Shown here: one piece after another, positions 1 through 64,000 of the stretch | Numbering within the stretch: position 1 is the first letter of the stretch | Layout of the letters: the number at the start of each line of letters is the position of its first letter | Assembly: GCA_934255455.1 (NCBI GenBank) | Contig: CAKQNS010000003.1 | Span: 38,666-102,665, forward strand | DNA: 64,000 nt | From: an uncultured Alphaproteobacteria bacterium | Lineage (GTDB): Bacteria; Pseudomonadota; Alphaproteobacteria; Rs-D84 | Direction of reading: 5' to 3' | Notes under the pieces: generated by a model | Told to the model about the DNA's origin: nothing | The model's database searches: none | What the model saw: only the letters and a program-made list of their open reading frames with translations | Translations under genes and position numbers: made by a program

Positions 1-1
1 C

Positions 2-538
2 CTGGTATACATTGATGCGCATTTGGATATTCACACGCCGGAATCATCCCGTGCCCAGGCGTCTGGTGCGCCACACGGCACAAATGTGCGCGCATTGGTG
101 GGCCAGGGTGATGAACGTTGGCTGGGACTGCAAGAACGCATGCCGGCATTAAACCCCGAAAATATATTCTATTTGGGTTCGCGTTCGTATGAACCAGCGG
201 AGATAGAGTTCGTTCGTGCCAACAATATATTTATGCGCACGCCCGATGATTTGAATTCGCCGGACCGGCTGGACGCCGTAATTGGGGAAATATTCCGTCA
301 AATTGACGGTCGCCCGTATGTTGTATCGTTTGATTTTGATGCAATTGACGCCGATGTGTTCAAATCTGTATTGGTGCCCGAACCAAATGGCATAACATTG
401 GCTGCCGCGCGCCAGTTGACACACGCGTTTGCGCCCGATGCACACAGTTTTGAATTTGTGGAATATGCTCCACGCGATGATGATGCACAGAGTGCGGAAA
501 TCGTGCGTGAATTGGTTGGCATTGCGTTGGCTGATTAA
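2..538 (+). CDS. arginase/agmatinase/formiminoglutamase-family ureohydrolase, C-terminal part (5' end lies outside the window)
   Basis: Frame-2 ORF is open to the window edge, so the listed TTG at 23 is internal. IDAHLD and SFDFDAIDAD match the metal-binding DAHxD and SxDxDxxD signatures of the ureohydrolase fold. Confidence 0.7.
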   Translation: MVYIDAHLDIHTPESSRAQASGAPHGTNVRALVGQGDERWLGLQERMPALNPENIFYLGSRSYEPAEIEFVRANNIFMRTPDDLNSPDRLDAVIGEIFRQIDGRPYVVSFDFDAIDADVFKSVLVPEPNGITLAAARQLTHAFAPDAHSFEFVEYAPRDDDAQSAEIVRELVGIALAD

Positions 539-720
539 ATCTCGCCACACATCAGATTATGTTGATAAATATTGCGGGCCAAATCGTCACTGATTTGGCC
601 CCAGTCATTTGCATGTCCATAAATTGGTATGCATGGTGGGCAAGTATTATTCGACAATGGTGTATTTTTCGCGCAAGATGCGACGAATATCACGCATGCC
701 AGTATGCATAGTTTTCTCAT
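535..720 (-). CDS. small lipoprotein (61 aa), unknown function
   Basis: Signal peptide with lipobox FVAS|C (MRKLCILACVIFVASC). Cys/Pro-containing mature part. The start lies inside the 3' end of ORF 647..871 in another frame. Confidence 0.4.
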   Translation of the reverse strand: MRKLCILACVIFVASCAKNTPLSNNTCPPCIPIYGHANDWGQISDDLARNIYQHNLMCGEI

Positions 721-871
721 TTATCTTTACCTGGTGTTGAATAATTTGTGTTTGTTGCGTTGTGGTGGTACGTGCCGTATTTCTTTCGCATCGCAGTGTG
801 CCGATACGCGCCCCGGTGGCAAACGCAAATAAAATAAATGCGGCCATCGCCGCAATCAGATATATTTTCAT
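647..871 (-). CDS. small N-terminally membrane-anchored protein (74 aa), unknown function
   Basis: N-terminal hydrophobic helix IYLIAAMAAFILFAFATGA followed by a polar Q/T/R-rich tail. Begins just after the rho terminator. Confidence 0.4.
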   Translation of the reverse strand: MKIYLIAAMAAFILFAFATGARIGTLRCERNTARTTTTQQTQIIQHQVKINEKTMHTGMRDIRRILREKYTIVE

Positions 872-883
872 CGGGTTGTTTCC

Positions 884-911
884 AAAAAAAACGCGCCATT
901 GGCGCGTTTTT
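884..911. terminator. bidirectional intrinsic terminator downstream of rho
   Basis: AAAAAAAACGCGCC-ATT-GGCGCGTTTTT: GC stem flanked by an A-run and a T-run. Confidence 0.7.
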
Positions 912-912
912 G

Positions 913-2181
913 TTATTGATTCATTGAACTGAAAAAATCAGCATTTGTTTTGGTCAAACGCAATTTATCCAGCAAAAATTCCATGGCCTCGAGCGTGCCC
1001 ATTGGGTTGATGATGCGGCGCAAGACATACATTTTCGATAATGTGTCTTTGCCCACCAACAGGTCTTCCTTGCGGGTGCCGGATTTGGTGATGTCGATTG
1101 CCGGGTACACGCGTTTGTCGGACAGTTTGCGGTCCAAGATGATTTCACTGTTGCCGGTCCCCTTGAACTCTTCGAAAATAACCTCGTCCATTTTTGACCC
1201 GGTATCAACCAGTGCGGTCGCAATGATGGTCAGGCTGCCGCCACCCTCGATATTACGGGCGGCACCAAAGAAGCGTTTTGGGCGTTGCAACGCGTATGCG
1301 TCAACACCACCGGTCAAAACCTTGCCGCTGGATGGAACGCATGTGTTGTACGCACGGCCCAGACGTGTGATAGAATCCAACAAGATGACGACATCTTGGC
1401 CGGCCTCGACCAAACGTTTGGCCTTTTCAATAACCATTTCGGCAACCTGGATATGGCGCGCGGCGGGTTCATCAAATGTGGACGAAATAACCTCGCCCTT
1501 GACGCTGCGCTGCATATCGGTCACTTCTTCGGGGCGTTCGTCAATCAGCAACACAATCAGTTTTACATCTGGATAATTCGTCGCGATTGAATGCGCGATG
1601 TTTTGCAACATAACGGTTTTTCCAGTGCGCGGTGGTGCAACAATCAGACTGCGCTGGCCCTTGCCGGTTGGGGAAATCAGGTCAATTACGCGTGCGGACA
1701 GACTGCGTCCCTTGTCCTTGTCGTCCGTCACCTCCATCCGCAGCATTTCGTCGGGGTACAGTGGTGTCATATCGTCAAACGACACGCGGTGGCGCAATTT
1801 TTCCGGCGCATCGCCGTTGACGCGTTCAATTGTTTCCAGCGCAAAATAGCGTTCGGATTCGTTTTGTGGGGCCTGGATTTGACCCTCGACATAGTCGCCG
1901 GTTTTCAAACCGTATTTTTTAATCAAATTTGGCGACACATACAAATCATCTGGCCCGGCCAGATAGTTGCTTTCCGGCGCGCGCAGGAACCCAAAACCAT
2001 CCTGCATCCGTTCCAGAACGCCGTCACCAATCAATGTAATTTTGTTATCGGCCGCAAACACGCGCATCACGGCAAAGCGCAATTGTTGCACATTTAACTG
2101 TGACGGGTTTTCAATGCCCATATCTTCGGCCATTTTCAGCAATTGCTGTGGCGATTTCGCCTTGATTTCATTTATATGCAT
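913..2181 (-). CDS. rho: transcription termination factor Rho
   Basis: [26 protein letters not shown]-terminus, RNA-binding domain, Walker A PPRTGKT, and a typical C-terminus. I chose the ATG at 2181. The longer listed ORF, reaching 2418, runs into the ssb promoter and start region. Confidence 0.95.
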
Positions 2182-2351
2182 AAATAATCCTTTTGTGGGA
2201 ATGGGGTGTTGCGAGAATTCGCGCCCAACTTGTCTTTTGACCCATTTATTATACGCCTTTTGCCCCAAAAAGTCAAGATTTGTTATTTTTGCTTGATTTA
2301 TTGGCGCGTAATTGCTTTCATTAAACATACAATTAAACAAAGGAAGCGAAT

Positions 2352-2801
2352 ATGGCAGGCAGTATAAATAAAGTAATATTGGTTGGTAATGTGGGTCAAG
2401 AACCCCAGGTGCGCACAATGCAAAGCGGACAAAAAGTTGTCAGTTTTTCATTGGCCACATCGGACAGATGGCGTGACCGCACGACCGGTGAACAGAAAGA
2501 ACAAACAGAATGGCATCGCGTTGTGATTTTCAATCCTAATTTGGTTGATGTTGCGGAACGTATGTTGCAAAAGGGCACCAAATTGTATCTGGAAGGTTCG
2601 TTGCGCACACGCAAATGGCAAAATCAGCAGGGCGCCGATGTTTTCACGACCGAGGTTGTGTTGAACCAATTCGCGGGTCAAATGGTTATTTTGTCGGGCG
2701 CAAAAAGCCTGGACCAGGGTATGAATGACGCCCCGGCGGCGGCCCCAGCCCCACGCGAAGAAATTTCCGTTGCCGACATCGGTGACGACATCCCATTTTA
2801 A
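2352..2801 (+). CDS. ssb: single-stranded DNA-binding protein
   Basis: [16 protein letters not shown]-fold N-terminus and acidic C-terminal tip DDIPF. AGGAAG Shine-Dalgarno sequence upstream. Confidence 0.95.
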
Positions 2802-2905
2802 TGGGTGGCGTCACCGGATTTTGCGTATGCAAAATCAATCGGTGATGAAACCAAGCGCCGGCGCAGGTTCCGTGTAGCCGCGCGAAACGACATCCCTTTT
2901 TAATA

Positions 2906-2930
2906 AAAACCGCCCCATGGGGCGGTTTTT
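2906..2930 (+). terminator. intrinsic terminator of ssb
   Basis: AAAAACCGCCCC-AT-GGGGCGGTTTTT. Confidence 0.75.
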
Positions 2931-2933
2931 CAG

Positions 2934-2961
2934 AGTTCAAATACCAAAGTTCAAAGTGCAT
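2934..2961 (+). repeat. 4-unit heptamer array, AGTTCAA type
   Basis: AGTTCAA ATACCAA AGTTCAA AGTGCAT, starting 3 nt after the ssb terminator. Confidence 0.7.
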
Positions 2962-2990
2962 CCGTCTCCGCTGTGCTCCGCCGTGATAAA

Positions 2991-3023
2991 AATAATGTGT
3001 GCGCCATTCGGCGCACTTTTTTT
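2991..3023 (+). terminator. hairpin/terminator module; its 27-nt core recurs inverted at 46878..46904
   Basis: AATAATGTGTGCGCC-ATTC-GGCGCACT followed by a T-run. Positions 2991..3017 are the exact reverse complement of 46878..46904. Confidence 0.6.
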
Positions 3024-3157
3024 ATTCCCGTCGCGGTCTAAAATCCCCTTCGCCCGGCGAAGGGGTGCCCGCATAAGCGGGCGGGGTAGTGGTATTGCAA
3101 TATCGGTAATCGTGCACAGTTATGCCGTTTATATGAATTTTTGCCGATGCGCAGGAC

Positions 3158-3186
3158 TTGAAACGCGGGGGTAAAAGTATTACAAT
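3158..3186 (+). promoter_or_regulatory. sigma70-like promoter for the 3220 gene
   Basis: TTGAAA, 17-nt spacer, TACAAT, about 34 nt upstream of the ATG. Confidence 0.45.
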
Positions 3187-3219
3187 GTTAATCACATAGA
3201 CAAGGAAAGGGAGTTTAAT

Positions 3220-3864
3220 ATGCCAAAAAAAGAACCAGTTAAAAAATTTGCACCAAAACGCGTGCGCGCGACCCACGTGCGGCGTGCATCATCGGACCCG
3301 GCCGCGGCGGCGGTCCAGCGCCTGTACGATAAATCGGCACCATTGTTGGTATGCGAGGCCATATTGTTTGGTGCCGCGGCAATATGGATGTTTTTCAAGC
3401 CAGTTGTCATTTTGACCGTGCTGACATTCATTATTGGCATCGGATTGGTGCTGTTTGGAATGTATCGCGCGATTTCCGGATTCATTGTGTCGCGTAATAT
3501 CGGCGGCGGTTGGGTTGATGTAATATTCGGTTTGATAAACATAGTGTTGGGTGTGCTGTTCTGTGTGTACCCGACCGGTTCAATTATCGGCATTGCATTG
3601 ATTTTTGTGGTGCTGTTTTTCTTCAAAGCATTGCGCGCATTGGTGTTTGCCATCAATATGGCGCGTGCGCGGTTTGGACATTGGGTAATTGACCTGGTTG
3701 TTGCAATTGCGTTGGTCGCGTTGGCGGTGGCATTGTTGTTCCGGCCAATGGCGGCACCGGTTGCGGTGGTGTATTACCTGGCCGTCACATTGTTGTTGTA
3801 TGCGGCATCAGATATATACATGTATATCGAATTGCTGAAATTAAAACGCAGTGTATTGGATTAG
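3220..3864 (+). CDS. HdeD/DUF308-like multi-pass membrane protein
   Basis: Six hydrophobic helices with the repeated Gly-rich pattern of DUF308 (GIGLVLFGMYRAISGF, GLINIVLGVLF). GGAAAGGGAG Shine-Dalgarno sequence. Confidence 0.55.
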   Translation: MPKKEPVKKFAPKRVRATHVRRASSDPAAAAVQRLYDKSAPLLVCEAILFGAAAIWMFFKPVVILTVLTFIIGIGLVLFGMYRAISGFIVSRNIGGGWVDVIFGLINIVLGVLFCVYPTGSIIGIALIFVVLFFFKALRALVFAINMARARFGHWVIDLVVAIALVALAVALLFRPMAAPVAVVYYLAVTLLLYAASDIYMYIELLKLKRSVLD

Positions 3865-3876
3865 TAAACGCAAAGT

Positions 3877-3912
3877 ATAAAAATCCCCGCCAGTTTGGCG
3901 GGGTGTTTTTTT
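3877..3912. terminator. bidirectional intrinsic terminator
   Basis: AAAAATCCCCGCC-AGTT-TGGCGGGGTGTTTTTTT. Confidence 0.7.
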
Positions 3913-3918
3913 GTGAAA

Positions 3919-4109
3919 CTGGCGCGCCCTGCAGGATTGGCTGACGCCGCCCGTGCAAAATCGCCTGCGGCGAACGGCGTGTTTCCGCCTTTTTGCGACG
4001 GGTCGAACCGCTTAACTCGCAGGTTCAAATCCTGGTGCTCGCACAAAATAAAAAATACCCACGGCTCACACCGTGGGTATTTCTTATCTCTGGCGCGCCC
4101 TGCAGGATT
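3919..4109 (-). mobile_element. tRNA-Arg-associated mini-element (element A), bounded by 20-nt direct repeats of the tRNA 3' end
   Basis: CTGGCGCGCCCTGCAGGATT occurs at 4090..4109 (the 3' end of tRNA-Arg) and again at 3919..3938. The interval carries its own terminator, an inverted T-arm-like copy, and sequence alignable to element B at 39906..40063. Confidence 0.5.
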
Positions 4110-4167
4110 CGAACCTGCGACCTGCGGATTAGAAATCCGATGCTCTATCCAGCTGGGCTAAGGGCGC
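4091..4167 (-). tRNA. tRNA-Arg (anticodon UCU)
   Basis: Reverse complement reads GCGCCCTTAGCCCAGCTGGATAGAGCATCGGATTTCTAATCCGCAGGTCGCAGGTTCGAATCCTGCAGGGCGCGCCA. Cloverleaf folds, anticodon loop UUUCUAA, encoded CCA. Confidence 0.9.
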
Positions 4168-4299
4168 ACGGTCGCTATTCTATACTATCTTTCGGGAAAT
4201 TTCAAGTTTTGTATAAATGCACCCGGGAAATCGTTCCTGTGGCGGGTGGGGCGGGGTGCGCGGTATAATTTGGGTATCAGAGTTCAAAGGAGAGCATAC

Positions 4300-4773
4300 A
4301 TGCGACGTGTATTTCAATTTATTTTGGCCATGGTGTTGGCGTTTATTCCCGATGTTATTGGTGCCATGTTTTCACCACATGGGCCGTCCGATGTTTGGTA
4401 TAATGCGTTGAGCAAATCAGCACTGACACCCGATGGATGGGTGTTTGCGCTGGCGTGGACAATATTATACGCATTGATTGGTGTGTCGTTATTCTTGGTC
4501 ATACGCAGCGACAAAACGCGCCGTTCGAAAACGCCGGCATACTTGCTGTTTTTGGTTCAAATGGTGTTGAACGCAATGTGGTCGTATGTGTTCTTTGGTC
4601 TGCATTTGGCGGGTGCGGCATTGATAGTTTTAATTGGTCTGATTGGCATCACCATTTGGATGATGAGTGTGTTTCATGTTTTCGATAAATGGGCGTCGTA
4701 TTTACTGTGGCCATATTTATTATGGATGCTGTTTGCGACATACCTGAATGTTATGATTGTTTTGTTGAATTAA
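4300..4773 (+). CDS. tspO: TspO/MBR family tryptophan-rich sensory protein
   Basis: Five TM helices with characteristic Trp/Tyr-rich motifs (WYNAL, LAWTILY, NAMWSYVFFG, LLWPYLLWMLFATYLN). AAAGGAGAG Shine-Dalgarno sequence and TATAAT at 4265..4270. Confidence 0.8.
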   Translation: MRRVFQFILAMVLAFIPDVIGAMFSPHGPSDVWYNALSKSALTPDGWVFALAWTILYALIGVSLFLVIRSDKTRRSKTPAYLLFLVQMVLNAMWSYVFFGLHLAGAALIVLIGLIGITIWMMSVFHVFDKWASYLLWPYLLWMLFATYLNVMIVLLN

Positions 4774-4800
4774 AAAATCCCCGCAAACGCGGGGATTTTT
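4772..4800. terminator. bidirectional terminator between tspO and ftsB
   Basis: AAAAAATCCCCGC-AAAC-GCGGGGATTTTT. Confidence 0.75.
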
Positions 4801-4805
4801 AATGG

Positions 4806-5141
4806 CTATATTTTCAAAATCTTGAATTTAGGGTCGCCAATGTTCAGGTATTTTAACCCCAGTTCCTGGACATAATCGGGGCTGGCCGATTGCAATAATT
4901 CAATGTGGCGGTTTATGGCGTCCAGTTTTTCGCGCTGGGTCGCCAATTCGGTTTGCTCGGCATCCAAACGCCATATATTTACAATAAACCGTTGAACATT
5001 CACCGTGCCCCAAAATATGCGCACAAACATAAACAGCGCAAATGCAACCATTAAAACGCCAATCTTGCCACGCCAACTGGCATCCCAGGCGCGCCCAATA
5101 AACCCAAAGAAATTTTTGATTTTTTCCTTCATCGGTGCCAT
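4806..5141 (-). CDS. ftsB: septum formation initiator (FtsB/DivIC family)
   Basis: Single N-terminal TM followed by a coiled coil (LDAEQTELATQREKLDAINRHIELL) and a C-terminal YVQELGLKYLN-type motif. The start could instead be the ATG at 5132. Confidence 0.7.
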   Translation of the reverse strand: MAPMKEKIKNFFGFIGRAWDASWRGKIGVLMVAFALFMFVRIFWGTVNVQRFIVNIWRLDAEQTELATQREKLDAINRHIELLQSASPDYVQELGLKYLNIGDPKFKILKI

Positions 5142-5151
5142 TATATCACAA

Positions 5152-6084
5152 ATGTTTAGTGATAATCAAATTTTTGCTGCACCGTTAGCGGGAATTACCG
5201 ACCGGCCGTTTCGGCGGGTCTTGCGTGCGTTTGCGCCAAATGCGCCGCTGGTCACGGAAATGATTTCATGCCATTCGTTGGTTGCGGCGCATAAAAATTG
5301 TCCGCGTAATTTCGACCGATATGATGACGAGGACCCCATAGGTGCCCAGATTTTTGGTGCCGATGTGAATTTAATGGCCGACGCGGCGCGCATTTTACAG
5401 GACGCGGGTGCACGGTGGATTGATATAAATATGGGCTGTCCCGTGCCCAAGGTTGCAACGCGTGCCGGGGCGGGGGCGTACCTGATGCGGGACCATTTGT
5501 TGGCCGGTAAAATAATGGCGGCGGTGGTGCGTGCAGTCGATATTCCGGTGTCGGTCAAAACCCGCCTGGGGTGGGATGATGCGCATCGTGACTGGCGTGA
5601 ACTGGTGCGCATTGCCGCGGACTCTGGTGTTCGGTTTGCCTCGTTGCATGGGCGGACGCGTGCCCAATTATATGTTTGCCCGGCGGCGCATCCCGATGTG
5701 TCGCACGCGCCGATTCCGATTATTGCAAATGGTGATATTGCGACCGCGGCGGATGCAGCCGACATGGAAAAATTGGGCTATGCAGGTGTGATGATTGGGC
5801 GCGCAATGTTGGGACGTCCATGGGTGCTGGGGCAAATTGCGGGGCGCGAATGCGCACCGGACAATGTCGGTCGTGTGGTGTTGCAACATTTGGAATATGC
5901 AATTGAATACTATGGCGCGGCGGTGGCGGTGCCCATGTTTCGCAAACATGCCGCATGGTATTCAGCGGGGCGCCCGAATTCGGCGGGCTTTCGCATACGG
6001 GTAAACCAAATTACCGATGCGGATGCATTGCGTGATGCAATTCGTGAATTTTGGGGTTGCGGCCTGGAAAATATAGGTTTATGA
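5152..6084 (+). CDS. dus: tRNA-dihydrouridine synthase
   Basis: FAAPLAGITDRPFRRV N-terminus, DINMGCP catalytic-Cys motif, and a TIM-barrel pattern. Start chosen at MFSDNQ; the longer listed ORF overlaps ftsB antisense. Confidence 0.85.
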   Translation: MFSDNQIFAAPLAGITDRPFRRVLRAFAPNAPLVTEMISCHSLVAAHKNCPRNFDRYDDEDPIGAQIFGADVNLMADAARILQDAGARWIDINMGCPVPKVATRAGAGAYLMRDHLLAGKIMAAVVRAVDIPVSVKTRLGWDDAHRDWRELVRIAADSGVRFASLHGRTRAQLYVCPAAHPDVSHAPIPIIANGDIATAADAADMEKLGYAGVMIGRAMLGRPWVLGQIAGRECAPDNVGRVVLQHLEYAIEYYGAAVAVPMFRKHAAWYSAGRPNSAGFRIRVNQITDADALRDAIREFWGCGLENIGL

Positions 6085-6103
6085 TAGTGCATAACAAGGA
6101 AAA

Positions 6104-6964
6104 ATGACTATGAATGAAAATGACGCTTTACCACAGTTGGAAATTACCGCCGGCGAAATGTTGCGCAACGCGCGCACAACCGGTCGTCGCAAACGCGAAA
6201 TTCCAACCATCGCGAAGCAGTTGTGTATTCGCGAGGAATTTTTACAGGCACTGGAAGATGGCAATTACAATGTGATTCCAGAACCGGTCTATATTTTGGG
6301 TTTTGCGCGTAATTACGCCATGGAATTGGGGTTAGATCCGGATGAAATCGTTGCAAAGTTAAAGCGCGAAATGGGGCTGTCTGGTGAATGCCAGGCGCAT
6401 TCTGACAAAGAAGACGCCGCCGATGATGGCGTCGCGTGTGCTTGTGCGGGGCGTGGCCAGACATTGCGCGCGTGGTTTCAACACCTGTGGGCGTTTGTTC
6501 GTGTTCATTGGAAATGGTTCGCAGCGGGTATATCGGCGCTGATTTTGTTCATAATTTTGATGTCGTTACTATTGTCGGGGGGGCAATCGGTGGCTGATGC
6601 TGCTGCTACGCCTGATGATGTGGCGGCCACTGAACAGGCGCCAGTTGAGCCAAAATTCACGGTTGCTGTTCGCGAACGCTTTGGCGCCGACAATCGTGCC
6701 AAGGGCACCGTGGTTTTGCAGGCAATTGATGAATCCTGGGTCAAGGTCGAAGATGCGCGTGGCAACACCGTATTCAGCCGTGTTTTGGTGCCGGGCGATG
6801 TTTATTATGTGTCGGCGGCCCAGAATCAAAAGGCGACTTTTGGTAATGCTGGCGGCATTGATATTTGGGTCGGTGGCAAATTAGCACCGCGGGCAGGGGC
6901 GGATCACACCCGTAAATCCGGGATTTCATTGAACCCCGACAAATTGAGGGCATCGGCCAATTAA
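6104..6964 (+). CDS. rodZ: RodZ-like cytoskeleton protein (HTH + TM + DUF4115-like C-terminus)
   Basis: N-terminal XRE-type HTH (GEMLRNARTTGRRKREIPTIAKQLCIREEFLQALEDGNY), a central TM, and a C-terminal beta domain (VVLQAIDESWVKVEDARGNTVFSRVLVPGDVY). Confidence 0.7.
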   Translation: MTMNENDALPQLEITAGEMLRNARTTGRRKREIPTIAKQLCIREEFLQALEDGNYNVIPEPVYILGFARNYAMELGLDPDEIVAKLKREMGLSGECQAHSDKEDAADDGVACACAGRGQTLRAWFQHLWAFVRVHWKWFAAGISALILFIILMSLLLSGGQSVADAAATPDDVAATEQAPVEPKFTVAVRERFGADNRAKGTVVLQAIDESWVKVEDARGNTVFSRVLVPGDVYYVSAAQNQKATFGNAGGIDIWVGGKLAPRAGADHTRKSGISLNPDKLRASAN

Positions 6965-7037
6965 ATAAATTCACAGGGGCGAAAGATTTTTCGCCCTTTG
7001 TATTGAAAATCGCGACAAATTATCTATATCAATCACT

Positions 7038-9908
7038 ATGAGTGGAATAATAAAAATTCGCGGTGCACGCGAAAATAATCTTAAAAATATTGATTTGGAC
7101 ATACCAAAAAACAAATTGGTGGTCTTTACTGGTGTGTCTGGTTCCGGCAAATCGTCGTTGGCGTTTAATACCATTTATGCCGAGGGTCAACGCCGTTATG
7201 TTGAATCGCTGTCGTCGTATGCGCGCCAGTTTTTAGATATGCAGAAAAAGCCCGATGTTGATTTAATAGAGGGGCTGGCCCCGGCAATTTCTATTGAACA
7301 AAAAACTACATCAAAAAACCCGCGTTCAACGGTTGGCACCGTGACCGAGATTTACGATTACCTGCGTTTATTGTGGGCACGTATTGGTGTGCCGCATTCG
7401 CCGGTGACGGGTTTACCCATTAAATCGCAAACTATTGCTGAAATGGTTGATTGGACCATGAAAATTCCGGCGGGCACGCGCATTTACATCATGGCGCCAC
7501 TGGTACGCGAGCGCAAGGGCGAATACAAGAAAGAAATAGCATTCTTGATAAAGCAGGGGTATCAGCGCGCCATTGTTGATGGCGAATTGTATGATTTGTC
7601 GTCTGTGCCAGCGTTGGACAAGAATAAAAAACATAATATATTTGTAATTGTTGACCGTCTGGCCATGCCGGCGGCGGACGCCGACAGCAACGCGATTGAT
7701 GAATTCCGCAGTCGTATGTATTCTTCGTTCGAGGGTTCATTGCGCCTGGTGCCAGGATCGGTGTTGGTGCGTCGCCTGGACACGAACGAGGATGTGTTAT
7801 ATTCGCAAAACTATGCGTGTCCAGTCAGCGGTTTTACCGTACCGAAAATTGAACCGCGCCTGTTTTCATTTAATGCACCATTGGGCGCGTGCCCGGCGTG
7901 CGATGGTTTGGGTGTTCAATTGAATATGTCGCCCGATTTGGTAATACCGGATCCGTCTAAATCGATTCTAGACGGTGCGATTGCGCCGTGGTCGCGTGGC
8001 GGTATGCTGAGCCAGTTTGACCATCTGTTGGATGCGTTGCATAAAAAATACAAGATTCCGTTGTCGAAACCATGGCATACATTGACCGCCGAACAAAAGA
8101 ATTTGATTTTGTATGGCAGTGGGGATGAACCGATTAAAATCAACTGGAACGGATTTGTTTATGAAAAACCGTACGAGGGCGTAATCCCGAACATAGAACG
8201 CCGCTGGCGCGAATCGGATTCCGAGGCAATGAAGTCCGAACTGGCGAAATACCAATCGGAAAAGCCGTGCCCAATGTGCCACGGAAAACGTCTGAATATC
8301 CAGGCATTGTGCGTGAAAATCAACGGGTTTGACATTATGGATGCGTGCGATTTGGCGGTGGATGATTCGCTGCGTTGGTTTACGGATTTGCCGAATCATT
8401 TAACCCAAAAAGAAAACGGCATTGCGCGTGTTATCTTGCGCGAAATTACGTCACGTTTGCAATTTTTGCAGAATGTTGGCTTGGGTTATTTGACGCTGTC
8501 GCGTATGGCGGGAACCCTGTCCGGGGGCGAGGCACAACGTATTCGCCTGGCGTCCCAGATTGGCAGCGGCCTGTCTGGCGTGCTGTATGTGTTGGATGAA
8601 CCGTCAATTGGTCTGCACCAAAGTGATAATGATAAATTGCTGGAAACATTGAAAACCCTGCGGGACAAGGATAATACTGTTATCGTTGTTGAACATGACG
8701 AAGATGCCATGCGCGCGGCGGATTACTTGGTTGATATTGGCCGCGGTGCGGGGGTAAATGGTGGTAATGTTGTTGCCGCCGGAACACCGCAACAGGTGAT
8801 GAAGTGCCGGGATTCTTTGACCGCACAGTATTTGACGGGCAAGCGCAAGATTGATGTTCCCAAAACGCGTCGTGCGGGCAACGGCAAATCAATCACGATT
8901 ACCGGGGCGCGCGAAAACAACCTGAAAAACATAGATGTGGAATTTCCGCTGGGTAAATTTATTGCGTTGACGGGTGTGTCGGGGTCGGGTAAATCGACAC
9001 TGTTGCTGGACACATTGTATCCGGCATTGATGCGTGCGCTGTATAATTCGAAAATTGAAATGGGCGCGCACGATATTATTCGCGGTATGGAAAACGTGGA
9101 CAAGGTTGTTGATATTGACCAGTCGCCCATCGGGCGCAGCCCGCGCAGTAATCCGGCAACATATACGGGTGTGTTTTCAAATATCCGTGATTTCTTTGCC
9201 GGCTTGCCCGAGGCCAAGGCCCGCGGATATACATCGGGACGCTTTTCATTTAATGTCAAAGGCGGTCGGTGCGAGGCGTGCCAGGGTGATGGCCAGATAA
9301 AGATTGAAATGAATTTCTTGGCCGATGTGTATGTCGAGTGCGACAAATGCCACGGCACACGATATAACGAAGAAACATTGGCGGTAAAATACAAGGGCAA
9401 ATCAATCGCCGATGTGTTGGATATGACAGTGGACGAGGCGTATCACTTGTTCATCAATGTGCCACAAATTGCGCGTAAATTGGAATTGCTGAAACGCGTG
9501 GGGCTGGATTACATCAAACTGGGACAAAGTTCATTGGACCTGTCTGGGGGCGAGGCCCAGCGTATCAAACTGTCCAAGGAATTGGCGGCGCGCAGCACGG
9601 GGCAAACGATTTACATCTTGGATGAACCAACAACCGGGCTGCATTTCGAAGATATTAAAATGTTGCTGTCGGTGTTGCACGAATTAGTGGACGCAGGCAA
9701 CACGGTTATCGTTATTGAACATAACTTGGACGTAATAAAAACCGCGGATTGGGTTATTGATTTGGGGCCGTCGGGTGGTGCGGGTGGCGGCCGCGTGATT
9801 GCCACTGGTACGCCAGAGCAGGTTGCCGCGATTCCGGAATCGTTGACGGGAAAATACCTGCACAGATACCTTGACAAAACTACTAAAAATGCCACAATCA
9901 AAAAATAA
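7038..9908 (+). CDS. uvrA: excinuclease ABC subunit A
   Basis: Two ABC ATPase modules (GVSGSGKSS and GVSGSGKST), zinc-finger CxxC pairs and LSGGE signatures. 956 aa. Confidence 0.97.
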
Positions 9909-9923
9909 AATAAGGAGTAAAAC

Positions 9924-10463
9924 ATGTTCGGATTTGGAAAAAAGAAACGCGATAATGTCGCCGCAGCATCGGTTGACACAAATAATACCCCTGACCAGGC
10001 AAAACAGATAGAGGATAAAATTCCATCCGGTATGAAGGAGACCGCCCAACGTATGATGTCGGGTCAATTTGATATGAATGATATGCTGGCCCAGTTAAAA
10101 CAGATTAAAAAAATGAGCAATTTCAGCGGCCTGTTGAAAATGGTGCCGGGAATGTCTGGCGCGGTTGCAGCCATGAAAGAAAAAATCAAAGACGGCAGTG
10201 TCGATGCCCAGATAAAGATTCTGGAAGCGATGACACCCGCCGAACGTGCCGAACCGGACAAGATTTTTGTCAATGCCAAGACCCGCATTGCCGAAACCGC
10301 TGGTTGCACGGTACGCGATGTTGAACACATTATTAAACAATATACAAAAATGCGCCAACAAATGGCTCTGGTCCAGCGTATGGGCGGTATGGAAGCGATA
10401 ATGGAAAAAATGAAAAAACAAGGAAATCAGCAAAATGCAAATAAATTTCAAAAGAATATTTAA
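9924..10463 (+). CDS. stand-alone SRP54/Ffh M-domain-like protein (no NG GTPase domain)
   Basis: FDMNDMLAQLKQIKKMSNFSGLLKMVPGM ... PDKIFVNAKTRIAETAGCTVRDVEHIIKQYTKMRQQM aligns to the Ffh M domain. Strong AAGGAG Shine-Dalgarno sequence 7 nt upstream. Only 179 aa. Confidence 0.7.
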   Translation: MFGFGKKKRDNVAAASVDTNNTPDQAKQIEDKIPSGMKETAQRMMSGQFDMNDMLAQLKQIKKMSNFSGLLKMVPGMSGAVAAMKEKIKDGSVDAQIKILEAMTPAERAEPDKIFVNAKTRIAETAGCTVRDVEHIIKQYTKMRQQMALVQRMGGMEAIMEKMKKQGNQQNANKFQKNI

Positions 10464-10701
10464 TTGGGATATTAAAAGCGTTTCTCCAATTCAGGCGGTT
10501 ATGGTGCCCAAGGGATACCGTGGCGAAGAATTGGTGGTGGAATATGCGTTTGATGTTGAATACAAACACCATGGTACACGTCATGTCGTGACCGATTCTG
10601 ATGACGAACGCACGCATGTTATCTATGGCGGTGCGGCACGCGCGGCCCAGGTTTTGCATCGTGATTATGTTCGCCGTATGAACGAACAGCGCGCACGCTA
10701 G
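10435..10701 (+). CDS. hypothetical protein (88 aa)
   Basis: ATG ORF overlapping the previous gene by 29 nt. Protein-like composition. No motif recognised. Confidence 0.35.
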   Translation: MQINFKRIFNWDIKSVSPIQAVMVPKGYRGEELVVEYAFDVEYKHHGTRHVVTDSDDERTHVIYGGAARAAQVLHRDYVRRMNEQRAR

Positions 10702-10757
10702 GTGGGCTCGCACACGGGGCACCCCGCAACGCACAGGCCACGCGGAATGACAATAAT

Positions 10758-11417
10758 ATGAAGATACTAAACAAAAAAATTGCTGCACATAAATCATCGG
10801 TTGCATGGTTACAACGCCAGGCGTCTGACCCGTATGTGGCGCGCGCACATCGCGATGGGTATCGCGCACGGGCGGCATATAAATTGATAGAAATGGATGA
10901 AAAATACCATTTCTTGAAAAATGGCCAGGTTGTTGTTGACCTGGGCGCGGCCCCGGGGTCATGGACACAATATGTTGTGCGCACATATCCGCGATCACGT
11001 GTTTTTGCAATGGATTTATTGGAAATCGCCCCAATTCCGGGTGTGGAATTTTACCAAGGTGATTTTACGACCGATGCTGCGCTGGATTGGTTGGTGGAAA
11101 AATTAAATTTGCCGGCCGATGCTGCGGGGCGGGGTACGGTGGATGTTGTGTTGTCTGATATGGCGCCGAACACAGTTGGGCATAAAAAGACCGACCACCT
11201 GCGTCAAATGGTGTTGTTGGAATACGCGTTTGATTTTGCGTGTCGCGCGCTGAAACCGGGCGGGACATTTGTCGCAAAATCGTTTACCGGTGGCACAACT
11301 GGCGAACTGATTCGCCAGATTAAACAGCGTTTTGAAACCGTACATCATATTAAACCGCCGGCATCGCGCGCGGACAGTGTAGAAATGTTTATCGTCGCCA
11401 CGGGATTTCGTGGATAA
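10758..11417 (+). CDS. rlmE: 23S rRNA (uridine2552-2'-O)-methyltransferase RlmE/FtsJ
   Basis: YRARAAYKLIEMDEKYHFL, SAM-binding motif VVDLGAAPGSW, and DVVLSDMAPN. Confidence 0.9.
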   Translation: MKILNKKIAAHKSSVAWLQRQASDPYVARAHRDGYRARAAYKLIEMDEKYHFLKNGQVVVDLGAAPGSWTQYVVRTYPRSRVFAMDLLEIAPIPGVEFYQGDFTTDAALDWLVEKLNLPADAAGRGTVDVVLSDMAPNTVGHKKTDHLRQMVLLEYAFDFACRALKPGGTFVAKSFTGGTTGELIRQIKQRFETVHHIKPPASRADSVEMFIVATGFRG

Positions 11418-11439
11418 CCCCCGCCCGTGGCGCGTTTTG

Positions 11440-12594
11440 TCAGAATATATATTTCAGGCTGGTGCCCCATGTCCAACCGGTGCGGCCACCATCACGACGC
11501 CCCAGGTTGATTGACATATTAAATCGGTCTATGGATTTTTCAATGCCTATGCCATATTCGGAATAGTTATCAAAATCTAATTCGGCCAATCGGACGCCCA
11601 TCACATTGGCGTCGCCACCATGTGCAAAATGAAACACATATTTGCCGCCGATAAATCCAAACCATCCATCGCCCAGATTCTTTATCGCGCGGGCGCCCGG
11701 CGCAATTTCAAACAAATTCATATTTTGGTTTTCGATGTATGTGCCGTCGCCCATTGTGTAATTTGCCGACTGAACCCAAGTATAGCCGCCGTATACACCG
11801 GGCTGTAATGTAAATGTTGGGTCCAATTCAATGTTATATGTCACATTCATGGCCGCACCAACCCACGCGTTTGCGTAATCGTGGCCGCGCATCGTACGTG
11901 TTGCCGCCACCGTGTTAAACAGCGCGCCACCATTCGCCACCACTGATAAATTCAGCCCGCCAATGGTATATCCACTGTACACGCCGACATAGCCGCCGTT
12001 TTCGTTAATGTCGATTAAATCGTTTTTCTGGGTGCCACCAACATAGCCCGCAAACAGCCCCCAATCGGATATACCGTTACCAAACTGGGCATCGCCACCG
12101 GCCAGACCAATTGTCACCAGGTCATAGTCAGAATCGACCGTCGCAAAATCATTAAAACTGGCATCGTCGGCGACATGTTGCCAATTCATCCAAACATTGT
12201 TTATTGTTGGGCGGATGGTTGCGATGTCGTCACCGCCGCTGCGCCCGCGCAATACGGTGCCATCGTCGCCATATTCGCCGTACATTGCCGGGGTGCCGTA
12301 TTCGGGCATGCGGCCATACATTTTCGCACTGTCGCCACGCGCACGTGGGGTGGGGCGATTGGCTGGTGTGACATTATCAACTAGTTTACCACGAGTGCCC
12401 AAGGCCGCCGACATAGTGCCCTCGAACGTGCCGATTGTGTGGTTCATAATGGTGTGCTGAATTGCACCAATGTTACGCACAGAAATGCCATTGGCCAACG
12501 CGTTCGCAGATGTCGCCGCCATGGCCGCGCCGTGCGATGTGCCAAATGCTGTGGCAAAAAACGATGCCAATGCTAAAACAGATGTGTGTTTCAT
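11440..12594 (-). CDS. outer-membrane autotransporter-type beta-barrel protein with a short passenger
   Basis: Signal peptide. The C-terminal ~270 aa alternate in a beta-strand pattern with Gly/aromatic repeats and end in a terminal F (SLKYIF), as in autotransporter beta domains. Confidence 0.65.
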   Translation of the reverse strand: MKHTSVLALASFFATAFGTSHGAAMAATSANALANGISVRNIGAIQHTIMNHTIGTFEGTMSAALGTRGKLVDNVTPANRPTPRARGDSAKMYGRMPEYGTPAMYGEYGDDGTVLRGRSGGDDIATIRPTINNVWMNWQHVADDASFNDFATVDSDYDLVTIGLAGGDAQFGNGISDWGLFAGYVGGTQKNDLIDINENGGYVGVYSGYTIGGLNLSVVANGGALFNTVAATRTMRGHDYANAWVGAAMNVTYNIELDPTFTLQPGVYGGYTWVQSANYTMGDGTYIENQNMNLFEIAPGARAIKNLGDGWFGFIGGKYVFHFAHGGDANVMGVRLAELDFDNYSEYGIGIEKSIDRFNMSINLGRRDGGRTGWTWGTSLKYIF

Positions 12595-12733
12595 ATCTCT
12601 TGCCCCCCGTTGTTCAATGACGATTATATCATATTTTTTTGTATTTTATAAAATAAAAAGCCCCATTGGAATAAAAGTGATATTTTCAATTTTTCATTTG
12701 AGGGTTATAGCTTTTTCGTGTATTATTTGGGGC

Positions 12734-13309
12734 ATGATTGAGAAGAACAAGATAAAAACTGATAAACCAATTGTTATGGTCGGCCTGATGGGGGCGGGCA
12801 AAACCAGTGTGGGGCGCGCATTGGCCCGAAAACTGGGGGTGCCGTTCGTTGATTCCGATAAAGAAATAGAGGCTGCGGCTGGGTGCAGCGTGGTGGATAT
12901 TTTTGCCCTGTACGGCGAGGATGAATTTCGTCGTGTTGAGCAACGCGTGATTACGCGACTGATGGATACGCCGCCCACAGCCAAGGTTATTTCCACCGGC
13001 GAGGGCGCATTTATTACCCCCGCGGTACGTGAAATTTTGGCGGGCAGGGCGGTAACAATTTGGTTAAAGGCAGAGTTGGATTTGCTTGTTAAAAGGACAA
13101 ATTTTCGCAATACGCGTCCGCAATTATTACATGCAGACAGTCGAAAAATTTTGGCTCAATTGATTAACGATAGGTATAAAACATACGCGCTGGCGGATAT
13201 TACGGTCGAGACTCGCGATGAAAGTCTGCGCAAAACGTTGGACAAGGTTTTGTCGGCGGTTGATAACCATTTTTCAAAAAAACGGGGGTGTGAATATGGC
13301 AAAAAGTAG
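12734..13309 (+). CDS. aroK: shikimate kinase
   Basis: IVMVGLMGAGKTSVGRALARKLGVPFVDSDKEIE, a P-loop plus the shikimate kinase signature. Start chosen at MIEKNK. Confidence 0.85.
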   Translation: MIEKNKIKTDKPIVMVGLMGAGKTSVGRALARKLGVPFVDSDKEIEAAAGCSVVDIFALYGEDEFRRVEQRVITRLMDTPPTAKVISTGEGAFITPAVREILAGRAVTIWLKAELDLLVKRTNFRNTRPQLLHADSRKILAQLINDRYKTYALADITVETRDESLRKTLDKVLSAVDNHFSKKRGCEYGKK

Positions 13310-13853
13310 TTTTCTGAAAGAATTTCGTTCGTTTGTTGAACGTGGCAGTGCTATTGATATGGCGGTTGGTATCATTGCCGGCGGTGTTATGACCAGCGTG
13401 GTCAATTCGTTAGTCAAAGATGTTATTATGCCACCAATAGGGTTGTTGGTTGGTGGTGTAGATTTTTCGCAGTGGTTCGTTGTGTTGGCGGGTGGCGCAC
13501 CAGGTGTTCATTACGCCACGGTGGCTGCGGCCCAGGACGCTGGCGCAACCACAATAAATATTGGGCTGTTTCTGAATTCAATTGTCAGTTTCTTGATAAC
13601 TATGTTTGCGGTGTTCTTGATTGTGCGGGTTGTTGGTAAAATGCGCGACAAAAAGGCTGTGACCACGCGTACATGTCCGTATTGTAAAACAACAATAAAT
13701 ATCGCGGCGACGAAATGTCCAAATTGTTGTTCTGATGTTAAACCGCTTGCGCCGGGCACAGATGAAGAAAGCGACTTGAAAAAGAACCTTAAAAATCTGG
13801 CGGACGCTGCGAGCGCGTCGGTTGCAAAAATCAAAAAGATAACAAAGCATTAA
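13296..13853 (+). CDS. mscL: large-conductance mechanosensitive channel MscL with a C-terminal CxxC..CxxC extension
   Basis: FKEFRSFVERGSAIDMAVGIIAGGVMTSVVNSLVKDVIMPPIG is canonical MscL. An extra tail follows: TRTCPYCKTTINIAATKCPNCCSD. Overlaps aroK by 14 nt. Confidence 0.85.
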   Translation: MAKSSFLKEFRSFVERGSAIDMAVGIIAGGVMTSVVNSLVKDVIMPPIGLLVGGVDFSQWFVVLAGGAPGVHYATVAAAQDAGATTINIGLFLNSIVSFLITMFAVFLIVRVVGKMRDKKAVTTRTCPYCKTTINIAATKCPNCCSDVKPLAPGTDEESDLKKNLKNLADAASASVAKIKKITKH

Positions 13854-13883
13854 AGTGTATTTGTAATAAAATAAATTAAAGAT

Positions 13884-13912
13884 AAAAAGCAGGGCTGTTG
13901 GCCCTGTTTTTT
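13884..13912 (+). terminator. intrinsic terminator of mscL
   Basis: AAAAAGCAGGGC-TGTT-GGCCCTGTTTTTTG. Confidence 0.7.
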
Positions 13913-13963
13913 GTGCCGAAATTTTGTAAATTTGGTGATTTTTCTGTCGCACATCGTCGAAAA

Positions 13964-14122
13964 TTATAACATCAGGCGGCATAACAGGGCGATTATCGTT
14001 ATAACCAGGCGAAATAATGCGTGGTGCGTGCATGTTAGTTGTTGATAGCGAATATAACAAATCGTGAATACTAAATTGTTTATACAAATTTTTATAGAAA
14101 TTGTTTTGTAGTACAGGTGCAT
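13964..14122 (-). CDS. candidate small hydrophobic protein (52 aa), speculative
   Basis: Hand-translated as MHLYYKTISIKICINNLVFTICYIRYQQLTCTHHALFRLVITIIALLCRLML. AAAGGAG Shine-Dalgarno sequence 7 nt upstream of the ATG. Lies in AT-rich ORF-free DNA, so a chance ORF is possible. Confidence 0.2.
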   Translation of the reverse strand: MHLYYKTISIKICINNLVFTICYIRYQQLTCTHHALFRLVITIIALLCRLML

Positions 14123-14811
14123 TTCTTTTCTCCTTTCATTATTTTGGATTTGTTTCCTTGGTTGTGTGTTGATGGGGTGACCATGGCGGGGTAATATATT
14201 ATAAAAAGGCGCATAATGTATATTATGTATAGTTATGGATTGTGAGAGGGGCGAAAACAGTGAAATGAATATAAATGGACGAACAATTGTGTTGGGTGTT
14301 TGTGGTGTGGCTAAATAATTTTTTGATGGTGCGCGGTATGAAAAATATATTTTTGATTTGTGTTTTTGTGCGGTGTGATTTTGATATGCGTATGCACCAT
14401 ATTAAATTGAAATAATTTATAACAATATTTATATATCATTTTGTTATTACGATTATAAAGCGCGTCGCGCATATTGTTGCGGTTTGAATATTTTTGTGGT
14501 GGTAATTATGGTGGTTTCTGGGGTCAAAAATCGGTAAATACGCCCTATTTTGCCCCGAAAAATTGCAAAAAGTGGCGGATTTCTGCGGTTTTTATGCGTT
14601 TTTTTGGGTCGTTTTTTTGTGTTTTTTTGGTGATTTTCGGTGGGGTGGTGGGGTAAATTTGTGGTTTGTAATTAAAAACTTTAACATAAGTTTATATTTA
14701 TTTGTTTATTGATTTGTTTTTTAATTTTATGCCGCGTGAAAATATTGTGTTTTTGCCGGCATTTTTTATAATGTTGATTTTTAATCCGCGGTAATTTATT
14801 ATGTACGTGTT

Positions 14812-15522
14812 ATGAGATTAGATGTTGCATTGGTTTCACAAAATATTTATCCAACGCGGGCGCGTGCCATCGCGGCGGTACATGCCGGATTGGTGACGAT
14901 AAATGGTGTGGTTGCCAAAAAGCCCAGCCAGCCCGTTTCCGATGTTGATTTGTTGGTCGGGGGCGATTTGCCCTATTCTGTTGGTCGCGGCAGTTTGAAA
15001 TTGGAACGCGCGCTGGATGAATTCAAAATAAATCCGGCTGGGATGGTGTGTCTGGACATTGGGGCCAGTACCGGTGGCTTTACATCGGTTTTATTGGCGC
15101 GTGGTGCCGCGCGTGTGATTGCGGTTGATGTTGGCACGAATCAATTGGTGGCCGAATTAAAAAATGATGCGCGCGTTTTATCGCTGGAACAGACCGATAT
15201 TCGTAATTTGAAGCCGATGTCGCCGGTCGATTTGGTGGTGATTGATGTGTCATTTATATCATTGGCAGATATTGCGCCGGTGTCGCGTGCGTGGGGGGCG
15301 CGTACAGTAATTGCGTTGATTAAACCCCAGTTTGAAGTTCCGCGCCACATTGCGGCGCGCAGTGCGGGCGTTATAAAATCGCGCGAATGGCACGAATATG
15401 CAATCAAGCGCGCCACAGACGCGTTTCGCGATGCGGGCTTTGTGTGTCGTGGATTAATACAATCGCCCATTCATGGCGGCAGTGGCAATACCGAATTTTT
15501 AGGGCTGTTTTTGGCCGAATAA
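14812..15522 (+). CDS. tlyA: TlyA-family rRNA (cytidine-2'-O)-methyltransferase
   Basis: S4-like N-terminus (RLDVALV...RARAIAAVHAGLVTING), GRGSLKLERAL, and the SAM motif CLDIGASTGGFT. Confidence 0.85.
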   Translation: MRLDVALVSQNIYPTRARAIAAVHAGLVTINGVVAKKPSQPVSDVDLLVGGDLPYSVGRGSLKLERALDEFKINPAGMVCLDIGASTGGFTSVLLARGAARVIAVDVGTNQLVAELKNDARVLSLEQTDIRNLKPMSPVDLVVIDVSFISLADIAPVSRAWGARTVIALIKPQFEVPRHIAARSAGVIKSREWHEYAIKRATDAFRDAGFVCRGLIQSPIHGGSGNTEFLGLFLAE

Positions 15523-15595
15523 ATGCGATTTTTGCCTTGAATTTCTGGGCGTTCGCGTATATCATTTAATCCGATTTTTAACAAAGGTATAAATT

Positions 15596-17995
15596 ATGGC
15601 AGATGACATCACAAAAATCCAGGAACGCGAGGCAAAATGGCAACGCCGTTGGCGTGCGGCACAGGCATTTGTGCCGAAAAATGACGGTTCAAAACCGCGT
15701 TTTTATAATTTGGTTGAATTTCCGTTCTTGTCCGGTGCGGGAATGCACGCGGGCCACATGATGAATTATTCTGGTATGGATGTGATGGCGCGTTTTCGCC
15801 GTGCACGTGGGTACGATGTATTGTTCCCAATGGGGTTCGATGCAATGGGAATTGCCGGTGAACACTATGCTACAAAAATTGGTCGCCATCCGGCGGATGT
15901 TGCACGTGATTTGATAAAATCGTATTCAGAAATGATTGATCGGGTTGGTTGGTCGGTTGACCCGGAAACCCGCATTGCGACATCTGATCCGGAATACATC
16001 AAATGGACTCAGTGGATGTTTATCCAATTCTGGCGCGCGGGATTGGCGTATAAATCGGCACTGCCGATGAATTGGTGCCCAGAATGCAAAACGACATATA
16101 CCAACGAGGAACTGGAAGATAACAAATGTCCGCGTTGCCATGGGGTTATTGAAAAGAAAGAGAAAATGCAGTGGAATCTGGCATTATCAAAATATGCTCA
16201 GAAATTGCTGGATGGGTTGCGTGATGTCAAATTCGATGAACGCATTAAAAAGGATGAAATCAATCTGATTGGGCGTTCGACCGGTGCGGATATTGATTTT
16301 CGTGTTGGTGACGATGTTATGACGGTGTACACCACGCGCCCGGATACCATATTTGGTGTGACATTTTGCGTAATTGCGCCAGAACACAAATTGGTGCGCA
16401 AATGGTTGGACGAAGGTCGCATTGAAAATGCCGATGCTGTGCGTGAATATATCCGTGCCGCGGCGGCCAAGACGGAAATTGAACGCACCGACGCCACCCG
16501 CGAAAAAACAGGTGTCCAATTGCGTGGCATAACCGCGATAAATCCGTTTACGGGTCGCGAAATACCGGTCTTTACATCGGATTATGTGTTGGTTGACTAT
16601 GCGTATGGCACAATTATGGCGGTGCCGGCGCATGATGCGCGCGATTGGGATTTTGCCAAGAAATTTGGTTTGGAAATAATCCCTGTTTTGGCGGGGGGCG
16701 AGGCCGACAAAGTATGGGAAGGTGACGGCACGCATATAAATTCATCGTTCTTAGACGGTATGAACAAGGCGGATGCAATCGCCGCGGCGATTAAATATGG
16801 TACTGAACACGGTTTTGCACGCGGAACGGTTAAATATAAATTAAAAGATTGGGGCTTTTCGCGCCAGATGTATTGGGGTGAACCAATCCCGATGATTCAT
16901 TGCGATAAATGTGGTTGGGTGCCGGTGCCGGATGAACAATTGCCGGTGATGCAGCCGCACATGATGGATTATCGTCCGACCGACAGTGGTGAATCGCCAC
17001 TGGCGCGCGCGACCGATTGGGTGAATGTGCCCTGCCCGTGCTGTGGTGCGCCGGCGCGTCGTGAAACGGATACTATGCCGGGATGGGCCGGGTCATCGTG
17101 GTATTTTTTGCGCTATCTGGACCCAAAAAATGGCAAAGAATTTTGCTCGCGCGAACAAATGGCGCGCTGGATGCCAGTCGCACATTATAATGGTGGACAT
17201 GAACATAACACACGCCATTTAATCTATTCGCGTTTCTGGCACCATGTGCTGTACGATTTGGGGTTGGTCAACACCGCCGAACCGTATGCGCGCCGCACGG
17301 CCCAGGGATTATTGATGGGTAATGATGGGTATAAAATGTCTAAATCGCGCGGGAACGGTTTTATGGTGGCCGATTTAGTGGCGGCGGTTGGCGCGGATGC
17401 GGGACGCGTTGCGGTACTGTCGCTGGGGCCATGGGAAAACAATGTTGTGTGGACCGATGGCGCAATGGCAGGTGTTCAACGTTTCTTGAAACGCGTGGAA
17501 AATTTATCGGATAATTTGACCGATGTGCCAATGACCACCGAACAAGAACGTTTAATGAACCAATTGATTGCCGATGTCACCGAACGTATTGATGGTATGC
17601 GATTTAATACCGCGATTTCCGCGATGATGGAATATCTGAATGCGTTTCCGGGTGGTACAATGCCGCGTGCGGCGTATGTTGCGCTGGTGCGTGTGTTGAA
17701 CCCGTTTGCACCGCATTTGACCGAAGAAATGTGGGAAAAATTGGGAAACAATACGATGTTGGCATTGTCTGATTGGCCAACATACGATGCATCGAAATTG
17801 GCCAAGACCGAAATGACAATTGTCGTGTCGGTAAATGGTAAACGCGCCGCCGAATTTACCGTGGCGGTGGGTGCATCGGCATCGGAAATCACAGATGCGG
17901 CGCATAAAGCGGCCGCGGCTAAATTGGATGGCGCCGAAATAATAAAAACAATCGTGGTGCCAAACAAGTTGGTAAATTTTGTTGTAAAGAAATAA
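15596..17995 (+). CDS. leuS: leucine--tRNA ligase
   Basis: Class I HIGH-type motif (HAGHMMNY), KMSKS (YKMSKSRGN), and an editing-domain insertion. 799 aa. Confidence 0.95.
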   Translation: MADDITKIQEREAKWQRRWRAAQAFVPKNDGSKPRFYNLVEFPFLSGAGMHAGHMMNYSGMDVMARFRRARGYDVLFPMGFDAMGIAGEHYATKIGRHPADVARDLIKSYSEMIDRVGWSVDPETRIATSDPEYIKWTQWMFIQFWRAGLAYKSALPMNWCPECKTTYTNEELEDNKCPRCHGVIEKKEKMQWNLALSKYAQKLLDGLRDVKFDERIKKDEINLIGRSTGADIDFRVGDDVMTVYTTRPDTIFGVTFCVIAPEHKLVRKWLDEGRIENADAVREYIRAAAAKTEIERTDATREKTGVQLRGITAINPFTGREIPVFTSDYVLVDYAYGTIMAVPAHDARDWDFAKKFGLEIIPVLAGGEADKVWEGDGTHINSSFLDGMNKADAIAAAIKYGTEHGFARGTVKYKLKDWGFSRQMYWGEPIPMIHCDKCGWVPVPDEQLPVMQPHMMDYRPTDSGESPLARATDWVNVPCPCCGAPARRETDTMPGWAGSSWYFLRYLDPKNGKEFCSREQMARWMPVAHYNGGHEHNTRHLIYSRFWHHVLYDLGLVNTAEPYARRTAQGLLMGNDGYKMSKSRGNGFMVADLVAAVGADAGRVAVLSLGPWENNVVWTDGAMAGVQRFLKRVENLSDNLTDVPMTTEQERLMNQLIADVTERIDGMRFNTAISAMMEYLNAFPGGTMPRAAYVALVRVLNPFAPHLTEEMWEKLGNNTMLALSDWPTYDASKLAKTEMTIVVSVNGKRAAEFTVAVGASASEITDAAHKAAAAKLDGAEIIKTIVVPNKLVNFVVKK

Positions 17996-18020
17996 AAAAC
18001 GGGGCAATGCCCCGTTTTTT
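17994..18020. terminator. bidirectional terminator between leuS and rpiB
   Basis: AAAAAACGGGGCA-AT-GCCCCGTTTTTT. Confidence 0.75.
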
Positions 18021-18465
18021 ATGAGATTTTTTGAATTCTGCGTACACGACGTTCACAATCGTCAAATGGACTTTCCAGGAATGTTTGTGCAACAACAAAC
18101 GCCATTTCAATATCAATGTCATCGGCCGCCAGTGCCAAAACATTAATATCGTCGTGGAAACGATCGTCGCGTGCCTGTTCTGGGCGTTCACAGCGCGATG
18201 CGCGAATGTGACGATAACGATTTGCGGCAATCATAATGCCAGCGCCGGTGCCGCAAATTAAAATTCCGCGCGATTTTTTGTCAGATTCCATTGCGTCGGC
18301 GACGGTTTTTGCAATGTCTGGGAAATCAACGGGCGTGTTTGGATCGTCGGTGCCCATGTTTACAACCTGGTACCCATCGGCCGCCAACATTTCAATCAAG
18401 TATAATTTCAGCCCCACCCCACGGTGATCTGATGCGATGTATATTTTTGATATGTTTTTATTCAT
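18019..18465 (-). CDS. rpiB: ribose-5-phosphate isomerase B (RpiB/LacA/LacB family)
   Basis: IYIASDHRGVGLK ... RGILICGTGAGIMIAANRYRHIRA. Confidence 0.85.
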   Translation of the reverse strand: MNKNISKIYIASDHRGVGLKLYLIEMLAADGYQVVNMGTDDPNTPVDFPDIAKTVADAMESDKKSRGILICGTGAGIMIAANRYRHIRASRCERPEQARDDRFHDDINVLALAADDIDIEMAFVVAQTFLESPFDDCERRVRRIQKIS

Positions 18466-18811
18466 TGTTTCCTTCCTTGCGTTTTTCCAGTTTACATTCC
18501 AAACCGGTGTTGCCGGTAATGTTTAATGTGGTATATGCCAATGTTCCCGTCATTTGGGCGTTGCTGAACACATTTGCAGTGCCAACAACCGCCGGACCAT
18601 CCAATGTTCCGTGCAGAAACAAATTATCCGCCGTCACGCGTCCTGAAACGCGGCCACCGCGACCAATAACAACGGTTGTGGCAACAATATCGCCAATAAC
18701 CGTACCGTGAATTTGCACGATGTGGTCGGTCTGGATGTTCCCAGTCAATTTGCACCCGGCGCCGATAATCGTCGGTGATTGTTTTTCAGTTGCGTTTGTA
18801 AATGCCAACAT
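18458..18811 (-). CDS. bactofilin (polymer-forming cytoskeletal protein, DUF583)
   Basis: Repetitive beta-helix pattern: KLTGNIQTDHIVQIHGTVIGDIVATTVVIGRGGRVSGRVTADNLFLHGTLDG. Confidence 0.8.
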   Translation of the reverse strand: MLAFTNATEKQSPTIIGAGCKLTGNIQTDHIVQIHGTVIGDIVATTVVIGRGGRVSGRVTADNLFLHGTLDGPAVVGTANVFSNAQMTGTLAYTTLNITGNTGLECKLEKRKEGNNE

Positions 18812-18812
18812 A

Positions 18813-20093
18813 TCATTTTTCCTTTACAAATGTTGAAGGGTTAAACGGCACGCCCTTGTATCTGATTTCGTAATGCAGGTGTGGCCCCGTCGAACGGCCC
18901 GATGAACCGCCCTGTCCCACAATTGTGCCCGGTCGCACCCAATCGCCACGCGACACCATTACCTGGGACAAATGGGCATATAATGTTGTAAAGCCCAGAC
19001 CGTGGTCAACCTCTACCGTGGTGCCGTATCCGACGCGCTCGCCGGCCGAAACAACGCGACCTGGGGCAACGGCCATCAATTCGGTGCCAATGCGACCCGC
19101 AAAATCAATTCCGCGGTGTTTTTTAGGTTTGCCGGTAAATGGGTCGTTGCGGGTGCCATAGTTTGATGTTATGCGCACGCGCTTGACCGGGGCGCCCAAT
19201 GGCAGCAATGTGTTTAATTTAGACAGTCCATTCCATAATTCCAAATCGTCGGCCAATTTTTGATATTTTGAATCCAATTCTTTGTCAAATTCAACCGGAC
19301 TGAATGCTGCGCCGACCAGCGGACTGGCATATTTGTTGGCGCTTTTTACCAATATTGCCTGGTTCAGCCCCAGGGACGCCAGTGTGCTTTTAATTTGTTT
19401 TAATGGTTTGTTTAATGTTTCGATATTGTCCGATGATAATTTCCCAACCATATCCACAATTTGAATATCGGCATCGGCAATTGTTCGCATAGATTCAACC
19501 ATTTGCGCGTTGCGCTTTTTCAGTTCCGCATTTTCCGCGCGTGTCAATTCGTATTCCGCCGATAAGTCAGATAGTTTCGCGTATTCCGGTGCATAGTCCT
19601 CGTTGGTGAACATTTCGGACAGGCGCGTACGCAAGAAATCCAATTCGCCCCATGTTTTCAGGCGACTGTTCATCAAATCTTCTTTTTCTTTATCGGTCAG
19701 TTTTTTCGCGTTCAAAATTTTGTCGTCTATGACATTCAAACTGCGCGTTAAATCGTTGTATTTTTTCAAATAGGTCTGCAAATCGGTCATGTGGCGTGCG
19801 TGCAGTGCGCGTTCCTGTTCCAATTGTTGGGTGCGTTTTTGCAGCAACGGGCGGTGATACACAAACACGTATGTTGACCATGTAGCCCATATAACCAGCC
19901 CTATTTTGCCACAGAATTTGGTAAAACGCCAAAAACTGGATTGTTTGAAAGTGTAAACATTGCCGCGTGGAGTGTCCATAACCGTGAATTCGCGCGGCGG
20001 GAATACACGCGAAATCAGTCGCCATAATGCACGAAACGGCGATGTAATCAGCGCCCACAAAGATGTAAAATATCTGGTTATGAAACTTATCAT
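18813..20093 (-). CDS. M23 family metallopeptidase with N-terminal TM and coiled coil
   Basis: HRGIDFAG ... YGTTVEVDHGLGFTTLYAHLS ... GSSGRSTGPHLHYEIR, the LytM/M23 zinc motifs. Confidence 0.85.
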   Translation of the reverse strand: MISFITRYFTSLWALITSPFRALWRLISRVFPPREFTVMDTPRGNVYTFKQSSFWRFTKFCGKIGLVIWATWSTYVFVYHRPLLQKRTQQLEQERALHARHMTDLQTYLKKYNDLTRSLNVIDDKILNAKKLTDKEKEDLMNSRLKTWGELDFLRTRLSEMFTNEDYAPEYAKLSDLSAEYELTRAENAELKKRNAQMVESMRTIADADIQIVDMVGKLSSDNIETLNKPLKQIKSTLASLGLNQAILVKSANKYASPLVGAAFSPVEFDKELDSKYQKLADDLELWNGLSKLNTLLPLGAPVKRVRITSNYGTRNDPFTGKPKKHRGIDFAGRIGTELMAVAPGRVVSAGERVGYGTTVEVDHGLGFTTLYAHLSQVMVSRGDWVRPGTIVGQGGSSGRSTGPHLHYEIRYKGVPFNPSTFVKEK

Positions 20094-20776
20094 TTGGATT
20101 CCAGTCTAGACAACATCTGGGCAATAGTCAAGCCGTCGCGCAAAACATCATCATTGTTCATGGACAGACCACCGTGAATGGTTGCCCCGCCCCGAACGCC
20201 CGTGCGACCGGTGATAATTACGCGTTCGGCGGTATGTTTTGCACCAAACAGCGGGAATATATTTATGTCGCCGCACAGTGGTACCATGGCCGAAATAATC
20301 CGGTCGGTTGCCGCCGCATCAACAATTGTGCAAAAATGTCCCCGTGGTCGCACCCGGCGCAGGCACGCGCGTGTCCACATAATCAAATCAGCATTATGGT
20401 GCGCATTGTGCGCGGCCGGTGTACCGGTAAAATACGGTGGGTTGGTCATAACCAAATCAAATCTGCGGTCGGTTTTCCAATTTAATATATCGGCGCATAC
20501 CAATTCCATATCGCGGTGGTTTAATTCCGCGTTTTTCTGTGCGGCGTCCAGCATATCGGGCGATATATCAATTCCGGTGTATGTTGCCGCCGGGTTATGT
20601 GCGGCACAACATAATGCCACCGCGCCCGTACCGGTGCCAACATCCAGAACCGTTTTTGCGGGAACGTCCCCGGCCATTGCCGCCAACCATACCGCATCAG
20701 ATGTTGGGTTATATATTCCCGGATTGCACCAAACACGGCCACCCATCAGGCTAAAAATCTCTTGTTTTTTCGTCAT
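20090..20776 (-). CDS. class I SAM-dependent methyltransferase, NPPY type (TrmN6/YfiC-like)
   Basis: VLDVGTGTGAVAL SAM motif and the MTNPPYF catalytic motif. Start chosen at MTKKQEIF. Its stop overlaps the M23 start (ATGA). Confidence 0.7.
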   Translation of the reverse strand: MTKKQEIFSLMGGRVWCNPGIYNPTSDAVWLAAMAGDVPAKTVLDVGTGTGAVALCCAAHNPAATYTGIDISPDMLDAAQKNAELNHRDMELVCADILNWKTDRRFDLVMTNPPYFTGTPAAHNAHHNADLIMWTRACLRRVRPRGHFCTIVDAAATDRIISAMVPLCGDINIFPLFGAKHTAERVIITGRTGVRGGATIHGGLSMNNDDVLRDGLTIAQMLSRLESK

Positions 20777-20816
20777 ATCCCCATATAATAATTCAACAAA
20801 ATCAAAAGGCAAGTTT

Positions 20817-21827
20817 ATGTTTGATGATGCGATGGTTGTGCAAAGTGCGATAAGTGCGTTCAATAATGCGGCGCTGTTTGCCCCAGCATTTTTGTTCTGG
20901 GGGCTGTTGATGCTGCCACTGTTTGGTATGGTTTACTTTTATGGGGCGGATTTCTTGGCGCGTTTTGGGTGGAACGCAAAAAATATGATTCCGCGGACAT
21001 GTATGACCACGGTTGTAATGATACTGATGTGGGTGGTAATGTTTGGTGGGAATTATGGTGTGTTGCGTGACAGTGCAACCGTTTTGCCGTTTATGGTTGC
21101 TGCGACGGTGTTCGTTTCATCTATGTTTATTGCGTCGCGCATGCGGAACAAGAATGTATTAAATGCCTGGCGTGCGGCGCGTGGTGGCGGTCGCGTAGGA
21201 ATGATTGCGGTTGTGTGTGCAATTTTAATTATGGTTGGTTTGTCTGATACGCATGCGTGGTGGGGGCCGATATTGCAAATTGGTGCCCTGGTGTGCGGCT
21301 GGCTGTTTGGGCGCGTGGCGCGTGGTGAAATGCGTGATGTTGCCGGGTGTGTGTTGATAATTATGGCGACCAGTACCGCGATTTTGATGCAGCCCGAATT
21401 TTTCAGATTTGGCCAATTGGGGGCATTGACCGTATTTCATCTGGTTGCGCTGGTTTTGGTTGGTGCGGCGGCGGCGGCAACGGTTGCGTTGCGCAATGTG
21501 GCGCCGCATGGTCGCATTCACCAATCGGCGTATGTTAAATTAAAATGGATGGCGCGTTTTTTGTCGGCGTTGTGTGCGGTACTGTTTGTGCTGACGGAAT
21601 CTGTGCCGGTGTTTTTGGCAATGTCGATTATGTTTTTTGTGTCGTTTGCAATGTCGGTATGGCACGCAAAAATATTGCCCGCCGCATTGGGCGATATGGC
21701 GTTTGCGGCGTTGCTGATGATGTTTGGACTGATTACGGTTATGCCGGTTATCAGTGCGCTGGGGTTGGTTTTATATAATCAATCGGCACGGTCGTGCAGT
21801 GTGCGTGATGGACGCGCGTTGTTATAA
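20817..21827 (+). CDS. multi-pass integral membrane protein, unknown function
   Basis: About 9 hydrophobic helices. Start chosen at MFDDAMVV; the upstream part of the listed ORF is antisense to the methyltransferase gene. Confidence 0.55.
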   Translation: MFDDAMVVQSAISAFNNAALFAPAFLFWGLLMLPLFGMVYFYGADFLARFGWNAKNMIPRTCMTTVVMILMWVVMFGGNYGVLRDSATVLPFMVAATVFVSSMFIASRMRNKNVLNAWRAARGGGRVGMIAVVCAILIMVGLSDTHAWWGPILQIGALVCGWLFGRVARGEMRDVAGCVLIIMATSTAILMQPEFFRFGQLGALTVFHLVALVLVGAAAAATVALRNVAPHGRIHQSAYVKLKWMARFLSALCAVLFVLTESVPVFLAMSIMFFVSFAMSVWHAKILPAALGDMAFAALLMMFGLITVMPVISALGLVLYNQSARSCSVRDGRALL

Positions 21828-21910
21828 TTTGTTATATTTATTGTATACCAATTTATGCGGTGGTGATGTATTATAACGCTTGAAATTACTGTAAGAAAGC
21901 GAGTGTTATC

Positions 21911-22714
21911 ATGACAAATATACATCCAACGGCAATTATTCGTGACGGTGCCGTAATCGGCGCCGATTGCAAGATTGGGCCATATTGCATTGTGGGGGCA
22001 AATGTAGTTCTGGGCGAACGCGTGGAATTGATTTCTAATGTCGTAATTGATGGAAAAACATCCATTGGTGATGATTCTATCGTTTATCCGTTTGCCGTTC
22101 TGGGCGTTATGAGTCAGGACCTGAAATGGCAAGACGAAGCCGCCATGACCGGCCTGCGCATTGGTAAACGGTGTAAAATTCGTGAATATGTGACCATTCA
22201 TTCGGGTACGCCCGCATCTGATGGCACGGTTATTGGTGACGATTGCCAAATTATGGTGAATGCCCATGTTGGCCATGATTGCAAGGTTGGCAACAGTGTT
22301 GTTATGTCCAATCTGGTCCAGGTCGCCGGCCATGTCGAGGTTGAAGATTTCGCAATCTTGTCCGGTGGCGTTATGGTGTTGCAATTTGCGCGCATTGGCC
22401 GCAATGCGTTTATTGGCGGCATGTCGGGTGTTGGAAATGATGTTTTGCCATACGCAATTTATGATGGTAATCCGCGCGCGGTATATCGCACAATTAATCG
22501 CGTCGGTCTGATGCGTCATGGTTTCACGAACGAGGATATGCACGCAATTCATAATGTATATTCGGCGGTATTTCGCGAAACAGATGGTACGGTTGCGGAA
22601 CGCTTGGCGCGCGTTCGCCGCGAGGTGAAAAATAACAAATACGCAATGGACGCAATTGATTTTATTGAAAATCGTTCAAAGCGTGGAATTGGCACGGCGA
22701 AAAATGCAGAATAA
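21911..22714 (+). CDS. lpxA: acyl-ACP--UDP-N-acetylglucosamine O-acyltransferase
   Basis: IHPTAIIRDGAVIGADCKIGPYCIVG hexapeptide repeats and the LpxA C-terminal helical domain. Confidence 0.9.
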   Translation: MTNIHPTAIIRDGAVIGADCKIGPYCIVGANVVLGERVELISNVVIDGKTSIGDDSIVYPFAVLGVMSQDLKWQDEAAMTGLRIGKRCKIREYVTIHSGTPASDGTVIGDDCQIMVNAHVGHDCKVGNSVVMSNLVQVAGHVEVEDFAILSGGVMVLQFARIGRNAFIGGMSGVGNDVLPYAIYDGNPRAVYRTINRVGLMRHGFTNEDMHAIHNVYSAVFRETDGTVAERLARVRREVKNNKYAMDAIDFIENRSKRGIGTAKNAE

Positions 22715-23855
22715 AAAATTGACCGTATTTATCATCGCAGGCGAGGTATCGGGCGATGTCCTGGGCGCAAAAATAATGGCGGCTATGCCAGATGCGCGTT
22801 TTGTTGGTGTCGGTGGCGAAAATATGATTGCCGCGGGACTGGATTCTTTGTTTCCAATGGGTGATTTGGCCGTTATGGGTGTGATAGAGGTTGCCGCCCA
22901 TGCGCGCACATTGATGCGTCGCATTCGTCAAACGGCAACCGCGATAATTGATGCCGCGCCGGATATTGTTCTGACTGTTGATGCGCCGGGTTTCGCGCGC
23001 AGCGTCATCGCACAGGTTCGCAAATCATCCGCAGGACAAAAACTGATTGCGCGGGGCTTGCGATTTCATCATGTTGTTGCGCCCCAGGTTTGGGCATGGC
23101 GTCCGTCGCGTGCAAAGAAATACGCCAAAACATTTGATAAATTGTACGCGTTTTTTGATTTTGAAATTCCGTATTTTACAAAATACGGGCTGGACACCGT
23201 GGCGGTTGGCCACCCCGTGTCGGACGGTCTGATTGGGAAATACAAATCATCGCATTGGCACGATGGGGATGCTGATAAAATTATAACCATGGTCCCCGGC
23301 AGTCGTATGTCCGAGGTCAAACGTCTGATGCCGATATTCCGTAAAACGGCGGAAATATTGGCGGCCAGTGGATATGTGGGATATAAATTTGTGATTCCGA
23401 CGGTTGAAACCACGGTCGATTATGTGCGGCGCAATGTGGCACATTGGCATGTGCCGGTCACATTGGTTGATGCACCGCGGCGGTACGAGTTTTATGCAAA
23501 ATCATATATGGCTATCGTGGCCAGTGGCACTGTATCGGTCGAATTGGCAATGTTGCACATCCCAGCAATTGTTATATACAAAATGAATCCGATAACAACG
23601 TGGTTGGTACGCCAGGTAATTCGCATTAAATGGGCATCATTGGTGAACATTTTGTTGTCGCGTGGTGTATATCCAGAATTTTTGGGAACCGCGGCCACGG
23701 TCGAAAATGTATTGAACGCCACAACCCAATTGGCAATACCCGCGGTGCGCAAACAAATGATTGCGGATTTGACGCGTGCCGATAAATTGTGGCGGCGCCC
23801 TGATGGCGCACCGGCGGAATTGATTGCCGACGATATTCGCCACACAGTAAAATAG
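22704..23855 (+). CDS. lpxB: lipid-A-disaccharide synthase
   Basis: LTVFIIAGEVSGDVLGAKIM N-terminus, VDAPGF, and VASGTVSVELAML. Overlaps lpxA by 11 nt. Confidence 0.9.
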   Translation: MQNKKLTVFIIAGEVSGDVLGAKIMAAMPDARFVGVGGENMIAAGLDSLFPMGDLAVMGVIEVAAHARTLMRRIRQTATAIIDAAPDIVLTVDAPGFARSVIAQVRKSSAGQKLIARGLRFHHVVAPQVWAWRPSRAKKYAKTFDKLYAFFDFEIPYFTKYGLDTVAVGHPVSDGLIGKYKSSHWHDGDADKIITMVPGSRMSEVKRLMPIFRKTAEILAASGYVGYKFVIPTVETTVDYVRRNVAHWHVPVTLVDAPRRYEFYAKSYMAIVASGTVSVELAMLHIPAIVIYKMNPITTWLVRQVIRIKWASLVNILLSRGVYPEFLGTAATVENVLNATTQLAIPAVRKQMIADLTRADKLWRRPDGAPAELIADDIRHTVK

Positions 23856-23876
23856 TTTATTTGTTTTTTTATATAC

Positions 23877-23904
23877 AAAAACACCGCCGATTGGCGGTGT
23901 TTTT
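23877..23904. terminator. bidirectional terminator between lpxB and the 904-aa gene
   Basis: AAAAACACCGCC-GATT-GGCGGTGTTTTT. Confidence 0.75.
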
Positions 23905-23928
23905 CGTGATAATACGCAACATTACTTA

Positions 23929-26643
23929 TTACAAGCCTTTGGGCAAATTGGTCAGTTCGGTATTAAAGGTGCATGTGTCTTTGTTCTCTGTTTTTTTACC
24001 ACCAATCGGACATACTTGATTGCCAGACGATAACACCAACTGTGTGCACCATGCAGTGACATCAGTTTTCGTTTTATCTGCCGGATAAGTAATAGTAGAA
24101 TCATTATCAGTGTCTGTGATTTTAACTTCTTTTGTAATTTGTGCTGTTGTTGTGTGGTCGGCGCTACAATTAACACCATCTTTGGCTGTTGTGCTTTGTA
24201 GCGGTATTGCTGCCTCGCACTTGGTGCTGGCGCCCCATTTGCTGCGGCGACCACCATTTTCCCAACACAGACAAGCGCCCCATGATTGCGTGTCAACACT
24301 TTGTGTGTAGCCGCGTGGACACATATCTTCACCAACAAACAGACCGTACATTTCTACAAGATCTAGTCCCCCAGAGGTATTGTTGTATTTAGAGTTTTTA
24401 AAATTGGCCAGACAGAAATTATTACTATTATATAATCCCAAATCAATGAATTTATATTCCAAAAACCGCCCCTCAACATTGGAACATTGGATAATCAGGG
24501 TATCCAAAATCTGGTTATATATTTCAGTTGCAACGCCAATTGGGCGTGGTGTCCGATTATTGAATGGAATAATTTTTTGTGGGGTTGATCTGCCGTTGCC
24601 TTTTTGGCCGTCATAGTATATTTCTGAAGCAGGGTCAGAAATAAGACCATACCCTTTTTCCACATTGAGATCATCGTCTTTTGCTATGTATGCCTTGGTT
24701 TGGGTATCGTTTGCAACATATCGCACAATATTCGCGCGGTTAAACCCGCCAAATGCCCGTTCCAACATATCGTTGCTGCTGCATGACGAAATTTTTTTCA
24801 ATTGTTGGGCACATGGTGATACCAGTTTTTCTTGGTTGGGTTCTGTACCTTTATACTCATACAATGTAAACCAATCCAGCGCAGCGCCAGATTTGAACAG
24901 GCCACTGGATGGATAATAGAAATTTTGATACCCACTGCTCCCAAATTTATCAAAGCATTGTTTTGCAACCGCACGGCACGCCGCCAATGTGTCGACATCT
25001 TTGCGGTTCTCAATATATTTTGCAATTATGCCGTTGCCGGTATTGTCACCAAACATCTTGTCGCATGATGTGATGTAGTCATTGCACATATTGTTTGATA
25101 ATGTGATTTTATCTGGTTGCAGTACCAACGCAGAATCGGTGGATAATTCTTTCATCGCGGCGGTCAGTGCGGTTTCGTTGTTGATATAGCACGACGATAC
25201 GAAATCAAAACAGCCCTGTTGAATTTCTTTGACCTTGGATTGTTGGGAATAATATATGGTCAACAAAGCCTTGTCCAAATATTCGGCCCATGCGGTATCG
25301 GCTTGTTCCGTGCATTTATCCAGTGCCGGTTGGGCGAATTTCTTTACCTTGTTTTCAAATGCTTGAACAAATGTGCGGTTTGCGTTGACCTTGGATAATT
25401 TTTGGTTTGCCGCATCGACACCATCGGCAAATTTTAACATTTCGCCCAGTTCGTAAAAACGTTCAACACCCGCAATGGGTTTCCCGGTTGAAATATCAAT
25501 AAATTCGCCGTTATCCAGACATTTGTGATAATTTGCACCACATACTTCCTCGCTTAATATGGCGGCCTCGACATTGTTGATACATGTTGTTAAATCGGAT
25601 GAATTGTGGTTTTGGCGGTTTTCGACACGCGCCAAATCCAACATAGCACTGCTTTCGCGAATGGCCGATTTGATTTTTTTCTGTTTGGTTTCGATTGCTG
25701 TTTGAACGGCATTGCAATCTTGTTCAATCGCCATCAGATACGCGTTTATCGCGCGTTGTAATGCGGCGTCACTGCAATCGGCGCGAACGGCACTGCGACA
25801 CTGGGGATATACGGCACTGTACAGGTTTTTGCCGTTGTACGCGGCGACCGCCGCGCCGGCATCCAGTGTGCCAAACGAATTGGTTGTGTCAAATGCCAGA
25901 CTGATACTGTTCAAATCGGCGTATTTGCCACCAACGGTCGTGTCCTCGCCCTTGATAGAATTCATAATGGCCTGTAATAATGCCTTGGATGCCGATTTAT
26001 CCGATGTCAGTGCGTTTTCGCCCTCGGACGCGGTTTTCATGGCCGATGCCTGGGCGGCGGTCATACCAACTGTATCCAGGTTTTCATTAAACACGGTCAG
26101 TTTATCACTGGCATCCTGCATTACATTGCGAATTTCGGCCAATTCCAGAACGCGGTCACTGCACGAGCACCGGCGATAATCGTCGTTTTTCAATTGGCAA
26201 AATTGGTCCATACATGTGAAAAACGCCGTTTTGCATTGTTCGTATGCGGCACCTGTGCGCGTTTCAGACATGGCGGTTGTGGTCGTGTCGGTGGCGCGTG
26301 CGGTGACCGATTTTGTTTGTGTGGTCGCATTGCTGGCGGCTGGCGTCCTTTGCGATGTTGCGGCGCGCGATACGACCGGCTGAGTGGTCTGGGTGGTGGT
26401 GGCGCGTGATGAAATTGTGCGATTATTTGTTGACGATGTCGTTTTGGCGCGTGCATTGCGTGCGGTGGTGTTTGTGCCAATGCGCGCCCCACCTGTGCGA
26501 CCACCGGTCGATTTGACGGTCGTATTTACACGTTGTTGCGATGCAGACGCCGCGCGAGCCGTGGCATTGCCATCACGCACAGCCGCGTCGGCAATACCGA
26601 TGCACAGCATCCATGAACATAAAAACGACAGAATTTTCTTCAT
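23929..26643 (-). CDS. large exported cysteine-rich protein (904 aa), unknown function
   Basis: Signal peptide ending ADA|A. A ~110-aa basic S/T/R/A-rich low-complexity linker follows, then a long region with many paired Cys (YEQCKTAFFTCMDQFCQLKNDDYRRCSC ...). No family recognised. Confidence 0.8.
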   Translation of the reverse strand: MKKILSFLCSWMLCIGIADAAVRDGNATARAASASQQRVNTTVKSTGGRTGGARIGTNTTARNARAKTTSSTNNRTISSRATTTQTTQPVVSRAATSQRTPAASNATTQTKSVTARATDTTTTAMSETRTGAAYEQCKTAFFTCMDQFCQLKNDDYRRCSCSDRVLELAEIRNVMQDASDKLTVFNENLDTVGMTAAQASAMKTASEGENALTSDKSASKALLQAIMNSIKGEDTTVGGKYADLNSISLAFDTTNSFGTLDAGAAVAAYNGKNLYSAVYPQCRSAVRADCSDAALQRAINAYLMAIEQDCNAVQTAIETKQKKIKSAIRESSAMLDLARVENRQNHNSSDLTTCINNVEAAILSEEVCGANYHKCLDNGEFIDISTGKPIAGVERFYELGEMLKFADGVDAANQKLSKVNANRTFVQAFENKVKKFAQPALDKCTEQADTAWAEYLDKALLTIYYSQQSKVKEIQQGCFDFVSSCYINNETALTAAMKELSTDSALVLQPDKITLSNNMCNDYITSCDKMFGDNTGNGIIAKYIENRKDVDTLAACRAVAKQCFDKFGSSGYQNFYYPSSGLFKSGAALDWFTLYEYKGTEPNQEKLVSPCAQQLKKISSCSSNDMLERAFGGFNRANIVRYVANDTQTKAYIAKDDDLNVEKGYGLISDPASEIYYDGQKGNGRSTPQKIIPFNNRTPRPIGVATEIYNQILDTLIIQCSNVEGRFLEYKFIDLGLYNSNNFCLANFKNSKYNNTSGGLDLVEMYGLFVGEDMCPRGYTQSVDTQSWGACLCWENGGRRSKWGASTKCEAAIPLQSTTAKDGVNCSADHTTTAQITKEVKITDTDNDSTITYPADKTKTDVTAWCTQLVLSSGNQVCPIGGKKTENKDTCTFNTELTNLPKGL

Positions 26644-26726
26644 CTCTGATTGAATGTTAGCAAAATTGCGAAAATCAGAGCAAGCGAAAAAACATAAAAA
26701 AACACCGACATCGGTGTGATAAAATA

Positions 26727-26803
26727 TGGTGGATGTGATTGGACTCGAACCAACGACCTCTTCGATGTGAACGAAGCGCTCTAACCAACTGAGCTACACA
26801 TCC
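26727..26803 (-). tRNA. tRNA-Val (anticodon CAC)
   Basis: Reverse complement reads GGATGTGTAGCTCAGTTGGTTAGAGCGCTTCGTTCACATCGAAGAGGTCGTTGGTTCGAGTCCAATCACATCCACCA. Confidence 0.9.
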
Positions 26804-26818
26804 GAAATCGGAACACCT

Positions 26819-26905
26819 TGGTGGGGATAGTGGGACTTGAACCCACACGGTCGCAATGACCAAAGGATTTTAAGTCCTCAGCGTCTACCATTCCGCCATA
26901 TCCCC
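26819..26905 (-). tRNA. tRNA-Leu (anticodon UAA)
   Basis: Reverse complement reads GGGGATATGGCGGAATGGTAGACGCTGAGGACTTAAAATCCTTTGGTCATTGCGACCGTGTGGGTTCAAGTCCCACTATCCCCACCA. Long variable arm. Confidence 0.9.
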
Positions 26906-27067
26906 AAAACCGTGTGCCGTAAAATTCTAGTCCGTTCGCCCCCACACGTCAAGCGGAAATTGCGAATTTTTTTAATAGAGTTTTCGCATGGCGATATAAA
27001 TGGGGGTCTGGAATAGATAAAATATAAAAACACTACATCAATAAATGCGGTGGTTTTTATTCTGAAA

Positions 27068-27589
27068 TTATTCCATGATAAGCAAAACCAACCACAAAAG
27101 TCCTATTATTGCTATCAGCCACATCATTTTGAAAACAAAAGATACTGAACCACGCACAACACGTGAATCCAGCACAGTCGTCACAGCATTCATTGTTGTT
27201 GCCGCCGATACAACAAATGCTTTGTCAATTGCATTGTCGGGCAACTCTTCTTTGTGAAATTTAACTTTGGGAAGGGGTTGTCTTTCCTTTTTAGTTTCTG
27301 TTTTGCCAAAAATTGCCAAACATAGTGCAATAAACCATCCAAAAGGTATAATCCATATAAACGACAGCCAATATACAGTGTTGCGTTTGACTGTTTTTCT
27401 AGAATCCGCGATTAGTGGTGGAATCAGTAAAACAAAGCTGATTATGACTGCTCTTGCAATAAAAAATTCTTCATGTCCGTATAACCGAGCTTGGGGTATG
27501 GCATAAATCCATAACATTGCAGCACTTATCAACCAATACCAACCCCAAGGAGTGTATTGCGTTGTTTTAATGTTTTGTTCTTTTTTCAT
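27068..27589 (-). CDS. membrane protein (173 aa), unknown function; low-GC island
   Basis: Four predicted TM helices. Last gene of the island operon. Confidence 0.6.
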   Translation of the reverse strand: MKKEQNIKTTQYTPWGWYWLISAAMLWIYAIPQARLYGHEEFFIARAVIISFVLLIPPLIADSRKTVKRNTVYWLSFIWIIPFGWFIALCLAIFGKTETKKERQPLPKVKFHKEELPDNAIDKAFVVSAATTMNAVTTVLDSRVVRGSVSFVFKMMWLIAIIGLLWLVLLIME

Positions 27590-27601
27590 TTTTCTTTCCT
27601 T

Positions 27602-29725
27602 TTATTTTGATGCGTTTATTGATTTTATCAATCCATTTATTGCAGACGGTAATACAGATTGCATGTCTAGTGCCTGGCATAATTCTTGTTTAGTCACGCC
27701 AACCTGCAAGCGCAGCATTTCCAAAGAAAAATATGCAAGTTCCGCTGATTCATTTGATTGTAAGAACTCGTAATGCATACACGATGCGTATTCGTTACCC
27801 ATGATACGTTTTAATTGATTTTGGGCGTCTTTCTTGTATGGGGCTATATCTTTTTGAAATTGTCTTATAAATTTATATGGCACAGAGTATTCTGCACAAT
27901 ATTTTGGCAGCCAGTACGTTATGGTGGCGTCAGTATGAAAAACTGTATACGCCCATAAAGCATCACGACTTTGTTTGAAACGCTGGGTTTGCGCATCGTC
28001 TTTCAGACACGCAGAACCAGTTTTCATGTTGTTTGCCAGTTGATTCAGCAATTTGTCATAATTCCCCTGTTTTACGTCCGTTTGAACTCTAAATACTTCT
28101 TTTTCAACCTCCGTCCAAATATCATCATCTGGATTAGTATGGTCTTCCCATTTGTCTAGACACTTGAAGCTGTTCATAAATTGCCAGAATACTGGTTTAG
28201 AATCATCAAATAGCACACGTGCATCGTTTTCATTGCCAGCAATTGTCATACATACTAGTGTAATTATAGTGTTTTTATACCCAACTATTGTATATAATGC
28301 TTTTGAATAAAATTTTATACCGACTTGCTCATAAGCATGCTCAGCTTCAATCATTAATGCGGGATTGGCGTCTGCTTGTGTGAATATTGAGCGCAAAATG
28401 TTGATTTTGTTTTCCAACAATCCATTCTTGATATCCGGCTCTAAGAGCACATACCTCCATTCATACGGCGACAAATTTTCTCCAACATCTATAATATTAA
28501 TAACACACGTGCGTCCGCGGCGTTCACCTGGACTGTTATATTTTTTATCATTAAATTTATATAAATTATTTGGGCTAATGCCGGGTTGTGGCTCCCACGT
28601 CTCTGGATATTCCACACGAATCTTGCGACCGTGTGTTTTCGGATCATTAGGATCAGATGTGTAAACACGCATATTTTTACTGAATGTCGGCTGTTTCACT
28701 TGTTGTGTGTATGTTTTTTTATACGGTTGGGGCGCGGTCGTCTGTAATTGTTCTAATACTTTTGCATCTATTTTTGCACGATTATTATTTGTTGATGGGT
28801 TTATTGTCGTGCTTTTTGTGTCTTCTGGAACGTATGTTGCAGGCGTGGCAACGCCACGCGTGAAGATACTATTTAACATGGAGTTTTTTGGAGCTTCGCG
28901 CATCCTGTAATAGCCCATATAATCGTATTCGGGCAATTTCCCTTCCGCACGCAAAAGTTGCCATTCGGTTTTTGGGTTATTGGGATCAGATGTGTAAACG
29001 CGCATATTTTTACTGAATGTTGGTTGGTTCACTTGTTGGGTGTATGTTTTTTTATACAGTTGGGGCGTGGCTGTCTGTAATTGTTCTAATACCTTTGCCT
29101 CTATTTTTGCACGATCATTATTTGTTGATGGGTTTGTCGTCGCACTTTTTGTGTCTTTGGGAACGTATGTTGCGGGCATGGCAACCCCACGCGTGAAAAC
29201 ACTATTTAACATGGATGGTTTGGGGGCCTCGCGCATCCTGTAATATCCCAGATAATCATAATCAGGAACCTCGTTCGTAAACACCATCATTTGCCATGCG
29301 GCCTTGTCTGGCTGTGTGGTGTTTAGTTTTGCATATTTCCCCAATGCCGGAAGATACATGTCAAACGGTATGACCTCTTTGTATCTTTCCACTGGGTCCA
29401 AGAAGAACGGGTCGCCGCGCTCGCCAGTTATAGGCCGACGAGCCCCCGCAACCCCAGCAAGGTTGCCCTGGCCATCGGATTTATAACCTGTTGAAAAATC
29501 AATCAGACCGCTTTCATCTTCTGGATTTACCTGTTCGACCCGCATTGGGTCATGCGTGCGAATATTTGTTGCGGGCAACACATCGTGCAGCGGGACCTTT
29601 GTCTTTTTTGCGGCCTGCAATGTAGGCTCGTGGGCACTGTATGATGATGCAATCGCCGACCAAGATAAAATTGATTGTAGTGCAGTACTAAAAAACAATG
29701 TTGATATAACGTATGCATATTTCAT
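27602..29725 (-). CDS. exported protein (707 aa) with a tandem 111-aa repeat, unknown function; low-GC island
   Basis: Signal peptide MKYAYVISTLFFSTALQS, two near-identical 111-aa repeats, and a C-terminal ~340-aa domain without recognisable motifs. Confidence 0.75.
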   Translation of the reverse strand: MKYAYVISTLFFSTALQSILSWSAIASSYSAHEPTLQAAKKTKVPLHDVLPATNIRTHDPMRVEQVNPEDESGLIDFSTGYKSDGQGNLAGVAGARRPITGERGDPFFLDPVERYKEVIPFDMYLPALGKYAKLNTTQPDKAAWQMMVFTNEVPDYDYLGYYRMREAPKPSMLNSVFTRGVAMPATYVPKDTKSATTNPSTNNDRAKIEAKVLEQLQTATPQLYKKTYTQQVNQPTFSKNMRVYTSDPNNPKTEWQLLRAEGKLPEYDYMGYYRMREAPKNSMLNSIFTRGVATPATYVPEDTKSTTINPSTNNNRAKIDAKVLEQLQTTAPQPYKKTYTQQVKQPTFSKNMRVYTSDPNDPKTHGRKIRVEYPETWEPQPGISPNNLYKFNDKKYNSPGERRGRTCVINIIDVGENLSPYEWRYVLLEPDIKNGLLENKINILRSIFTQADANPALMIEAEHAYEQVGIKFYSKALYTIVGYKNTIITLVCMTIAGNENDARVLFDDSKPVFWQFMNSFKCLDKWEDHTNPDDDIWTEVEKEVFRVQTDVKQGNYDKLLNQLANNMKTGSACLKDDAQTQRFKQSRDALWAYTVFHTDATITYWLPKYCAEYSVPYKFIRQFQKDIAPYKKDAQNQLKRIMGNEYASCMHYEFLQSNESAELAYFSLEMLRLQVGVTKQELCQALDMQSVLPSAINGLIKSINASK
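28634..29266 (-). repeat. tandem 333-bp intragenic duplication
   Basis: P(D/E)YDY(L/M)GYYRMREAPK ... NMRVYTSDPN(N/D)PKT occurs twice. The antisense pseudo-ORFs 28707..28910 and 29040..29243 are offset by exactly 333 nt. Confidence 0.85.
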
Positions 29726-29764
29726 AATTTTTCCTCTTTTTATTTGGATTTTTTCTCATTATCA

Positions 29765-30295
29765 CTACGCTTTACGGTAGTGTCTGTGTATTCGGAAACA
29801 AACATTAACAATCAACAAAAACAACATAATTGGGCTTATAGCTGCCAGTATGTATCCGACCTGTTCGGCCACATCGGCATCATGGTCTCTCGGTAATGGC
29901 TCCCCCTGGTTTAACAAGTCCAAATATTTTTGAGCTCTATTTACAACCAAGTTTGAACTTTTTCTATTTTCAGCTTCAACCTGTGCCAGCATTTTGGTTG
30001 ATGCCTCTTTTGAAAATATTCCAACTATCGCCGATGGGAAATACGCATATGTTGACGCGGTTGCTCGGTGATACCCTTTCATAAATGCGGACCACAAGTC
30101 TTCCTTGAAATCCTCTGCCGGCATGTACTCATAACCGAAAAAGTTCTCTTCAGGGACATCAAAATAATCATGTGCGATAATCATAGAACCCTTGTCTATC
30201 GGTGGTGATGTAAATGCGCCCGCTGAAGAACCAACTATACCGACTGCAAACACAGCACTAAAAATCAAGGTTGATATAATTTGTAAATATTTCAT
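29765..30295 (-). CDS. exported, C-terminally anchored protein (176 aa), unknown function; low-GC island
   Basis: Start chosen at MKYLQIISTLIFS, which has a GGGAGA Shine-Dalgarno sequence 8 nt upstream. The signal peptide resembles that of the 707-aa protein. C-terminal TM ILAAISPIMLFLLIVNV. Confidence 0.6.
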   Translation of the reverse strand: MKYLQIISTLIFSAVFAVGIVGSSAGAFTSPPIDKGSMIIAHDYFDVPEENFFGYEYMPAEDFKEDLWSAFMKGYHRATASTYAYFPSAIVGIFSKEASTKMLAQVEAENRKSSNLVVNRAQKYLDLLNQGEPLPRDHDADVAEQVGYILAAISPIMLFLLIVNVCFRIHRHYRKA

Positions 30296-30311
30296 ATTGT
30301 TTTCTCCCATC

Positions 30312-30337
30312 AAAAAACCGCCAAAGCGAATTGGCGG
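30312..30337 (-). terminator. intrinsic terminator immediately upstream of the island operon Shine-Dalgarno sequence
   Basis: The minus strand reads CCGCCAA-TTCGCT-TTGGCGG followed by TTTTTT. The GGGAGA Shine-Dalgarno sequence follows 3 nt after the T-run (TTTTTT-GAT-GGGAGA). Confidence 0.6.
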
Positions 30338-30520
30338 TCGGGCGTTTTCAAAATCATACTGTAAATGATCCTGTTGCTTTCAATATATAACAACAGACGC
30401 CCAACCAGACAGTCAGGCATTTCGATGCGAGGCATCATAAACATTCGGATTACGATGCAATCGCACCGTACAGTATGGGCTTTGAATGACCCGAACCCAA
30501 TTCCCATTGGATTCCCCGTA

Positions 30521-30549
30521 ATTATATCAGGATTATTACCCCATGTAAA
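30521..30549 (-). promoter_or_regulatory. sigma70-like promoter driving a ~220-nt leader of the island operon
   Basis: Minus strand: TTTACA, 17-nt spacer, TATAAT. Confidence 0.45.
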
Positions 30550-30632
30550 GCAACGCGGGTAGCAAAATTTCACACTGGCGCATTTTCCCCTTGCAAAAGG
30601 TGCAAAGTTAGTATAACATAAGCACCGCAATT

Positions 30633-30719
30633 GCGGATATGGCGGAATTGGTAGACGCGCTAGTTTCAGGTACTAGTGGCAGCAATGCCTTGGAAGTTCG
30701 AGTCTTCTTATCCGCACCA
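30633..30719 (+). tRNA. tRNA-Leu (anticodon CAG)
   Basis: GCGGATATGGCGGAATTGGTAGACGCGCTAGTTTCAGGTACTAGTGGCAGCAATGCCTTGGAAGTTCGAGTCTTCTTATCCGCACCA. Long variable arm. Confidence 0.9.
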
Positions 30720-30725
30720 AGTTTT

Positions 30726-30801
30726 GGGGTTGTAGCTCAGTTGATAGAGCGCTACGTTCGCATCGTAGAGGTCGTGGGTTTGAGTCCCATCAGCTCCACC
30801 A
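30726..30801 (+). tRNA. tRNA-Ala (anticodon CGC)
   Basis: GGGGTTGTAGCTCAGTTGATAGAGCGCTACGTTCGCATCGTAGAGGTCGTGGGTTTGAGTCCCATCAGCTCCACCA. G3:U70 identity pair is present. Confidence 0.9.
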
Positions 30802-30810
30802 TAAAAATTC

Positions 30811-30833
30811 AAACGCCGTTTATCGGCGTTTTT
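30811..30833 (+). terminator. terminator after the tRNA-Leu/Ala pair
   Basis: AAACGCCG-TTTA-TCGGCGTTTTT. Confidence 0.7.
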
Positions 30834-30840
30834 ATTTTTC

Positions 30841-30912
30841 CCGGGGCGGGACAAGAACCCACGGACGTGGGTTTGTACCGCCGCAAAAAGGCAGACGGGA
30901 GTATACCGGTTT
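30841..30912 (+). other. tRNA-Ala-proximal module (element C), related to elements A and B
   Basis: Inverted imperfect copy of the tRNA-Ala T-arm (GGGACAAGAACCCACGGAC), the hairpin AACCCAC-GGAC-GTGGGTT, then AAGGCAGACGGGAGTATACCGGTT, which nearly matches AAGGCAGACGGCAGTATGCCGGTT in element B. Confidence 0.35.
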
Positions 30913-31149
30913 ATGTTTTCGGCCGTTTATGCTTGTATTTTCGTATCAGATATTGTATAATTCCCAGTGCAATGGCGGGTTGCCATTGTGGGGTTTAAGA
31001 GCCCGGTATAGAGCGTCCGAGATGACGATACATCTCCAACCAAACCGGTTGGAGGGCGTGAATATATTGAATAAGCGCACTATACTCTATTATAGCTCTT
31101 AACCTCCAACCACCTGAATTTTCTGGTGGTTTTCTTTTTGGGGTGCAAT

Positions 31150-31386
31150 ATGAGAATTGGACTGGAAATAGAACAAATCCGCCAGGAATTGGGATTGTCG
31201 GTTGTATTTATGTGCAACGCAATGGATTTAACAACGGGCGAATATCAAAGACTGTTATGCGGTCGGTACCGATTAAATATATTCCAATTGATTGGCTTTA
31301 TCGGTGCAACCTGTCGCCCTTTGCCGTTGAACGAACATCCGTCGCTGCTCTATCCCGCCACAACACAAAGAAAAGTTGGTAAGTGA
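31150..31386 (+). CDS. small putative HTH (XRE-like) protein (78 aa)
   Basis: IEQIRQELGLSVVFMCNAMDLTTGEYQRLLCGR weakly resembles an XRE helix-turn-helix. Start chosen at MRIGLE. Confidence 0.35.
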   Translation: MRIGLEIEQIRQELGLSVVFMCNAMDLTTGEYQRLLCGRYRLNIFQLIGFIGATCRPLPLNEHPSLLYPATTQRKVGK

Positions 31387-31407
31387 TATAGTGATGAAGT
31401 GATAGAG
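31382..31407 (+). repeat. 3-unit octamer array, AGTGATAG type
   Basis: AGTGATAT AGTGATGA AGTGATAG AG, directly before the terminator at 31417. Confidence 0.6.
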
Positions 31408-31416
31408 TTTTAGAAT

Positions 31417-31446
31417 AAAAAAAAACGCGCCGGTGGCGCGTGTTTT
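31417..31446. terminator. bidirectional terminator
   Basis: AAAAAAAAACGCGCC-GGT-GGCGCGTGTTTT. Confidence 0.7.
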
Positions 31447-31762
31447 ATCGCAAACCCATTGCGCGACAGCATGCCGATGCGCCACTGCGCCAATCGGAAT
31501 ATTGTTCGGTTGGGTTGCGCAGGCTGCGCCACGGTTGCCACCCGTTGCATTTTTTCGCGGCCCCCGTCCCCGTGCATTTGACATAGCGACGCAAACTGCA
31601 TGTTTGGTCGGAAACCTTGCCCATATCGGTGGTGCATTTTACAACCACATTCTGATTGCGGGCATCGTTTTTACCCAATTCCTTGGATGATAAAACCTGG
31701 TACGCAGATGCGGTGCATACCGATGTTAAAACAATCATAAATGCCATCATAAAGCGTTTCAT
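31445..31762 (-). CDS. small exported cysteine-containing protein (105 aa)
   Basis: Signal peptide ending ASA|Y; eight Cys in the mature part. Confidence 0.55.
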   Translation of the reverse strand: MKRFMMAFMIVLTSVCTASAYQVLSSKELGKNDARNQNVVVKCTTDMGKVSDQTCSLRRYVKCTGTGAAKKCNGWQPWRSLRNPTEQYSDWRSGASACCRAMGLR

Positions 31763-31838
31763 GGTGCCCCCTGTCCTGTTTTCTGTTGTTATTCATATTA
31801 TAAGAATTCGTGGCGATAATTACAATGGGAAAATTTTA

Positions 31839-33503
31839 TCAATCGTTATGCGTGGACCACGGGTCTTCGTTCATAATCAGATAATAAATTGATGGATTGT
31901 CGGTCCCGGGGTTGCGCAATATTGGCCGCACAACATATATATCAACATCGCATGCGTTGTTGTTTGCATCAGATTGCGTTTCGGTCAAATCTTGGTAAAA
32001 TTTTGCCGCCATATCCATGGCCTGCAAATATGCGGCATCGTCGTCGGCGGGACTGATTGTGTCGCCCAACCACATCAACCACATTCCATGATTGACAATG
32101 TTTTCTTGCCCCGCCAAGTCATCCGCCGACAGCAACAACAATGGTGCGAAATCAACGCCACTGGTGAATTCTCCGGTGCTGGTTTCGGTCCAATCGTACA
32201 TACCGCCAATAAATTTTATTGCGCCATATATTACGCCGCCGGTGGCCTCCATCTTGGCCAACATGCCGGCACTGCGCATGGTGGAATTGAACAGCCAATC
32301 GCGAATGCGACCTGATACGGCACTGCTGCGGGCAACGCGGGCCCCGCGGTTCAGCATTTTGTTGCCGGTGTTTGCCGCACGCAGCGCGCGCCAACCGCGC
32401 GCAACAACATTGCCACGCTGGGCGGTTTTCAGTCCGCGCAACGCGTGGCGATATTTGTTTATTTCGGCATAACTTTTTGTCGCCTGGGTGTATTGTTTAA
32501 CCTGGTCCGATGTTTGTTCCATTTCGCGCATAGATTTGGCCAAATCGGCAACCTGGTCCGATTTGCGTGCATATTCGGCGGCATTCGCGGCGCGATCTAT
32601 TTTCTTTAATTCTTCCGCTGCACGGGCGTATTGTTGCGACACACGGATATAGTCGCGAACCGCGTCGGTTTTTGCCAATGTGCGGATGGTACTGCCCAGG
32701 TTTTTCAGCGTTCGCGACGCGCGCGCGGCCTTGGTAGTGCCCAGCAAAACCGTGCCACCCCCGGCGGTCACAACGGTTATGGCCACATCCAGCCCTATTT
32801 CCAAATATGACACCCAACGCAAATCGGCATCGCCCGCGACGTAGTAGTCATTTGAATCGTCGTCCAATCCAACGGTTTTATGCATGGCCACATTTATCAT
32901 ATCGCTGTCGTTGGCAAACGCGCTTTTACTGGTACAACGATTGTTTTGCGGATACAATTCGTCAATGTTGTTTTTTATATATTCCAGTGAAATTGTGTGA
33001 TTTGTGCCGGCGGCGGCAAATCGGTCCAGGGCGCCATGTTGCACAACCATAATGGCATACCACGCCGGGTCGGTATTGGTCCATACGGCATTGTCCCCGT
33101 CGCCACCAATGCGCGGGCTGTCGCCCGCCGGTGGCATTGCGGCGCGCGTGGCCAACATTAAACGCTGGTGTAAAATCCTGGGTTGGGTTTCGTAATTGAT
33201 AACTATTTCGCGGCCGCCCGGAAAAGTGTATTTTATTGGCAAAAATTTCACTGTTTCGGTTATATCAATACCCGAAATTTCGGGGCACGCCAAAACAGTG
33301 CGCAATACATCGGCGTCGGCAAATGTTTTTTGCACCCATTGTTGAATAACAATTTCATCGTCGGTTTCAGAAACAGTATTCGCCGTTGCCGCCAACGCAT
33401 TTGCAAACGCCGCCGTCGCACATTCGGTGGTTTCAAGCATCGCACGTGCCGTAGTGGCCCACAGACATATACATAGTGCACAAAATGCGATTTGAATTCG
33501 CAT
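31839..33503 (-). CDS. exported/membrane protein (554 aa), unknown function
   Basis: Signal peptide ending ARA|M, a central hydrophobic segment, and a long A/R/K-rich helical region. The start lies 4 nt after the upstream stop. Confidence 0.7.
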   Translation of the reverse strand: MRIQIAFCALCICLWATTARAMLETTECATAAFANALAATANTVSETDDEIVIQQWVQKTFADADVLRTVLACPEISGIDITETVKFLPIKYTFPGGREIVINYETQPRILHQRLMLATRAAMPPAGDSPRIGGDGDNAVWTNTDPAWYAIMVVQHGALDRFAAAGTNHTISLEYIKNNIDELYPQNNRCTSKSAFANDSDMINVAMHKTVGLDDDSNDYYVAGDADLRWVSYLEIGLDVAITVVTAGGGTVLLGTTKAARASRTLKNLGSTIRTLAKTDAVRDYIRVSQQYARAAEELKKIDRAANAAEYARKSDQVADLAKSMREMEQTSDQVKQYTQATKSYAEINKYRHALRGLKTAQRGNVVARGWRALRAANTGNKMLNRGARVARSSAVSGRIRDWLFNSTMRSAGMLAKMEATGGVIYGAIKFIGGMYDWTETSTGEFTSGVDFAPLLLLSADDLAGQENIVNHGMWLMWLGDTISPADDDAAYLQAMDMAAKFYQDLTETQSDANNNACDVDIYVVRPILRNPGTDNPSIYYLIMNEDPWSTHND

Positions 33504-33507
33504 GTTT

Positions 33508-34719
33508 TTATTTCAATCCAAATCCTGTATCCGTGTTTTGTGTTCCACAGAAATCAATTATACGTTGACGCTCGGCCTGAATATTTTTAATGGCGGTCGC
33601 ATACGGGTCAGCGGTTGATGCCGCCCCCGGCGCATTTGGCGAAACTACGGCGGTGCCACCTGCCGCATTGCCATCAGATGTATAGCATGTATTACCAGAT
33701 TTTGTATATCCCGTTTTGCACACCCAATTCCAACAGAAATTTTCTGTGTCTGGTTGATATTCAATGTATTCTTCCAGACCACGCAATGGGGCCTCGCCGC
33801 AGAAACGATATTGGCATTCCGGTTCCCAAAAATCGTCTTGCCACAGACCGTCCCACCACGATAATTCCGTGTCAGACCATGTTTCAGAACCATTTTTTAT
33901 GTCACCCTGTAAACAGCGGCGCACGCCGTATGCAACTGGTTGACCATTGGAATCGTTCACGGCGCAAAACATATAGTCACCAATTTCCGCCTGGCGTTGC
34001 CCCTTGTTAAACGCGGTGTGACAGCATGTAAATGCGCCAGTAATCGGGTCATCCAAACAATCTGTTTCAGAAAATAATTGTGACCCAGTGATTACGCCGC
34101 CCAGGACCATGCCAACGCCCGCGCCAATAGCGGTGCCGATGGCCGGTACAAAACTGCCAACGCCGGCGCCAGCGGTACCCCCACCAACAACACCACTGAC
34201 AACATCCCAAGCGGAATGTTTTGTATTGCCAGATGTGGCCGAGACGACGGCGGCTGTGCCGCCAACAACCGCTACGCCGCCAGCAACCTTGGCCTTGGTG
34301 GACATACCCTTCCAATTGTTTTTGACTGCGGTACCAAAACCGGTTTTCGTGGTATTGGGCGTGTTGACAACCGCAGGTGCCGCACCAGCATTGTTGGGGG
34401 TTGATGGGGGCGCAGCAGCGGGCGCCGGTGCAGATGTCGCAGCTGGCGCAGTTGTCGTGGGGGCTGATGTAGATGTTGTTGTTGCTGTTGGCGCAGATGT
34501 CGCCGCCGGTGTGGTTGCCGGCGCGGCATTAGGATTTATACCATTCGCGGGCATTCCTGTTGTATTAATGAATTGGCCAGTTACGGCATCGCGCCATCTG
34601 TGGTCTGACAGGCTTTGTACTGGAACAACATTCGGGTCGTTCCAATTTAACGCCCACGCATCGCTCAATAATGCGCACAATGAACACAAACCGATAAAGC
34701 ACACACGATTAAATTTCAT
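33508..34719 (-). CDS. exported protein (403 aa) with a P/T/A-rich linker, glycine-zipper segment and Cys/Trp-rich C-terminal domain
   Basis: Start chosen at MKFNRVCFIGLCSLCALLS. Its ATG overlaps the upstream TGA (TGATG). Glycine zipper GVGSFVPAIGTAIGAGVGMVLGGVITG. Confidence 0.7.
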   Translation of the reverse strand: MKFNRVCFIGLCSLCALLSDAWALNWNDPNVVPVQSLSDHRWRDAVTGQFINTTGMPANGINPNAAPATTPAATSAPTATTTSTSAPTTTAPAATSAPAPAAAPPSTPNNAGAAPAVVNTPNTTKTGFGTAVKNNWKGMSTKAKVAGGVAVVGGTAAVVSATSGNTKHSAWDVVSGVVGGGTAGAGVGSFVPAIGTAIGAGVGMVLGGVITGSQLFSETDCLDDPITGAFTCCHTAFNKGQRQAEIGDYMFCAVNDSNGQPVAYGVRRCLQGDIKNGSETWSDTELSWWDGLWQDDFWEPECQYRFCGEAPLRGLEEYIEYQPDTENFCWNWVCKTGYTKSGNTCYTSDGNAAGGTAVVSPNAPGAASTADPYATAIKNIQAERQRIIDFCGTQNTDTGFGLK

Positions 34720-35624
34720 CAATATACCCCCTGGGTCTGACAACTGGTGAATGGGACGCCGGCCGATTGACATTTTTTCAGTGCCGCCAAATCGGCGTCC
34801 AATATCGCCAATTTTTGAAAATATTTTGTGCAATATGCGGCGCGACGCGATGCCTGGCGTTCGATATATTTTTCTTCGCTTTCGATGTTTAATTGGCGGT
34901 ATGCACTGGTATCTTTGTACGGCGCATATCCAGCGGCCGCGTTTTCCACGCGTTCGGTAAACGATGCATCGGCGATTGTTGTTGGAAATGCGGCGCGTTC
35001 AACATGTTCAGTGCCCGCACCATTTTGCGCCTGTAATGTTTCCAATGTTTCGGCACGTTGTTTCATTTCAGTGCCCCATTCCACGCCGTTCCATGTTGGC
35101 GATTGTGGTTCGTATGGATTATCTATTTTGAATTCAGAATTGGCCGATGCGTTGGCGGCGGTTGCCGTTGGAAATGCCGTTGCACGACCAGATTTTGGCG
35201 CCGCAATGGCATAGTTTGATTTATATTCGGCAAATGTGGTGTCAATAAAACCGGCGCATGGTGTCACATAGTTATGGTTTGGTAAACTGGCCAATTGCAC
35301 GGTCAATGCCGGGCGGGCGTCATCCAAACTGACCCCGATGCAATTGTTATGTGTTTGGCAATACGATGCAACCAATGCCGAAACAACACGTGCGCAATCG
35401 CCCGTGTCAACATCGGTGCCCTGGGCATATACTGGTTGGGGCATACGCTGGTTATACGGGCTGGACGGTGTCCAAAATGGATTAGACGAATAATTTTGCA
35501 CATTTTGAATTTGCCCATATTGCGACATAATCTTTGGCGTTGCGGCATTCAGCGCGCCCGCACCAAATAAAGAGCAAAGAGCAGAGAGCAGAGAGCAATG
35601 AAAAAATAGTTTATTTTTTATCAT
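34719..35624 (-). CDS. exported protein (301 aa), unknown function
   Basis: Signal peptide MIKNKLFFHCSLLSALCSLFGAGALNA|A. Residues CSLLSALCSL are encoded by the heptamer array 35571..35598. The ATG overlaps the four-helix-bundle gene stop (ATGA). Confidence 0.7.
   Translation of the reverse strand: MIKNKLFFHCSLLSALCSLFGAGALNAATPKIMSQYGQIQNVQNYSSNPFWTPSSPYNQRMPQPVYAQGTDVDTGDCARVVSALVASYCQTHNNCIGVSLDDARPALTVQLASLPNHNYVTPCAGFIDTTFAEYKSNYAIAAPKSGRATAFPTATAANASANSEFKIDNPYEPQSPTWNGVEWGTEMKQRAETLETLQAQNGAGTEHVERAAFPTTIADASFTERVENAAAGYAPYKDTSAYRQLNIESEEKYIERQASRRAAYCTKYFQKLAILDADLAALKKCQSAGVPFTSCQTQGVY
35571..35598 (+). repeat. 4-unit heptamer array, AGAGCAA type; downstream arm of cassette 2
   Basis: AGAGCAA AGAGCAG AGAGCAG AGAGCAA; inverted partner at 36010..36037. 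Confidence 0.8.
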
Positions 35625-36010
35625 CGTGTTTTTTCTTTTTTTGTGTTTTGTTCTGATTTAATATTCTTTTCAGTTGTTTTTGTTGTTGCCGCCAACATTC
35701 GTATCAGTTCTTTGCAATCACGGGTCATAGAATTGTACGATTTGTTGTCGATATAATCGGTTTCTTTCAGCAAGCACAGCCAGTACAAAGTCTCGGAACA
35801 TTCTTTGTAGGCGATGTATATTTTTGCCAGAAAGTCTGATTTTGTAATGGCGCAGTCCGCTTCGGATATATTGGCGCCAATACTGGTTCCAGAACGCAAA
35901 ATCTGTTTAGACAGAACAAACTCTTGCTGATTGGTGCACAAAAACTTGTACAGATTTATAATCCGTATCGCAAATTTTGTGCTTTTTTCCAGGGCTATGT
36001 TCTCTCTCAT
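35621..36010 (-). CDS. four-helix-bundle protein (TIGR02436 / '23S rRNA intervening sequence protein' / Avd-like family)
   Basis: VLSKQILRSGTSIGANISEADCAITKSDFLAKIYIAYKECSETLYWLCLLK is the family core. It is a paralogue of 54656..55039. Start chosen at MRENIALEK; the listed start at 36031 lies inside the repeat arm. Confidence 0.85.
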   Translation of the reverse strand: MRENIALEKSTKFAIRIINLYKFLCTNQQEFVLSKQILRSGTSIGANISEADCAITKSDFLAKIYIAYKECSETLYWLCLLKETDYIDNKSYNSMTRDCKELIRMLAATTKTTEKNIKSEQNTKKEKTR

Positions 36011-36037
36011 TGCTCTCTGCTCTCTGCGCATTGCTCT
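36010..36037 (-). repeat. 4-unit heptamer array, AGAGCAA type; upstream arm of cassette 2
   Basis: Minus strand: AGAGCAA TGCGCAG AGAGCAG AGAGCAA, running directly into the ATG. Confidence 0.8.
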
Positions 36038-36050
36038 CTTTTAATAATAA

Positions 36051-36521
36051 TTATATCAAAAATGCCATTGTTATTAAAGCCAAAATTATGCCGGTGATAA
36101 AGAACGGCGCAAACGGAATGTATTTCTGGTGTTTGGCGGTGGCCCACACGGCGCCGGTCACACATGCCACAATCAATGCCAGTGATACGCCCTGGACCCC
36201 GGCCCACACGCCGCCGGTTGCAATCAATTTTATATCGCCCATGCCAATTGGGGTGCTGGCATCTGGATTTTTCCAGCGGCGCACCGCATCAAACACAAAA
36301 CCGGTGCCGGCCGCCAATGCATATCCAAACGCCGCACCAATTGCCGCGCCGCGCGGCCCAACCGGCCAAACGAACCAATTTGTTATCAACAATCCAATCA
36401 GCATCAACGGCCACAGAAACGCATCGGGTATAATACGGCGGCGCAAATCGGCCCGTGAAATTTGCCACGCGCACCATAATGCAATGCCCAGTAAAATAAT
36501 GAAAAAGATTTGCCAAATCAT
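36051..36521 (-). CDS. A24-family prepilin peptidase (CpaA-like, no methyltransferase domain)
   Basis: RRRIIPD and GMGDIKLIATGG contain the two catalytic Asp motifs. 5-6 TM helices. Start chosen at MIWQIFF; the rest of the listed ORF is antisense to gcrA. Confidence 0.75.
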   Translation of the reverse strand: MIWQIFFIILLGIALWCAWQISRADLRRRIIPDAFLWPLMLIGLLITNWFVWPVGPRGAAIGAAFGYALAAGTGFVFDAVRRWKNPDASTPIGMGDIKLIATGGVWAGVQGVSLALIVACVTGAVWATAKHQKYIPFAPFFITGIILALITMAFLI

Positions 36522-36532
36522 ATTTTTCCCCC

Positions 36533-36562
36533 TTGCCTTTCGATTCGGAACTGTGATAGAAT
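36533..36562 (+). promoter_or_regulatory. sigma70-like promoter for gcrA
   Basis: TTGCCT, 18-nt spacer, TAGAAT. Confidence 0.4.
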
Positions 36563-36597
36563 TATACCATAAAAAGTACAACAGAGGTTGATATAAA

Positions 36598-37233
36598 ATG
36601 AGCAAGGGTTGGGATAACACAGCACTGAAAAAATTAAAAGCCCTGATGGGCAAGGGTTTGTCCACATCGGAAATCGGCAAAAAATTGGGCATCAGTAAAA
36701 ACGCCGTTGTTGGCAAATTGAACCGGTTGGGCTGGAACGCCAAGGCGGGTGCCACCGCGACAAAGACCGCAACGGAAAAAAAGACGACAAAATCGGCCGC
36801 ACCGGCCCCGGCTAAAAAGCCTGCGGTCAAGAAAACGACCACAAATGCAAAGCCAACCAAGGCAACCACAGCCAAGGCACCAGCGGTCAAACCAACCAAG
36901 ACCACACCTGCAAAGAAAGCGGCCCCGGACAAATCCATATCAGTCAAGGCCGTGCCCGCCAAGAAAGCGCCGGCCCCGGTCAAAAACCCGGCACCCAAGG
37001 CGCCGGCCAAGGAACCAAAATCGTTAAGCAATAAAACATTGGCCATGCACCAGCGTATAATCCAGCATTCGTTGGAAATGGCGAATTTGAAACCGAATCA
37101 GTGCCGTTGGCCAATTGGTGATCCGGATTCTGAAAATTTCCATTTCTGTGGTGAAACGGTGTTTGTGGGTAAACCATATTGCTATGAACACTGTAAACAG
37201 GCATATCAATTTACACCGCCAAAGAAAAAATAA
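36598..37233 (+). CDS. gcrA: GcrA cell-cycle regulator
   Basis: N-terminus W.N..LKKLKALMGKGLSTSEIGKKLGISKNAVVGKLNRLG and C-terminus CRWPIGDPDSENFHFCGETVFVGKPYCYEHCKQAYQ are the GcrA signatures. The linker is K/A/P-rich. Confidence 0.9.
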   Translation: MSKGWDNTALKKLKALMGKGLSTSEIGKKLGISKNAVVGKLNRLGWNAKAGATATKTATEKKTTKSAAPAPAKKPAVKKTTTNAKPTKATTAKAPAVKPTKTTPAKKAAPDKSISVKAVPAKKAPAPVKNPAPKAPAKEPKSLSNKTLAMHQRIIQHSLEMANLKPNQCRWPIGDPDSENFHFCGETVFVGKPYCYEHCKQAYQFTPPKKK

Positions 37234-37253
37234 CTAAATGTGGGGAACGTATA

Positions 37254-39293
37254 ATGTCAACCGAGAGAGAGAATAAAACCGTTTTAACCCAACGTCATTA
37301 TGATATAGATGGCAATGACCTGCGCGCGTACTATAACGGCGCGGGACATTTGGTTTTTGTGATTGATGTGACGACCGGTGATGTTAAACCCAATGTTTTG
37401 TTGGTGATGAATCCGGTCGGCAACCGCAAATGGGACGATGTGCTGGAAAACGATTGGAATGTTGATTTGGAAACTGTGCGTCCGCGTCGGGATAACAAGT
37501 ATCAAAAATTGGACATTGAATACGGTGGGTTGAATATATATGACAATTTAATTCGTGCGTATGATTCTGGCGATGATATTTCGGGTGCGCTGGCCGAATT
37601 GGTGGCGTTTCGTAATGCGTCGGTTCGCCGCGCGGCAACGGAACGGTTGGATGCCGCAAATCGTACAATTGAACGCGCGAATGAAACAATTGAAAAAACA
37701 AATGATTCTGTGGCGGAATTGCAATCGCGCGTGCGCACATTGAACGCCAAATTGACCCAGCATCGCAAATCTGTGGGACGCAAACCGACCAAGGAATCTG
37801 CATCAAAAATATTAAAGACCGAGGCCCAACTGGATGCGACAAACGACAAAATTCGTCGTGCCAAGCGCCGCATAGTAAATGCCAAACGGCGTATGGCGGC
37901 GGCCGCCGACGATGCAACCGCGGCCCAGGAATTATTGGCGCGCATTCCGGAAATTGTGGATGTGCCCGCACCGCGTAAAAATGATTTGTCTGTGGTGGCG
38001 GCCAAATCCAATATTAATCAACCAAAGGCAACAGAAATGGCCGACGAAGAAGTAAAACCGTTATTTGATAAAGACCCAGAAATTTTGGACGAAGAAATTG
38101 CGTTCAAACCGATTGATTTTGATGCGCCGTCGCCATTTGTTGCTGGGCCGGTTGACCAAGCACCCACGGACGATGCGGCGCCGGTTGTTGAACCGTTGAC
38201 TTTTGTGCCGCCGGTGTCGCCACATGCGGTTGATGCGGCATCTGACGAAGTCGCACCGCAACCGCAAACTGTTGTGAATGTTTTTGCACCGGTACCCGAT
38301 GTGCCGGCGGCGGATTTGGCGCCCGCGCCACAGGCTGATGCGCCCACACCAATTTTGAACACAATCACACCGGCGACTGCCCCTGTGGCGGACGATGCGC
38401 CAGTTGTCGCGACGCCGGCCCCAGATGTGGCACCAGCCCCCGCCCCAACGCCAGAATCGCGCCCGGCGCCAATTGCGCCAAATATCCCATCTGCGACAGA
38501 TGTGCGTCCGGTATCACCAATTACTGGTAATGTGACCCCGGTATCGCCCGGCACCACGCAAAAAACATCAGTTATCTACTATGTTGCACTGGGTGTGTTG
38601 ATTATGTTGTCGATATTTACATTGTGGCTGTATCAACAGCGTTCGACCACAAGCACCGTTCCGAATTTAACCGCGGTTGTGTCCAGTGAAAATGTGGTGA
38701 AAACGCCTGCGGCACCGACCGCAACCGATGTGGCGACAACACCGTTTGTTGATGAAAATACCGCCCCGTCGGCACCAGTTGATGCGCCTCGGCCCGTGGT
38801 TGTTGAAGCCGAACCCGAACCAGTCGTGGTTGAACCAGAACCAACTGTCGTCGAACCTGTGACAGAGCCCGAACCAGAACCAGTCGCGGTTGAACCAGAA
38901 CCCGAACCAGTGGTGGCTGCGTCCGCGCCCGTTGCCACCGAACCCGCCCCGGCACCCGTGCCGGCCGTGACGGTAAACCCGATTTCCACGGTTGCGCCCA
39001 CACCGACGCCAACGGTGACCGAAACACCAAAAATTGTTGAATCCGAAGAAGAGATATTGGCCAAAAAGCCATCGTATTCGGTGTCATCGTCCCAGCAAGA
39101 AATGTTTGTGGCATCACCAGCATACGATACGGAAACCGTTGTTGAAACCGAAGAAGCCGTGACCTGTGATGATGGCAGCGCGCCCGATATGCGCGGATGT
39201 TGCCCAGGCGAAGTTTTTTCAGATATGGGCGATGGCACAACGGCATGTTGTATTGATGGTACCGACACGTGTTTTCCGCCGTTGGAAATATAA
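37254..39293 (+). CDS. bitopic membrane protein (679 aa): coiled-coil cytoplasmic domain, Pro-rich linkers, one TM, Cys-rich C-terminal knot
   Basis: Coiled coil around residues 120-240, TM VIYYVALGVLIMLSIFTLWLY, (EPEPVVV)n repeats, and C-terminal CDDGSAPDMRGCCPGEVFSDMGDGTTACCIDGTDTC. Begins 21 nt after gcrA. Confidence 0.7.
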   Translation: MSTERENKTVLTQRHYDIDGNDLRAYYNGAGHLVFVIDVTTGDVKPNVLLVMNPVGNRKWDDVLENDWNVDLETVRPRRDNKYQKLDIEYGGLNIYDNLIRAYDSGDDISGALAELVAFRNASVRRAATERLDAANRTIERANETIEKTNDSVAELQSRVRTLNAKLTQHRKSVGRKPTKESASKILKTEAQLDATNDKIRRAKRRIVNAKRRMAAAADDATAAQELLARIPEIVDVPAPRKNDLSVVAAKSNINQPKATEMADEEVKPLFDKDPEILDEEIAFKPIDFDAPSPFVAGPVDQAPTDDAAPVVEPLTFVPPVSPHAVDAASDEVAPQPQTVVNVFAPVPDVPAADLAPAPQADAPTPILNTITPATAPVADDAPVVATPAPDVAPAPAPTPESRPAPIAPNIPSATDVRPVSPITGNVTPVSPGTTQKTSVIYYVALGVLIMLSIFTLWLYQQRSTTSTVPNLTAVVSSENVVKTPAAPTATDVATTPFVDENTAPSAPVDAPRPVVVEAEPEPVVVEPEPTVVEPVTEPEPEPVAVEPEPEPVVAASAPVATEPAPAPVPAVTVNPISTVAPTPTPTVTETPKIVESEEEILAKKPSYSVSSSQQEMFVASPAYDTETVVETEEAVTCDDGSAPDMRGCCPGEVFSDMGDGTTACCIDGTDTCFPPLEI

Positions 39294-39295
39294 TT

Positions 39296-39320
39296 AAAAA
39301 CGCCCGTATGGGCGTTTTTT
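39296..39320. terminator. bidirectional terminator
   Basis: AAAAACGCCC-GTAT-GGGCGTTTTTT. Confidence 0.75.
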
Positions 39321-39696
39321 AATTCTTTTCAATAACCACTATGGCGGCGGAATAATCGTCCTGGTCGGTGATGGACAGATGTACGACCGCATCTGGTCCG
39401 GCCAATTCTTTTAACGCGGCGCGTGCGCCACCGGCAATCAATAATTCGGGACGGCCGGCATCATTGTGCACAACCGAAACATCGGAAAACGCAATGTCGT
39501 CACCAAACCCGGTGCCCAACGCTTTCAGGCATGCCTCGCGTGCGGCCCAGAAATTTGCTAAATGTTTTTCGGCGTTTGCGTTATCTGTATCGGCATATTC
39601 TAATTCTTTTTTTGTGAATATGCGTTGTTTTTTGAACGCGGACCAATCCAAGAAACGCCCGCTTTCGACCAAATCAATTCCAATTCCCATAATCAT
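39319..39696 (-). CDS. acpS: holo-[acyl-carrier-protein] synthase
   Basis: GIGIDLVE ... FWAAREACLKALGTG ... the typical AcpS pattern. Confidence 0.85.
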   Translation of the reverse strand: MIMGIGIDLVESGRFLDWSAFKKQRIFTKKELEYADTDNANAEKHLANFWAAREACLKALGTGFGDDIAFSDVSVVHNDAGRPELLIAGGARAALKELAGPDAVVHLSITDQDDYSAAIVVIEKN

Positions 39697-39828
39697 AGAA
39701 CGGCACCCCCCATCAGGTTAAATTCGATATGCGCATACTAATAACTTTTTTCCGATTCGTGCAAGCATAAAATGCGGCAAATAAAAGTATTGTTTTTTTG
39801 AAACGAATAGATTATATTTGTGTGCGTT

Positions 39829-39905
39829 CGGGGTGTAGCTCAGCCTGGTAGAGTACTTGCATGGGGTGCAAGGGGTCGCAGGTTCGATTCCTGTCACCCC
39901 GACCA
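39829..39905 (+). tRNA. tRNA-Pro (anticodon GGG)
   Basis: CGGGGTGTAGCTCAGCCTGGTAGAGTACTTGCATGGGGTGCAAGGGGTCGCAGGTTCGATTCCTGTCACCCCGACCA. Confidence 0.9.
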
Positions 39906-40096
39906 AAAATTTAACCGTCCGTATGGGCGGTTTAATTTTTTGCTGTGACCAGAATCGAACCTGCGGGATAGCAGGTTCGACCCGCCGGCACAAGGCAGAC
40001 GGCAGTATGCCGGTTCGCGTAGCGAATGTGCCCAGGTGGGCGCCAGCCATTCCTGTCTACGGCGACCAAAAATTTAACCGTCCGTATGGGCGGTTT
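39901..40096 (+). mobile_element. tRNA-Pro-associated mini-element (element B), bounded by 33-nt direct repeats
   Basis: GACCAAAAATTTAACCGTCCGTATGGGCGGTTT occurs at 39901..39933 and at 40064..40096. The second copy is preceded by ATTCCTGTC, as in the tRNA T-loop. The interior has an inverted T-arm copy and aligns with element A. Confidence 0.5.
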
Positions 40097-40192
40097 TTAG
40101 AATATCCAAAATAAAATTGCCACAACAATTAAAATACCCAGCCCCAGCAATATATATCGTGCGATGGTAAAAGAGTTTGTTTGTGTTGCCAT
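40097..40192 (-). CDS. candidate leaderless 31-aa hydrophobic peptide, speculative
   Basis: Hand-translated as MATQTNSFTIARYILLGLGILIVVAILFWIF. An extended -10 element TGGTATAAT sits exactly 6 nt upstream of the ATG. Confidence 0.25.
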   Translation of the reverse strand: MATQTNSFTIARYILLGLGILIVVAILFWIF

Positions 40193-40321
40193 GGTGTGAT
40201 TATACCACGGGCGTGCGCAAAAAATATTGGTATGAATTCCCAGATTTGATTGATTTCCTGCAAATTGTGTTATAGAATACTACCGTTTATAAATCTGTGT
40301 ATCAGCATAAGGAGAATGGCC

Positions 40322-41206
40322 ATGTTTGTGACTGAAAAATTAAAAACATTCTCTTGGGTGAATGTCGGCAACCCCGACCACGAAGATTTCGAGAAATTAC
40401 AAACCGAATACAAAATTGACGAGGATACCATCTCGGACATTCTGGATCCTGATGAACAGCCACGTATAGAGGTCGAAGACGATTACAAGGTTATAATCGT
40501 GCGTTTCCCAATTATAAATCGCGAAACGGACACCCTGTGGCATACCGAGCCACTGTCGATTATTTATTCGTCGTCGCGTGTTATAACCGTTTGTCGTAAA
40601 CGGTGCGATTTGTTGGATAAAATCAAGAAAGACGAAAAAACATCACGCGAAGAATTCATTTTGAACATCATTTATTACATCGCGGAATCGTATTTGAAAT
40701 TCTTGAAAGAATTGAACAAGCGCGTTTTGGAATCTAAACAGGCATTGCAAGAGCGTATTCGCCGCCGCGATTTGATGGCTTTGCTTGAGGTAGAAAACAG
40801 TTATACCCTGTACATGGCGGGCATCAAGGGCAATGTTGCCGTGTTGGACAAATTGGAAAAGGTTCGTGGTTTTGTAAAGACCGACGACGCACGCGACCTG
40901 GCCGAGGATGCGCGCATTGAATTGTTCCAGGCGACCGAGGTCGTGACATCGTACAGCAAGATGTTAAAATCCATCAAGGAAACATTTGAAAGCGTCATTA
41001 ATATGGACTCCAACATGTACATTAATCGTTTGACCATGTGGAACATTATTCTGGTGGTGCCAACGGTTGTTGTAGGGTATTACGGAATGAATATGAAATT
41101 GCCGTTTGCCGAATATGACAGCGCGGCCCTGGTGATATTCTTGGCAATAATGATATTGCTGTTGGGTTTTGCATTTTTCAGTGTTGCCCGTCGCAGGGTT
41201 GTATAA
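40322..41206 (+). CDS. corA: CorA-family magnesium/cobalt transporter
   Basis: YGMNM (GMN motif) before the last TM, two C-terminal TM helices, and an AAGGAG Shine-Dalgarno sequence 7 nt upstream of the chosen ATG. Confidence 0.85.
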   Translation: MFVTEKLKTFSWVNVGNPDHEDFEKLQTEYKIDEDTISDILDPDEQPRIEVEDDYKVIIVRFPIINRETDTLWHTEPLSIIYSSSRVITVCRKRCDLLDKIKKDEKTSREEFILNIIYYIAESYLKFLKELNKRVLESKQALQERIRRRDLMALLEVENSYTLYMAGIKGNVAVLDKLEKVRGFVKTDDARDLAEDARIELFQATEVVTSYSKMLKSIKETFESVINMDSNMYINRLTMWNIILVVPTVVVGYYGMNMKLPFAEYDSAALVIFLAIMILLLGFAFFSVARRRVV

Positions 41207-41214
41207 GTAGAAAA

Positions 41215-41277
41215 TAGAGAAGCATAGAGAATAGATAGCGCGCCGGATGGCGCGCTATCTATTCTCTATGCTCTGAT
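41215..41277. repeat. long near-perfect palindrome (24-bp perfect stem, GGAT loop) with ATAGAGA-type repeat arms
   Basis: AGCATAGAGAATAGATAGCGCGCC-GGAT-GGCGCGCTATCTATTCTCTATGCT, between the convergent corA and adk genes. Confidence 0.8.
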
Positions 41278-41288
41278 TGGGGCGGTTT

Positions 41289-41840
41289 TTATTCCAGTGC
41301 GGCCAAAATATTTACGAAATTATCAGTGGCGGCGTCGGCACTGACATCTACATCGGAAAAATGAATTCCGGGTGCGGTGCGCAGCCATTCAATTGCCGGC
41401 ATTGTTATGTTCAAAAATGTTTTGATACGGCGTTCCACAACCGCATTGTCGGCGTCGTCGGCGCGGGTACTGCCCGTGTTGTGACGTTTGGCCAGGCGGT
41501 GCCGAATGATATCAATTGACACATTCAAAAATATTACGCGAATGTTGAACGCGGCGGCGTACGATTTGACCAGCCATTTTGCCTGGGACAATGTACGGGG
41601 AAATCCGTCCAGCAACACATCGGAATCCGTGCCGATGTGCCCGCGCATTAAATCAAACAATGGCGCGTCGGGCACCAATTCGCCGCGTGCAATCAATTGG
41701 CCTATTTCGGAATCCGCCGGCATGGCGCGCAATATTGCGCCGGTTTCGACATAGTTAAATTTGCAATGTTCCTGCAACAGGTGGGCAAATGTGCCCTTGC
41801 CCACGCCGGGACCGCCCATTAAAACAATCATTTCGTTTTT
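41289..41840 (-). CDS. adk: adenylate kinase (short, lid-less type)
   Basis: LMGGPGVGKGT P-loop and LLDGFPRT. The start is uncertain (MKNEM at 41840 or MGTMK at 41849). TGGTACAAT lies immediately upstream, suggesting a very short or absent leader. Confidence 0.8.
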   Translation of the reverse strand, partial: KNEMIVLMGGPGVGKGTFAHLLQEHCKFNYVETGAILRAMPADSEIGQLIARGELVPDAPLFDLMRGHIGTDSDVLLDGFPRTLSQAKWLVKSYAAAFNIRVIFLNVSIDIIRHRLAKRHNTGSTRADDADNAVVERRIKTFLNITMPAIEWLRTAPGIHFSDVDVSADAATDNFVNILAALE

Positions 41841-41919
41841 CATAGTGCCCATATTGTACCACAAAAATAAATCCCCGACAAGGATGTCGAGGATTATAGG
41901 AATAATTTACAATCGTAAA

Positions 41920-43608
41920 TTATTTTTTGCTGTTTTCAATCGCAGCGCCCAAGATGTCGCCCAAAACCGAGCCGCTGTCGGCCTGGTTGGCGTATTCTTT
42001 GACGGCCTGTTTTTCCAGAGTCACCTGCAATGCGCGGATGGACAGTTTTACAGTGTTGTCTTCGACAGAAACAACAGATGCTTCGACTGTGTCACCGATT
42101 TTGAATTTGCTGGTGTCCTGTTCCGCTTTTTCGCGTGACAGGTCTGTGCGACGAATAACACCGCGGATTTCATTCGGCAACGCCAAAATCAATTCGTCTG
42201 GTGTAATTTCGGAAACAGTACCGGAAACAACGGCGCCTTTCTTGATGGCGGCGTTTTTGCTGTCGGCACCTTCGGTCAATTGCTTGATACCCAGTGTGAC
42301 GCGTTCTTTTTCCGGATTGATGTCCAAAATTTTCGCTGTCACTTCTTGGCCACGAACAAACTTTTTCAGTTCTTCTTCGTCCAATTTGTTCCAAGACAGG
42401 TCGGAAATGTGAACCATACCGTCCAATTCTGGGGTCAATTGAACAAACAGACCGAATTCAGTTGTGTTTTTAATTGGGCCAGTCACGACATCGCCAACAT
42501 TGTGGGTTTCGGCAAATTGCTTCCATGGATTTGGTTGCAATTGTTTGTATCCCAACGAAATGCGGCGTTTATCCTGGTCAATACCCAAAACGACAACATT
42601 TACATCCTGGCCCGCCTGCAAAACTTTGCTGGGGTAAATGTTTTTGTTTGTCCAGGACAGTTCAGACATGTGAACCAATCCCTCGATATTGTTGCCCAGG
42701 TCAATGAATGCGCCGTAATCGGTGATGGATGAAACCTTGCCCGATACTGTGTCGCCAACATTGAATGCGCGGGATGCTGTTTCCCATGGGTCGGCTTCCA
42801 ATTGTTTCGCGCCCAGCGAGATACGATGGGATTCTGGATCAAATTGGATAACTTTGACCTTTATCTTTTCACCAACATGAACCAATTCGCGTGGGTGATT
42901 TACGCGTTTCCACGACAGGTCGGTCACATGCAACAAACCGTCGATGCCGCCCAAATCAACAAACACACCGTAATCGGTAATGTTTTTAACGGTACCTTCG
43001 ATAACGGCGCCCAGTGTGATGTTTTTCATCGCTTCGCGTTGTGCGGCCGCAATGGAATCAGACTGAATCGCGCGGCGCGATACGATTGCGTTTGTGCGCA
43101 ATGCGTCCATTTTCAAAACGCGGAATTTGTCTTTCAGACCAATCAACGATTTTGCATCGCGAACCGGTTTGTGGTCAACCTGGGACGATGGCATAAATGC
43201 AAATACGCCGCCCAAATCAACGGTGTAACCACCGCGAACAACATCGATAATTGTGCCCTCGGGGTCAATGCCTTCGGCAACTGTCTTTTCCAAATCTTTC
43301 CATGCTTTTTCAGCACGAGCCTTGGTATATGACAGAACAGCCGTGCCTTCGCGTGATTCATAACGTTCAACGAAAACGTCAATGATGTCGCCAACGGCCG
43401 GAACAGATGCGCCAAATTCTTTTAATGGAATGCGGCCTTCGGATTTCAGACCAACATCAACCATCGCGAAATCGCCGCGAATGTCTTTGACAGTACCCTT
43501 GGTTGCATAACCCTGCAAAGTTTCCTGTGTGCCATAGTCCTTGTCGAACATCTGGACGAAATCTTCGCTGGATAATGGATTAAATAAATCTTTGGATAAA
43601 TCTTTCAT
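41920..43608 (-). CDS. rpsA: 30S ribosomal protein S1
   Basis: Six S1 motifs (repeated G.V..I..G.FV.L pattern). 562 aa. Confidence 0.95.
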   Translation of the reverse strand: MKDLSKDLFNPLSSEDFVQMFDKDYGTQETLQGYATKGTVKDIRGDFAMVDVGLKSEGRIPLKEFGASVPAVGDIIDVFVERYESREGTAVLSYTKARAEKAWKDLEKTVAEGIDPEGTIIDVVRGGYTVDLGGVFAFMPSSQVDHKPVRDAKSLIGLKDKFRVLKMDALRTNAIVSRRAIQSDSIAAAQREAMKNITLGAVIEGTVKNITDYGVFVDLGGIDGLLHVTDLSWKRVNHPRELVHVGEKIKVKVIQFDPESHRISLGAKQLEADPWETASRAFNVGDTVSGKVSSITDYGAFIDLGNNIEGLVHMSELSWTNKNIYPSKVLQAGQDVNVVVLGIDQDKRRISLGYKQLQPNPWKQFAETHNVGDVVTGPIKNTTEFGLFVQLTPELDGMVHISDLSWNKLDEEELKKFVRGQEVTAKILDINPEKERVTLGIKQLTEGADSKNAAIKKGAVVSGTVSEITPDELILALPNEIRGVIRRTDLSREKAEQDTSKFKIGDTVEASVVSVEDNTVKLSIRALQVTLEKQAVKEYANQADSGSVLGDILGAAIENSKK

Positions 43609-43705
43609 AAGAAAATTTCATACAAAGTTTGCCATCTGCAAAATAATGCAAAGGACTTGTGGGGTTAGTCGGATTGGTAATGCGCCCACCCGCAAAACCG
43701 AACGG

Positions 43706-43734
43706 ATTATACGGGATTTTTTTTGAAAATGCAA
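43706..43734 (-). promoter_or_regulatory. sigma70-like promoter for rpsA
   Basis: Minus strand: TTGCAT, 17-nt spacer, TATAAT; ~95-nt leader. Confidence 0.5.
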
Positions 43735-43757
43735 GAAAAAACGCCCCGTTCGGGGCG
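43735..43757 (-). terminator. terminator of the 135-aa gene
   Basis: Minus strand: CGCCCC-GAAC-GGGGCG followed by TTTTTT. Confidence 0.7.
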
Positions 43758-43760
43758 ATG

Positions 43761-44168
43761 CTATCGTTGGTTTATTGTCCAACCGTTATTTACAAACCAT
43801 AAACTGTCACATGGGGTAATTGTGCCCGGTTCTAATACTATATTGCCGCGACCACGAATGCGCGATGGCGCCATATTTATGCGTTCGGACATATATTCAC
43901 ACAGCAAATCCGAAATTCCCGGGGCATATACCGCGAAATCGGTGTCGCCCGCGGCGGTTAAATAGATGGTGTTTACCGTTGTGTCGTTCAGATATTTTTG
44001 TATGTTTTCAAATGAAATTTCAACACTGCTGCGACGGTCCCAATGCAGGTCTATGTCGTGTTTTGTGGCGTTATCTTGGGCGTTTATGTTGCATACAGAT
44101 GCGCCGGCAATGCCCAATATTGGTAATGCGCGTTTCAATTTATACGATAATACTTTGGTTGTTTTCAT
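43761..44168 (-). CDS. small exported protein (135 aa), unknown function
   Basis: Signal peptide ending INA|Q. Has its own consensus promoter and terminator. Confidence 0.55.
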   Translation of the reverse strand: MKTTKVLSYKLKRALPILGIAGASVCNINAQDNATKHDIDLHWDRRSSVEISFENIQKYLNDTTVNTIYLTAAGDTDFAVYAPGISDLLCEYMSERINMAPSRIRGRGNIVLEPGTITPCDSLWFVNNGWTINQR

Positions 44169-44195
44169 ATTTTAACCCCGTTATAATACCATATA

Positions 44196-44224
44196 AATAT
44201 ATGCACACAAATATGTTTTGTCAA
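44196..44224 (-). promoter_or_regulatory. near-consensus sigma70 promoter
   Basis: Minus strand: TTGACA, 17-nt spacer, TATATT. Confidence 0.55.
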
Positions 44225-44273
44225 GTATTAAGAGTGATTTTCTCGCACGTGGCGCAAAGTCATTGCGCTATCA

Positions 44274-44305
44274 TTGTTCTCTGCTCTCTCTTCTCTTTGC
44301 TCTCT
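44274..44305 (-). repeat. solo, degenerate heptamer array, AGAGCAA type
   Basis: The plus strand CATTGTTCTCTGCTCTCTCTTCTCTTTGCTCTCTT closely resembles the cassette-2 arm CATTGCTCTCTGCTCTCTGCGCATTGCTCTCTT at 36008..36040. Confidence 0.65.
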
Positions 44306-44332
44306 TAAAAAATGCCCCGTTGGGGGCATTTT
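44305..44332 (-). terminator. terminator of tig
   Basis: Minus strand: AATGCCCC-CAAC-GGGGCATT followed by TTTTTT. Confidence 0.75.
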
Positions 44333-45646
44333 TTATTTCACAGGTGCAGCCTGGAATAATTCTTCGGGCTTTACTGCTTTTTCTTTCTGTTTGACATGCG
44401 TCAACATTGCGTCCAATGCCTTGCGTTCGAAAATCATACCGCGCAACATTGCCAAGGCATTTTGATTCTTGTTATAGAAGTCAAATACCTGTTTTGGATC
44501 TGGATAGCGGGACGCTTCGGCCCAAACCGCCTGTTGCAGGTCGTCACGAGTGACCTCGACCTTGTTCTGGGTGCCCCATTCGGCCAAAATCAAGCCCAGT
44601 TTAACGCGGCGTTCGGCGTCTTTGCGTTCTTTCTTTTCATCCCATTTGTGGTCGTCGGCCTTGCAATCATCGCCACAGTGTTCGTGGTTATGATCGTGTT
44701 CTGATTTTGCCATATTCAATTCCTGGTCGACCAATGTTTCTGGCAAATCCAATTTGACTTTGTCGGCCAAAATGTCCAGCAATTCGTTGCGCATATCACG
44801 TTGTGCGGCCTCGGCATATTGGTCATTATAGATTTTGCGGATGTGTTCGCGCAACGCGTCAACCGATTCCTGGCCAACGGTTTTTGCCAATTCGTCGTTC
44901 AGTTCTGGCAGAATGTGTTTGCGAACTTCGTGAACCTTGACCGCAAAACGCGCGTCTTTGCCCGCCAGGTTTTCGGCATGGTAATCTTTGGGAAATTTGA
45001 CATTTACATCAAATTCGTCGCCTGATTTATGACCAATAATTTGATCTTCGAATCCCGGGATGAACGCGCCAGAACCCAAAATCAGGTGATGCTTTTCGGC
45101 GGCGCCACCTTCGAATGCTTCGTCGCCAATGAATCCCTTGAAATCAATAACGGCTGTGTCGCCATTGGCGGCCTGGTAATTTTCGTCTTGTTTTTCCGCG
45201 GTGCTGCGGCTGCGACGCAGGTTTTCAATTGCCTTGTCAACCTCGGCTTCGTCCAGCGTGGTTGTTTTTTTTGTGACAGTGAATTTTTCCAGGTCAATTG
45301 CCGGCAATGTTGGTAAAATATCAAATTCCAAAGAATATTCGACATCTTTGCCGAATTCCCATCCGGCCAAGTCCGCTTTTGGTGCACCGGCCAAACGGAT
45401 TTTTTTGTCGGCGATAAAATCGTTCAAGTCTTTGTTCATCAATTTATCGACCGCTTCGGATGTTGCCGATGCGTTGAATTTCTGGCGCAATACCGACAAT
45501 GGAATGTGACCCGGACGGAACCCCGGCATTTTTGCGGTTTTGCCGTATTCGGTCAAAATTTCGTCGGCCGCCGCCTGGACATCGGCCGCGGAAATCGTTC
45601 CATTTACGGAATAATGTAAATCTTTGATTTTTTCTTTTGTAAACAT
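44333..45646 (-). CDS. tig: trigger factor
   Basis: N-terminal ribosome-binding GFRPGHIP motif, a central FKBP-type PPIase domain, and a C-terminal helical arm. Confidence 0.93.
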   Translation of the reverse strand: MFTKEKIKDLHYSVNGTISAADVQAAADEILTEYGKTAKMPGFRPGHIPLSVLRQKFNASATSEAVDKLMNKDLNDFIADKKIRLAGAPKADLAGWEFGKDVEYSLEFDILPTLPAIDLEKFTVTKKTTTLDEAEVDKAIENLRRSRSTAEKQDENYQAANGDTAVIDFKGFIGDEAFEGGAAEKHHLILGSGAFIPGFEDQIIGHKSGDEFDVNVKFPKDYHAENLAGKDARFAVKVHEVRKHILPELNDELAKTVGQESVDALREHIRKIYNDQYAEAAQRDMRNELLDILADKVKLDLPETLVDQELNMAKSEHDHNHEHCGDDCKADDHKWDEKKERKDAERRVKLGLILAEWGTQNKVEVTRDDLQQAVWAEASRYPDPKQVFDFYNKNQNALAMLRGMIFERKALDAMLTHVKQKEKAVKPEELFQAAPVK

Positions 45647-45708
45647 ATTGTTCCCCTAAAATGTAATTGCCGTGTGATTATTGCACGCTTTTTTTATAAA
45701 CGCAATAA

Positions 45709-45739
45709 TAAAAAATCCCGCATTGTGCGGGATTTTTTT
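45709..45739 (-). terminator. terminator of rplM-rpsI
   Basis: AAAAAATCCCGCA-TTGT-GCGGGATTTTTTT; palindromic, usable on either strand. Confidence 0.75.
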
Positions 45740-45755
45740 GTCTGTATTCGGCAAA

Positions 45756-46262
45756 TTAACGTTTGCTGAACTGTGTCGAACGACGCGCCTTGTGATGGCC
45801 AAAGTGTTTACGTTCAACAACACGGCTGTCGCGGGTCAAGAATCCGGCGGCTTTCAATGCTGAACGCAATTCTGGTTCAACCTTTTCCAATGCTTTGGAA
45901 ATACCGTGTTTAACCGCGCCCGCCTGGCCCGACAGACCGCCACCCATAACCATGGCGTGAATGTCGTATGCGGTTTCGCGTTTTGTGACACCGAACGGTT
46001 GTGCAATAATCATTTGCAACACCGGACGACGGAAATATTCGTTGGCCGGAATTTCGTTGACAAAGATGTTGCCCTTGCCCGGAACCAAGTATACGCGTGC
46101 AACGGAATCTTTACGTTTGCCGGTTGCGTATGTTGCGCCGGTCAATTTAACGCATGCGGTTTTTTCCGCAGCGGTTGCTTTCTTGGCGGCCGGTGCTTTT
46201 CTCGCCGGGGCGGCTTTTTTTACTGTTTTTGCCGCGGTTGCGGTCTTTTTAGTTTCTGTCAT
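45756..46262 (-). CDS. rpsI: 30S ribosomal protein S9 with a K/A-rich N-terminal extension
   Basis: C-terminus [14 protein letters not shown] and core [12 protein letters not shown]. About 35 extra N-terminal residues ([31 protein letters not shown]). Confidence 0.93.
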
Positions 46263-46735
46263 TATTCGCCCCTTTTGTTTTTACGATTCAATTCGGCAAA
46301 ATTGATAACAACTGGTTTTTGCGCCGCGTGTTTGTGATCGGCACCCGCATATACATGCAGTTTTGTCAAACGCTGGTTCGCCAATGCAACCGCGGTACGA
46401 CGACCCATCATACGTTTCACAGCGTTGAAAACCAACTGTTCTGGCTTTTCTTCGCGCATTTGGCCCAGTGTGCGTTCTTTGGTGCTGCCGGTCCACAGAG
46501 AATGCCAAAAGAATTTGGTTTTGTCCGCTTTTTTACCAGACAACGCAACCTTGTCCGCGTTGATAATGATAACATGGTCGCCGCAATCCATATTTGGTGT
46601 CCATGTTGGCTTGTTTTTACCGCGCAGGATGTTCGCGGTGAATGCCGCCAAACGCCCCAGTGTGCAGTCAGTTGCGTCAATCAGATACCATTTGGCGTCC
46701 AATTCGCACTGTTTTAACGATTTTGTCGCTGCCAT
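46262..46735 (-). CDS. rplM: 50S ribosomal protein L13
   Basis: [16 protein letters not shown] ... [12 protein letters not shown]. The stop overlaps the rpsI start by 1 nt. Confidence 0.93.
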
Positions 46736-46775
46736 TTTATGTTTTCCTTATGGTTTTATAAATTTAGCGTGCGTA

Positions 46776-46804
46776 TTATGACGCAACCCCGCAGAAAAGT
46801 CAAG
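46776..46804 (-). promoter_or_regulatory. sigma70-like promoter for rplM-rpsI
   Basis: Minus strand: TTGACT, 17-nt spacer, CATAAT. An 18-bp perfect palindrome ATGGTATTATAATACCAT lies just upstream at 46815..46832. Confidence 0.5.
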
Positions 46805-46838
46805 AAAAATCCGTATGGTATTATAATACCATATATAA

Positions 46839-46866
46839 AGTTCAAAGTTCAGAGTTCAAAGTGCAA
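46839..46866 (+). repeat. 4-unit heptamer array, AGTTCAA type
   Basis: AGTTCAA AGTTCAG AGTTCAA AGTGCAA. Confidence 0.75.
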
Positions 46867-46877
46867 ATGAATAAAGT

Positions 46878-46904
46878 AGTGCGCCGAATGGCGCACACAT
46901 TATT
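46878..46904 (-). terminator. hairpin downstream of argS; exact inverted copy of 2991..3017
   Basis: The minus strand reads AATAATGTGTGCGCC-ATTC-GGCGCACT followed by a U-rich tract. Confidence 0.6.
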
Positions 46905-46910
46905 TGAGCT

Positions 46911-48563
46911 TTACATTTCGTTTGGAATGCGCAATCCCATCATGTCAATTGCGCGGCCCAATGCGTCGGCGGCAATGCGCACGATATGCAGGCGCTGCGC
47001 CCGGACGTGCGTCGGGACATCATCACGCAGGATTGGACAATTGTGATAGAACGAATTTATCAACTGGCACAAATCGTACGCATAGTTCGCAATCATATCG
47101 GTTGCGCGGTTGTCAAACGCGCCCTGCACTGTGCGTTCAAAATCCAGAATTTCAATCAACAAATTGCGTTCATCCGCGGTCAATTCGGCCATTTTTGCGT
47201 CGTCCGCATCGCCCGCACGGCGCAAAACAGAATTCAAACGTACGGCGGTATACAGGATATATGGACCGGTACGACCCTCGAAACTGGTGATTTGATTTGG
47301 GTCAAACACATAGTCGGCGCGAACATCGTGGATTAAATCGTTGAATTTCACCGCCGCCAATGCAATTGCATCAATTGTGTCGTCGTCCAGTTTTTTATCG
47401 GCGGCGTTCACGCGTTCGCGTACGGCGTCGCGTGCGGTGTCCAAAATATCCAGTAATTCCGCCACACCACCGTCACGGGTTTTGAACGGTTTACCATCGG
47501 CGCCGGTCAGTGCGCCAAAGCCCGTGTGGAATAATTCGGCGTTTGTAATTTCGGCCAGATGTGCAGCACGAAATACCTGTTGAAAATGCAGATTCTGGCG
47601 GGAATCGGTAAAATATCCGATAATATCCGGATGGTCGGTATTTGTGCGGTATAAAATAGCCGACAAATCCGCCGCCGCGTATGTTTGGGTGTCTGCACTG
47701 GTGCGGAACATCAATGGTGGCATCGGCGCGCGGTCATCGTCGCGTTTAATGTTCACAATCATTGCGCCGTCGTCCATGGTCAACAAATGTTTCGATTCCA
47801 AAATTTTCTGCATTTCGGGGACATACGGGGCAACACCGCGTTCACCCATTGTTGCGTCAAATGGCAACACATTCAACCGATGCAACACATTATCCATTTG
47901 CGCCAATGATATTTTCATAAATGCATCATAAATGCGTTTGCAGGTCGCATCGCCCGCCTGCAGTTTGGCGGTGATTTCCTTGGCATGTGCCAACCATGCT
48001 TCGTCTTCTTTGGCGCGTGCGGTTGACGCCGGATAGATTTTATTTAATTCGGCGGCGGTGTCTGGCATACCGTATTCCATAATCCACGCGATAATCAGCC
48101 CCATCGGACGCCCCCAATCGCCAATATGGTTATAACTTTTTGTTGTATGCCCCAATGATTTTGCAATGCGGTTAAATGTATCACCCACAATTGTCGTGCG
48201 CAGGTGACCAATGTGTAATGCCTTGCCCACATTATACCCGCCGTAATCCAAATCGATTTTCATTGTTTTTTCGGCGTGTGGGGTCTGCGGTCGTGCGGTG
48301 GCGTTCCACAAAAATTCGTCGCATAATTTTATGTTGATAAATCCCGGGCCGGCGATTGACACATCGGCAACAAAATCTAATTCGCGCAGACGCGGCAACA
48401 ATTCGTTTGCCAATTCGCGTGGGTTTTTGCCGGCACTTTTCGCCATAACCATGGCGGCATTCGTGGCAAAATCGCCAAATTCGCGGTTGCGTGGCACATC
48501 CAATTTAACCGCCACGCCCAGTTTGTCGTTTATCGCATCTGATACATATTTATACAAATTCAT
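46911..48563 (-). CDS. argS: arginine--tRNA ligase
   Basis: HIGH-type motif (ALHIGHLRTT), anticodon-binding DALR domain at the C-terminus. 550 aa. Confidence 0.95.
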   Translation of the reverse strand: MNLYKYVSDAINDKLGVAVKLDVPRNREFGDFATNAAMVMAKSAGKNPRELANELLPRLRELDFVADVSIAGPGFINIKLCDEFLWNATARPQTPHAEKTMKIDLDYGGYNVGKALHIGHLRTTIVGDTFNRIAKSLGHTTKSYNHIGDWGRPMGLIIAWIMEYGMPDTAAELNKIYPASTARAKEDEAWLAHAKEITAKLQAGDATCKRIYDAFMKISLAQMDNVLHRLNVLPFDATMGERGVAPYVPEMQKILESKHLLTMDDGAMIVNIKRDDDRAPMPPLMFRTSADTQTYAAADLSAILYRTNTDHPDIIGYFTDSRQNLHFQQVFRAAHLAEITNAELFHTGFGALTGADGKPFKTRDGGVAELLDILDTARDAVRERVNAADKKLDDDTIDAIALAAVKFNDLIHDVRADYVFDPNQITSFEGRTGPYILYTAVRLNSVLRRAGDADDAKMAELTADERNLLIEILDFERTVQGAFDNRATDMIANYAYDLCQLINSFYHNCPILRDDVPTHVRAQRLHIVRIAADALGRAIDMMGLRIPNEM

Positions 48564-48592
48564 CTTTTCATACCTGTCGTAAAAATTATTGA

Positions 48593-49873
48593 TTATATTG
48601 GCAATACAACGCGAACGCGCAGACCGCCCAAATCGCTGTTTTCCAAGAACATTTGGCCCCCGTGGTTTTCAATTGCGGTTTGTGCAATTGACAGCCCCAG
48701 TCCCGTTCCGCCGGTGTCGCGACCGCGCGCATTATCCAGGCGCACAAACGGACGCATAGCATCGCGTTTTTTCTCATCTGGGATGCCGGGGCCGTCATCT
48801 TCAATAATAACCTCTACCTGGTCGGCGGTGTCGATTTCCGATATTCTAATGGTTTTGTTTGCAAAACGTGCGGCGTTTTCAATAATATTGCCAAACGCAC
48901 GGGCCAACGCCATTGGACGGGCATAAAATTGCGCCGGTACATCCGGGAATGATGTTTCTATGTTTTTATCCGGTGCCGCATCGCGTGCGGTGCGCACCAG
49001 CATTGCCGGCAATTCGGTCGCCTGTTCAATTTCGGGCATTTCGCCGCGTGCAAATGCCAGATACCCATTCACCATTTCCGACATACGATCAATGTCGCGT
49101 ATCAGTTCGTCGTTTGTGGCACTGCCCGTTTCAATGGCCAGACGCATACGCGTCAGGGGTGCCTTCAAATCATGGCTGACCGCGTTCAGCATATCAGTAC
49201 GGGTGCGGTTGTAACGGTCCAGACGCTCTTTCATTGTAATCATGGCAGTGGCGGCTTCGCGTATTTCGTACGAGCCCGATGGTTTGAATCCCGGTGCATC
49301 CAGCCCGCGGCCAAACCGACTGGCCGCCTTGGCAATGCGGCGTATGCTGCGCGTGTGCAGGATGATGAACGGTGAAATCAACAGCAATACAATCAAGAAC
49401 GACCCAAACAGCCAGATAATAAATACCTCGGTACTGGTAGAATATACGCGATACAGCGATGTCCCAAATGTTGCAATTTGGTTGTCGCGTGTGGGAACAT
49501 CAATAAATATCAGACGCTTGCCTTTGTCAATATAAATACTGGCCGGGCGGTTCAGACGCGCAGATAATTCGCCGGCCAGATGTCCGGCTTCGCGCGATTT
49601 ATTGTCATTTTTGCTGGGGCGGTTCAGGTGCGGGTTTACCGAAACATTTATCCCAATACTGCGTGCCATGGAATCCAACGCGTCGGTATTTCCATCGTCC
49701 ATAAAATGCATCATGGTGGTTATTTCACCGGCCAAACTGCGCGCTAATGTTGAATGCACGCGATCCCAGTGATTGCCAAAAAAGACATTAGCAACAATAA
49801 TTTGGGCCACAATCAATGGGATAACAATCATTAAAATGGTCCGCCATAAAAAACTGCGTGGAATCAATCTCAT
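48593..49873 (-). CDS. EnvZ-like sensor histidine kinase
   Basis: Two TM helices, HAMP, H-box NAVSHDLKAPLTRM, N/G boxes (DDGPGIP, GGTGLGLSIA). Confidence 0.85.
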   Translation of the reverse strand: MRLIPRSFLWRTILMIVIPLIVAQIIVANVFFGNHWDRVHSTLARSLAGEITTMMHFMDDGNTDALDSMARSIGINVSVNPHLNRPSKNDNKSREAGHLAGELSARLNRPASIYIDKGKRLIFIDVPTRDNQIATFGTSLYRVYSTSTEVFIIWLFGSFLIVLLLISPFIILHTRSIRRIAKAASRFGRGLDAPGFKPSGSYEIREAATAMITMKERLDRYNRTRTDMLNAVSHDLKAPLTRMRLAIETGSATNDELIRDIDRMSEMVNGYLAFARGEMPEIEQATELPAMLVRTARDAAPDKNIETSFPDVPAQFYARPMALARAFGNIIENAARFANKTIRISEIDTADQVEVIIEDDGPGIPDEKKRDAMRPFVRLDNARGRDTGGTGLGLSIAQTAIENHGGQMFLENSDLGGLRVRVVLPI

Positions 49874-50535
49874 GCTTGGTCCTTGTTGTTGGTTATGTTC
49901 GCGTTCGCCGATACCAATTTATATCCGCGCCCCCGAACGGTTATTATATCCAGATTTGATAATACACTATTTAATTTCGTGCGCAAGCGTTTTGCAACCA
50001 TTGGTGACGACGCCGGTGCAATGTTGCCCATGGGGTGCGTCAGATGGCGCAATAATTTTTTTTCTTCGCCCGACAACCCCAGTAATTGTGGCGTACCGCC
50101 ATCGCGTGCGATGTAAAATTCGTCGTCGGCAAACACTAATCCATCGGGTAATTCAGCGTCTGGGGGGGCGATGTGCGTGCGGATAATATTTCCCAAACGC
50201 AACACCAATTCGCGCAATTGGAACGGTTTTTCCAAATAGTCATTTGCCCCACCCGCCAGGCCGTCAATCGTATTTTCGGTACCGGTCATCGCGGTCAGCA
50301 TAATAACCGGTGTCTGGTCGCCCCCGTCGCGTAATTTTTTCAGGAATGTCAATCCATCCATTCCCGTCATCATACGGTCCAGAACAATCGCATCAACCGT
50401 GACGCGCGCCAAGATATCCACCCCAGATTCCGCAGAATCAGCCGCCAAAACATTAAAGTCGTTATTTTGCAACCCACGCGTCAATGTGTGACGCAACATA
50501 TCATCGTCATCAATAATCAGAACGGTTTTGTTCAT
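49870..50535 (-). CDS. OmpR-family response regulator
   Basis: Receiver domain (LIIDDD ... DAIVLDRMMTGMDG ... MLTA) and a winged-helix C-terminus (TVRGRGYKL). Overlaps the kinase gene by 4 nt. Confidence 0.9.
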   Translation of the reverse strand: MNKTVLIIDDDDMLRHTLTRGLQNNDFNVLAADSAESGVDILARVTVDAIVLDRMMTGMDGLTFLKKLRDGGDQTPVIMLTAMTGTENTIDGLAGGANDYLEKPFQLRELVLRLGNIIRTHIAPPDAELPDGLVFADDEFYIARDGGTPQLLGLSGEEKKLLRHLTHPMGNIAPASSPMVAKRLRTKLNSVLSNLDIITVRGRGYKLVSANANITNNKDQA

Positions 50536-50550
50536 CTGTTCCCATCACAA

Positions 50551-51486
50551 TCACTTTTTCATCGGTTCAACGGCGTATTCGCCTGGCTGAATTGTACGCA
50601 TGCGGTTGTTTGCACCGGCTGTATCTTCTTCGTCGTATACGGCGGCGCGAAATTGCATGCCGTTGGTTGTAAATTCGGTTTTGAACAACGCATATCCCGT
50701 GCCGCCACCGGTGGTTGGACCCTGCATCCCCAGGGAATAATATCCGCCCAAAATGCCATAATCCAAATCAATGTAATCGATGCTGACCAATAATGATATA
50801 TTGGACAGGCCGTCACTGGTCATATTGCATGAAAATTCACGGTTAGACAGTGTTGCCTGGGAATTTATTGGAACCATAATATCCATAACGGTTGGTTCAC
50901 ATTTGCGGTCAATTCCGTTTACCAAAAATTCGTATGTCATACCAACGGTTGCCTTGGACAGGCCGGTTGAAACATTTACCTGGGAAATGGTGGCCTTGGG
51001 TATTTTGACCAATGCGTTGGCAATCCCGCTGCGAACCGGGAAAGAAATGCCCGATTGCAGGCAATCACGCGAAAACGGGTCGGCCTCGCATATATACAGG
51101 CGCGAATGCGCGTTCATCATAAACATATTGGCCAGACTGTTGAACAAAAATGTGCGTGTGATTTTTTCGTTCAAACGCGTGCAGCCGAAATTACGGCAAA
51201 TAATCATTGGGCGATCGGCAAAGATTACACCCGGATGGGCCTGTTCCTCGGTCGCGCGGGCATCAACGATGTTTTGGTCATAATCCAAACTGTCGGCACG
51301 TTCCATAAATTCGGTTTCTGGAATAAAGTTCGGATCATCTGGATACGCATAATATGATTGCACCGGCGTTTCGGTGTAAATAGTCTGAAAATCATCATAC
51401 ACGATTTCGGTGTCGTATGCGTCCTGGGCGTATGCCCCAACCACAAATACAGATGCAATTGCAGCGGTTAAAATAAACTTCGCCAT
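50551..51486 (-). CDS. exported protein (311 aa), unknown function
   Basis: Signal peptide ending AYA|Q. No recognisable motif. Confidence 0.6.
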   Translation of the reverse strand: MAKFILTAAIASVFVVGAYAQDAYDTEIVYDDFQTIYTETPVQSYYAYPDDPNFIPETEFMERADSLDYDQNIVDARATEEQAHPGVIFADRPMIICRNFGCTRLNEKITRTFLFNSLANMFMMNAHSRLYICEADPFSRDCLQSGISFPVRSGIANALVKIPKATISQVNVSTGLSKATVGMTYEFLVNGIDRKCEPTVMDIMVPINSQATLSNREFSCNMTSDGLSNISLLVSIDYIDLDYGILGGYYSLGMQGPTTGGGTGYALFKTEFTTNGMQFRAAVYDEEDTAGANNRMRTIQPGEYAVEPMKK

Positions 51487-51559
51487 ATCAAAGCCTTTCG
51501 TTCTTTCTGTTAAATCTTAAAACATTCGGGGGCGGCGTGTCAAAGCAAAAATATTTTTA

Positions 51560-51589
51560 TTGAAAATTGGTTTGCGTTTGTTCTATAAA
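51560..51589 (+). promoter_or_regulatory. sigma70-like promoter
   Basis: TTGAAA, 18-nt spacer, TATAAA. Confidence 0.45.
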
Positions 51590-51630
51590 TTATGTGTAAT
51601 ATAAATAATTAGTCAAAGGAAGGTGTTGTT

Positions 51631-52290
51631 ATGGTTGATGTTATAATTGCTGGCGAGTCCGGCAAATTACATGCGGTTTATCATAAATCTGCTGAACCGT
51701 CGGCGCCACTGGCGGTGGTGCTGTCTGGTAATCCGCGCCAGAAATATCACATGAACGACCGTGTGTCGTATGCAATGTTTCGCGCGTTTATGGATGCCGG
51801 TTTTTCGGTTGTGCGGTTTAATTATCGTGGCGTAAATGATTCCGAGGGTGCAATTGGCACCACCGCGGATAATATGTTGGACATTGCAACCGTGATTGAT
51901 TGGATTCAGAATAAAAACGAAGATAGCGATAAAATCTGGTTGGCGGGACATCAATTGGGCGCCTGGTATGTATTACAGGCAATGATGCGTCGGCCCGAGG
52001 TTTCTGGTTTTGCGTTGGTATCCCCAGATGCATCGATTTCTGATTTTGCGTTTTTGTCCCCGCGTCCGAACCGTGGCCTGTTATTACAGGGGGCGACAGA
52101 ATCTGATGATGCGCGCGCGTTTGCGGCGCACCTGACCCAGGTATTGAAAAAGCAGGCACAAATTGACCTGGAAACAATCCGCGTGAAAAACGCTGATGCA
52201 AATTATTCTGCGCCGGCCGATTTGCGTCAGATGTATAATGATTTGAAAGCATACGTTGGACGTGAAAATTCCGAAGACAAGTTGTTGTAA
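51631..52290 (+). CDS. alpha/beta-hydrolase-fold protein (COG2945-like) lacking the nucleophile serine
   Basis: LHAVYHKS...PLAVVLSGNP...VVRFNYRGVNDSEG fits the fold. The nucleophile elbow reads AGHQLGA where related proteins have G-x-S-x-G. Confidence 0.6.
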   Translation: MVDVIIAGESGKLHAVYHKSAEPSAPLAVVLSGNPRQKYHMNDRVSYAMFRAFMDAGFSVVRFNYRGVNDSEGAIGTTADNMLDIATVIDWIQNKNEDSDKIWLAGHQLGAWYVLQAMMRRPEVSGFALVSPDASISDFAFLSPRPNRGLLLQGATESDDARAFAAHLTQVLKKQAQIDLETIRVKNADANYSAPADLRQMYNDLKAYVGRENSEDKLL

Positions 52291-52293
52291 ACC

Positions 52294-53286
52294 ATGCAAG
52301 CAAATACTGAACGATTTTTAGACCCAAATATCCCAGACGAAATGGCCGCATCTATCCGGCCACATGCGTTGTCGGATTTTATTGGACATGATGCACTGAA
52401 ACAAAACCTGTCGGTGTTTATCAATGGGGCGCGTTCGCGGGGCGAAGCGATGGACCATGTTCTGTTGTATGGCCCCCCGGGATTGGGCAAAACAACACTG
52501 GCGCACATTGTGGCGAACGAATTGGGTACGAATTTTCGCGCTACATCGGCACCTATGTTGACCAAGCAAGGCGACCTGGCGGCGATTTTGACCGCGTTGG
52601 AACCGATGGATGTGCTGTTTATTGATGAAATTCACCGTTTGCCAACCGCCATTGAAGAGGTTTTATACTCGGCGATGGAGGATTTCAAGCTGGACATTAT
52701 GCTGGGCGAAGGGCCGTCGGCCAAAAGTGTGCGTATTGACCTGCCACCGTTTACATTGGTTGGGGCAACGACCCGCACGGGGTTGCTGTCGAACCCATTG
52801 CGTGACCGTTTTGGAATTGATTTGCGGTTGACTTTTTATTCGCCGGACGATTTGGCCAGAATTATTATGCGCAGTGCGAATATATTGGGCACACCAATTG
52901 ACGCCGATGCGGCATTGACATTGGCGCGCAGTGCGCGTGGCACGCCCCGTATTGCGAACCGATTGTTAAAACGCGCGCGTGATTTCGCGGGTGCGCTGGG
53001 ACGTGATGAAATATCGCCTGATACAATTAAAACCACCCTGTTCCAATTACATATCGACGGATGTGGGTTGGATGAAATTGACCGCGAATATATGATGACA
53101 ATAGTCAAACATTACGCGGGTGGACCGGTCGGTATTGAAAACCTGGCGGCGGCATTGTCGGAACCGGCGGATACTATCGAAGATGTGATTGAACCATATT
53201 TGATGCAAATGGGTTTTGTCCAGCGTACGCCGCGCGGTCGCGTTATTACAGATGCGGGCTATAAACACCTGGGGTTGGAGAAATAA
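52294..53286 (+). CDS. ruvB: Holliday junction branch migration DNA helicase RuvB
   Basis: [13 protein letters not shown] Walker [11 protein letters not shown] Walker B, and a winged-helix C-terminus. Confidence 0.96.
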
Positions 53287-53290
53287 TCCT

Positions 53291-53677
53291 ATGTCAAACA
53301 TTCATAAATTTCCGTTCGCAATTGCATACGCGGATACGGATGCTGGTGGAATTGTGTATCATGGCCGGTATATTGAAATTGCCGAACGTGCGCGTATGAA
53401 TTGGTTGCACGGCATGGTGGCGGCCGATGGTGATGTTGGCTTTGTTATTCGTGAATTGAACATTAAATATATTCGGCCATTAAAATTGGGCGATGAATTT
53501 ACGGTTGAATCCACCATCGCGCATGTTGGTGCGGCGTCATTATCGATTGAACAAAAGTTCGTGCGTGATGGGGAAATTTATGCTATACTTAACGGAACAG
53601 CGGCATACATTGGTGGCGATATGCATCCCAAACGTATCCCCGACCAAATTTTGCAGAAAATAACCGCAGAACAATAA
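53291..53677 (+). CDS. ybgC: YbgC/4HBT-family acyl-CoA thioesterase
   Basis: YADTDAGGIVYHGRYIEIAERAR, the hot-dog fold catalytic Asp motif. Sits immediately upstream of tolQ. Confidence 0.8.
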   Translation: MSNIHKFPFAIAYADTDAGGIVYHGRYIEIAERARMNWLHGMVAADGDVGFVIRELNIKYIRPLKLGDEFTVESTIAHVGAASLSIEQKFVRDGEIYAILNGTAAYIGGDMHPKRIPDQILQKITAEQ

Positions 53678-53700
53678 AGGAAATATAAAGGAAAGGAAAA

Positions 53701-54201
53701 ATGGAAACAACAAACAGTTTTTCGCTGGCGAACCTGTTTACGGGCGATTTGATGACATTGTTTGTATCGGTCGTTCTGGTCATTGGCAGTATTATGTCAT
53801 GGGCAATTATTATCGAAAAAATTCGTATGTGGCACTATGCGAAAAAGACCCCGATTAAAATTAAACCGACCGACAATCTGGATTTGATTGTTGACCGACT
53901 GACGCGGCCATTTGAACGGAATTTGTGGTTTTTGTCCATGGTGTCGTATGTCGCGCCGTTTATTGGTCTGTTTGGAACAATTTGGGGCGTTATGGATTCT
54001 TTTTCGTCCATCGGTGTGAACCAGTCTGTATCCATTGGTGTTGTGGCGCCGGGACTGGCAACGGCATTGGGCACGACGGCATTGGGGTTGATTGCGGCGG
54101 TGCCGGCGGCAATTGCGTACCAGTATTTTATTAAAAAGGTCGACACCCTGTACGACGATTTGGACGAGGCACGCCGTGAAATGCGGGCCGCACGCAAATA
54201 A
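53701..54201 (+). CDS. tolQ: MotA/TolQ/ExbB proton-channel protein (short TolQ)
   Basis: APFIGLFGTIWGVM and PGLATALGTTALGLIAAVPA motifs. Context is ybgC-tolQ-tolR. Confidence 0.8.
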   Translation: METTNSFSLANLFTGDLMTLFVSVVLVIGSIMSWAIIIEKIRMWHYAKKTPIKIKPTDNLDLIVDRLTRPFERNLWFLSMVSYVAPFIGLFGTIWGVMDSFSSIGVNQSVSIGVVAPGLATALGTTALGLIAAVPAAIAYQYFIKKVDTLYDDLDEARREMRAARK

Positions 54202-54212
54202 AGGACATTGCC

Positions 54213-54614
54213 ATGTCGCGCAGAAGACAAAGAAATTCAGACGCCGCAATTTCATTGACGCCAATGATTGACATTATGACGGTGTTGTTGGCGGTGTTTA
54301 TGGTGACCACACCTATGATGACCACGGGCATTGATTTGGATTTGCCAAATGCCGGGCACACTACACTTACCGGGAATGACCACGCGATTCAGGTCAGTGT
54401 TGACGCATCGGGCCGGTACTATATTGGCGAAATGCAAATGTCGCGGGACGAAGTGGTTAAACGCGCAATCGCCATGCGTGGTGAAAACCCACAGTTGACT
54501 ATCATGATAAATGGTGACCGTCACGCGGATTATGGCGCGGTAATGTCGGTTATGGGCAAATTAAAGGACGCCGGTTTTCAGCGCGTTGGTCTGCGCACCC
54601 AGTTGGATAAATAA
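54213..54614 (+). CDS. tolR: ExbD/TolR biopolymer transport protein
   Basis: ISLTPMIDIMTVLLAVFMV with the conserved Asp in the TM, and a periplasmic ExbD fold. Confidence 0.8.
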   Translation: MSRRRQRNSDAAISLTPMIDIMTVLLAVFMVTTPMMTTGIDLDLPNAGHTTLTGNDHAIQVSVDASGRYYIGEMQMSRDEVVKRAIAMRGENPQLTIMINGDRHADYGAVMSVMGKLKDAGFQRVGLRTQLDK

Positions 54615-54615
54615 A

Positions 54616-54643
54616 AGTTCAAAGTGCAGAGTTCAAAGTTCAA
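54616..54643 (+). repeat. 4-unit heptamer array, AGTTCAA type; upstream arm of cassette 1
   Basis: AGTTCAA AGTGCAG AGTTCAA AGTTCAA, starting 2 nt after the tolR stop. Confidence 0.8.
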
Positions 54644-54655
54644 ACGGGGGCGCCG

Positions 54656-55039
54656 ATGAAAAACAATATCGCAATGAAAAAAAGTGAAGCGTTTGCACTG
54701 AGAGTGATAAAATTATATAATCATCTGACGGAAATTAAAAAGGAGTACGTGTTATCAAAACAAATTTTGCGGTCTGGTACAAGTATTGGTGCAAATTTAG
54801 CCGAGGCAGAATGTGCAATAACTAAAAAAGATTTTTTGGCCAAGGTTTATATAGCACTGAAAGAATGCGCAGAAACTCAGTATTGGTTGCGTCTGTTGAA
54901 AAATGCGAAATATTTAACCGCAACAGAATATAACAGTGTGTACAAGGACTGTAATGAAATTACAAGGATTTTGATGGCAACAACAAAAACAATAAATTTC
55001 AGGGATTCCGAGGACAAAACTTTGAACTCTGAACTTTGA
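54656..55039 (+). CDS. four-helix-bundle protein (TIGR02436 / '23S rRNA intervening sequence protein' / Avd-like family)
   Basis: VLSKQILRSGTSIGANLAEAECAITKKDFLAKVYIALKECAETQYWLRLLK. The last residues, TLNSEL, are encoded by the downstream repeat arm. Confidence 0.85.
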   Translation: MKNNIAMKKSEAFALRVIKLYNHLTEIKKEYVLSKQILRSGTSIGANLAEAECAITKKDFLAKVYIALKECAETQYWLRLLKNAKYLTATEYNSVYKDCNEITRILMATTKTINFRDSEDKTLNSEL

Positions 55040-55049
55040 ACTTTGAACT
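55022..55049 (-). repeat. 4-unit heptamer array, AGTTCAA type; downstream inverted arm of cassette 1
   Basis: Minus strand: AGTTCAA AGTTCAA AGTTCAG AGTTCAA. Confidence 0.8.
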
Positions 55050-55054
55050 TTATT

Positions 55055-55822
55055 ATGAGATGCAAGTTTGATATTTTTAAGTCTGAAAATTTATTGATGT
55101 CCGTGATGGGGCATCTGGTTGTGTTGGCGATTATGGCGACATCGTTCGTGGTGTTGACCAATCGGGCCAAACTGGTTGCGCCCGACCGGATTCAGATTTA
55201 TGAAATCGACCTGAATGCGGTGCGTGTTTCGGGTGACGAGACGATTTTATATAATGTAAATGCGGACGCGGCGCCAATACAGCCTGAAAAACAAACCGAA
55301 CCAACCCCCACGCCCACGCCCGCGCCCGCCCCGACGGACGAACCGCAACCGATAGAGAACCCGTCGCTGGTGGACGAACCTGCGCCCGCGCCAGAAAAAA
55401 AGCCCGAGCCCGAAAAATCTGCTGATACCCCGGCGCCAGATGACACCCCCGCCCCGCGCAAGAAAACGGTTGTTCGTGTCAATCGCCAGGTTGTATCGCT
55501 GGACAGAACATTGACCGTGTCGGTGGTTGATGCATTGCGTGTGGCAATGACGCGGTGTTGGGCCATTGATACGAACCATCCCGGCATTGGTGATATTCGC
55601 GCGGTGGCGCATTTGACCATGCGGCGCAATGGCACGGTGCGCGATGTGTGGTTTGAATCGGCCGCGCGCGAGAATACCGACCCAGCGTTTGCGTATGTTT
55701 TGGGCACAATTCGCAATGCGATAAACACTTGCCAACCGTTCCGTATGTTGCCTGCAAATGAATTTTCCAAGTGGGAAAAAATCCAATTGACCTTTTACCC
55801 AACCCAGGGGAAAGTTATGTAA
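55055..55822 (+). CDS. tolA: TolA/TonB-like energy transducer
   Basis: N-terminal TM (HLVVLAIMATSFVVL), a Pro/Glu/Lys-rich spacer (TEPTPTPTPAPAPTDEPQP ... EKKPEPEK), and a TonB_C/TolA-like C-terminal domain. Position after tolQR supports the call. The start (ATG 55055 or a later Met) is uncertain. Confidence 0.6.
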   Translation: MRCKFDIFKSENLLMSVMGHLVVLAIMATSFVVLTNRAKLVAPDRIQIYEIDLNAVRVSGDETILYNVNADAAPIQPEKQTEPTPTPTPAPAPTDEPQPIENPSLVDEPAPAPEKKPEPEKSADTPAPDDTPAPRKKTVVRVNRQVVSLDRTLTVSVVDALRVAMTRCWAIDTNHPGIGDIRAVAHLTMRRNGTVRDVWFESAARENTDPAFAYVLGTIRNAINTCQPFRMLPANEFSKWEKIQLTFYPTQGKVM

Positions 55823-55847
55823 AAAACGGGGCATTGCCCCGTTTTTT
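55821..55847 (+). terminator. terminator of the tol operon
   Basis: AAAAAACGGGGCA-TT-GCCCCGTTTTTT. Confidence 0.75.
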
Positions 55848-55850
55848 CAA

Positions 55851-55878
55851 AGTTCAGAGTTCAAAGTGCAAAGTTCAA
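55851..55878 (+). repeat. 4-unit heptamer array, AGTTCAA type (solo)
   Basis: AGTTCAG AGTTCAA AGTGCAA AGTTCAA, 3 nt after the terminator. Confidence 0.75.
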
Positions 55879-55933
55879 AGAATGTGTCCGCGGATCCAGG
55901 TTTGTTGATGTCGCGCGGCACGCGCCCATCCTA

Positions 55934-56146
55934 TTGTCATTCCCGCGCAGGCGGGAATATGGTCTTGAAAATTACTCTCGCTTGGTGTTGTACAATATTT
56001 GGTAAAAATGGCGGGGATCGTTATTGGCCGTACACCGCGATATTCTACGTCTGGCTCGTTGCCACTCGCACTGTATAGTCCCTATTCCTGCCTTTGCCCA
56101 CCCACGAAATTTACCAATTTCGTGGGGCCCGGCGCAGGAATGACAA
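55934..56146. mobile_element. ~213-bp segment bounded by 18-nt imperfect inverted repeats (MITE-like or invertible-segment-like)
   Basis: TTGTCATTCCCGCGCAGG at 55934..55951 against the reverse complement of 56129..56146, TTGTCATTCCTGCGCCGG (16/18 match). The left end contains the palindrome ATTCCC-N8-GGGAAT. There is an internal 10-bp hairpin CCCACGAAAT/ATTTCGTGGG. Confidence 0.4.
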
Positions 56147-56160
56147 AAGAGCTATAATCT

Positions 56161-56184
56161 CTATCACCCTATCACTTACTCACT
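56161..56184 (-). repeat. 3-unit octamer array, AGTGATAG type
   Basis: Minus strand: AGTGAGTA AGTGATAG GGTGATAG. Same family as 31382..31407. Confidence 0.55.
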
Positions 56185-56322
56185 TTTCCTGTTCCCCTGC
56201 CCCCCTGGTGGCGGAAATGCGAAATTGGGGCGCCGTCGAAATCTTTTTTGTTTGTATATACACATTTTTTCTTGCGTCGATTGTGGATTTTTTTCTACCA
56301 TAAACCTAAAAGAGAGGAAGTC

Positions 56323-59300
56323 ATGACAAAGAAACGCGGTTTTCTGGGATTTTTTGCATGTTTATTTGTTGCAATGTTTTTTGCAACTGGTGCATTTGCG
56401 GCCAGTGATATATATCTGGACTGTCCGGTGCCAGATGAAAATTCCGTTGCCGTGGGCTTTTGGAATAATGTTGCCGAACCTAATTTTGGTGGTGAACCGT
56501 TGGGCTTTTCGGGCAGTGCCAACAGCGCTATTTCCGTGGGGTTTGAACCGTATGTTATAAATCCGCACCGTGTGACCACATCGGTTGAAACCGGCATTAC
56601 AGATGGCGTTGGCAATTGCGTTGCGGTTATATGGTATATGTCTGACCATGGTATGTTCTATCGTTTCGTGCAGTACAGCGAAAATGCAGAGTTATATGAC
56701 CACGCACCAACATTAGAGCCATATTCAAAAATACCGTTTGGGTGGATTACAACCGTGCCTGGGTATTATCTGGAATTGCCCATATATCAAGAGTTTTTGC
56801 AAGAAAGTAACGAAACCAAGGCCAAGATTTTTGCCGCTATTCCGTACCAGAGTTATAATTCCCAAGATTCCAAGTATTATCCATTCCGCACAAATACGCT
56901 GTGTACCCAGGGGTCATATTGTGCTTCCAATAATACGGATTTGTGGGATTGGAACGGTTATGCCACAGGCGAAGGAACATCTGTCAAGGGAATTGAACAG
57001 TGTGATGGCGGGTGGCCATCGGCGCCCGGTGCGACCCAATGTGATGAAACCGGAAATTATATCCAGTTTGATTGTGTTGACAATAAAAATGGCAGTGGAA
57101 GAACTGGTGCCAATGCTGATTTTGTAAATGGATATTCGTTCAGCCGGATGGTTGATGACAACGTGCACATGGTGTGCCAGGCCGGTGGTTGGAACAATGA
57201 AGGCGGCGATTTCGGCAACCCCGATGGCCTACAGTGTATTTTAATCAACCCAGACACCAAAGAAATCATAGATGCCAAAGGTCAGGGGTTCTGCAGCATA
57301 GATCGGTCTGGTGATTATGACAATCACTATGTTATGACTTGGACAGGTGACGCTAATTTATACGTAAAATGCCGATTGGCGACCGAAGAAGAGGACTTGA
57401 GCGATGGTTCCAGATTGCACGTTGGTGATATAAGGTGCGAGTATTTTGATGCAGATAACAGTGAATCCAAATTGTACAAGTCGTATAATATTTCATACGA
57501 TTTGAATGGCGGCACGGCTAATAACCCGGTCAATCCAAAGCGCGAGATATCGGCTGTCATCAGCCGGGATGCCACCGAATGGACGGTTTACTATGAACCA
57601 ATCGGTGACCAAGAATGTTATGAGCCGTTTTCATACGATGGTGATTTGAACAAGTGCGTTGCGGGTCATGGCGGCGAATATGATTTGTGCAATGGTGCAA
57701 ATGCCAAATGTGACCCGTTTATTCCGTTGTTGGGGCCAGAGGAAGATGGCAATAAACAGCTGACATTCCGGTGCTGGCACAATATGGCCGACACAAACAA
57801 TCCAGAATCATGCCTTTATGACAATCTGGATGTTGGTTCTGATGCTGCCCGTGGTGACGAACAATACCCATTCCTGGAAAAGGTATTTGGAACATCGGGT
57901 TATATAAATGTGCGTGCGTTGTATGACCAATATTCGTGGCTGTGCGAGGCTGGTACTTATTACAAAGGTGGCGACGCTGTTGATACATGTACAACATGTC
58001 CGGCGGGATCAGTCTGTCCAGAGGATACTTTATGCAGCACCGGCGCAGAGAGTATTGGAATTTCTTCGTGTGGTGGTGGATATACCAGCGAGGCCGGTGC
58101 CACATCGTGCCATCCTGCCACATACAAAGTGACATTGGACAAGCAAGGCGGTACCGGTGGTACAGATGCATATTGGTATACATATAATTCCAGCAAGACA
58201 TGTTATTATTTCGCGGATGCAGGTTTGACAAAATGTATCGACGACAGCAATGGCCAGAATATTATCATCCCAACCCGCGCCGGGTATACATTTGATGGAT
58301 ATTGGACGGGCAAAGATGGTACTGGCACGCAGTATGTAAATGCCAATGGTTTGACCGTAAATAACCTGTATAAAACAACGGGTGACCGCACATTGTATGC
58401 GAAATGGCAACCTAATACCATCAAGGTGACATTGGACAGGCAAAATGGCACCGGTGGCACATCCGAATATTACTATTCGTATGGGGTCAAAGATAAATGT
58501 TATTATTACACCACCAGTGCGCTTTCTGCATGTACCGATGGTGGCGATGGTTCTAATATTACAAAACCAACCCGCAATGGATATACATTTGGCGGATATT
58601 GGACGGGCAAAGACGGCACCGGTACGCAATATGTGAATTCCAACGGTTTGGCGATAAACAGCCTGTATCAAAAATCAACATCGAACATAACCCTGTATGC
58701 AAAATGGAATTTGGAAACATATACCATCACATACGATGCAAACGGTGGAACAATGCCGTCCAGCGGTGTTGTGACGCAATATACCGTTGAAACAGACAGT
58801 TTTGCCCTGCCCCGGCCAACGCACGCCAAGGCAACATTTGCAGGATGGCGGAGCAATTTAGGTGGTGCGGTTATTGCCGATGATGTTATCAAAAAGGGCT
58901 CGTACGGGGATTTGAAATTGACTGCGCGTTATACAGTTGATTGTGAACCCGGAAAATATTTTAACAAAGAAACCAAGTCTTGCACCGAATGTTCATCTGG
59001 TGGCTGGTACTGCGAGGGCGGCAGTTTTGATTACAGTTTGAACCAAGACCAGGGGCTTCGCGTGTGCCCAGAACCGGATTCGTCGTTTATGGACAAACGT
59101 GTCACCGTCGTTGATGATGGCGAGAATATAACTGGCGGGCCGGAATTGGTGAACCAATGGATGCGCAAAAATTGGGGAACGCCGACATTTGAAATAGAGG
59201 ATCAAACCGTCGAAGATTCTCGTTCTGGATTGAGCAGCATTGACCAGTGCCAATATGCGTTGCTGTACAATGTCTCGATGCCAAAATGGAAAAAAGATCA

Positions 59301-62300
59301 CGGTACAACAGCAAAACCACAATTGTTCGAGATATGGCAATATGATTCCAACAATCATGAATATACTGCGGTTGTGCAATCTGGGTGGTTGTCGACCATT
59401 CCGGGGTATTATTTGAAGAACCCAATCAAGGGATCTTGCACAGAAGAAGGTTTTATTAAGCCGCGTTATGGCAAGCAGCCGTATGCCGATATGGATATTT
59501 GCCCGGCGGGGTCATATTGCCCCGGAAATGAAGGCAAGGACGAGGTTTACGAAACCGAATGCGGCAGCCCCGATGACAGTGATATATTGACCGAATTTGG
59601 CCGCGTGACCTGCCCCAAGGGTGGCACATTGGAGGGCTTGACCGCCGAGGACCAGTGCGATGGCAGTTTTAATTACAGAATCTGTTTTTATGATTTAGAG
59701 CATGCCGACGGTGGCATCGGGGGAATAGCTGGATTTAACCCAGAAAAATGTACCAATAAAATAATTGAAAAATGCGATAGCTGCACCGATACCGCAACAC
59801 AGATTAGTGGCGTATGTGTTGTTGACAGCAACAAAGATGATTACGCATTTGATGACGATGGTAACACTTACACAATCTGTTTGATTCATGATGAAAATAA
59901 TCCCAACGGGGTTCCGGGGTACCGGTACAATTGCGATATTGATACCCAGCAAGTGGTCAATGGTCCGCGTTGTCAATATGATTTGATTTATTATACACTG
60001 ACCTATAATGCAAATGGTGGGTCGATATCAGATTTGGCAGATGTGCCAACGAAATGGAATGTCAATGATCCACTGCCAACCACGCCAAATGCCACGCGTG
60101 AGGGATACAGATTCCTGGGGTGGTTGACCGAAAATGATCAAACATTAGATGCGGGTACGGAATGGGCGCCGAATGAGTATCTGGGCGATAACGCGGATGC
60201 CCAGGTTATCAGTCTGACCGCACAGTGGGAAGAATTGATTACATGTTTGCCGGGACGCTATTTGCCAGCGGGCGAAATCCAGTGCAAAATCTGTCCGGCG
60301 GGGTATGGTTGCCCAACCGAAAATGTGACATACAGCCAGAACAAAACCCAAGACCAGGGTATGACCCCATGCACAGCAACAACATACAGTGACGGCACAA
60401 CCGGGTTCTGTACCAGATGCGCGAATGGTTCCACCAGCACAACAGACGGCGCAACCGCGTGTACACCATGCCCGGCGGGACAAACGGGTTCCGGGACTGG
60501 GACATGTGGATATTATTGCAGCAATAAAGACGAAACAGTGGCGTCATGGAAAACACCAACATGGGTGACTGGCAATATCGTGAACGACGATTGCGTGATT
60601 GCTTCGTGTACCGCGTTGTATGAATTGCAATCTGATGGTAAAAAGTGTATTGGACGTGTGTTCAAGGCCACATTGGATAACGATGGTGCCACAACTGCCG
60701 GTACCGCCGCATTTTGGTATCGGTATAAAACCAGCAGTGTGATGTATGCTGATGCCGATTTGAGCACGCCACTTGGTGGGGTGAAATACAAGATTACCGT
60801 TCCATCCAAAACGAACTATGTGTTTGGTGGGTATTATACCCAGAAAGCGGGTGCCGGAACCCAGGTTGTTGACGCCGAAGGTGAAATTGCTAAACATACG
60901 GCAAACACATTTGGCTCCAATACGACACTGTACGCAAAATGGACACCGGTGACGGTGGATTGTGCGGCGGGTCAATATTTGCCGGCGGCCAAGACCGCAT
61001 GCGCATCGTGCCCGGCGGGTTATCGTTGCCCGAAAGCGACGACATATTCGTTCTCGGAAACGACGGACCAAGGTGCAACCAAGTGCAACAAGGGTACATT
61101 TGCAACCGGTGGCGCTAAATCGTGCACCACCTGTGCCGAGGGTTCGTACAACACCGACGGTGGTGCAACCAATTGCACGGCGTGTCCGGTTGGTACGACC
61201 ACGGTGGGGAATGTGCGTTCCGCGTGCGACGGGGTATGCCCGAATGCCGATTTAACCACGGCGTGGAAAAAACCGCATTATTGGAATTTTAATAACACCG
61301 TGCCGACTTTGTGTAAATCGGCGGCATGTGCGGCGGGCGCCGTGTTGGCAAACGAAGGATGTTATCATTTGGTGCGCGTGACATTGGATACCCAGGGCGG
61401 TACCGCCGGCATACCCGCGTTCTATTACGCATACCAGAATTATAATGATGGCGGGTATTACAAGGATGAAAAACTGACCACCGAAATTGCGCCGGCAGAT
61501 TATATGCCAACGCGTACTGGATATGAATTTGGTGGGTATTATACCGAGAAAAATGGGGCCGGTGACCAGATTATAATGGATATTGGTGATTTTATGGACG
61601 AGCAAATGTACAAAGAATGGGGGCCAGACAGTTTCACCATATATGCCGCGTGGCGTGCGAACGAATATACCGTCACATTCAACGCAAATAATGGTACGGG
61701 TGGCGCGTCAACCGTAACCGTTGTGTATGATGCAACAATGACAAAATTGACATCGTTGCCAACACGCACCGGGTATCAGTTTGCCGGGTACTATGATGCG
61801 GCAACCGGTGGCACAATGTACTATGGCACCGATGGCACGGCCGCACGCAAATGGGACAAGGCCGCGAACACAACGCTGTATGCGCAATGGGTGGTCGAAG
61901 GCGAATATACCATCGGATATGAATTAAATGGTGGAACGAACGCCGAAACTAATCCGGGAACATATACGGTTGAAACGGAAACCATTACTTTGGCGGCCCC
62001 GACCAAGACGGGATACACATTTGGTGGTTGGTATTCTGAGGCCGCGTTCACAAACAAAGTGACGCAAATTACCAAGGGTTCAACGGGTAATAAAACATTG
62101 TATGCGAAATGGCAACCTAATACCATCAAGGTGACATTAGATTCTGATGGTGCAACAAGTGCTGGCACCACTGCATATTGGTACCAGTATAACACAAATA
62201 ACAAATGCTATTATTATTCGGATGCGGCGTTGACCACATGTATGGGTGGGACGACAACACACCAAAAAATAAACACATTACCAAGTAAAAATGGGTACGA

Positions 62301-64000
62301 GTTTGGTGGTTATTACACTGGTAAAAATGGGACTGGGAAACAGTATATTACTGCAGCCGGCTATGCCACGGGCAGCATTGTTGATTCGGTATCATCGGAT
62401 ATAACCCTGTACGCAAAATGGACACCGGTGACGGTGGATTGTGCGGCGGGCACATATTTGCCCCGGGGTAAAACCGAATGTGCAACATGCACAAGTGGCA
62501 AATATTGTCTTGGTGGAGAATTTGAGTATTCCGAAACTGCCGACGGTGGGTTGACTGCCTGTCCGGTTGACAATCGTGACGAGGGTGATTTACCGACAAA
62601 TTATTGGGCCCTAGAAATATCAAGCAAAACATATTTAACGCCAGATGGCGCAACATCCGCATCACAATGTCGTGTATTTTTGAATATAGCAACGGGTGAC
62701 GAGTTTACGAACGAGATGGGGACACTGCTTGAAAACAGTCAGTACAACACAGCAACTCAAAAGTATGATAAAGTGTTGGAATACGGCTGGGTATATATGC
62801 CTTATGTTGAAGCGGCCTATTTCACCGGTCCAACATGCATTGAAGATGAAGGCGAACACATTCCAGCATATACAACAATTAACAAATGTCCGGACGGATC
62901 GTTCTGTTATGTTGAAGAAATGGAAGACATGTCAAGCTATTACACGTGTGACAACATGCCCGATACATTGGGATTGCGCGGTCAATGCCCGGTCGGGTCG
63001 TACGGCACATCTGGTCGTTGTACCGTGTGTGGCACGGCGAAAACGACCGCTACGGCCGGTGCGCCCAGCGCCGACGCGTGTATCACATGCGATGGTGTGC
63101 GCGCCGAAAAAACGGAAGAAGTCTTTAAAAATTTCACCCAATTTAAACCAAACTGGAATTCATCCAAGGCACGAGTGGATCGTTTATGCTGGTCTTTTCA
63201 GGGGTGTTTACCAGGGTATCGTTATCAGGGCAAGACGTCAACGAATAGTGACGAGTGGCCATCAGGCTCGGATGTACTTCCCGTTGGTACTTGCAACATA
63301 ATCACATACAAATATACATATGGTGCCGGTGGTGGCGTGCTGGCGGACGGGAACCCAACCGAATGGACCGTGAAAACCACGCCCGTGACAATCAAAAATC
63401 CGACCCGTACCGGATACACATTTGCCGGATGGCAAACGGTGCTGCCCGATGGCCAGTATATTACCGTGACGGATGAAATTATTGTACCAACAAACGTCAA
63501 AGATGTGATTGGCGGGCTGTTTGACCTGCACCTGGCGGCACAATGGACGCCGAATACATACACCATTACATATAACCTGAACGGTGGGACGAATGCGGTG
63601 GCGAACCCGACGACATACACGGTTGAAACGGAAACCATTACTTTGGCGGCCCCGACCAAGACGGGATATGCATTTGGTGGTTGGTATTCTGATGCGGCGT
63701 TCAAGAACCCGATCACCAAAATCGCGCATGGTTCAACGGGGCATGTCACGCTGTATGCGCAATGGGTGGTCGAAGGTGAATACAGAATTGCATACGAATT
63801 AAATGGTGGTACGAACGCCGAAACTAATCCGGGAACATACACGGTTGAAACGGAAACCATTACATTGGCCGACCCAACCCGTACCGGATACACGTTCGGT
63901 GGGTGGTATTCTGAATCAACATTTGCGACCCTCGTGACCCAAATTGCCAAGGGCTCGACCGGGAACAAGATGCTGTATGCAAAATGGACACCGATTAAAT
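56323..64000 (+). CDS. giant exported repeat protein (>2559 aa, 3' end beyond the window): Listeria/Bacteroides-type (Flg_new-like) repeats alternating with CxxC cysteine-rich modules
   Basis: Frame 1 is open from ATG 56323 to the window end; I hand-translated most of it. It is absent from the ORF track because there is no stop. AGAGGAAG Shine-Dalgarno sequence. Signal peptide MTKKRGFLGFFACLFVAMFFATGAFA|A. At least 12 repeats of the form PTR.GY.F.GW(Y/W) ... LYAKW. Modules such as C.(A/P)G.Y......C..CP.G..C. Confidence 0.85.
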   Translation, partial: MTKKRGFLGFFACLFVAMFFATGAFAASDIYLDCPVPDENSVAVGFWNNVAEPNFGGEPLGFSGSANSAISVGFEPYVINPHRVTTSVETGITDGVGNCVAVIWYMSDHGMFYRFVQYSENAELYDHAPTLEPYSKIPFGWITTVPGYYLELPIYQEFLQESNETKAKIFAAIPYQSYNSQDSKYYPFRTNTLCTQGSYCASNNTDLWDWNGYATGEGTSVKGIEQCDGGWPSAPGATQCDETGNYIQFDCVDNKNGSGRTGANADFVNGYSFSRMVDDNVHMVCQAGGWNNEGGDFGNPDGLQCILINPDTKEIIDAKGQGFCSIDRSGDYDNHYVMTWTGDANLYVKCRLATEEEDLSDGSRLHVGDIRCEYFDADNSESKLYKSYNISYDLNGGTANNPVNPKREISAVISRDATEWTVYYEPIGDQECYEPFSYDGDLNKCVAGHGGEYDLCNGANAKCDPFIPLLGPEEDGNKQLTFRCWHNMADTNNPESCLYDNLDVGSDAARGDEQYPFLEKVFGTSGYINVRALYDQYSWLCEAGTYYKGGDAVDTCTTCPAGSVCPEDTLCSTGAESIGISSCGGGYTSEAGATSCHPATYKVTLDKQGGTGGTDAYWYTYNSSKTCYYFADAGLTKCIDDSNGQNIIIPTRAGYTFDGYWTGKDGTGTQYVNANGLTVNNLYKTTGDRTLYAKWQPNTIKVTLDRQNGTGGTSEYYYSYGVKDKCYYYTTSALSACTDGGDGSNITKPTRNGYTFGGYWTGKDGTGTQYVNSNGLAINSLYQKSTSNITLYAKWNLETYTITYDANGGTMPSSGVVTQYTVETDSFALPRPTHAKATFAGWRSNLGGAVIADDVIKKGSYGDLKLTARYTVDCEPGKYFNKETKSCTECSSGGWYCEGGSFDYSLNQDQGLRVCPEPDSSFMDKRVTVVDDGENITGGPELVNQWMRKNWGTPTFEIEDQTVEDSRSGLSSIDQCQYALLYNVSMPKWKKDHGTTAKPQLFEIWQYDSNNHEYTAVVQSGWLSTIPGYYLKNPIKGSCTEEGFIKPRYGKQPYADMDICPAGSYCPGNEGKDEVYETECGSPDDSDILTEFGRVTCPKGGTLEGLTAEDQCDGSFNYRICFYDLEHADGGIGGIAGFNPEKCTNKIIEKCDSCTDTATQISGVCVVDSNKDDYAFDDDGNTYTICLIHDENNPNGVPGYRYNCDIDTQQVVNGPRCQYDLIYYTLTYNANGGSISDLADVPTKWNVNDPLPTTPNATREGYRFLGWLTENDQTLDAGTEWAPNEYLGDNADAQVISLTAQWEELITCLPGRYLPAGEIQCKICPAGYGCPTENVTYSQNKTQDQGMTPCTATTYSDGTTGFCTRCANGSTSTTDGATACTPCPAGQTGSGTGTCGYYCSNKDETVASWKTPTWVTGNIVNDDCVIASCTALYELQSDGKKCIGRVFKATLDNDGATTAGTAAFWYRYKTSSVMYADADLSTPLGGVKYKITVPSKTNYVFGGYYTQKAGAGTQVVDAEGEIAKHTANTFGSNTTLYAKWTPVTVDCAAGQYLPAAKTACASCPAGYRCPKATTYSFSETTDQGATKCNKGTFATGGAKSCTTCAEGSYNTDGGATNCTACPVGTTTVGNVRSACDGVCPNADLTTAWKKPHYWNFNNTVPTLCKSAACAAGAVLANEGCYHLVRVTLDTQGGTAGIPAFYYAYQNYNDGGYYKDEKLTTEIAPADYMPTRTGYEFGGYYTEKNGAGDQIIMDIGDFMDEQMYKEWGPDSFTIYAAWRANEYTVTFNANNGTGGASTVTVVYDATMTKLTSLPTRTGYQFAGYYDAATGGTMYYGTDGTAARKWDKAANTTLYAQWVVEGEYTIGYELNGGTNAETNPGTYTVETETITLAAPTKTGYTFGGWYSEAAFTNKVTQITKGSTGNKTLYAKWQPNTIKVTLDSDGATSAGTTAYWYQYNTNNKCYYYSDAALTTCMGGTTTHQKINTLPSKNGYEFGGYYTGKNGTGKQYITAAGYATGSIVDSVSSDITLYAKWTPVTVDCAAGTYLPRGKTECATCTSGKYCLGGEFEYSETADGGLTACPVDNRDEGDLPTNYWALEISSKTYLTPDGATSASQCRVFLNIATGDEFTNEMGTLLENSQYNTATQKYDKVLEYGWVYMPYVEAAYFTGPTCIEDEGEHIPAYTTINKCPDGSFCYVEEMEDMSSYYTCDNMPDTLGLRGQCPVGSYGTSGRCTVCGTAKTTATAGAPSADACITCDGVRAEKTEEVFKNFTQFKPNWNSSKARVDRLCWSFQGCLPGYRYQGKTSTNSDEWPSGSDVLPVGTCNIITYKYTYGAGGGVLADGNPTEWTVKTTPVTIKNPTRTGYTFAGWQTVLPDGQYITVTDEIIVPTNVKDVIGGLFDLHLAAQWTPNTYTITYNLNGGTNAVANPTTYTVETETITLAAPTKTGYAFGGWYSDAAFKNPITKIAHGSTGHVTLYAQWVVEGEYRIAYELNGGTNAETNPGTYTVETETITLADPTRTGYTFGGWYSESTFATLVTQIAKGSTGNKMLYAKWTPIK

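Follow-up and report, generated by a model that had tools for sequence, protein, structure and literature searches.

A heptamer-armed four-helix-bundle cassette that probably donates a signal-peptide leader in an alphaproteobacterial operon

Analysis of a 64,000-nt stretch of DNA from an uncultured alphaproteobacterium (the window, in which all positions are counted) indicated that a four-helix-bundle (4HB) gene and the inverted heptamer arrays on both its sides probably form a cassette similar to the S23p-bearing intervening sequences (IVSs) of 23S rRNA, inserted here in a protein-coding operon, where it donates the leader of the next gene and would exert control through a stem between its arms. 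The 3' end of the cassette supplies this gene with its ATG, with the n-region MIKNKLFFH and, from the pyrimidine-rich arm, with the hydrophobic core of its predicted signal peptide.

The cassette, its protein family and its arms

The arms and genes were read directly from the letters of the window (Table 1). The preliminary description had placed a 4HB ORF between inverted AGAGCAA-type arms of four heptamers, with an ATGA overlap to the next gene, and direct reading bore out all of these coordinates; the ATG of the 301-aa gene overlaps the TGA of the 4HB gene in CG-ATGA-TA. The G/C-rich variant unit that it had noticed in both cassettes of the window was also confirmed, with TGCGCAG and AGTGCAG each forming unit 2 of the upstream arm in their cassettes. 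A repeat search found an inverted repeat with a core of 28 nt (26 of 28 positions paired), extending at its longest to 36 nt at 89% complementarity (35566-35601 and 36007-36042), and both arms have a period of 7 by TRF. The double unit AGAGCAR-AGAGCAR occurs six times in the window, compared with no occurrence in 100 shuffles. The cassette is flanked by a prepilin-peptidase gene (A24 peptidase) and the secreted-protein gene. The promoter-like site falls within the final codons of the prepilin-peptidase ORF, immediately 5' of the cassette, and the string TTTTTG(A/T)TATAAT is also kept in cassette-less orthologues, while a consensus search of the minus (coding) strand of the cassette interior found no promoter-like site. 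A longer 4HB ORF from an ATG at 36031 (MRREQRAM...) was also considered, and because this start is missing in the orthologous loci L009 and L088, the 129-aa reading is preferred.

Table 1. Positions of the two cassettes, the neighbouring features and the solo arrays in the window
Feature	Position	Strand	Description or basis
Upstream arm	36010..36037	-	AGAGCAA TGCGCAG AGAGCAG AGAGCAA; last unit abuts the 4HB ATG at 36010
4HB gene, 129 aa (PF05635/TIGR02436, "S23p" family)	35621..36010	-	Profile matches
Cassette 3' spacer	35599..35624	-	Holds the ATG of the 301-aa gene; codes for the n-region MIKNKLFFH
Downstream arm	35571..35598	-	TTGCTCT CTGCTCT CTGCTCT TTGCTCT; translated as the h-region CSLLSALCS(L)
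301-aa secreted-protein gene	34719..35624	-	ORF; predicted signal peptide at residues ~1-27
Promoter-like site, TTAATA / 16 nt / TG-n-TATAAT	36050..36077	-	Consensus match only
tol cassette, upstream arm, word AGTTCAA	54614..54644	+	Period-7 array
tol 4HB paralogue, 127 aa, between tolR and tolA	54656..55039	+	Homology and profile match
tol cassette, downstream arm, TTGAACT units	55018..55051	+	Period-7 array
Solo AGAGCAA-type array, ends ..CAATGA	44274..44306	-	Directly after an intrinsic terminator; without a 4HB gene
Solo AGTTCAA array, 5 units	55846..55880	+	Immediately 3' of the tolA terminator
Solo AGTTCAA array, 4.4 units	46837..46867	+	Intergenic
Degenerate solo AGTTCAA array	2929..2957	+	Directly after an intrinsic terminator

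The 129-aa protein matches PF05635 (E 2e-28, 99 bits against a cutoff of 33.8), TIGR02436 (E 1e-31, 109 bits against a cutoff of 24) and the structure PDB 2RLD (E 5e-35). To our knowledge, the TIGR02436/PF05635 family has no assigned function. Comparison with the orthologue in L009 gave a dN/dS of 0.08 at a dS of 1.5, showing at the level of codons that the 4HB gene is conserved under purifying selection, and although the gene has reached this dS, the upstream arm differs from that of L009 at only 2 of 28 nt; by this comparison, the arrays have changed far less than the synonymous sites. The paralogy with the 4HB protein of the tol operon, proposed from the letters alone, was upheld, with 62% identity over 112 aa (tblastn), 56% over the full length and an invariant quoted core. 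In the tol paralogue, the C-terminal residues (..TLNSEL) and the stop codon are encoded by the downstream arm of its own cassette, and this arm contains TGA in all frames and is therefore not translatable into tolA. The tol cassette has an orthologue in L039, with a dN/dS of 0.06 for the 4HB gene. Against the DGR Avd model NF033474, the 129-aa protein gave no match, and the tol paralogue gave 21.7 bits (E 2e-4) against a cutoff of 80. No reverse transcriptase was found among the gene calls and Pfam matches around the AGAGCAA cassette, and neither a reverse transcriptase nor a template/variable-repeat arrangement adjoins the cassettes examined in detail. By these profile and neighbourhood searches, the 129-aa protein is not an Avd.

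A survey of about 160 homologous 4HB loci from more than 10 phyla revealed that inverted period-7 arrays bracket nearly all of the 4HB genes. Of 80 flanks examined on each side, 53 upstream and 56 downstream had period 7, compared with 21 of 399 control windows, and the complementarity of the arms was found locus by locus and again in metagenome loci. Pairs of loci share a 7-mer in 63-65% of cases when their proteins are at least 70% identical and in 1-6% below 60% identity (Mantel p 5e-4 for co-inheritance of word and protein), showing across these loci that each lineage has a heptamer word of its own, which is inherited along with the 4HB protein. Between the clade of the window and that of L006 and L089, G-C has changed to A-T at the unit ends. 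The odd TGCGCA unit occupies position U2 in the window, L006 and L089, and is also found at D3' in L089, where the TTGCGCA unit is the exact complement of the odd TGCGCAA unit, and at D4' in L088. Mismatches between arms, counted on the sense strand, comprise 31 of the G:U type and 44 of the A:C type (p 0.17); there is no G:U enrichment, and selection on the RNA is therefore not told apart from a DNA-level process. Most mismatches reflect a differing order of unit variants, as would be expected if the arrays turn over and not if single bases are compensated one by one. With regard to phage vectors, only one IMG/VR contig carries a relative, which is also heptamer-armed, and no PHROG matches were obtained; by these searches, phages are not the usual carriers of the cassette.

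The leader of the secreted protein and its origin

The hydrophobic region that the preliminary description had read from the downstream arm indeed derives from it, with residues C10-S18 (CSLLSALCS) encoded wholly by the 28-nt arm and L19-F20 by the extension of the inverted repeat. The leader has the features of a Sec (type I) signal peptide: MIKNK carries a charge of +2, hydropathy exceeds 1.4 over residues 6-19, and the candidate cleavage sites GAGA↓L or ALNA↓A align with ADA↓A and ALA↓A of relatives. Residues ~1-27 thus qualify, by their n/h/c features and by orthologue alignment, as a predicted Sec signal peptide, the c-region of which (ALNA↓A) is host sequence and not derived from the cassette. 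By the same features, a signal peptide precedes the conserved SQYGQIQNVQNYSSNPFW block in 120 of 120 orthologues, and the only other Met of the protein, M33, would leave no leader, which argues for the long start and against a downstream Met. The arm is read in the same frame in L009, L088, L006 and L089. Arm-type leaders are derived: within the 301-aa family they occur in a single clade and in one outlier, and the other leaders are unrelated. A prepilin (class III) leader, considered with regard to the adjacent A24 peptidase, was rejected, as the G↓F-x-x-x-E motif is missing. Searches of Pfam and NCBIfam gave no match for the 301-aa protein.

The preliminary description had left two directions open, an arm recruited as an export signal or an arm that arose from signal-peptide coding sequence, and the orthologous loci favour recruitment. 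It had also proposed that the array would be ordinary coding sequence if orthologues without any nearby 4HB gene carried it; two such orthologues, L003 and L004, do carry it, but the proposed consequence does not follow. L004 keeps a 3' stump of the 4HB gene together with the arm, and L003 keeps the arm only, with a GAGG Shine-Dalgarno sequence of its own, and aligns to a cassette-bearing sister from the arm onward, so that the cassette was once present at these loci and was then lost. At the same site, L006 has the full cassette before an orthologue that is 47% identical to the 301-aa protein. The 3' spacer is homologous in L013, L009, L004 and L006; the cassette also carries the ATG and the n-region of the next gene. 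In L013, the same cassette lineage places IKNKLFF and the arm at the head of an unrelated 276-aa protein at another locus with different flanks, and in L169 a TTGCTCT-coded leader of the 276-aa family stands beside a gene-less arm pair. The ATGA-coupled design is also present in L077, L170 and L082, here with the leader YYLLSIIYALLS on a protein of 542-558 aa; this leader is kept in nearly all of the best 120 homologues, and in L171 it occurs without a cassette, encoded by an intact array of five units with perfect 7-nt periodicity. Pfam searches gave no match for the 276-aa and 542-aa proteins. Taken as sequence evidence, these loci show that the leader is portable, heading unrelated secreted proteins at other loci and staying in place after deletion of the 4HB gene, and the design recurs in at least three gene families. 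The arrays of some cassette-less loci, such as L171, may have preceded the cassette. An h-x-x-L-C motif is common in the more distant leaders of the 301-aa family, so that the tree may underestimate the age of the insertion. A 7-residue periodicity score applied to leaders was too insensitive as a detector of arm-derived signal peptides.

Proposed control, alternative explanations and implications

The 301-aa gene has no Shine-Dalgarno sequence of its own, unlike its cassette-less relatives, and we infer from this that its translation would be coupled to that of the 4HB gene. In the transcript, the arms could pair into a stem of 28-36 bp that would hide both the 4HB start codon and the signal-peptide codons. 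In the predicted fold of the AGAGCAA cassette (MFE -144.5 kcal/mol, z -7.65), the arms form a stem of some 40 bp, which closes both the MFE and the centroid structure, and the arms of the tol cassette likewise close its predicted RNA fold (z -2.8). By analogy with the IVSs of Coxiella and Leptospira, such a stem may be a substrate of RNase III, in which case cleavage at this cassette would have to be partial, blocked by translation, or absent. Expression would then be controlled post-transcriptionally, the stem being open as long as the 4HB gene is being loaded with ribosomes, and otherwise closed or cleaved.

Several other explanations of the arms were weighed against this one. That the array is ordinary signal-peptide coding sequence and the inverted copy upstream of the 4HB gene a coincidence would fit the 4HB-less loci L003 and L004 that carry the repeat, as well as the Cys-, Ser- and Leu-rich leaders of neighbouring secreted proteins. 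We give this reading almost no credence, and it was already refuted by the family-wide survey: the 36-nt inverted repeat is 89% complementary with period 7 on both sides, the double unit is absent from the shuffles, the same architecture surrounds about 160 homologous genes, L004 retains its 4HB stump, and most orthologues have unrelated leaders. The reverse order of events, in which the signal peptide came first and the cassette joined an existing array or pyrimidine-rich leader DNA and copied it in inverted form, is very improbable in our judgement. It would account for the window solo arrays, which use exactly the words of the two resident cassettes, for the intact array of L171 and for the fact that two distant lineages within the 301-aa family have the cassette at the identical site. 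The word, however, follows the phylogeny of the 4HB protein and not the locus, the same word and n-region spacer are found at unrelated genes, and within the tol operon the related words AGTTCAA and AGTGCAA occur in three separate intergenic places; moreover, ordinary signal-peptide DNA is not 7-periodic, and arms are present in phyla where they are not translated.

The arms could also act at the level of DNA, either mobilising the unit as its terminal inverted repeats or serving as the crossover sites of an invertible switch. Because the ATG and the n-region of the next gene are enclosed by the arms, an inversion would cut them off from that gene and silence the secreted protein (phase variation). 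Inverted repeats of 28-36 nt about 400 bp apart match the geometry of gut-bacterial invertons, the odd TGCGCA unit is found in either arm among orthologues, suggesting exchange between arms, G:U bias is lacking, and the cross-phylum spread with the arms attached points to a mobile DNA unit. We nevertheless regard this explanation as unlikely, since neither a recombinase nor a transposase was found within the cassettes or next to them, so diverse a set of heptamer words could not be served by one site-specific enzyme, and the 4HB gene is co-oriented with the host operon in the cases examined in detail. A single orientation relative to the flanks was also observed in 6 of 6 prepilin-peptidase-site loci and, for one human-gut cassette, in 37 of 37 assemblies, which are consensus assemblies and may hide minority orientations. 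A further reading, which is compatible with the leader-donating cassette and which we hold to be possible but doubtful, is that the arrays are putative iterons, to which the matching 4HB protein, as a pentamer related to the nucleic-acid-binding Avd, would bind; with a separate word for each paralogue, the protein would autoregulate through the arms and act on solo arrays near terminators and promoters as well. Word and protein co-vary, no words other than those of the two resident paralogues are used by the four solo arrays, three of which adjoin the T-tract of a terminator, the 4HB protein is under strong purifying selection, and the match of the tol paralogue to the Avd model, weak as it is, fits such a relationship. 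On the other hand, co-inheritance explains the co-variation equally well, and the solo arrays resemble truncated cassettes that end in ..CAATG(A) like upstream arms. The array at 44274..44306 is itself likely a truncated cassette; no orthologous locus of it was present among the fetched loci. No specificity residues were identified in the 4HB proteins.

More broadly, and only tentatively, 4HB genes with inverted heptamer arrays may constitute unrecognised autonomous cassettes, selfish or regulatory, spanning many phyla, of which the rRNA IVS would be a special case; their proteins would read their own word in RNA or DNA, solo arrays (STRR, TAACTGA-type) would be their footprints or binding sites, and in gut Alphaproteobacteria they would serve as a portable, translationally coupled leader module that gives any gene next to its 3' end an ATG and a signal peptide and brings the expression of this gene under control of the cassette. 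The S23p-bearing IVSs have been unexplained since the early 1990s. A heptamer-armed cassette common outside rRNA in many phyla, with a protein under strong purifying selection, would recast them as one landing site of a general element. The survey also connects a protein family with the orphan heptamer repeats known from cyanobacteria and Beggiatoaceae, which may explain these repeats. That an arm and the 3' spacer have come to encode the ATG and the n- and h-regions of Sec signal peptides appears to be a clear exaptation that occurred in at least three unrelated secreted-protein families and outlasts loss of the cassette, thus documenting a route by which selfish DNA may create or replace export signals. 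For annotation, gene callers may pick wrong starts at cassette junctions, and a 7-residue periodicity of the leader can reveal a former cassette.

Comparison with known systems

The closest known system is the IVS in the 23S rRNA of Coxiella burnetii, which has a 28-bp terminal stem inside which RNase III cuts and, immediately 5' of the S23p ATG, a tandem array of three to four heptamers (GACAGAT), the copy number of which varies among strains (PMC4990558); a Leptospira S23p IVS is also on record (Ralph and McClelland 1993, as cited in PMC4990558). The window cassette and the S23p IVS share an ORF of the PF05635 family, a stem of about 28 bp from terminal inverted repeats, three to four heptamers directly before the ATG, an element length of about 430-480 nt, a variable heptamer copy number and a sporadic distribution that suggests horizontal transfer. 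The S23p IVS lies in helix 25 or 45 of 23S rRNA, whereas the window cassette lies between protein-coding genes and Rfam finds only tRNAs in the window; the cassette is therefore IVS-like in build and not an rRNA IVS. Unlike the Coxiella S23p protein, which is decaying and unexpressed, the 4HB proteins of the window have dN/dS values of 0.06-0.08, and one arm of the window cassette is translated within the neighbouring gene, unlike in the S23p IVS. Complete excision by RNase III, which is a prediction at the window cassette, would be harmful there. Searches of the full-text literature outside subscription journals gave no description of an operon-embedded heptamer-armed cassette or of arm-encoded signal peptides, and within the same scope heptamers are mentioned together with S23p only in the Coxiella paper (PMC4990558).

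Heptamer arrays are also known as direct repeats. The arrays of cyanobacteria and Beggiatoaceae resemble the window arms in consisting of 2-6 direct heptamers, in being mostly intergenic and patchy across phyla, and in ending, for the most part, just 5' of a start codon. Among them, the STRR sequences of cyanobacteria were reportedly described by Mazel et al. in 1990. TAACTGA and STRR repeats have been described as direct arrays, whereas the window arrays form inverted pairs around a gene; in the Microcystis loci L057 and L059, TAACTGA-type arrays serve as both arms of 4HB genes. The account of the TAACTGA heptamers of Beggiatoaceae and cyanobacteria as direct arrays (MacGregor 2015, PMC4679880) contains, with its supplement, no mention of S23p or 4HB genes.

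Two further systems share single traits with the cassette. Invertons are the invertible promoters and shufflons of gut bacteria. Like the cassette, they have paired inverted repeats (20-35 nt) separated by several hundred bp, 5' of genes for surface or secreted proteins; the window cassette differs in having no invertase nearby, many heptamer words and a conserved protein gene inside, and a cassette of this type showed no orientation polymorphism in the 37 consensus assemblies. The Rickettsia palindromic elements (RPEs) are said to have been reported by Ogata et al. in 2000 as inserted in frame in protein-coding genes. RPEs, which are mentioned in PMC1458961 and PMC10969869, are similar to the cassette arm in that selfish palindromic or repeat DNA of an alphaproteobacterium is translated in host proteins. 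RPEs, however, are non-coding MITE-like units inside ORFs that form extra surface segments, whereas in the window the arm of a gene-bearing unit would supply a functional 5' module comprising the start codon, the n-region and the h-region.

Organization of the cassettes and solo arrays in the window

Reading of the minus strand of 34600-36400 revealed a four-helix-bundle (4HB) gene bracketed by inverted arrays of heptamers (arms), which together form a cassette, and bore out each statement of the preliminary description on its coordinates, its arms and the ATGA overlap. The final A of the upstream arm doubles as the A of the 4HB ATG at 36010, the ORF terminates with TGA at 35623..35621, and the ATG of the following secreted-protein gene (35624..35622; 301 aa) overlaps this stop as ATGA. 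The arms are reverse complements save for two bases, both in the odd unit, and a repeat search of the window gave an inverted repeat of 36 nt with 89% complementarity and 405 nt separating the arms. The double-heptamer pattern occurs six times in the window versus none in 100 shuffles. The 4HB ORF matches PF05635 (E 2e-28), TIGR02436 and PDB 2RLD (E 5e-35), and by these matches its product is a clear TIGR02436 member.

Cassette features and solo arrays in the window
Feature	Position	Strand	Remarks
Upstream arm	36037..36010	-	AGAGCAA TGCGCAG AGAGCAG AGAGCAA
4HB gene	35621..36010	-
Downstream arm	35598..35571	-	TTGCTCT CTGCTCT CTGCTCT TTGCTCT
301-aa gene	34719..35624	-
tol cassette 4HB gene	54656..55039		between tolR and tolA; arms of word AGTTCAA
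Solo array, AGAGCAA type	44274-44306	-	4HB gene absent
Solo array, AGTTCAA type	2929-2957	+	4HB gene absent
Solo array, AGTTCAA type	46837-46867	+	4HB gene absent
Solo array, AGTTCAA type	55846-55880	+	4HB gene absent; after tolA terminator

The GC content is 47.7%. The 301-aa protein occurs identically in Hadza and other human-gut metagenomes, and those homologues that have a named source carry the label Alphaproteobacteria or Rickettsiales. A GcrA gene (PF07750 in orthologous loci) adjoins. Taken together, this marks the organism as an uncultured alphaproteobacterium of the gut. The 301-aa gene and the two next genes stand downstream of a prepilin peptidase (A24) gene. The mechanical ORF of the peptidase (331 aa, 36051-37046(-)) has a low-complexity N-terminal extension overlapping the opposite-strand GcrA gene; its orthologues have called lengths of 154-157 aa, so the true start lies within this ORF. 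The next two genes beyond the 301-aa gene (31839-34722(-)) code for unannotated proteins whose leaders, MKFNRVCFIGLCSLCALLSDAWA and MRIQIAFCALCICLWATTARA, are unusually rich in Cys; their DNA has no 7-periodicity. A 707-aa ORF (27602..29725(-)) contains a 333-bp unit tandemly duplicated at 28635-29272 (1.9 copies, 86% identity, TRF score 961).

The paralogy proposed for the 4HB proteins of this cassette and the tol cassette agrees with their 62% identity over 112 aa (tblastn; 56% in full-length alignment) and with an invariant quoted core. Within 55018-55039, the downstream arm of the tol cassette encodes the C-terminal residues (..TLNSEL) and the TGA stop of the tol 4HB protein, and an array starting ahead of the 4HB stop codon is also seen in many other loci. 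tolA is bracketed by inverted AGTTCAA arrays, namely this downstream arm (55018-55051) and the solo array after its terminator. In the tol-pal operon, the intergenic site occupied by cassettes with the related words AGTTCAA/AGTGCAA varies (ybgC-tolQ, upstream of ybgC, tolR-tolA) among alphaproteobacterial lineages (loci L011, L045, L039 and the window); L045 has two cassettes. In L011, inverted CGAATCA arrays at 137-167 and 3409-3432, 3.2 kb apart, span ybgC, a 4HB cassette of different word and tolQ, so array pairs are able to bracket much larger segments.

The words of the four solo arrays are limited to AGAGCAA and AGTTCAA, those of the two resident cassettes. In three of the four, the T-tract of an intrinsic terminator immediately precedes the array, and the arrays finish in ..AATG(A), like cassette upstream arms. 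They look like truncated cassettes, but a role as binding or landing sites is also possible. Near two of them lie copies of one GC-rich hairpin, as GTGCGCCATTCGGCGCAC and as the reverse complement (2996-3013 and 46880-46897), with the flank AATAATGTGT in common; the hairpin may be a repeated terminator-like element.

Heptamer arms across the 4HB family

Scanning species-representative genomes yielded 80 loci with 4HB genes 50-84% identical, spanning Clostridia, Bacteroidota, Akkermansia, Microcystis, Fibrobacterales, Kiritimatiellia, Lentisphaerales, Endomicrobia, Acidobacteriota, Ignavibacteria and Alphaproteobacteria. Complementary tandem arrays bracket almost all of them, and 7 comes out as the best tandem period in 53/80 upstream and 56/80 downstream flanks versus 21/399 control windows. 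Loci from a metagenome scan and the single viral match likewise have the arm pattern. The upstream arm is purine-rich (70%), and the words vary by locus (AGGAATT, AGGAGTT, GGAGTGT, AGAGTGA, ATCAGTA, AATGGTC, GGGATAA and others). A 7-mer is shared by 63-65% of pairs at >=70% protein identity versus 1-6% below 60% (Mantel p 5e-4); word-sharing pairs include cross-phylum ones, e.g. Muribaculaceae and Ruminococcus. The word is evidently inherited together with the 4HB protein. The 4HB proteins are under strong purifying selection (dN/dS 0.08 for the cassette next to the 301-aa gene, 0.06 for the tol cassette), and the arms differ at 2/28 nt where dS is 1.5, a conservation far above that of synonymous sites. 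On these comparative grounds, the inverted heptamer arms belong to the 4HB gene family. Upstream arms are very long in L131, L132, L057 and L151 (up to about 13 heptamers), with a higher-order 21-nt periodicity in L131, which points to active expansion of the arrays.

An arm read as a signal peptide

A hydrophobic N-terminal leader precedes the conserved block SQYGQIQNVQNYSSNPFW in 120/120 closest homologues of the 301-aa protein. In the window protein such a leader is given only by the ATG at 35624; the next Met, M33, falls inside the conserved block, so the downstream-Met start considered in the preliminary description would leave no leader. The n-region charge is +2, h-region hydropathy exceeds 1.4 across residues 6-19, and ALNA↓A, a small-x-small site, lies where relatives have ADA↓A and ALA↓A in the alignment, all of which supports the predicted signal peptide. 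The window gene lacks its own Shine-Dalgarno sequence, whereas cassette-less relatives have one (GAGG in L003, GGGGGAGAG in L171). We infer that it is translationally coupled through the ATGA overlap, which fits this absence.

In a neighbour-joining tree built from mature parts of the 301-aa family, SLLSALC-type leaders form one clade plus one outlier (P0091), and all remaining leaders are unrelated. Within the clade, the cassette is complete in the window, L009, L008 and L088. L004 and L005 have lost the 4HB gene and kept its last ~70 nt (ending in ..KELIRMISATTKATEKTSNRNQ and the stop), the spacer and the arm, all in base-for-base alignment with the window cassette. In L003 nothing ahead of the arm is left; from the arm on, this locus aligns with L009, and it has acquired a start codon and Shine-Dalgarno sequence of its own. 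The outlier L006 and its relative L089 carry a complete cassette at the identical intergenic site, with a GTGA overlap and AGAGCAA-word arms. The preliminary description had reasoned that the repeat in orthologues without a 4HB gene would mark ordinary coding sequence. L003, L004 and L005 are such cases only formally, because the 4HB stump and the L003-L009 alignment indicate descent from cassette-bearing loci. Recruitment of an arm as an export signal, the interpretation then preferred, is thus supported by the clade-limited leaders and cassette remnants, and is extended by a portable leader.

A script search among 4HB loci for downstream ORFs reading through the arm found further cases in Alphaproteobacteria only. 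L013 has different flanks and a cassette spacer, GTGATAAAAAATAAATTATTC, homologous to that of the window, ATGATAAAAAATAAACTATTT; its downstream protein (276 aa, of an unrelated secreted family) starts (V)IKNKLFFLSVIYALCSMLC, and likeness to the 301-aa protein is limited to these 19 residues. Close relatives of the 276-aa protein have long leaders with 7-residue repeats, e.g. P0126, ALCSLLFALCGLLFALC. At the P0126 locus (L169), positions 85-165 hold a gene-less arm pair, consisting of an AGAGCAA array AGAGCAAAGAGCAAAGAGC, 45 nt and a TTGCTCT array TGCTCTTTGCTCTTTG, with a leader built of six TTGCTCT units just downstream; this pair seems to be a MITE-like form derived from the cassette. In L077 (same species as the window), L170 and L082, the 4HB TGA overlaps the ATG of another unrelated secreted protein (542-558 aa), and a TATTATC arm encodes the leader of that protein, MKSHYYLLSIIYALLS. 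Nearly all of its top 120 homologues keep this leader, and L171 retains it as five intact heptamers with the 4HB gene absent. The cassette 3' end thus works as a transferable unit that supplies a start codon, an n-region and an h-region, and that outlives the cassette.

Possible action of the arms and comparison with known elements

In the predicted fold, the arms pair into a stem of about 40 bp that closes the cassette transcript (MFE -144.5 kcal/mol, z -7.65; tol cassette, z -2.8). No promoter-like site was found inside the cassette on the coding strand, and one is present in the final codons of the gene for the peptidase, so the 301-aa gene is probably transcribed through both arms. By analogy with rRNA elements, the arms would form an RNase III-sensitive stem, in which the start codon of the 4HB gene and the codons of the signal peptide would be hidden as long as ribosomes do not hold it open. 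Pairing is preserved in the variation that separates the window clade from the L006 clade (G-C to A-T at unit ends), and a downstream-arm TTGCGCA unit in L089 exactly complements the odd TGCGCAA unit. Complete cleavage, however, would do away with the mRNA for the 301-aa protein, no G:U bias is seen among arm mismatches, and the odd unit changes arm from one orthologue to another, so DNA-level exchange between arms and protein binding to the heptamer arrays are live alternatives to the RNA stem. No inversion polymorphism was found in 37 assemblies of one human-gut cassette.

The Coxiella burnetii 23S rRNA intervening sequence has a terminal stem of 28 bp and carries an S23p ORF, with three tandem GACAGAT heptamers and a degenerate fourth directly before the ATG; the heptamer count differs between strains, and RNase III cuts within the stem (PMC4990558). 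The window cassettes share this architecture, but unlike the Coxiella element they sit in mRNA operons, and an Rfam search of the window returned tRNAs only. Judged by its layout, the window element has the build of S23p-type intervening sequences but is not an rRNA one. TAACTGA direct repeats are described in Beggiatoaceae, cyanobacteria and Bacteroidetes, with no link to the 4HB/S23p family in that paper (PMC4679880); the arms of the Microcystis 4HB genes L057 and L059 are exactly TAACTGA-type arrays. In the literature searched, no description of a heptamer-armed cassette outside rRNA was found. Relative to these known elements, three things are new: the operon context, the occurrence of inverted heptamer arms as a general feature in many phyla, and the use of an arm, more than once, as a signal peptide.

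Follow-up and report, generated by a model that had tools for sequence, protein, structure and literature searches.

A four-helix-bundle gene between inverted heptamer arrays at a tolR-tolA junction, and its likeness to rRNA intervening sequences

The closest described counterparts of the locus reported here are the intervening sequences (IVSs) of bacterial 23S rRNA. The Coxiella 23S rRNA IVS is 428 nt long, has a 28-bp terminal stem with RNase III cuts mapped mid-stem, and carries 3-4 tandem GACAGAT heptamers just 5' of the S23p gene (PMC4990558); the copy number of these heptamers differs between strains (2 vs 3). The Coxiella S23p ORF is decaying and apparently untranslated, and ORF-bearing 23S rRNA IVSs are also present in Leptospira, Haemophilus, and Brucella (PMC4990558). 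In many bacterial genomes, moreover, no class of long simple repeat is more over-represented than heptamers (PMC4692102, PMC4679880). Arrays described as orphans include the GGGAATC repeats of Xanthomonas, with ~70 gene-less pairs at sites such as groES-groEL and atpA-atpG (PMC4692102), the paired “global regulator sites” of Geobacter metallireducens (PMC2700814), and the TAACTGA arrays of Beggiatoaceae (PMC4679880). Like the arrays reported below, those of Xanthomonas, Geobacter, and Beggiatoaceae and the cyanobacterial STRR consist of ~4 tandem heptamers, lie both between genes and within operons, and often form convergent pairs. They have been read as G-quadruplex elements, regulator sites, or translational signals, and a link to PF05635 genes is absent from the three papers concerned (PMC4692102, PMC2700814, PMC4679880).

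The window is the whole stretch of 64,000 nucleotides that was analyzed, from an uncultured Alphaproteobacteria bacterium. An earlier note on this DNA had placed a four-helix-bundle (4HB) gene between tolR and tolA, bracketed by inverted AGTTCAA-type heptamer arrays, and our analysis bears out both parts of this description. The whole insert, designated cassette 1 (54615..55054, + strand; 440 bp), comprises an array, a spacer with an SD, the 4HB ORF, and a second array; its bounds were set against the empty site found in relatives. Tandem Repeats Finder identified period-7 arrays at both ends. The upstream arm (54614..54644, + strand; 4.4 copies) reads AGTTCAA AGTGCAG AGTTCAA AGTTCAA and is purine-rich on the sense strand, and the downstream arm (55018..55051, - strand; 4.9 copies) carries that word in reverse-complement form. 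A pattern search for AGTTCAAAGTTCA with at most one mismatch found 12 occurrences in the window vs 0.03 in shuffles. The sole ORF within cassette 1 (54656..55039, + strand) encodes 127 aa, and its stop codon (55037-55039) lies within the downstream array, which also encodes the C-terminal tail of the protein. Upstream is tolR (54213..54614), encoding an ExbD/TolR protein, and downstream is tolA, encoding a TolA-like protein, with its ATG at 55055, 5 nt beyond the end of the downstream array and 15 nt beyond the stop codon of the 4HB gene; the full set of neighbors is a ybgC-like gene, tolQ, tolR, and tolA.

The ORF product matched PF05635 (E 5.9e-30, 104.1 bits; cut-off 33.8) and TIGR02436 (E 2.9e-32, 111.1 bits; cut-off 24). 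AF2 modeled it with pLDDT 91.4 and four helices (residues 5-26, 32-52, 57-83, and 89-125), and the model aligned to the family structures 2RLD and 2GSC with TM-scores of 0.86-0.97 and 0.70-0.83, respectively. The family motif has been reported as GxxRxxxSxxxNxxE (PMC3936711). In the window protein, the RxxxSxxxNxxE portion corresponds to R39, S43, N47, and E50, all with little or no variation in alignments A1 and A2, and the leading G is Q36 in its subfamily. Both 2RLD and 2GSC contain five chains, and the Xanthomonas family protein is a toroidal homopentamer (PMC4990558); by homology, the window protein may also be a homopentamer. A PDB search with the family profile matched the Xanthomonas protein XCC0516 weakly (E 0.028), and its link to the family was taken from structural comparison together with the Pfam assignment in PMC3936711.

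A relation of this protein to Avd, the accessory protein of diversity-generating retroelements (DGRs), had also been proposed, and it finds support in the structural model, which matches bAvd (4DWL/8UBE) with TM about 0.7-0.8. Avd and the cassette protein have the four-helix-bundle fold in common, and the relatives form pentamers. The locus differs from Avd/DGR systems in that the protein scored below the cut-offs of both Avd models (NF033474, 21.7 bits vs 80; PF22296, 20.9 bits vs 40), no template/variable repeats were found near the 4HB gene, and no reverse transcriptase lies adjacent; a Pfam scan of the 45 largest window ORFs detected neither a reverse transcriptase domain nor a transposase. 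Within the cassette itself, no Y1 HUH transposase was found, as Pfam returned PF05635 above its cut-off and PF22296 (bAvd) below. We know of no Avd genes with flanking heptamer arrays.

Based on duplex prediction, the two arms of cassette 1 form 26 bp (-36.4 kcal/mol; z = -10.5 vs shuffled arms), and when the entire cassette is folded this duplex closes the structure as its stem, in the MFE and centroid predictions alike, in keeping with the suggestion that the arms pair around the ORF. An Rfam search of the arms and the cassette returned no matching RNA family. The most frequent mismatches between arms are G/T transversions, and compensation at the RNA level is not apparent, with 15 G-U-compatible mismatches in sense and 17 in antisense. 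Because the mismatches show no bias toward preserving RNA pairs, a stem by itself may be insufficient to explain why the repeats have a period of seven, and to judge from these sequences selection seems to act on the heptamer word itself as well as on pairing.

The earlier note had likened this organization to that of rRNA IVSs, and the comparison with Coxiella agrees in several respects. Both elements carry a gene of the same protein family, are of similar size (428 nt vs about 440 bp), and have terminal inverted repeats that form a ~28-bp stem enclosing the ORF (predicted in the case of cassette 1), with heptamers directly 5' of the start codon and a copy number that varies among strains. 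ORF-bearing rRNA IVSs and cassettes also share a sporadic distribution, which hints at horizontal transfer. In contrast to an rRNA IVS, cassette 1 occupies a junction between protein-coding genes of tolQRA rather than the loop of an rRNA helix; the insert is not in a 23S or 16S rRNA helix, and the window contains no rRNA. The arms of the cassette, unlike those of the Coxiella IVS, are themselves heptamer arrays, and strong purifying selection acts on its protein (dN/dS about 0.06), whereas the Coxiella ORF is decaying.

In relatives, the tolR-tolA junction occurs without the insert. Two genomes whose TolR is 91% identical (L049/L050) have the junction GATAAGTGATGAAG, and two others (L052/L053) have GATAAGTAATGAAA; in all four, the tolR stop overlaps the tolA start, with no array. 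The empty junctions of L049-L056 lack both arrays and the ORF. These clean junctions indicate that the array-ORF-array block at 54615..55054 entered as a single insertion, as expected of the discrete insert that had been postulated. The filled site reads TAA, insert, ATG, vs TGATG or TAATG at the empty sites, and this comparison revealed no target-site duplication, one A at most. The distribution of the cassette at this junction calls for either two gains at the same site or one gain and three scarless losses.

Comparison with orthologues shows purifying selection on the 4HB protein and on the arms alike, as measured by sequence divergence. For the 4HB gene, dN/dS is 0.05-0.07 at dS 0.27-0.6. 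In L007-L009 the upstream arm hardly changes, whereas the 12 nt that separate it from the ATG are scrambled, and the downstream arm is identical between the window and each of L007, L008, and L009.

A second cassette, which had been described as having the same architecture with different words, is indeed present on the - strand. Its 4HB gene (35621..36010) matched PF05635 (E 1.9e-28, 99.2 bits) and TIGR02436 (109.1 bits), and its product is 56% identical to that of cassette 1. The upstream arm (36011..36039, - strand) reads AGAGCAA TGCGCAG AGAGCAG AGAGCAA on the strand of the gene; together with the downstream arm (35569..35598, - strand), it is predicted to form a 29-bp duplex (-51 kcal/mol), which, as in cassette 1, closes the MFE and centroid folds. 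The next gene (34719..35624) also runs through the downstream arm, which there encodes the core of a signal peptide. At the corresponding site in relatives, the last ~25 codons of the 4HB gene and the downstream array remain in L062/L063, three heptamers are left in L061, and none is left in L064. From the remnant consisting of a gene end and one array, solo arrays can, by this sequence comparison, be leftovers of decayed cassettes.

We estimate as somewhat probable that cassette 1 represents a widespread class of small insertion cassettes that have the design of rRNA IVSs and, in this case, have been placed in an mRNA operon. Such a unit of ~440 bp, with a gene for a pentamer-type PF05635 protein between inverted arrays of 4-5 heptamers, would insert as one block between adjacent genes, with its own gene in sense orientation. 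It would be transcribed when the host operon is read through, and the purine-rich upstream arm would act as a leader for translation of the 4HB gene. In the transcript, the arms would pair into a 26-29-bp double-stranded stem, and RNase III would cut this stem, freeing the cassette RNA and splitting the tolQR message from the tolA message. Excision by RNase III without religation has been shown for rRNA IVSs, that of Coxiella among them; at cassette 1 we infer it by analogy, and we likewise infer the manner of cassette movement. The 4HB protein probably acts on the nucleic acid of its own cassette. After insertion, the unit would be inherited vertically, and deletions over time would reduce it to solo arrays and gene-less inverted pairs, which would cover the four solo arrays of the window. 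Several observations sit poorly with this model. A plain stem does not account for the near-universal period of 7 or the uniform array length; the ORF enters the downstream arm, so that translating ribosomes would melt the stem; and the cassette encodes no mobility enzyme and has left no visible target-site duplication. The lack of bias in the arm mismatches and the need for two gains or for scarless losses at tolR-tolA also count against it. Furthermore, in Xanthomonas gene-less pairs far outnumber 4HB genes (PMC4692102), which fits active spread better than simple decay.

The array-gene-array design recurred in ~115 further genes of the PF05635 family, from Alphaproteobacteria, Clostridia, Bacteroidota, Cyanobacteria, Spirochaetes, Chloroflexota, Endomicrobia, and Poribacteria, and the expectation that 4HB genes elsewhere would bear such arms held in two independent samples. 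Both arms were present at 63 of the 76 4HB genes in the metagenome sample and at ~35 of 40 in the sample comprising L006-L048. The metagenome arrays had a period of 7 in 133 of 135 cases, with a median of 4.6 units (IQR 4.3-5.0), and the purine-rich arm was the one upstream of the 4HB gene in 53 of the 63 cassettes. An inverted-repeat score of at least 14 was reached at 27/38 4HB genes vs 0/129 neighboring control genes (p = 1e-16), and the two arms of a cassette always had one word in common, inverted. Read-through expression is suggested by the upstream neighbor, which is on the strand of the cassette gene in 32/37 cases with gaps of 25-90 nt. The host operons of inserts include tolQRA here, the accB side in Xanthomonas, cmr3-cmr2, and drmD-pglX. 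Cultured isolates with the same design were found in Nostoc, Euhalothece, Treponema, Planktothrix, and Chlorohelix; in Planktothrix, the arrays on either side of the 4HB gene are of the GGGGATT type, GGGGATT being the Nostoc word studied in PMC4692102. Repeat #15 of Xanthomonas extends over the annotated start of XCC0516, a family protein whose pentamer structure has been solved. The Geobacter and Beggiatoaceae arrays may likewise be connected with PF05635 cassettes. In the freely accessible literature, we found no paper in which this architecture is described for the whole family or tied to orphan heptamer arrays; heptamers beside the gene had been noted once, in the Coxiella IVS.

The 4HB proteins are 65-72% identical between phyla, and the word AGGAATT is common to Clostridia and Bacteroidales; taken at sequence level, these two observations argue for horizontal spread of cassettes. 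A homologue was present in 2 of 50,697 phage records, and the one record examined was without arrays, which suggests that phages are not the main vehicle. A universal core motif was not detected in 20 word classes (3.52 bits vs 3.34 +/- 0.17 in shuffles, a value reached by 11/60 shuffles), and among 64 unique words AAT/AATT was modestly enriched, with relatedness uncontrolled.

The arrays might instead be ordinary slippage-prone simple repeats that lie beside the gene by chance, as heptamer repeats are frequent in some genomes and copy number varies by strain (5 vs 6 units in one window array, 2 vs 3 in Coxiella). This has a negligible probability and is refuted by the control-gene comparison (27/38 vs 0/129) together with replication across 76 independent metagenome loci; the inverted word always common to both arms also speaks against it. 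The inverted arms, the presence or absence of the unit as a whole block, the patchy taxonomic distribution, and the gene-less pairs in operons (L019, L024, and the ~70 of Xanthomonas, PMC4692102) would all suit a transposon acting at the DNA level, in which a transposase or recombinase acting in trans recognizes the arrays as terminal inverted repeats, the gene-less pairs are its MITEs, and the 4HB gene is a passenger or accessory factor. Cassettes resemble transposons and MITEs in having terminal inverted repeats, and IS/MITE pairs and REP/RAYT systems also include gene-less inverted pairs; unlike IS/MITE pairs, however, the tolR-tolA insert shows no target-site duplication. No transposase is among the 45 largest window ORFs scanned against Pfam, the 4HB gene is the sole cargo ever seen, and the purine-rich arm is 5' in 53/63 cassettes, a polarity for which symmetric recognition of DNA gives no need, so we regard this explanation as improbable. 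Still less credible is a non-autonomous retroelement, whose stem-closed cassette RNA and Avd-like protein would be copied by a reverse transcriptase encoded elsewhere and reinserted. Kinship of the 4HB family with Avd, a partner that the DGR reverse transcriptase requires, the sense-orientation insertion, and solo arrays adjoining transcript 3' ends at terminators are compatible with it, but the idea derives wholly from analogy: no reverse transcriptase lies near any examined cassette, matches to the Avd models score far below the cut-offs, and there is no poly-A or priming feature.

A partnership between protein and repeat, which we consider unlikely though less so than either mobile element, would have the 4HB pentamer bind the arrays as RNA or single-stranded DNA, about one heptamer per subunit, in the manner of TRAP, whose ring binds spaced triplets. 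Arrays flanking the gene would then serve autoregulation and arrays elsewhere would mark regulated targets; alternatively, the protein would spread or maintain distant arrays, as RAYT does with REP sequences. The clustering of arrays at 4.3-5.0 units whatever their sequence would follow from a pentamer ring that reads ~5 heptamers, and both solved family structures (2RLD, 2GSC) have five chains, the Xanthomonas protein being described as a toroidal homopentamer (PMC4990558). In the same direction point the period of 7 regardless of word, variation within arrays at fixed degenerate positions (G/T, A/G) that is uncompensated between arms, solo arrays that use the words of cassettes in the same genome, the membership of the relative Avd in an RNA-protein complex (8UBE), and the strong purifying selection on the 4HB protein. 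Against it, proteins 72% identical are accompanied by unrelated words (AGTTCAA here vs AACAAAT in L006), whereas the L010 protein, with the same word as the window, is only 66% identical; no common core motif was found in 20 word classes, and 64 words showed only a weak AAT excess; the L062 remnant indicates that solo arrays can come from decay; and S23p is apparently not made in Coxiella (PMC4990558). Cassettes resemble REP/RAYT in having a small gene between inverted short repeats, with the repeat also dispersed intergenically and often near terminators; they differ in that the protein is a four-helix bundle with no recognized nuclease or transposase fold and in that tandem arrays of heptamers take the place of single palindromes. 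In its broadest form, which we offer as a doubtful conjecture, PF05635 pentamers would be the missing partners of bacterial heptamer repeats, with the ring reading ~5 heptamers and the protein driving the spread or upkeep of arrays, or regulation through them, and this would be the cause of the heptamer excess (cyanobacterial STRR, GGGAATC in Xanthomonas, the Geobacter paired sites, and TAACTGA in Beggiatoa) and the origin of ORF-bearing rRNA IVSs.

PF05635/TIGR02436 is a very large family, with 9,617 clusters at 50% identity among 1.84 billion cluster representatives. A gene-array unit, if true, would give a testable handle on this family and on heptamer repeats, and cultured carriers with solved protein structures exist, namely Bacteroides thetaiotaomicron (BT_0352) and Xanthomonas campestris (XCC0516, adjacent to bccP). 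Nostoc punctiforme (NPUN_RS34315 on pNPUN01) and Treponema saccharophilum are further cultured carriers. The cassette design may account for the puzzling 7-base repeats scattered through bacterial genomes, and if gene and arrays are one unit, then asking where rRNA IVSs originate amounts to asking about a general kind of insertion cassette. Inserts in essential or defense operons may cut or uncouple polycistronic messages. Heptamer arrays are also likely to mislead repeat finders and CRISPR finders.

Heptamer arrays are not confined to cassettes, as solo arrays and gene-less inverted pairs also occur. Gene-less pairs were found inside operons at L019 1172-1342 and L024 4825-4947; these two have a 19-nt inner motif in common, and neither clearly resembles any full cassette of the sample. 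The window itself holds four solo arrays, overlooked in the earlier note, that use the words of cassettes 1 and 2, and all window arrays with at least four heptamers are built from these two words. Three are of AGTTCAA type and on the + strand: one after the ssb terminator (2929..2957), one between argS and rplM, with a terminator hairpin 12 nt away (46837..46867), and one directly 3' of the tolA terminator hairpin (55846..55880). The fourth, of AGAGCAA type (44277..44306, - strand), adjoins the terminator of the trigger-factor gene. A terminator scan missed three of the sites with a hairpin and T-run beside solo arrays, and these were read directly from the sequence. The array 3' of tolA is absent in L049-L056; it has 5 units here vs 6 in strains L001/L004, and its predicted pairing with the cassette 1 arm at 55018-55051 reaches -39.1 kcal/mol.

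The window covers housekeeping genes of a gut alphaproteobacterium, including rho, ssb, uvrA, leuS, lpxAB, tig, rplM-rpsI, argS, ruvB, and tolQRA. In the tol operon, tolR (54213..54614) is followed by a 127-aa ORF (54656..55039) and then by a TolA-like gene whose ATG is at 55055. The ORF matched the four-helix-bundle (4HB) profiles PF05635 (104 bits) and TIGR02436 (111 bits), both far above the cut-off. The ORF is bracketed by an upstream array (54614-54644) and a reverse-complement downstream array (55018-55051), both of period 7, which confirms the earlier note's observation of a 4HB gene between inverted AGTTCAA arrays (cassette 1). A 13-nt repeat probe matched 12 sites in the window, compared with 0.03 expected from shuffles. 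As that note had proposed, the arrays (arms) are predicted to pair as a stem enclosing the ORF (26-bp duplex, -36.4 kcal/mol, z = -10.5), and they close the cassette in both the MFE and centroid folds. An alternative is also predicted, in which the downstream arm pairs with the solo array that follows the tolA terminator (-39.1 kcal/mol); this stem would enclose tolA, whereas pairing with the upstream arm encloses the 4HB gene instead.

The second cassette, with other heptamer words, was also recovered: a 4HB ORF on the minus strand (35621..36010) lies between AGAGCAA arms (36011-36039 and 35569-35598) with a predicted 29-bp duplex (whole-cassette fold z = -8.9). On its 3' side is a minus-strand gene for a secreted protein without a Pfam match (34719..35624), the ATG of which overlaps the 4HB stop codon (ATGA); the downstream arm encodes HCSLLSALCSLF, which forms the hydrophobic core of that protein's signal peptide.

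Relatives of the 4HB protein amounted to 7,997 matches at 90% clustering and 9,617 clusters at 50% identity, and proteins from different phyla shared 65-72% identity. Among 42 loci from species-representative genomes and one NCBI MAG, the array-gene-array layout was nearly always present, and the words varied with lineage: AACAAAT in locus L006, AGAGTTG and AGAGTGG in Clostridia, AGGAATT and AGGAGTG in many Clostridia and Bacteroidales, AATTACT in Endomicrobium, ATGAATT and ATGAGTT in Flavobacterium, and the 9-mer GTGTCTAAA in Poribacteria. Inverted-repeat scores of at least 14 were found for 27/38 4HB genes versus 0/129 other genes at the same loci (Mann-Whitney p = 1e-16 for scores of 4HB versus control genes); low-scoring 4HB genes were mostly artefacts of start-codon assignment. 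In an independent metagenome sample of 76 non-duplicate 4HB genes, 63 had both arms and two had neither. Within this sample, 133 of 135 arrays had period 7, the median copy number was 4.6 (IQR 4.3-5.0), and the upstream arm was purine-rich and the downstream arm pyrimidine-rich in 53 of 63 cases. The heptamer-arm design is the rule for the 4HB family. Greatly expanded arms in L058 (1920-2182, 37.6 units), L042 (3359-3560, 22.4 units), and L014 (2585-2698, 16.3 units) show that array length is not always near 4.6 units.

We also read the cassette flanks in complete sequences of cultured organisms. The design was present in Nostoc punctiforme (AAGTCGG x4.6 upstream, ACTTCCG x5.7 downstream), Nostoc ATCC 53789, Euhalothece (CTGGTCA x13), Treponema saccharophilum, Planktothrix (GGGGATT and CGATTTA types), and Chlorohelix. 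Cassettes usually lie between genes of the same orientation, and the gaps are 25-90 nt; the upstream neighbour was on the strand of the cassette gene in 32 of 37 cases. Some occur within defence or mobile-element gene sets (L147, Planktothrix p1; L146, Chlorohelix; L057 and L058, Nostoc plasmids): the Planktothrix gene lies between DISARM drmD and BREX pglX, another between a DUF1156 gene and a Swt1-HEPN gene, and others beside tnsA/tnsB-like and xisH/xisI genes.

For an empty-site comparison, TolR relatives were retrieved with flanking DNA. The tolR stop overlaps the tolA start (TGATG, TAATG) in L049 and L050 (TolR 91% identical) and in L052 and L053 (85%), and a short plain spacer separates the two genes in L054-L056; at all of these loci, no array was found at the junction or after tolA. 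These array-free junctions define the insert as 54615..55054, in the order array, 12-nt spacer with a GGGGG ribosome-binding site, ORF, array, and they bear out the idea of a discrete cassette. No target-site duplication was visible by comparison with the empty junctions. Cassette 1 occupies the identical position in same-species strains and in L007-L009. Within the window clade, dN/dS of the 4HB gene is 0.05-0.07 at dS of 0.27-0.61, close to the dS of tolR, and the gene is under purifying selection. The downstream arm is identical among four genomes of this clade and the upstream arm varies at one or two positions, while the spacer that separates the upstream arm from the ATG is scrambled; the arms are therefore constrained in their own right. 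The more distant L010 (RuvB 89% identical) also carries a cassette at tolR-tolA, with a 66% identical 4HB protein and the word AGTGCAA. When genomes are placed on a neighbour-joining tree of RuvB+TolQ+TolR+TolA, the window clade and L010 carry the cassette; the sister lineage L049 lacks it, as do L052 and L054. The junction must have gained a cassette twice, or gained it once and lost it three times without a scar.

The neighbourhood of cassette 2 differs among other genomes. L062 and L063 have only the last ~25 4HB codons followed by an array (about 2405-2560), with a peptidase A24 gene on one side and the secreted-protein gene on the other; L061 has just three CTCTCTG units, within the signal peptide; and in L064 no array was found in this neighbourhood and the signal peptide differs. 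Compared with the window, these loci read as a decay series, which gives solo arrays one demonstrated route, as cassette wreckage; solo arrays can be remnants of cassettes. In the window, four solo arrays with cassette words, absent from the earlier note, are of AGTTCAA type (2929-2957, 46837-46867, and, after tolA, 55846-55880) or AGAGCAA type (44277-44306), each with a terminator-like hairpin within about 0-40 nt. All window arrays of at least four heptamers are built from one or other of the cassette words. Array copy number drifts: 5 units follow tolA in the window, compared with 6 in two other strains. An identical 18-nt hairpin, GTGCGCCATTCGGCGCAC, a bidirectional terminator-like element, occurs at 2999-3016 and 46879-46896, and each copy has a solo AGTTCAA array 12-42 nt away. 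L009 has similar hairpins.

Inverted pairs without a gene were found in L019 (1172-1342), L024 (4825-4947), and, with a different word, L009 (4205-4934). The first two, from two Ruminococcus MAGs, have the AGGAATT word and share a 19-nt inner motif, CGGGTGCGGGTGTCCCGCC, and a terminator-like hairpin that follows the first array. The L009 pair, of ATAGATA type, lies immediately 3' of the tolA terminator and surrounds 676 nt of repeat-rich non-coding DNA. The solo AGTTCAA array of the window occupies this site too, which suggests a hot spot for array insertion.

[quoted passage not shown] This matches the IVS-like organisation suggested in the earlier note, an ORF enclosed in a long stem. The suggested relation to Avd, the accessory protein of diversity-generating retroelements, is consistent with the predicted structure of the cassette 1 protein (pLDDT 91), which superposes on bAvd, BT_0352 (2RLD), and XCC0516 (2GSC). 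Elsewhere, a 4HB family gene lies between cmr3 and cmr2, with repeats unmentioned (PMC3936711), and such genes occupy scattered 16S and 23S rRNA sites in CPR bacteria, in a paper also silent on repeats. Conversely, several papers describe orphan heptamer arrays with the 4HB gene unmentioned: Xanthomonas GGGAATC repeats, commonly of four units, with about 70 convergent pairs inside operons and with repeat #15 of the paper's own table overlapping the XCC0516 start (PMC4692102); paired "global regulator sites" of 3-5 tandem 7-9-mers in Geobacter metallireducens (PMC2700814); and TAACTGA repeats in Beggiatoaceae (PMC4679880). In full-text searches by family name and by literal repeat string, no description of the gene-plus-array architecture came up. 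The cassettes are real and general, and as a class they have apparently not been described; what is new here is that the ORF-bearing IVS design extends to mRNA operons, where its arms are heptamer arrays and its derivatives are dispersed.

The evidence fits best with an IVS-type selfish cassette, and the interpretation in the earlier note is supported and extended. The cassette would enter as a block, with read-through transcription supplying its RNA, and 4HB translation would start from the purine-rich leader; from there, we infer, the arms would pair into a stem of a size suited to RNase III and the cassette would decay into solo arrays and pairs. A plain-stem model fits poorly with period 7 being kept almost everywhere though the word is free, with array length being held tightly near 4.6 units, and with differences between arms that are not RNA-compensatory but fall at fixed degenerate positions (G/T, A/G) and are mostly transversions. 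Together these features point to something that counts heptamers and give rise to the main rival, in which the obvious candidate for the counter is the pentameric 4HB protein; the 2RLD and 2GSC crystal entries have five chains each. However, closely similar proteins carry unrelated words, and no universal core was found among the words beyond a weak AAT excess. Two further alternatives, a trans-mobilised transposon and a retroelement with an Avd-like cofactor, are less probable and have no direct support.

Other repeats also occur in the window. A 333-bp tandem duplication (28635-29272; 1.9 copies, 86% identical) sits within a 707-aa minus-strand ORF (27602..29725) without a Pfam match. Period-8 arrays (AAGTGATA and variants) are located at 31381-31408 and about 56158-56187, the latter a degenerate copy 5' of a giant ORF that starts at 56248 and extends past the window end; 8-mer arrays with other words occupy the equivalent place in L049 (4429-4472), L050 (4257-4292), and L051 (3725-3788).
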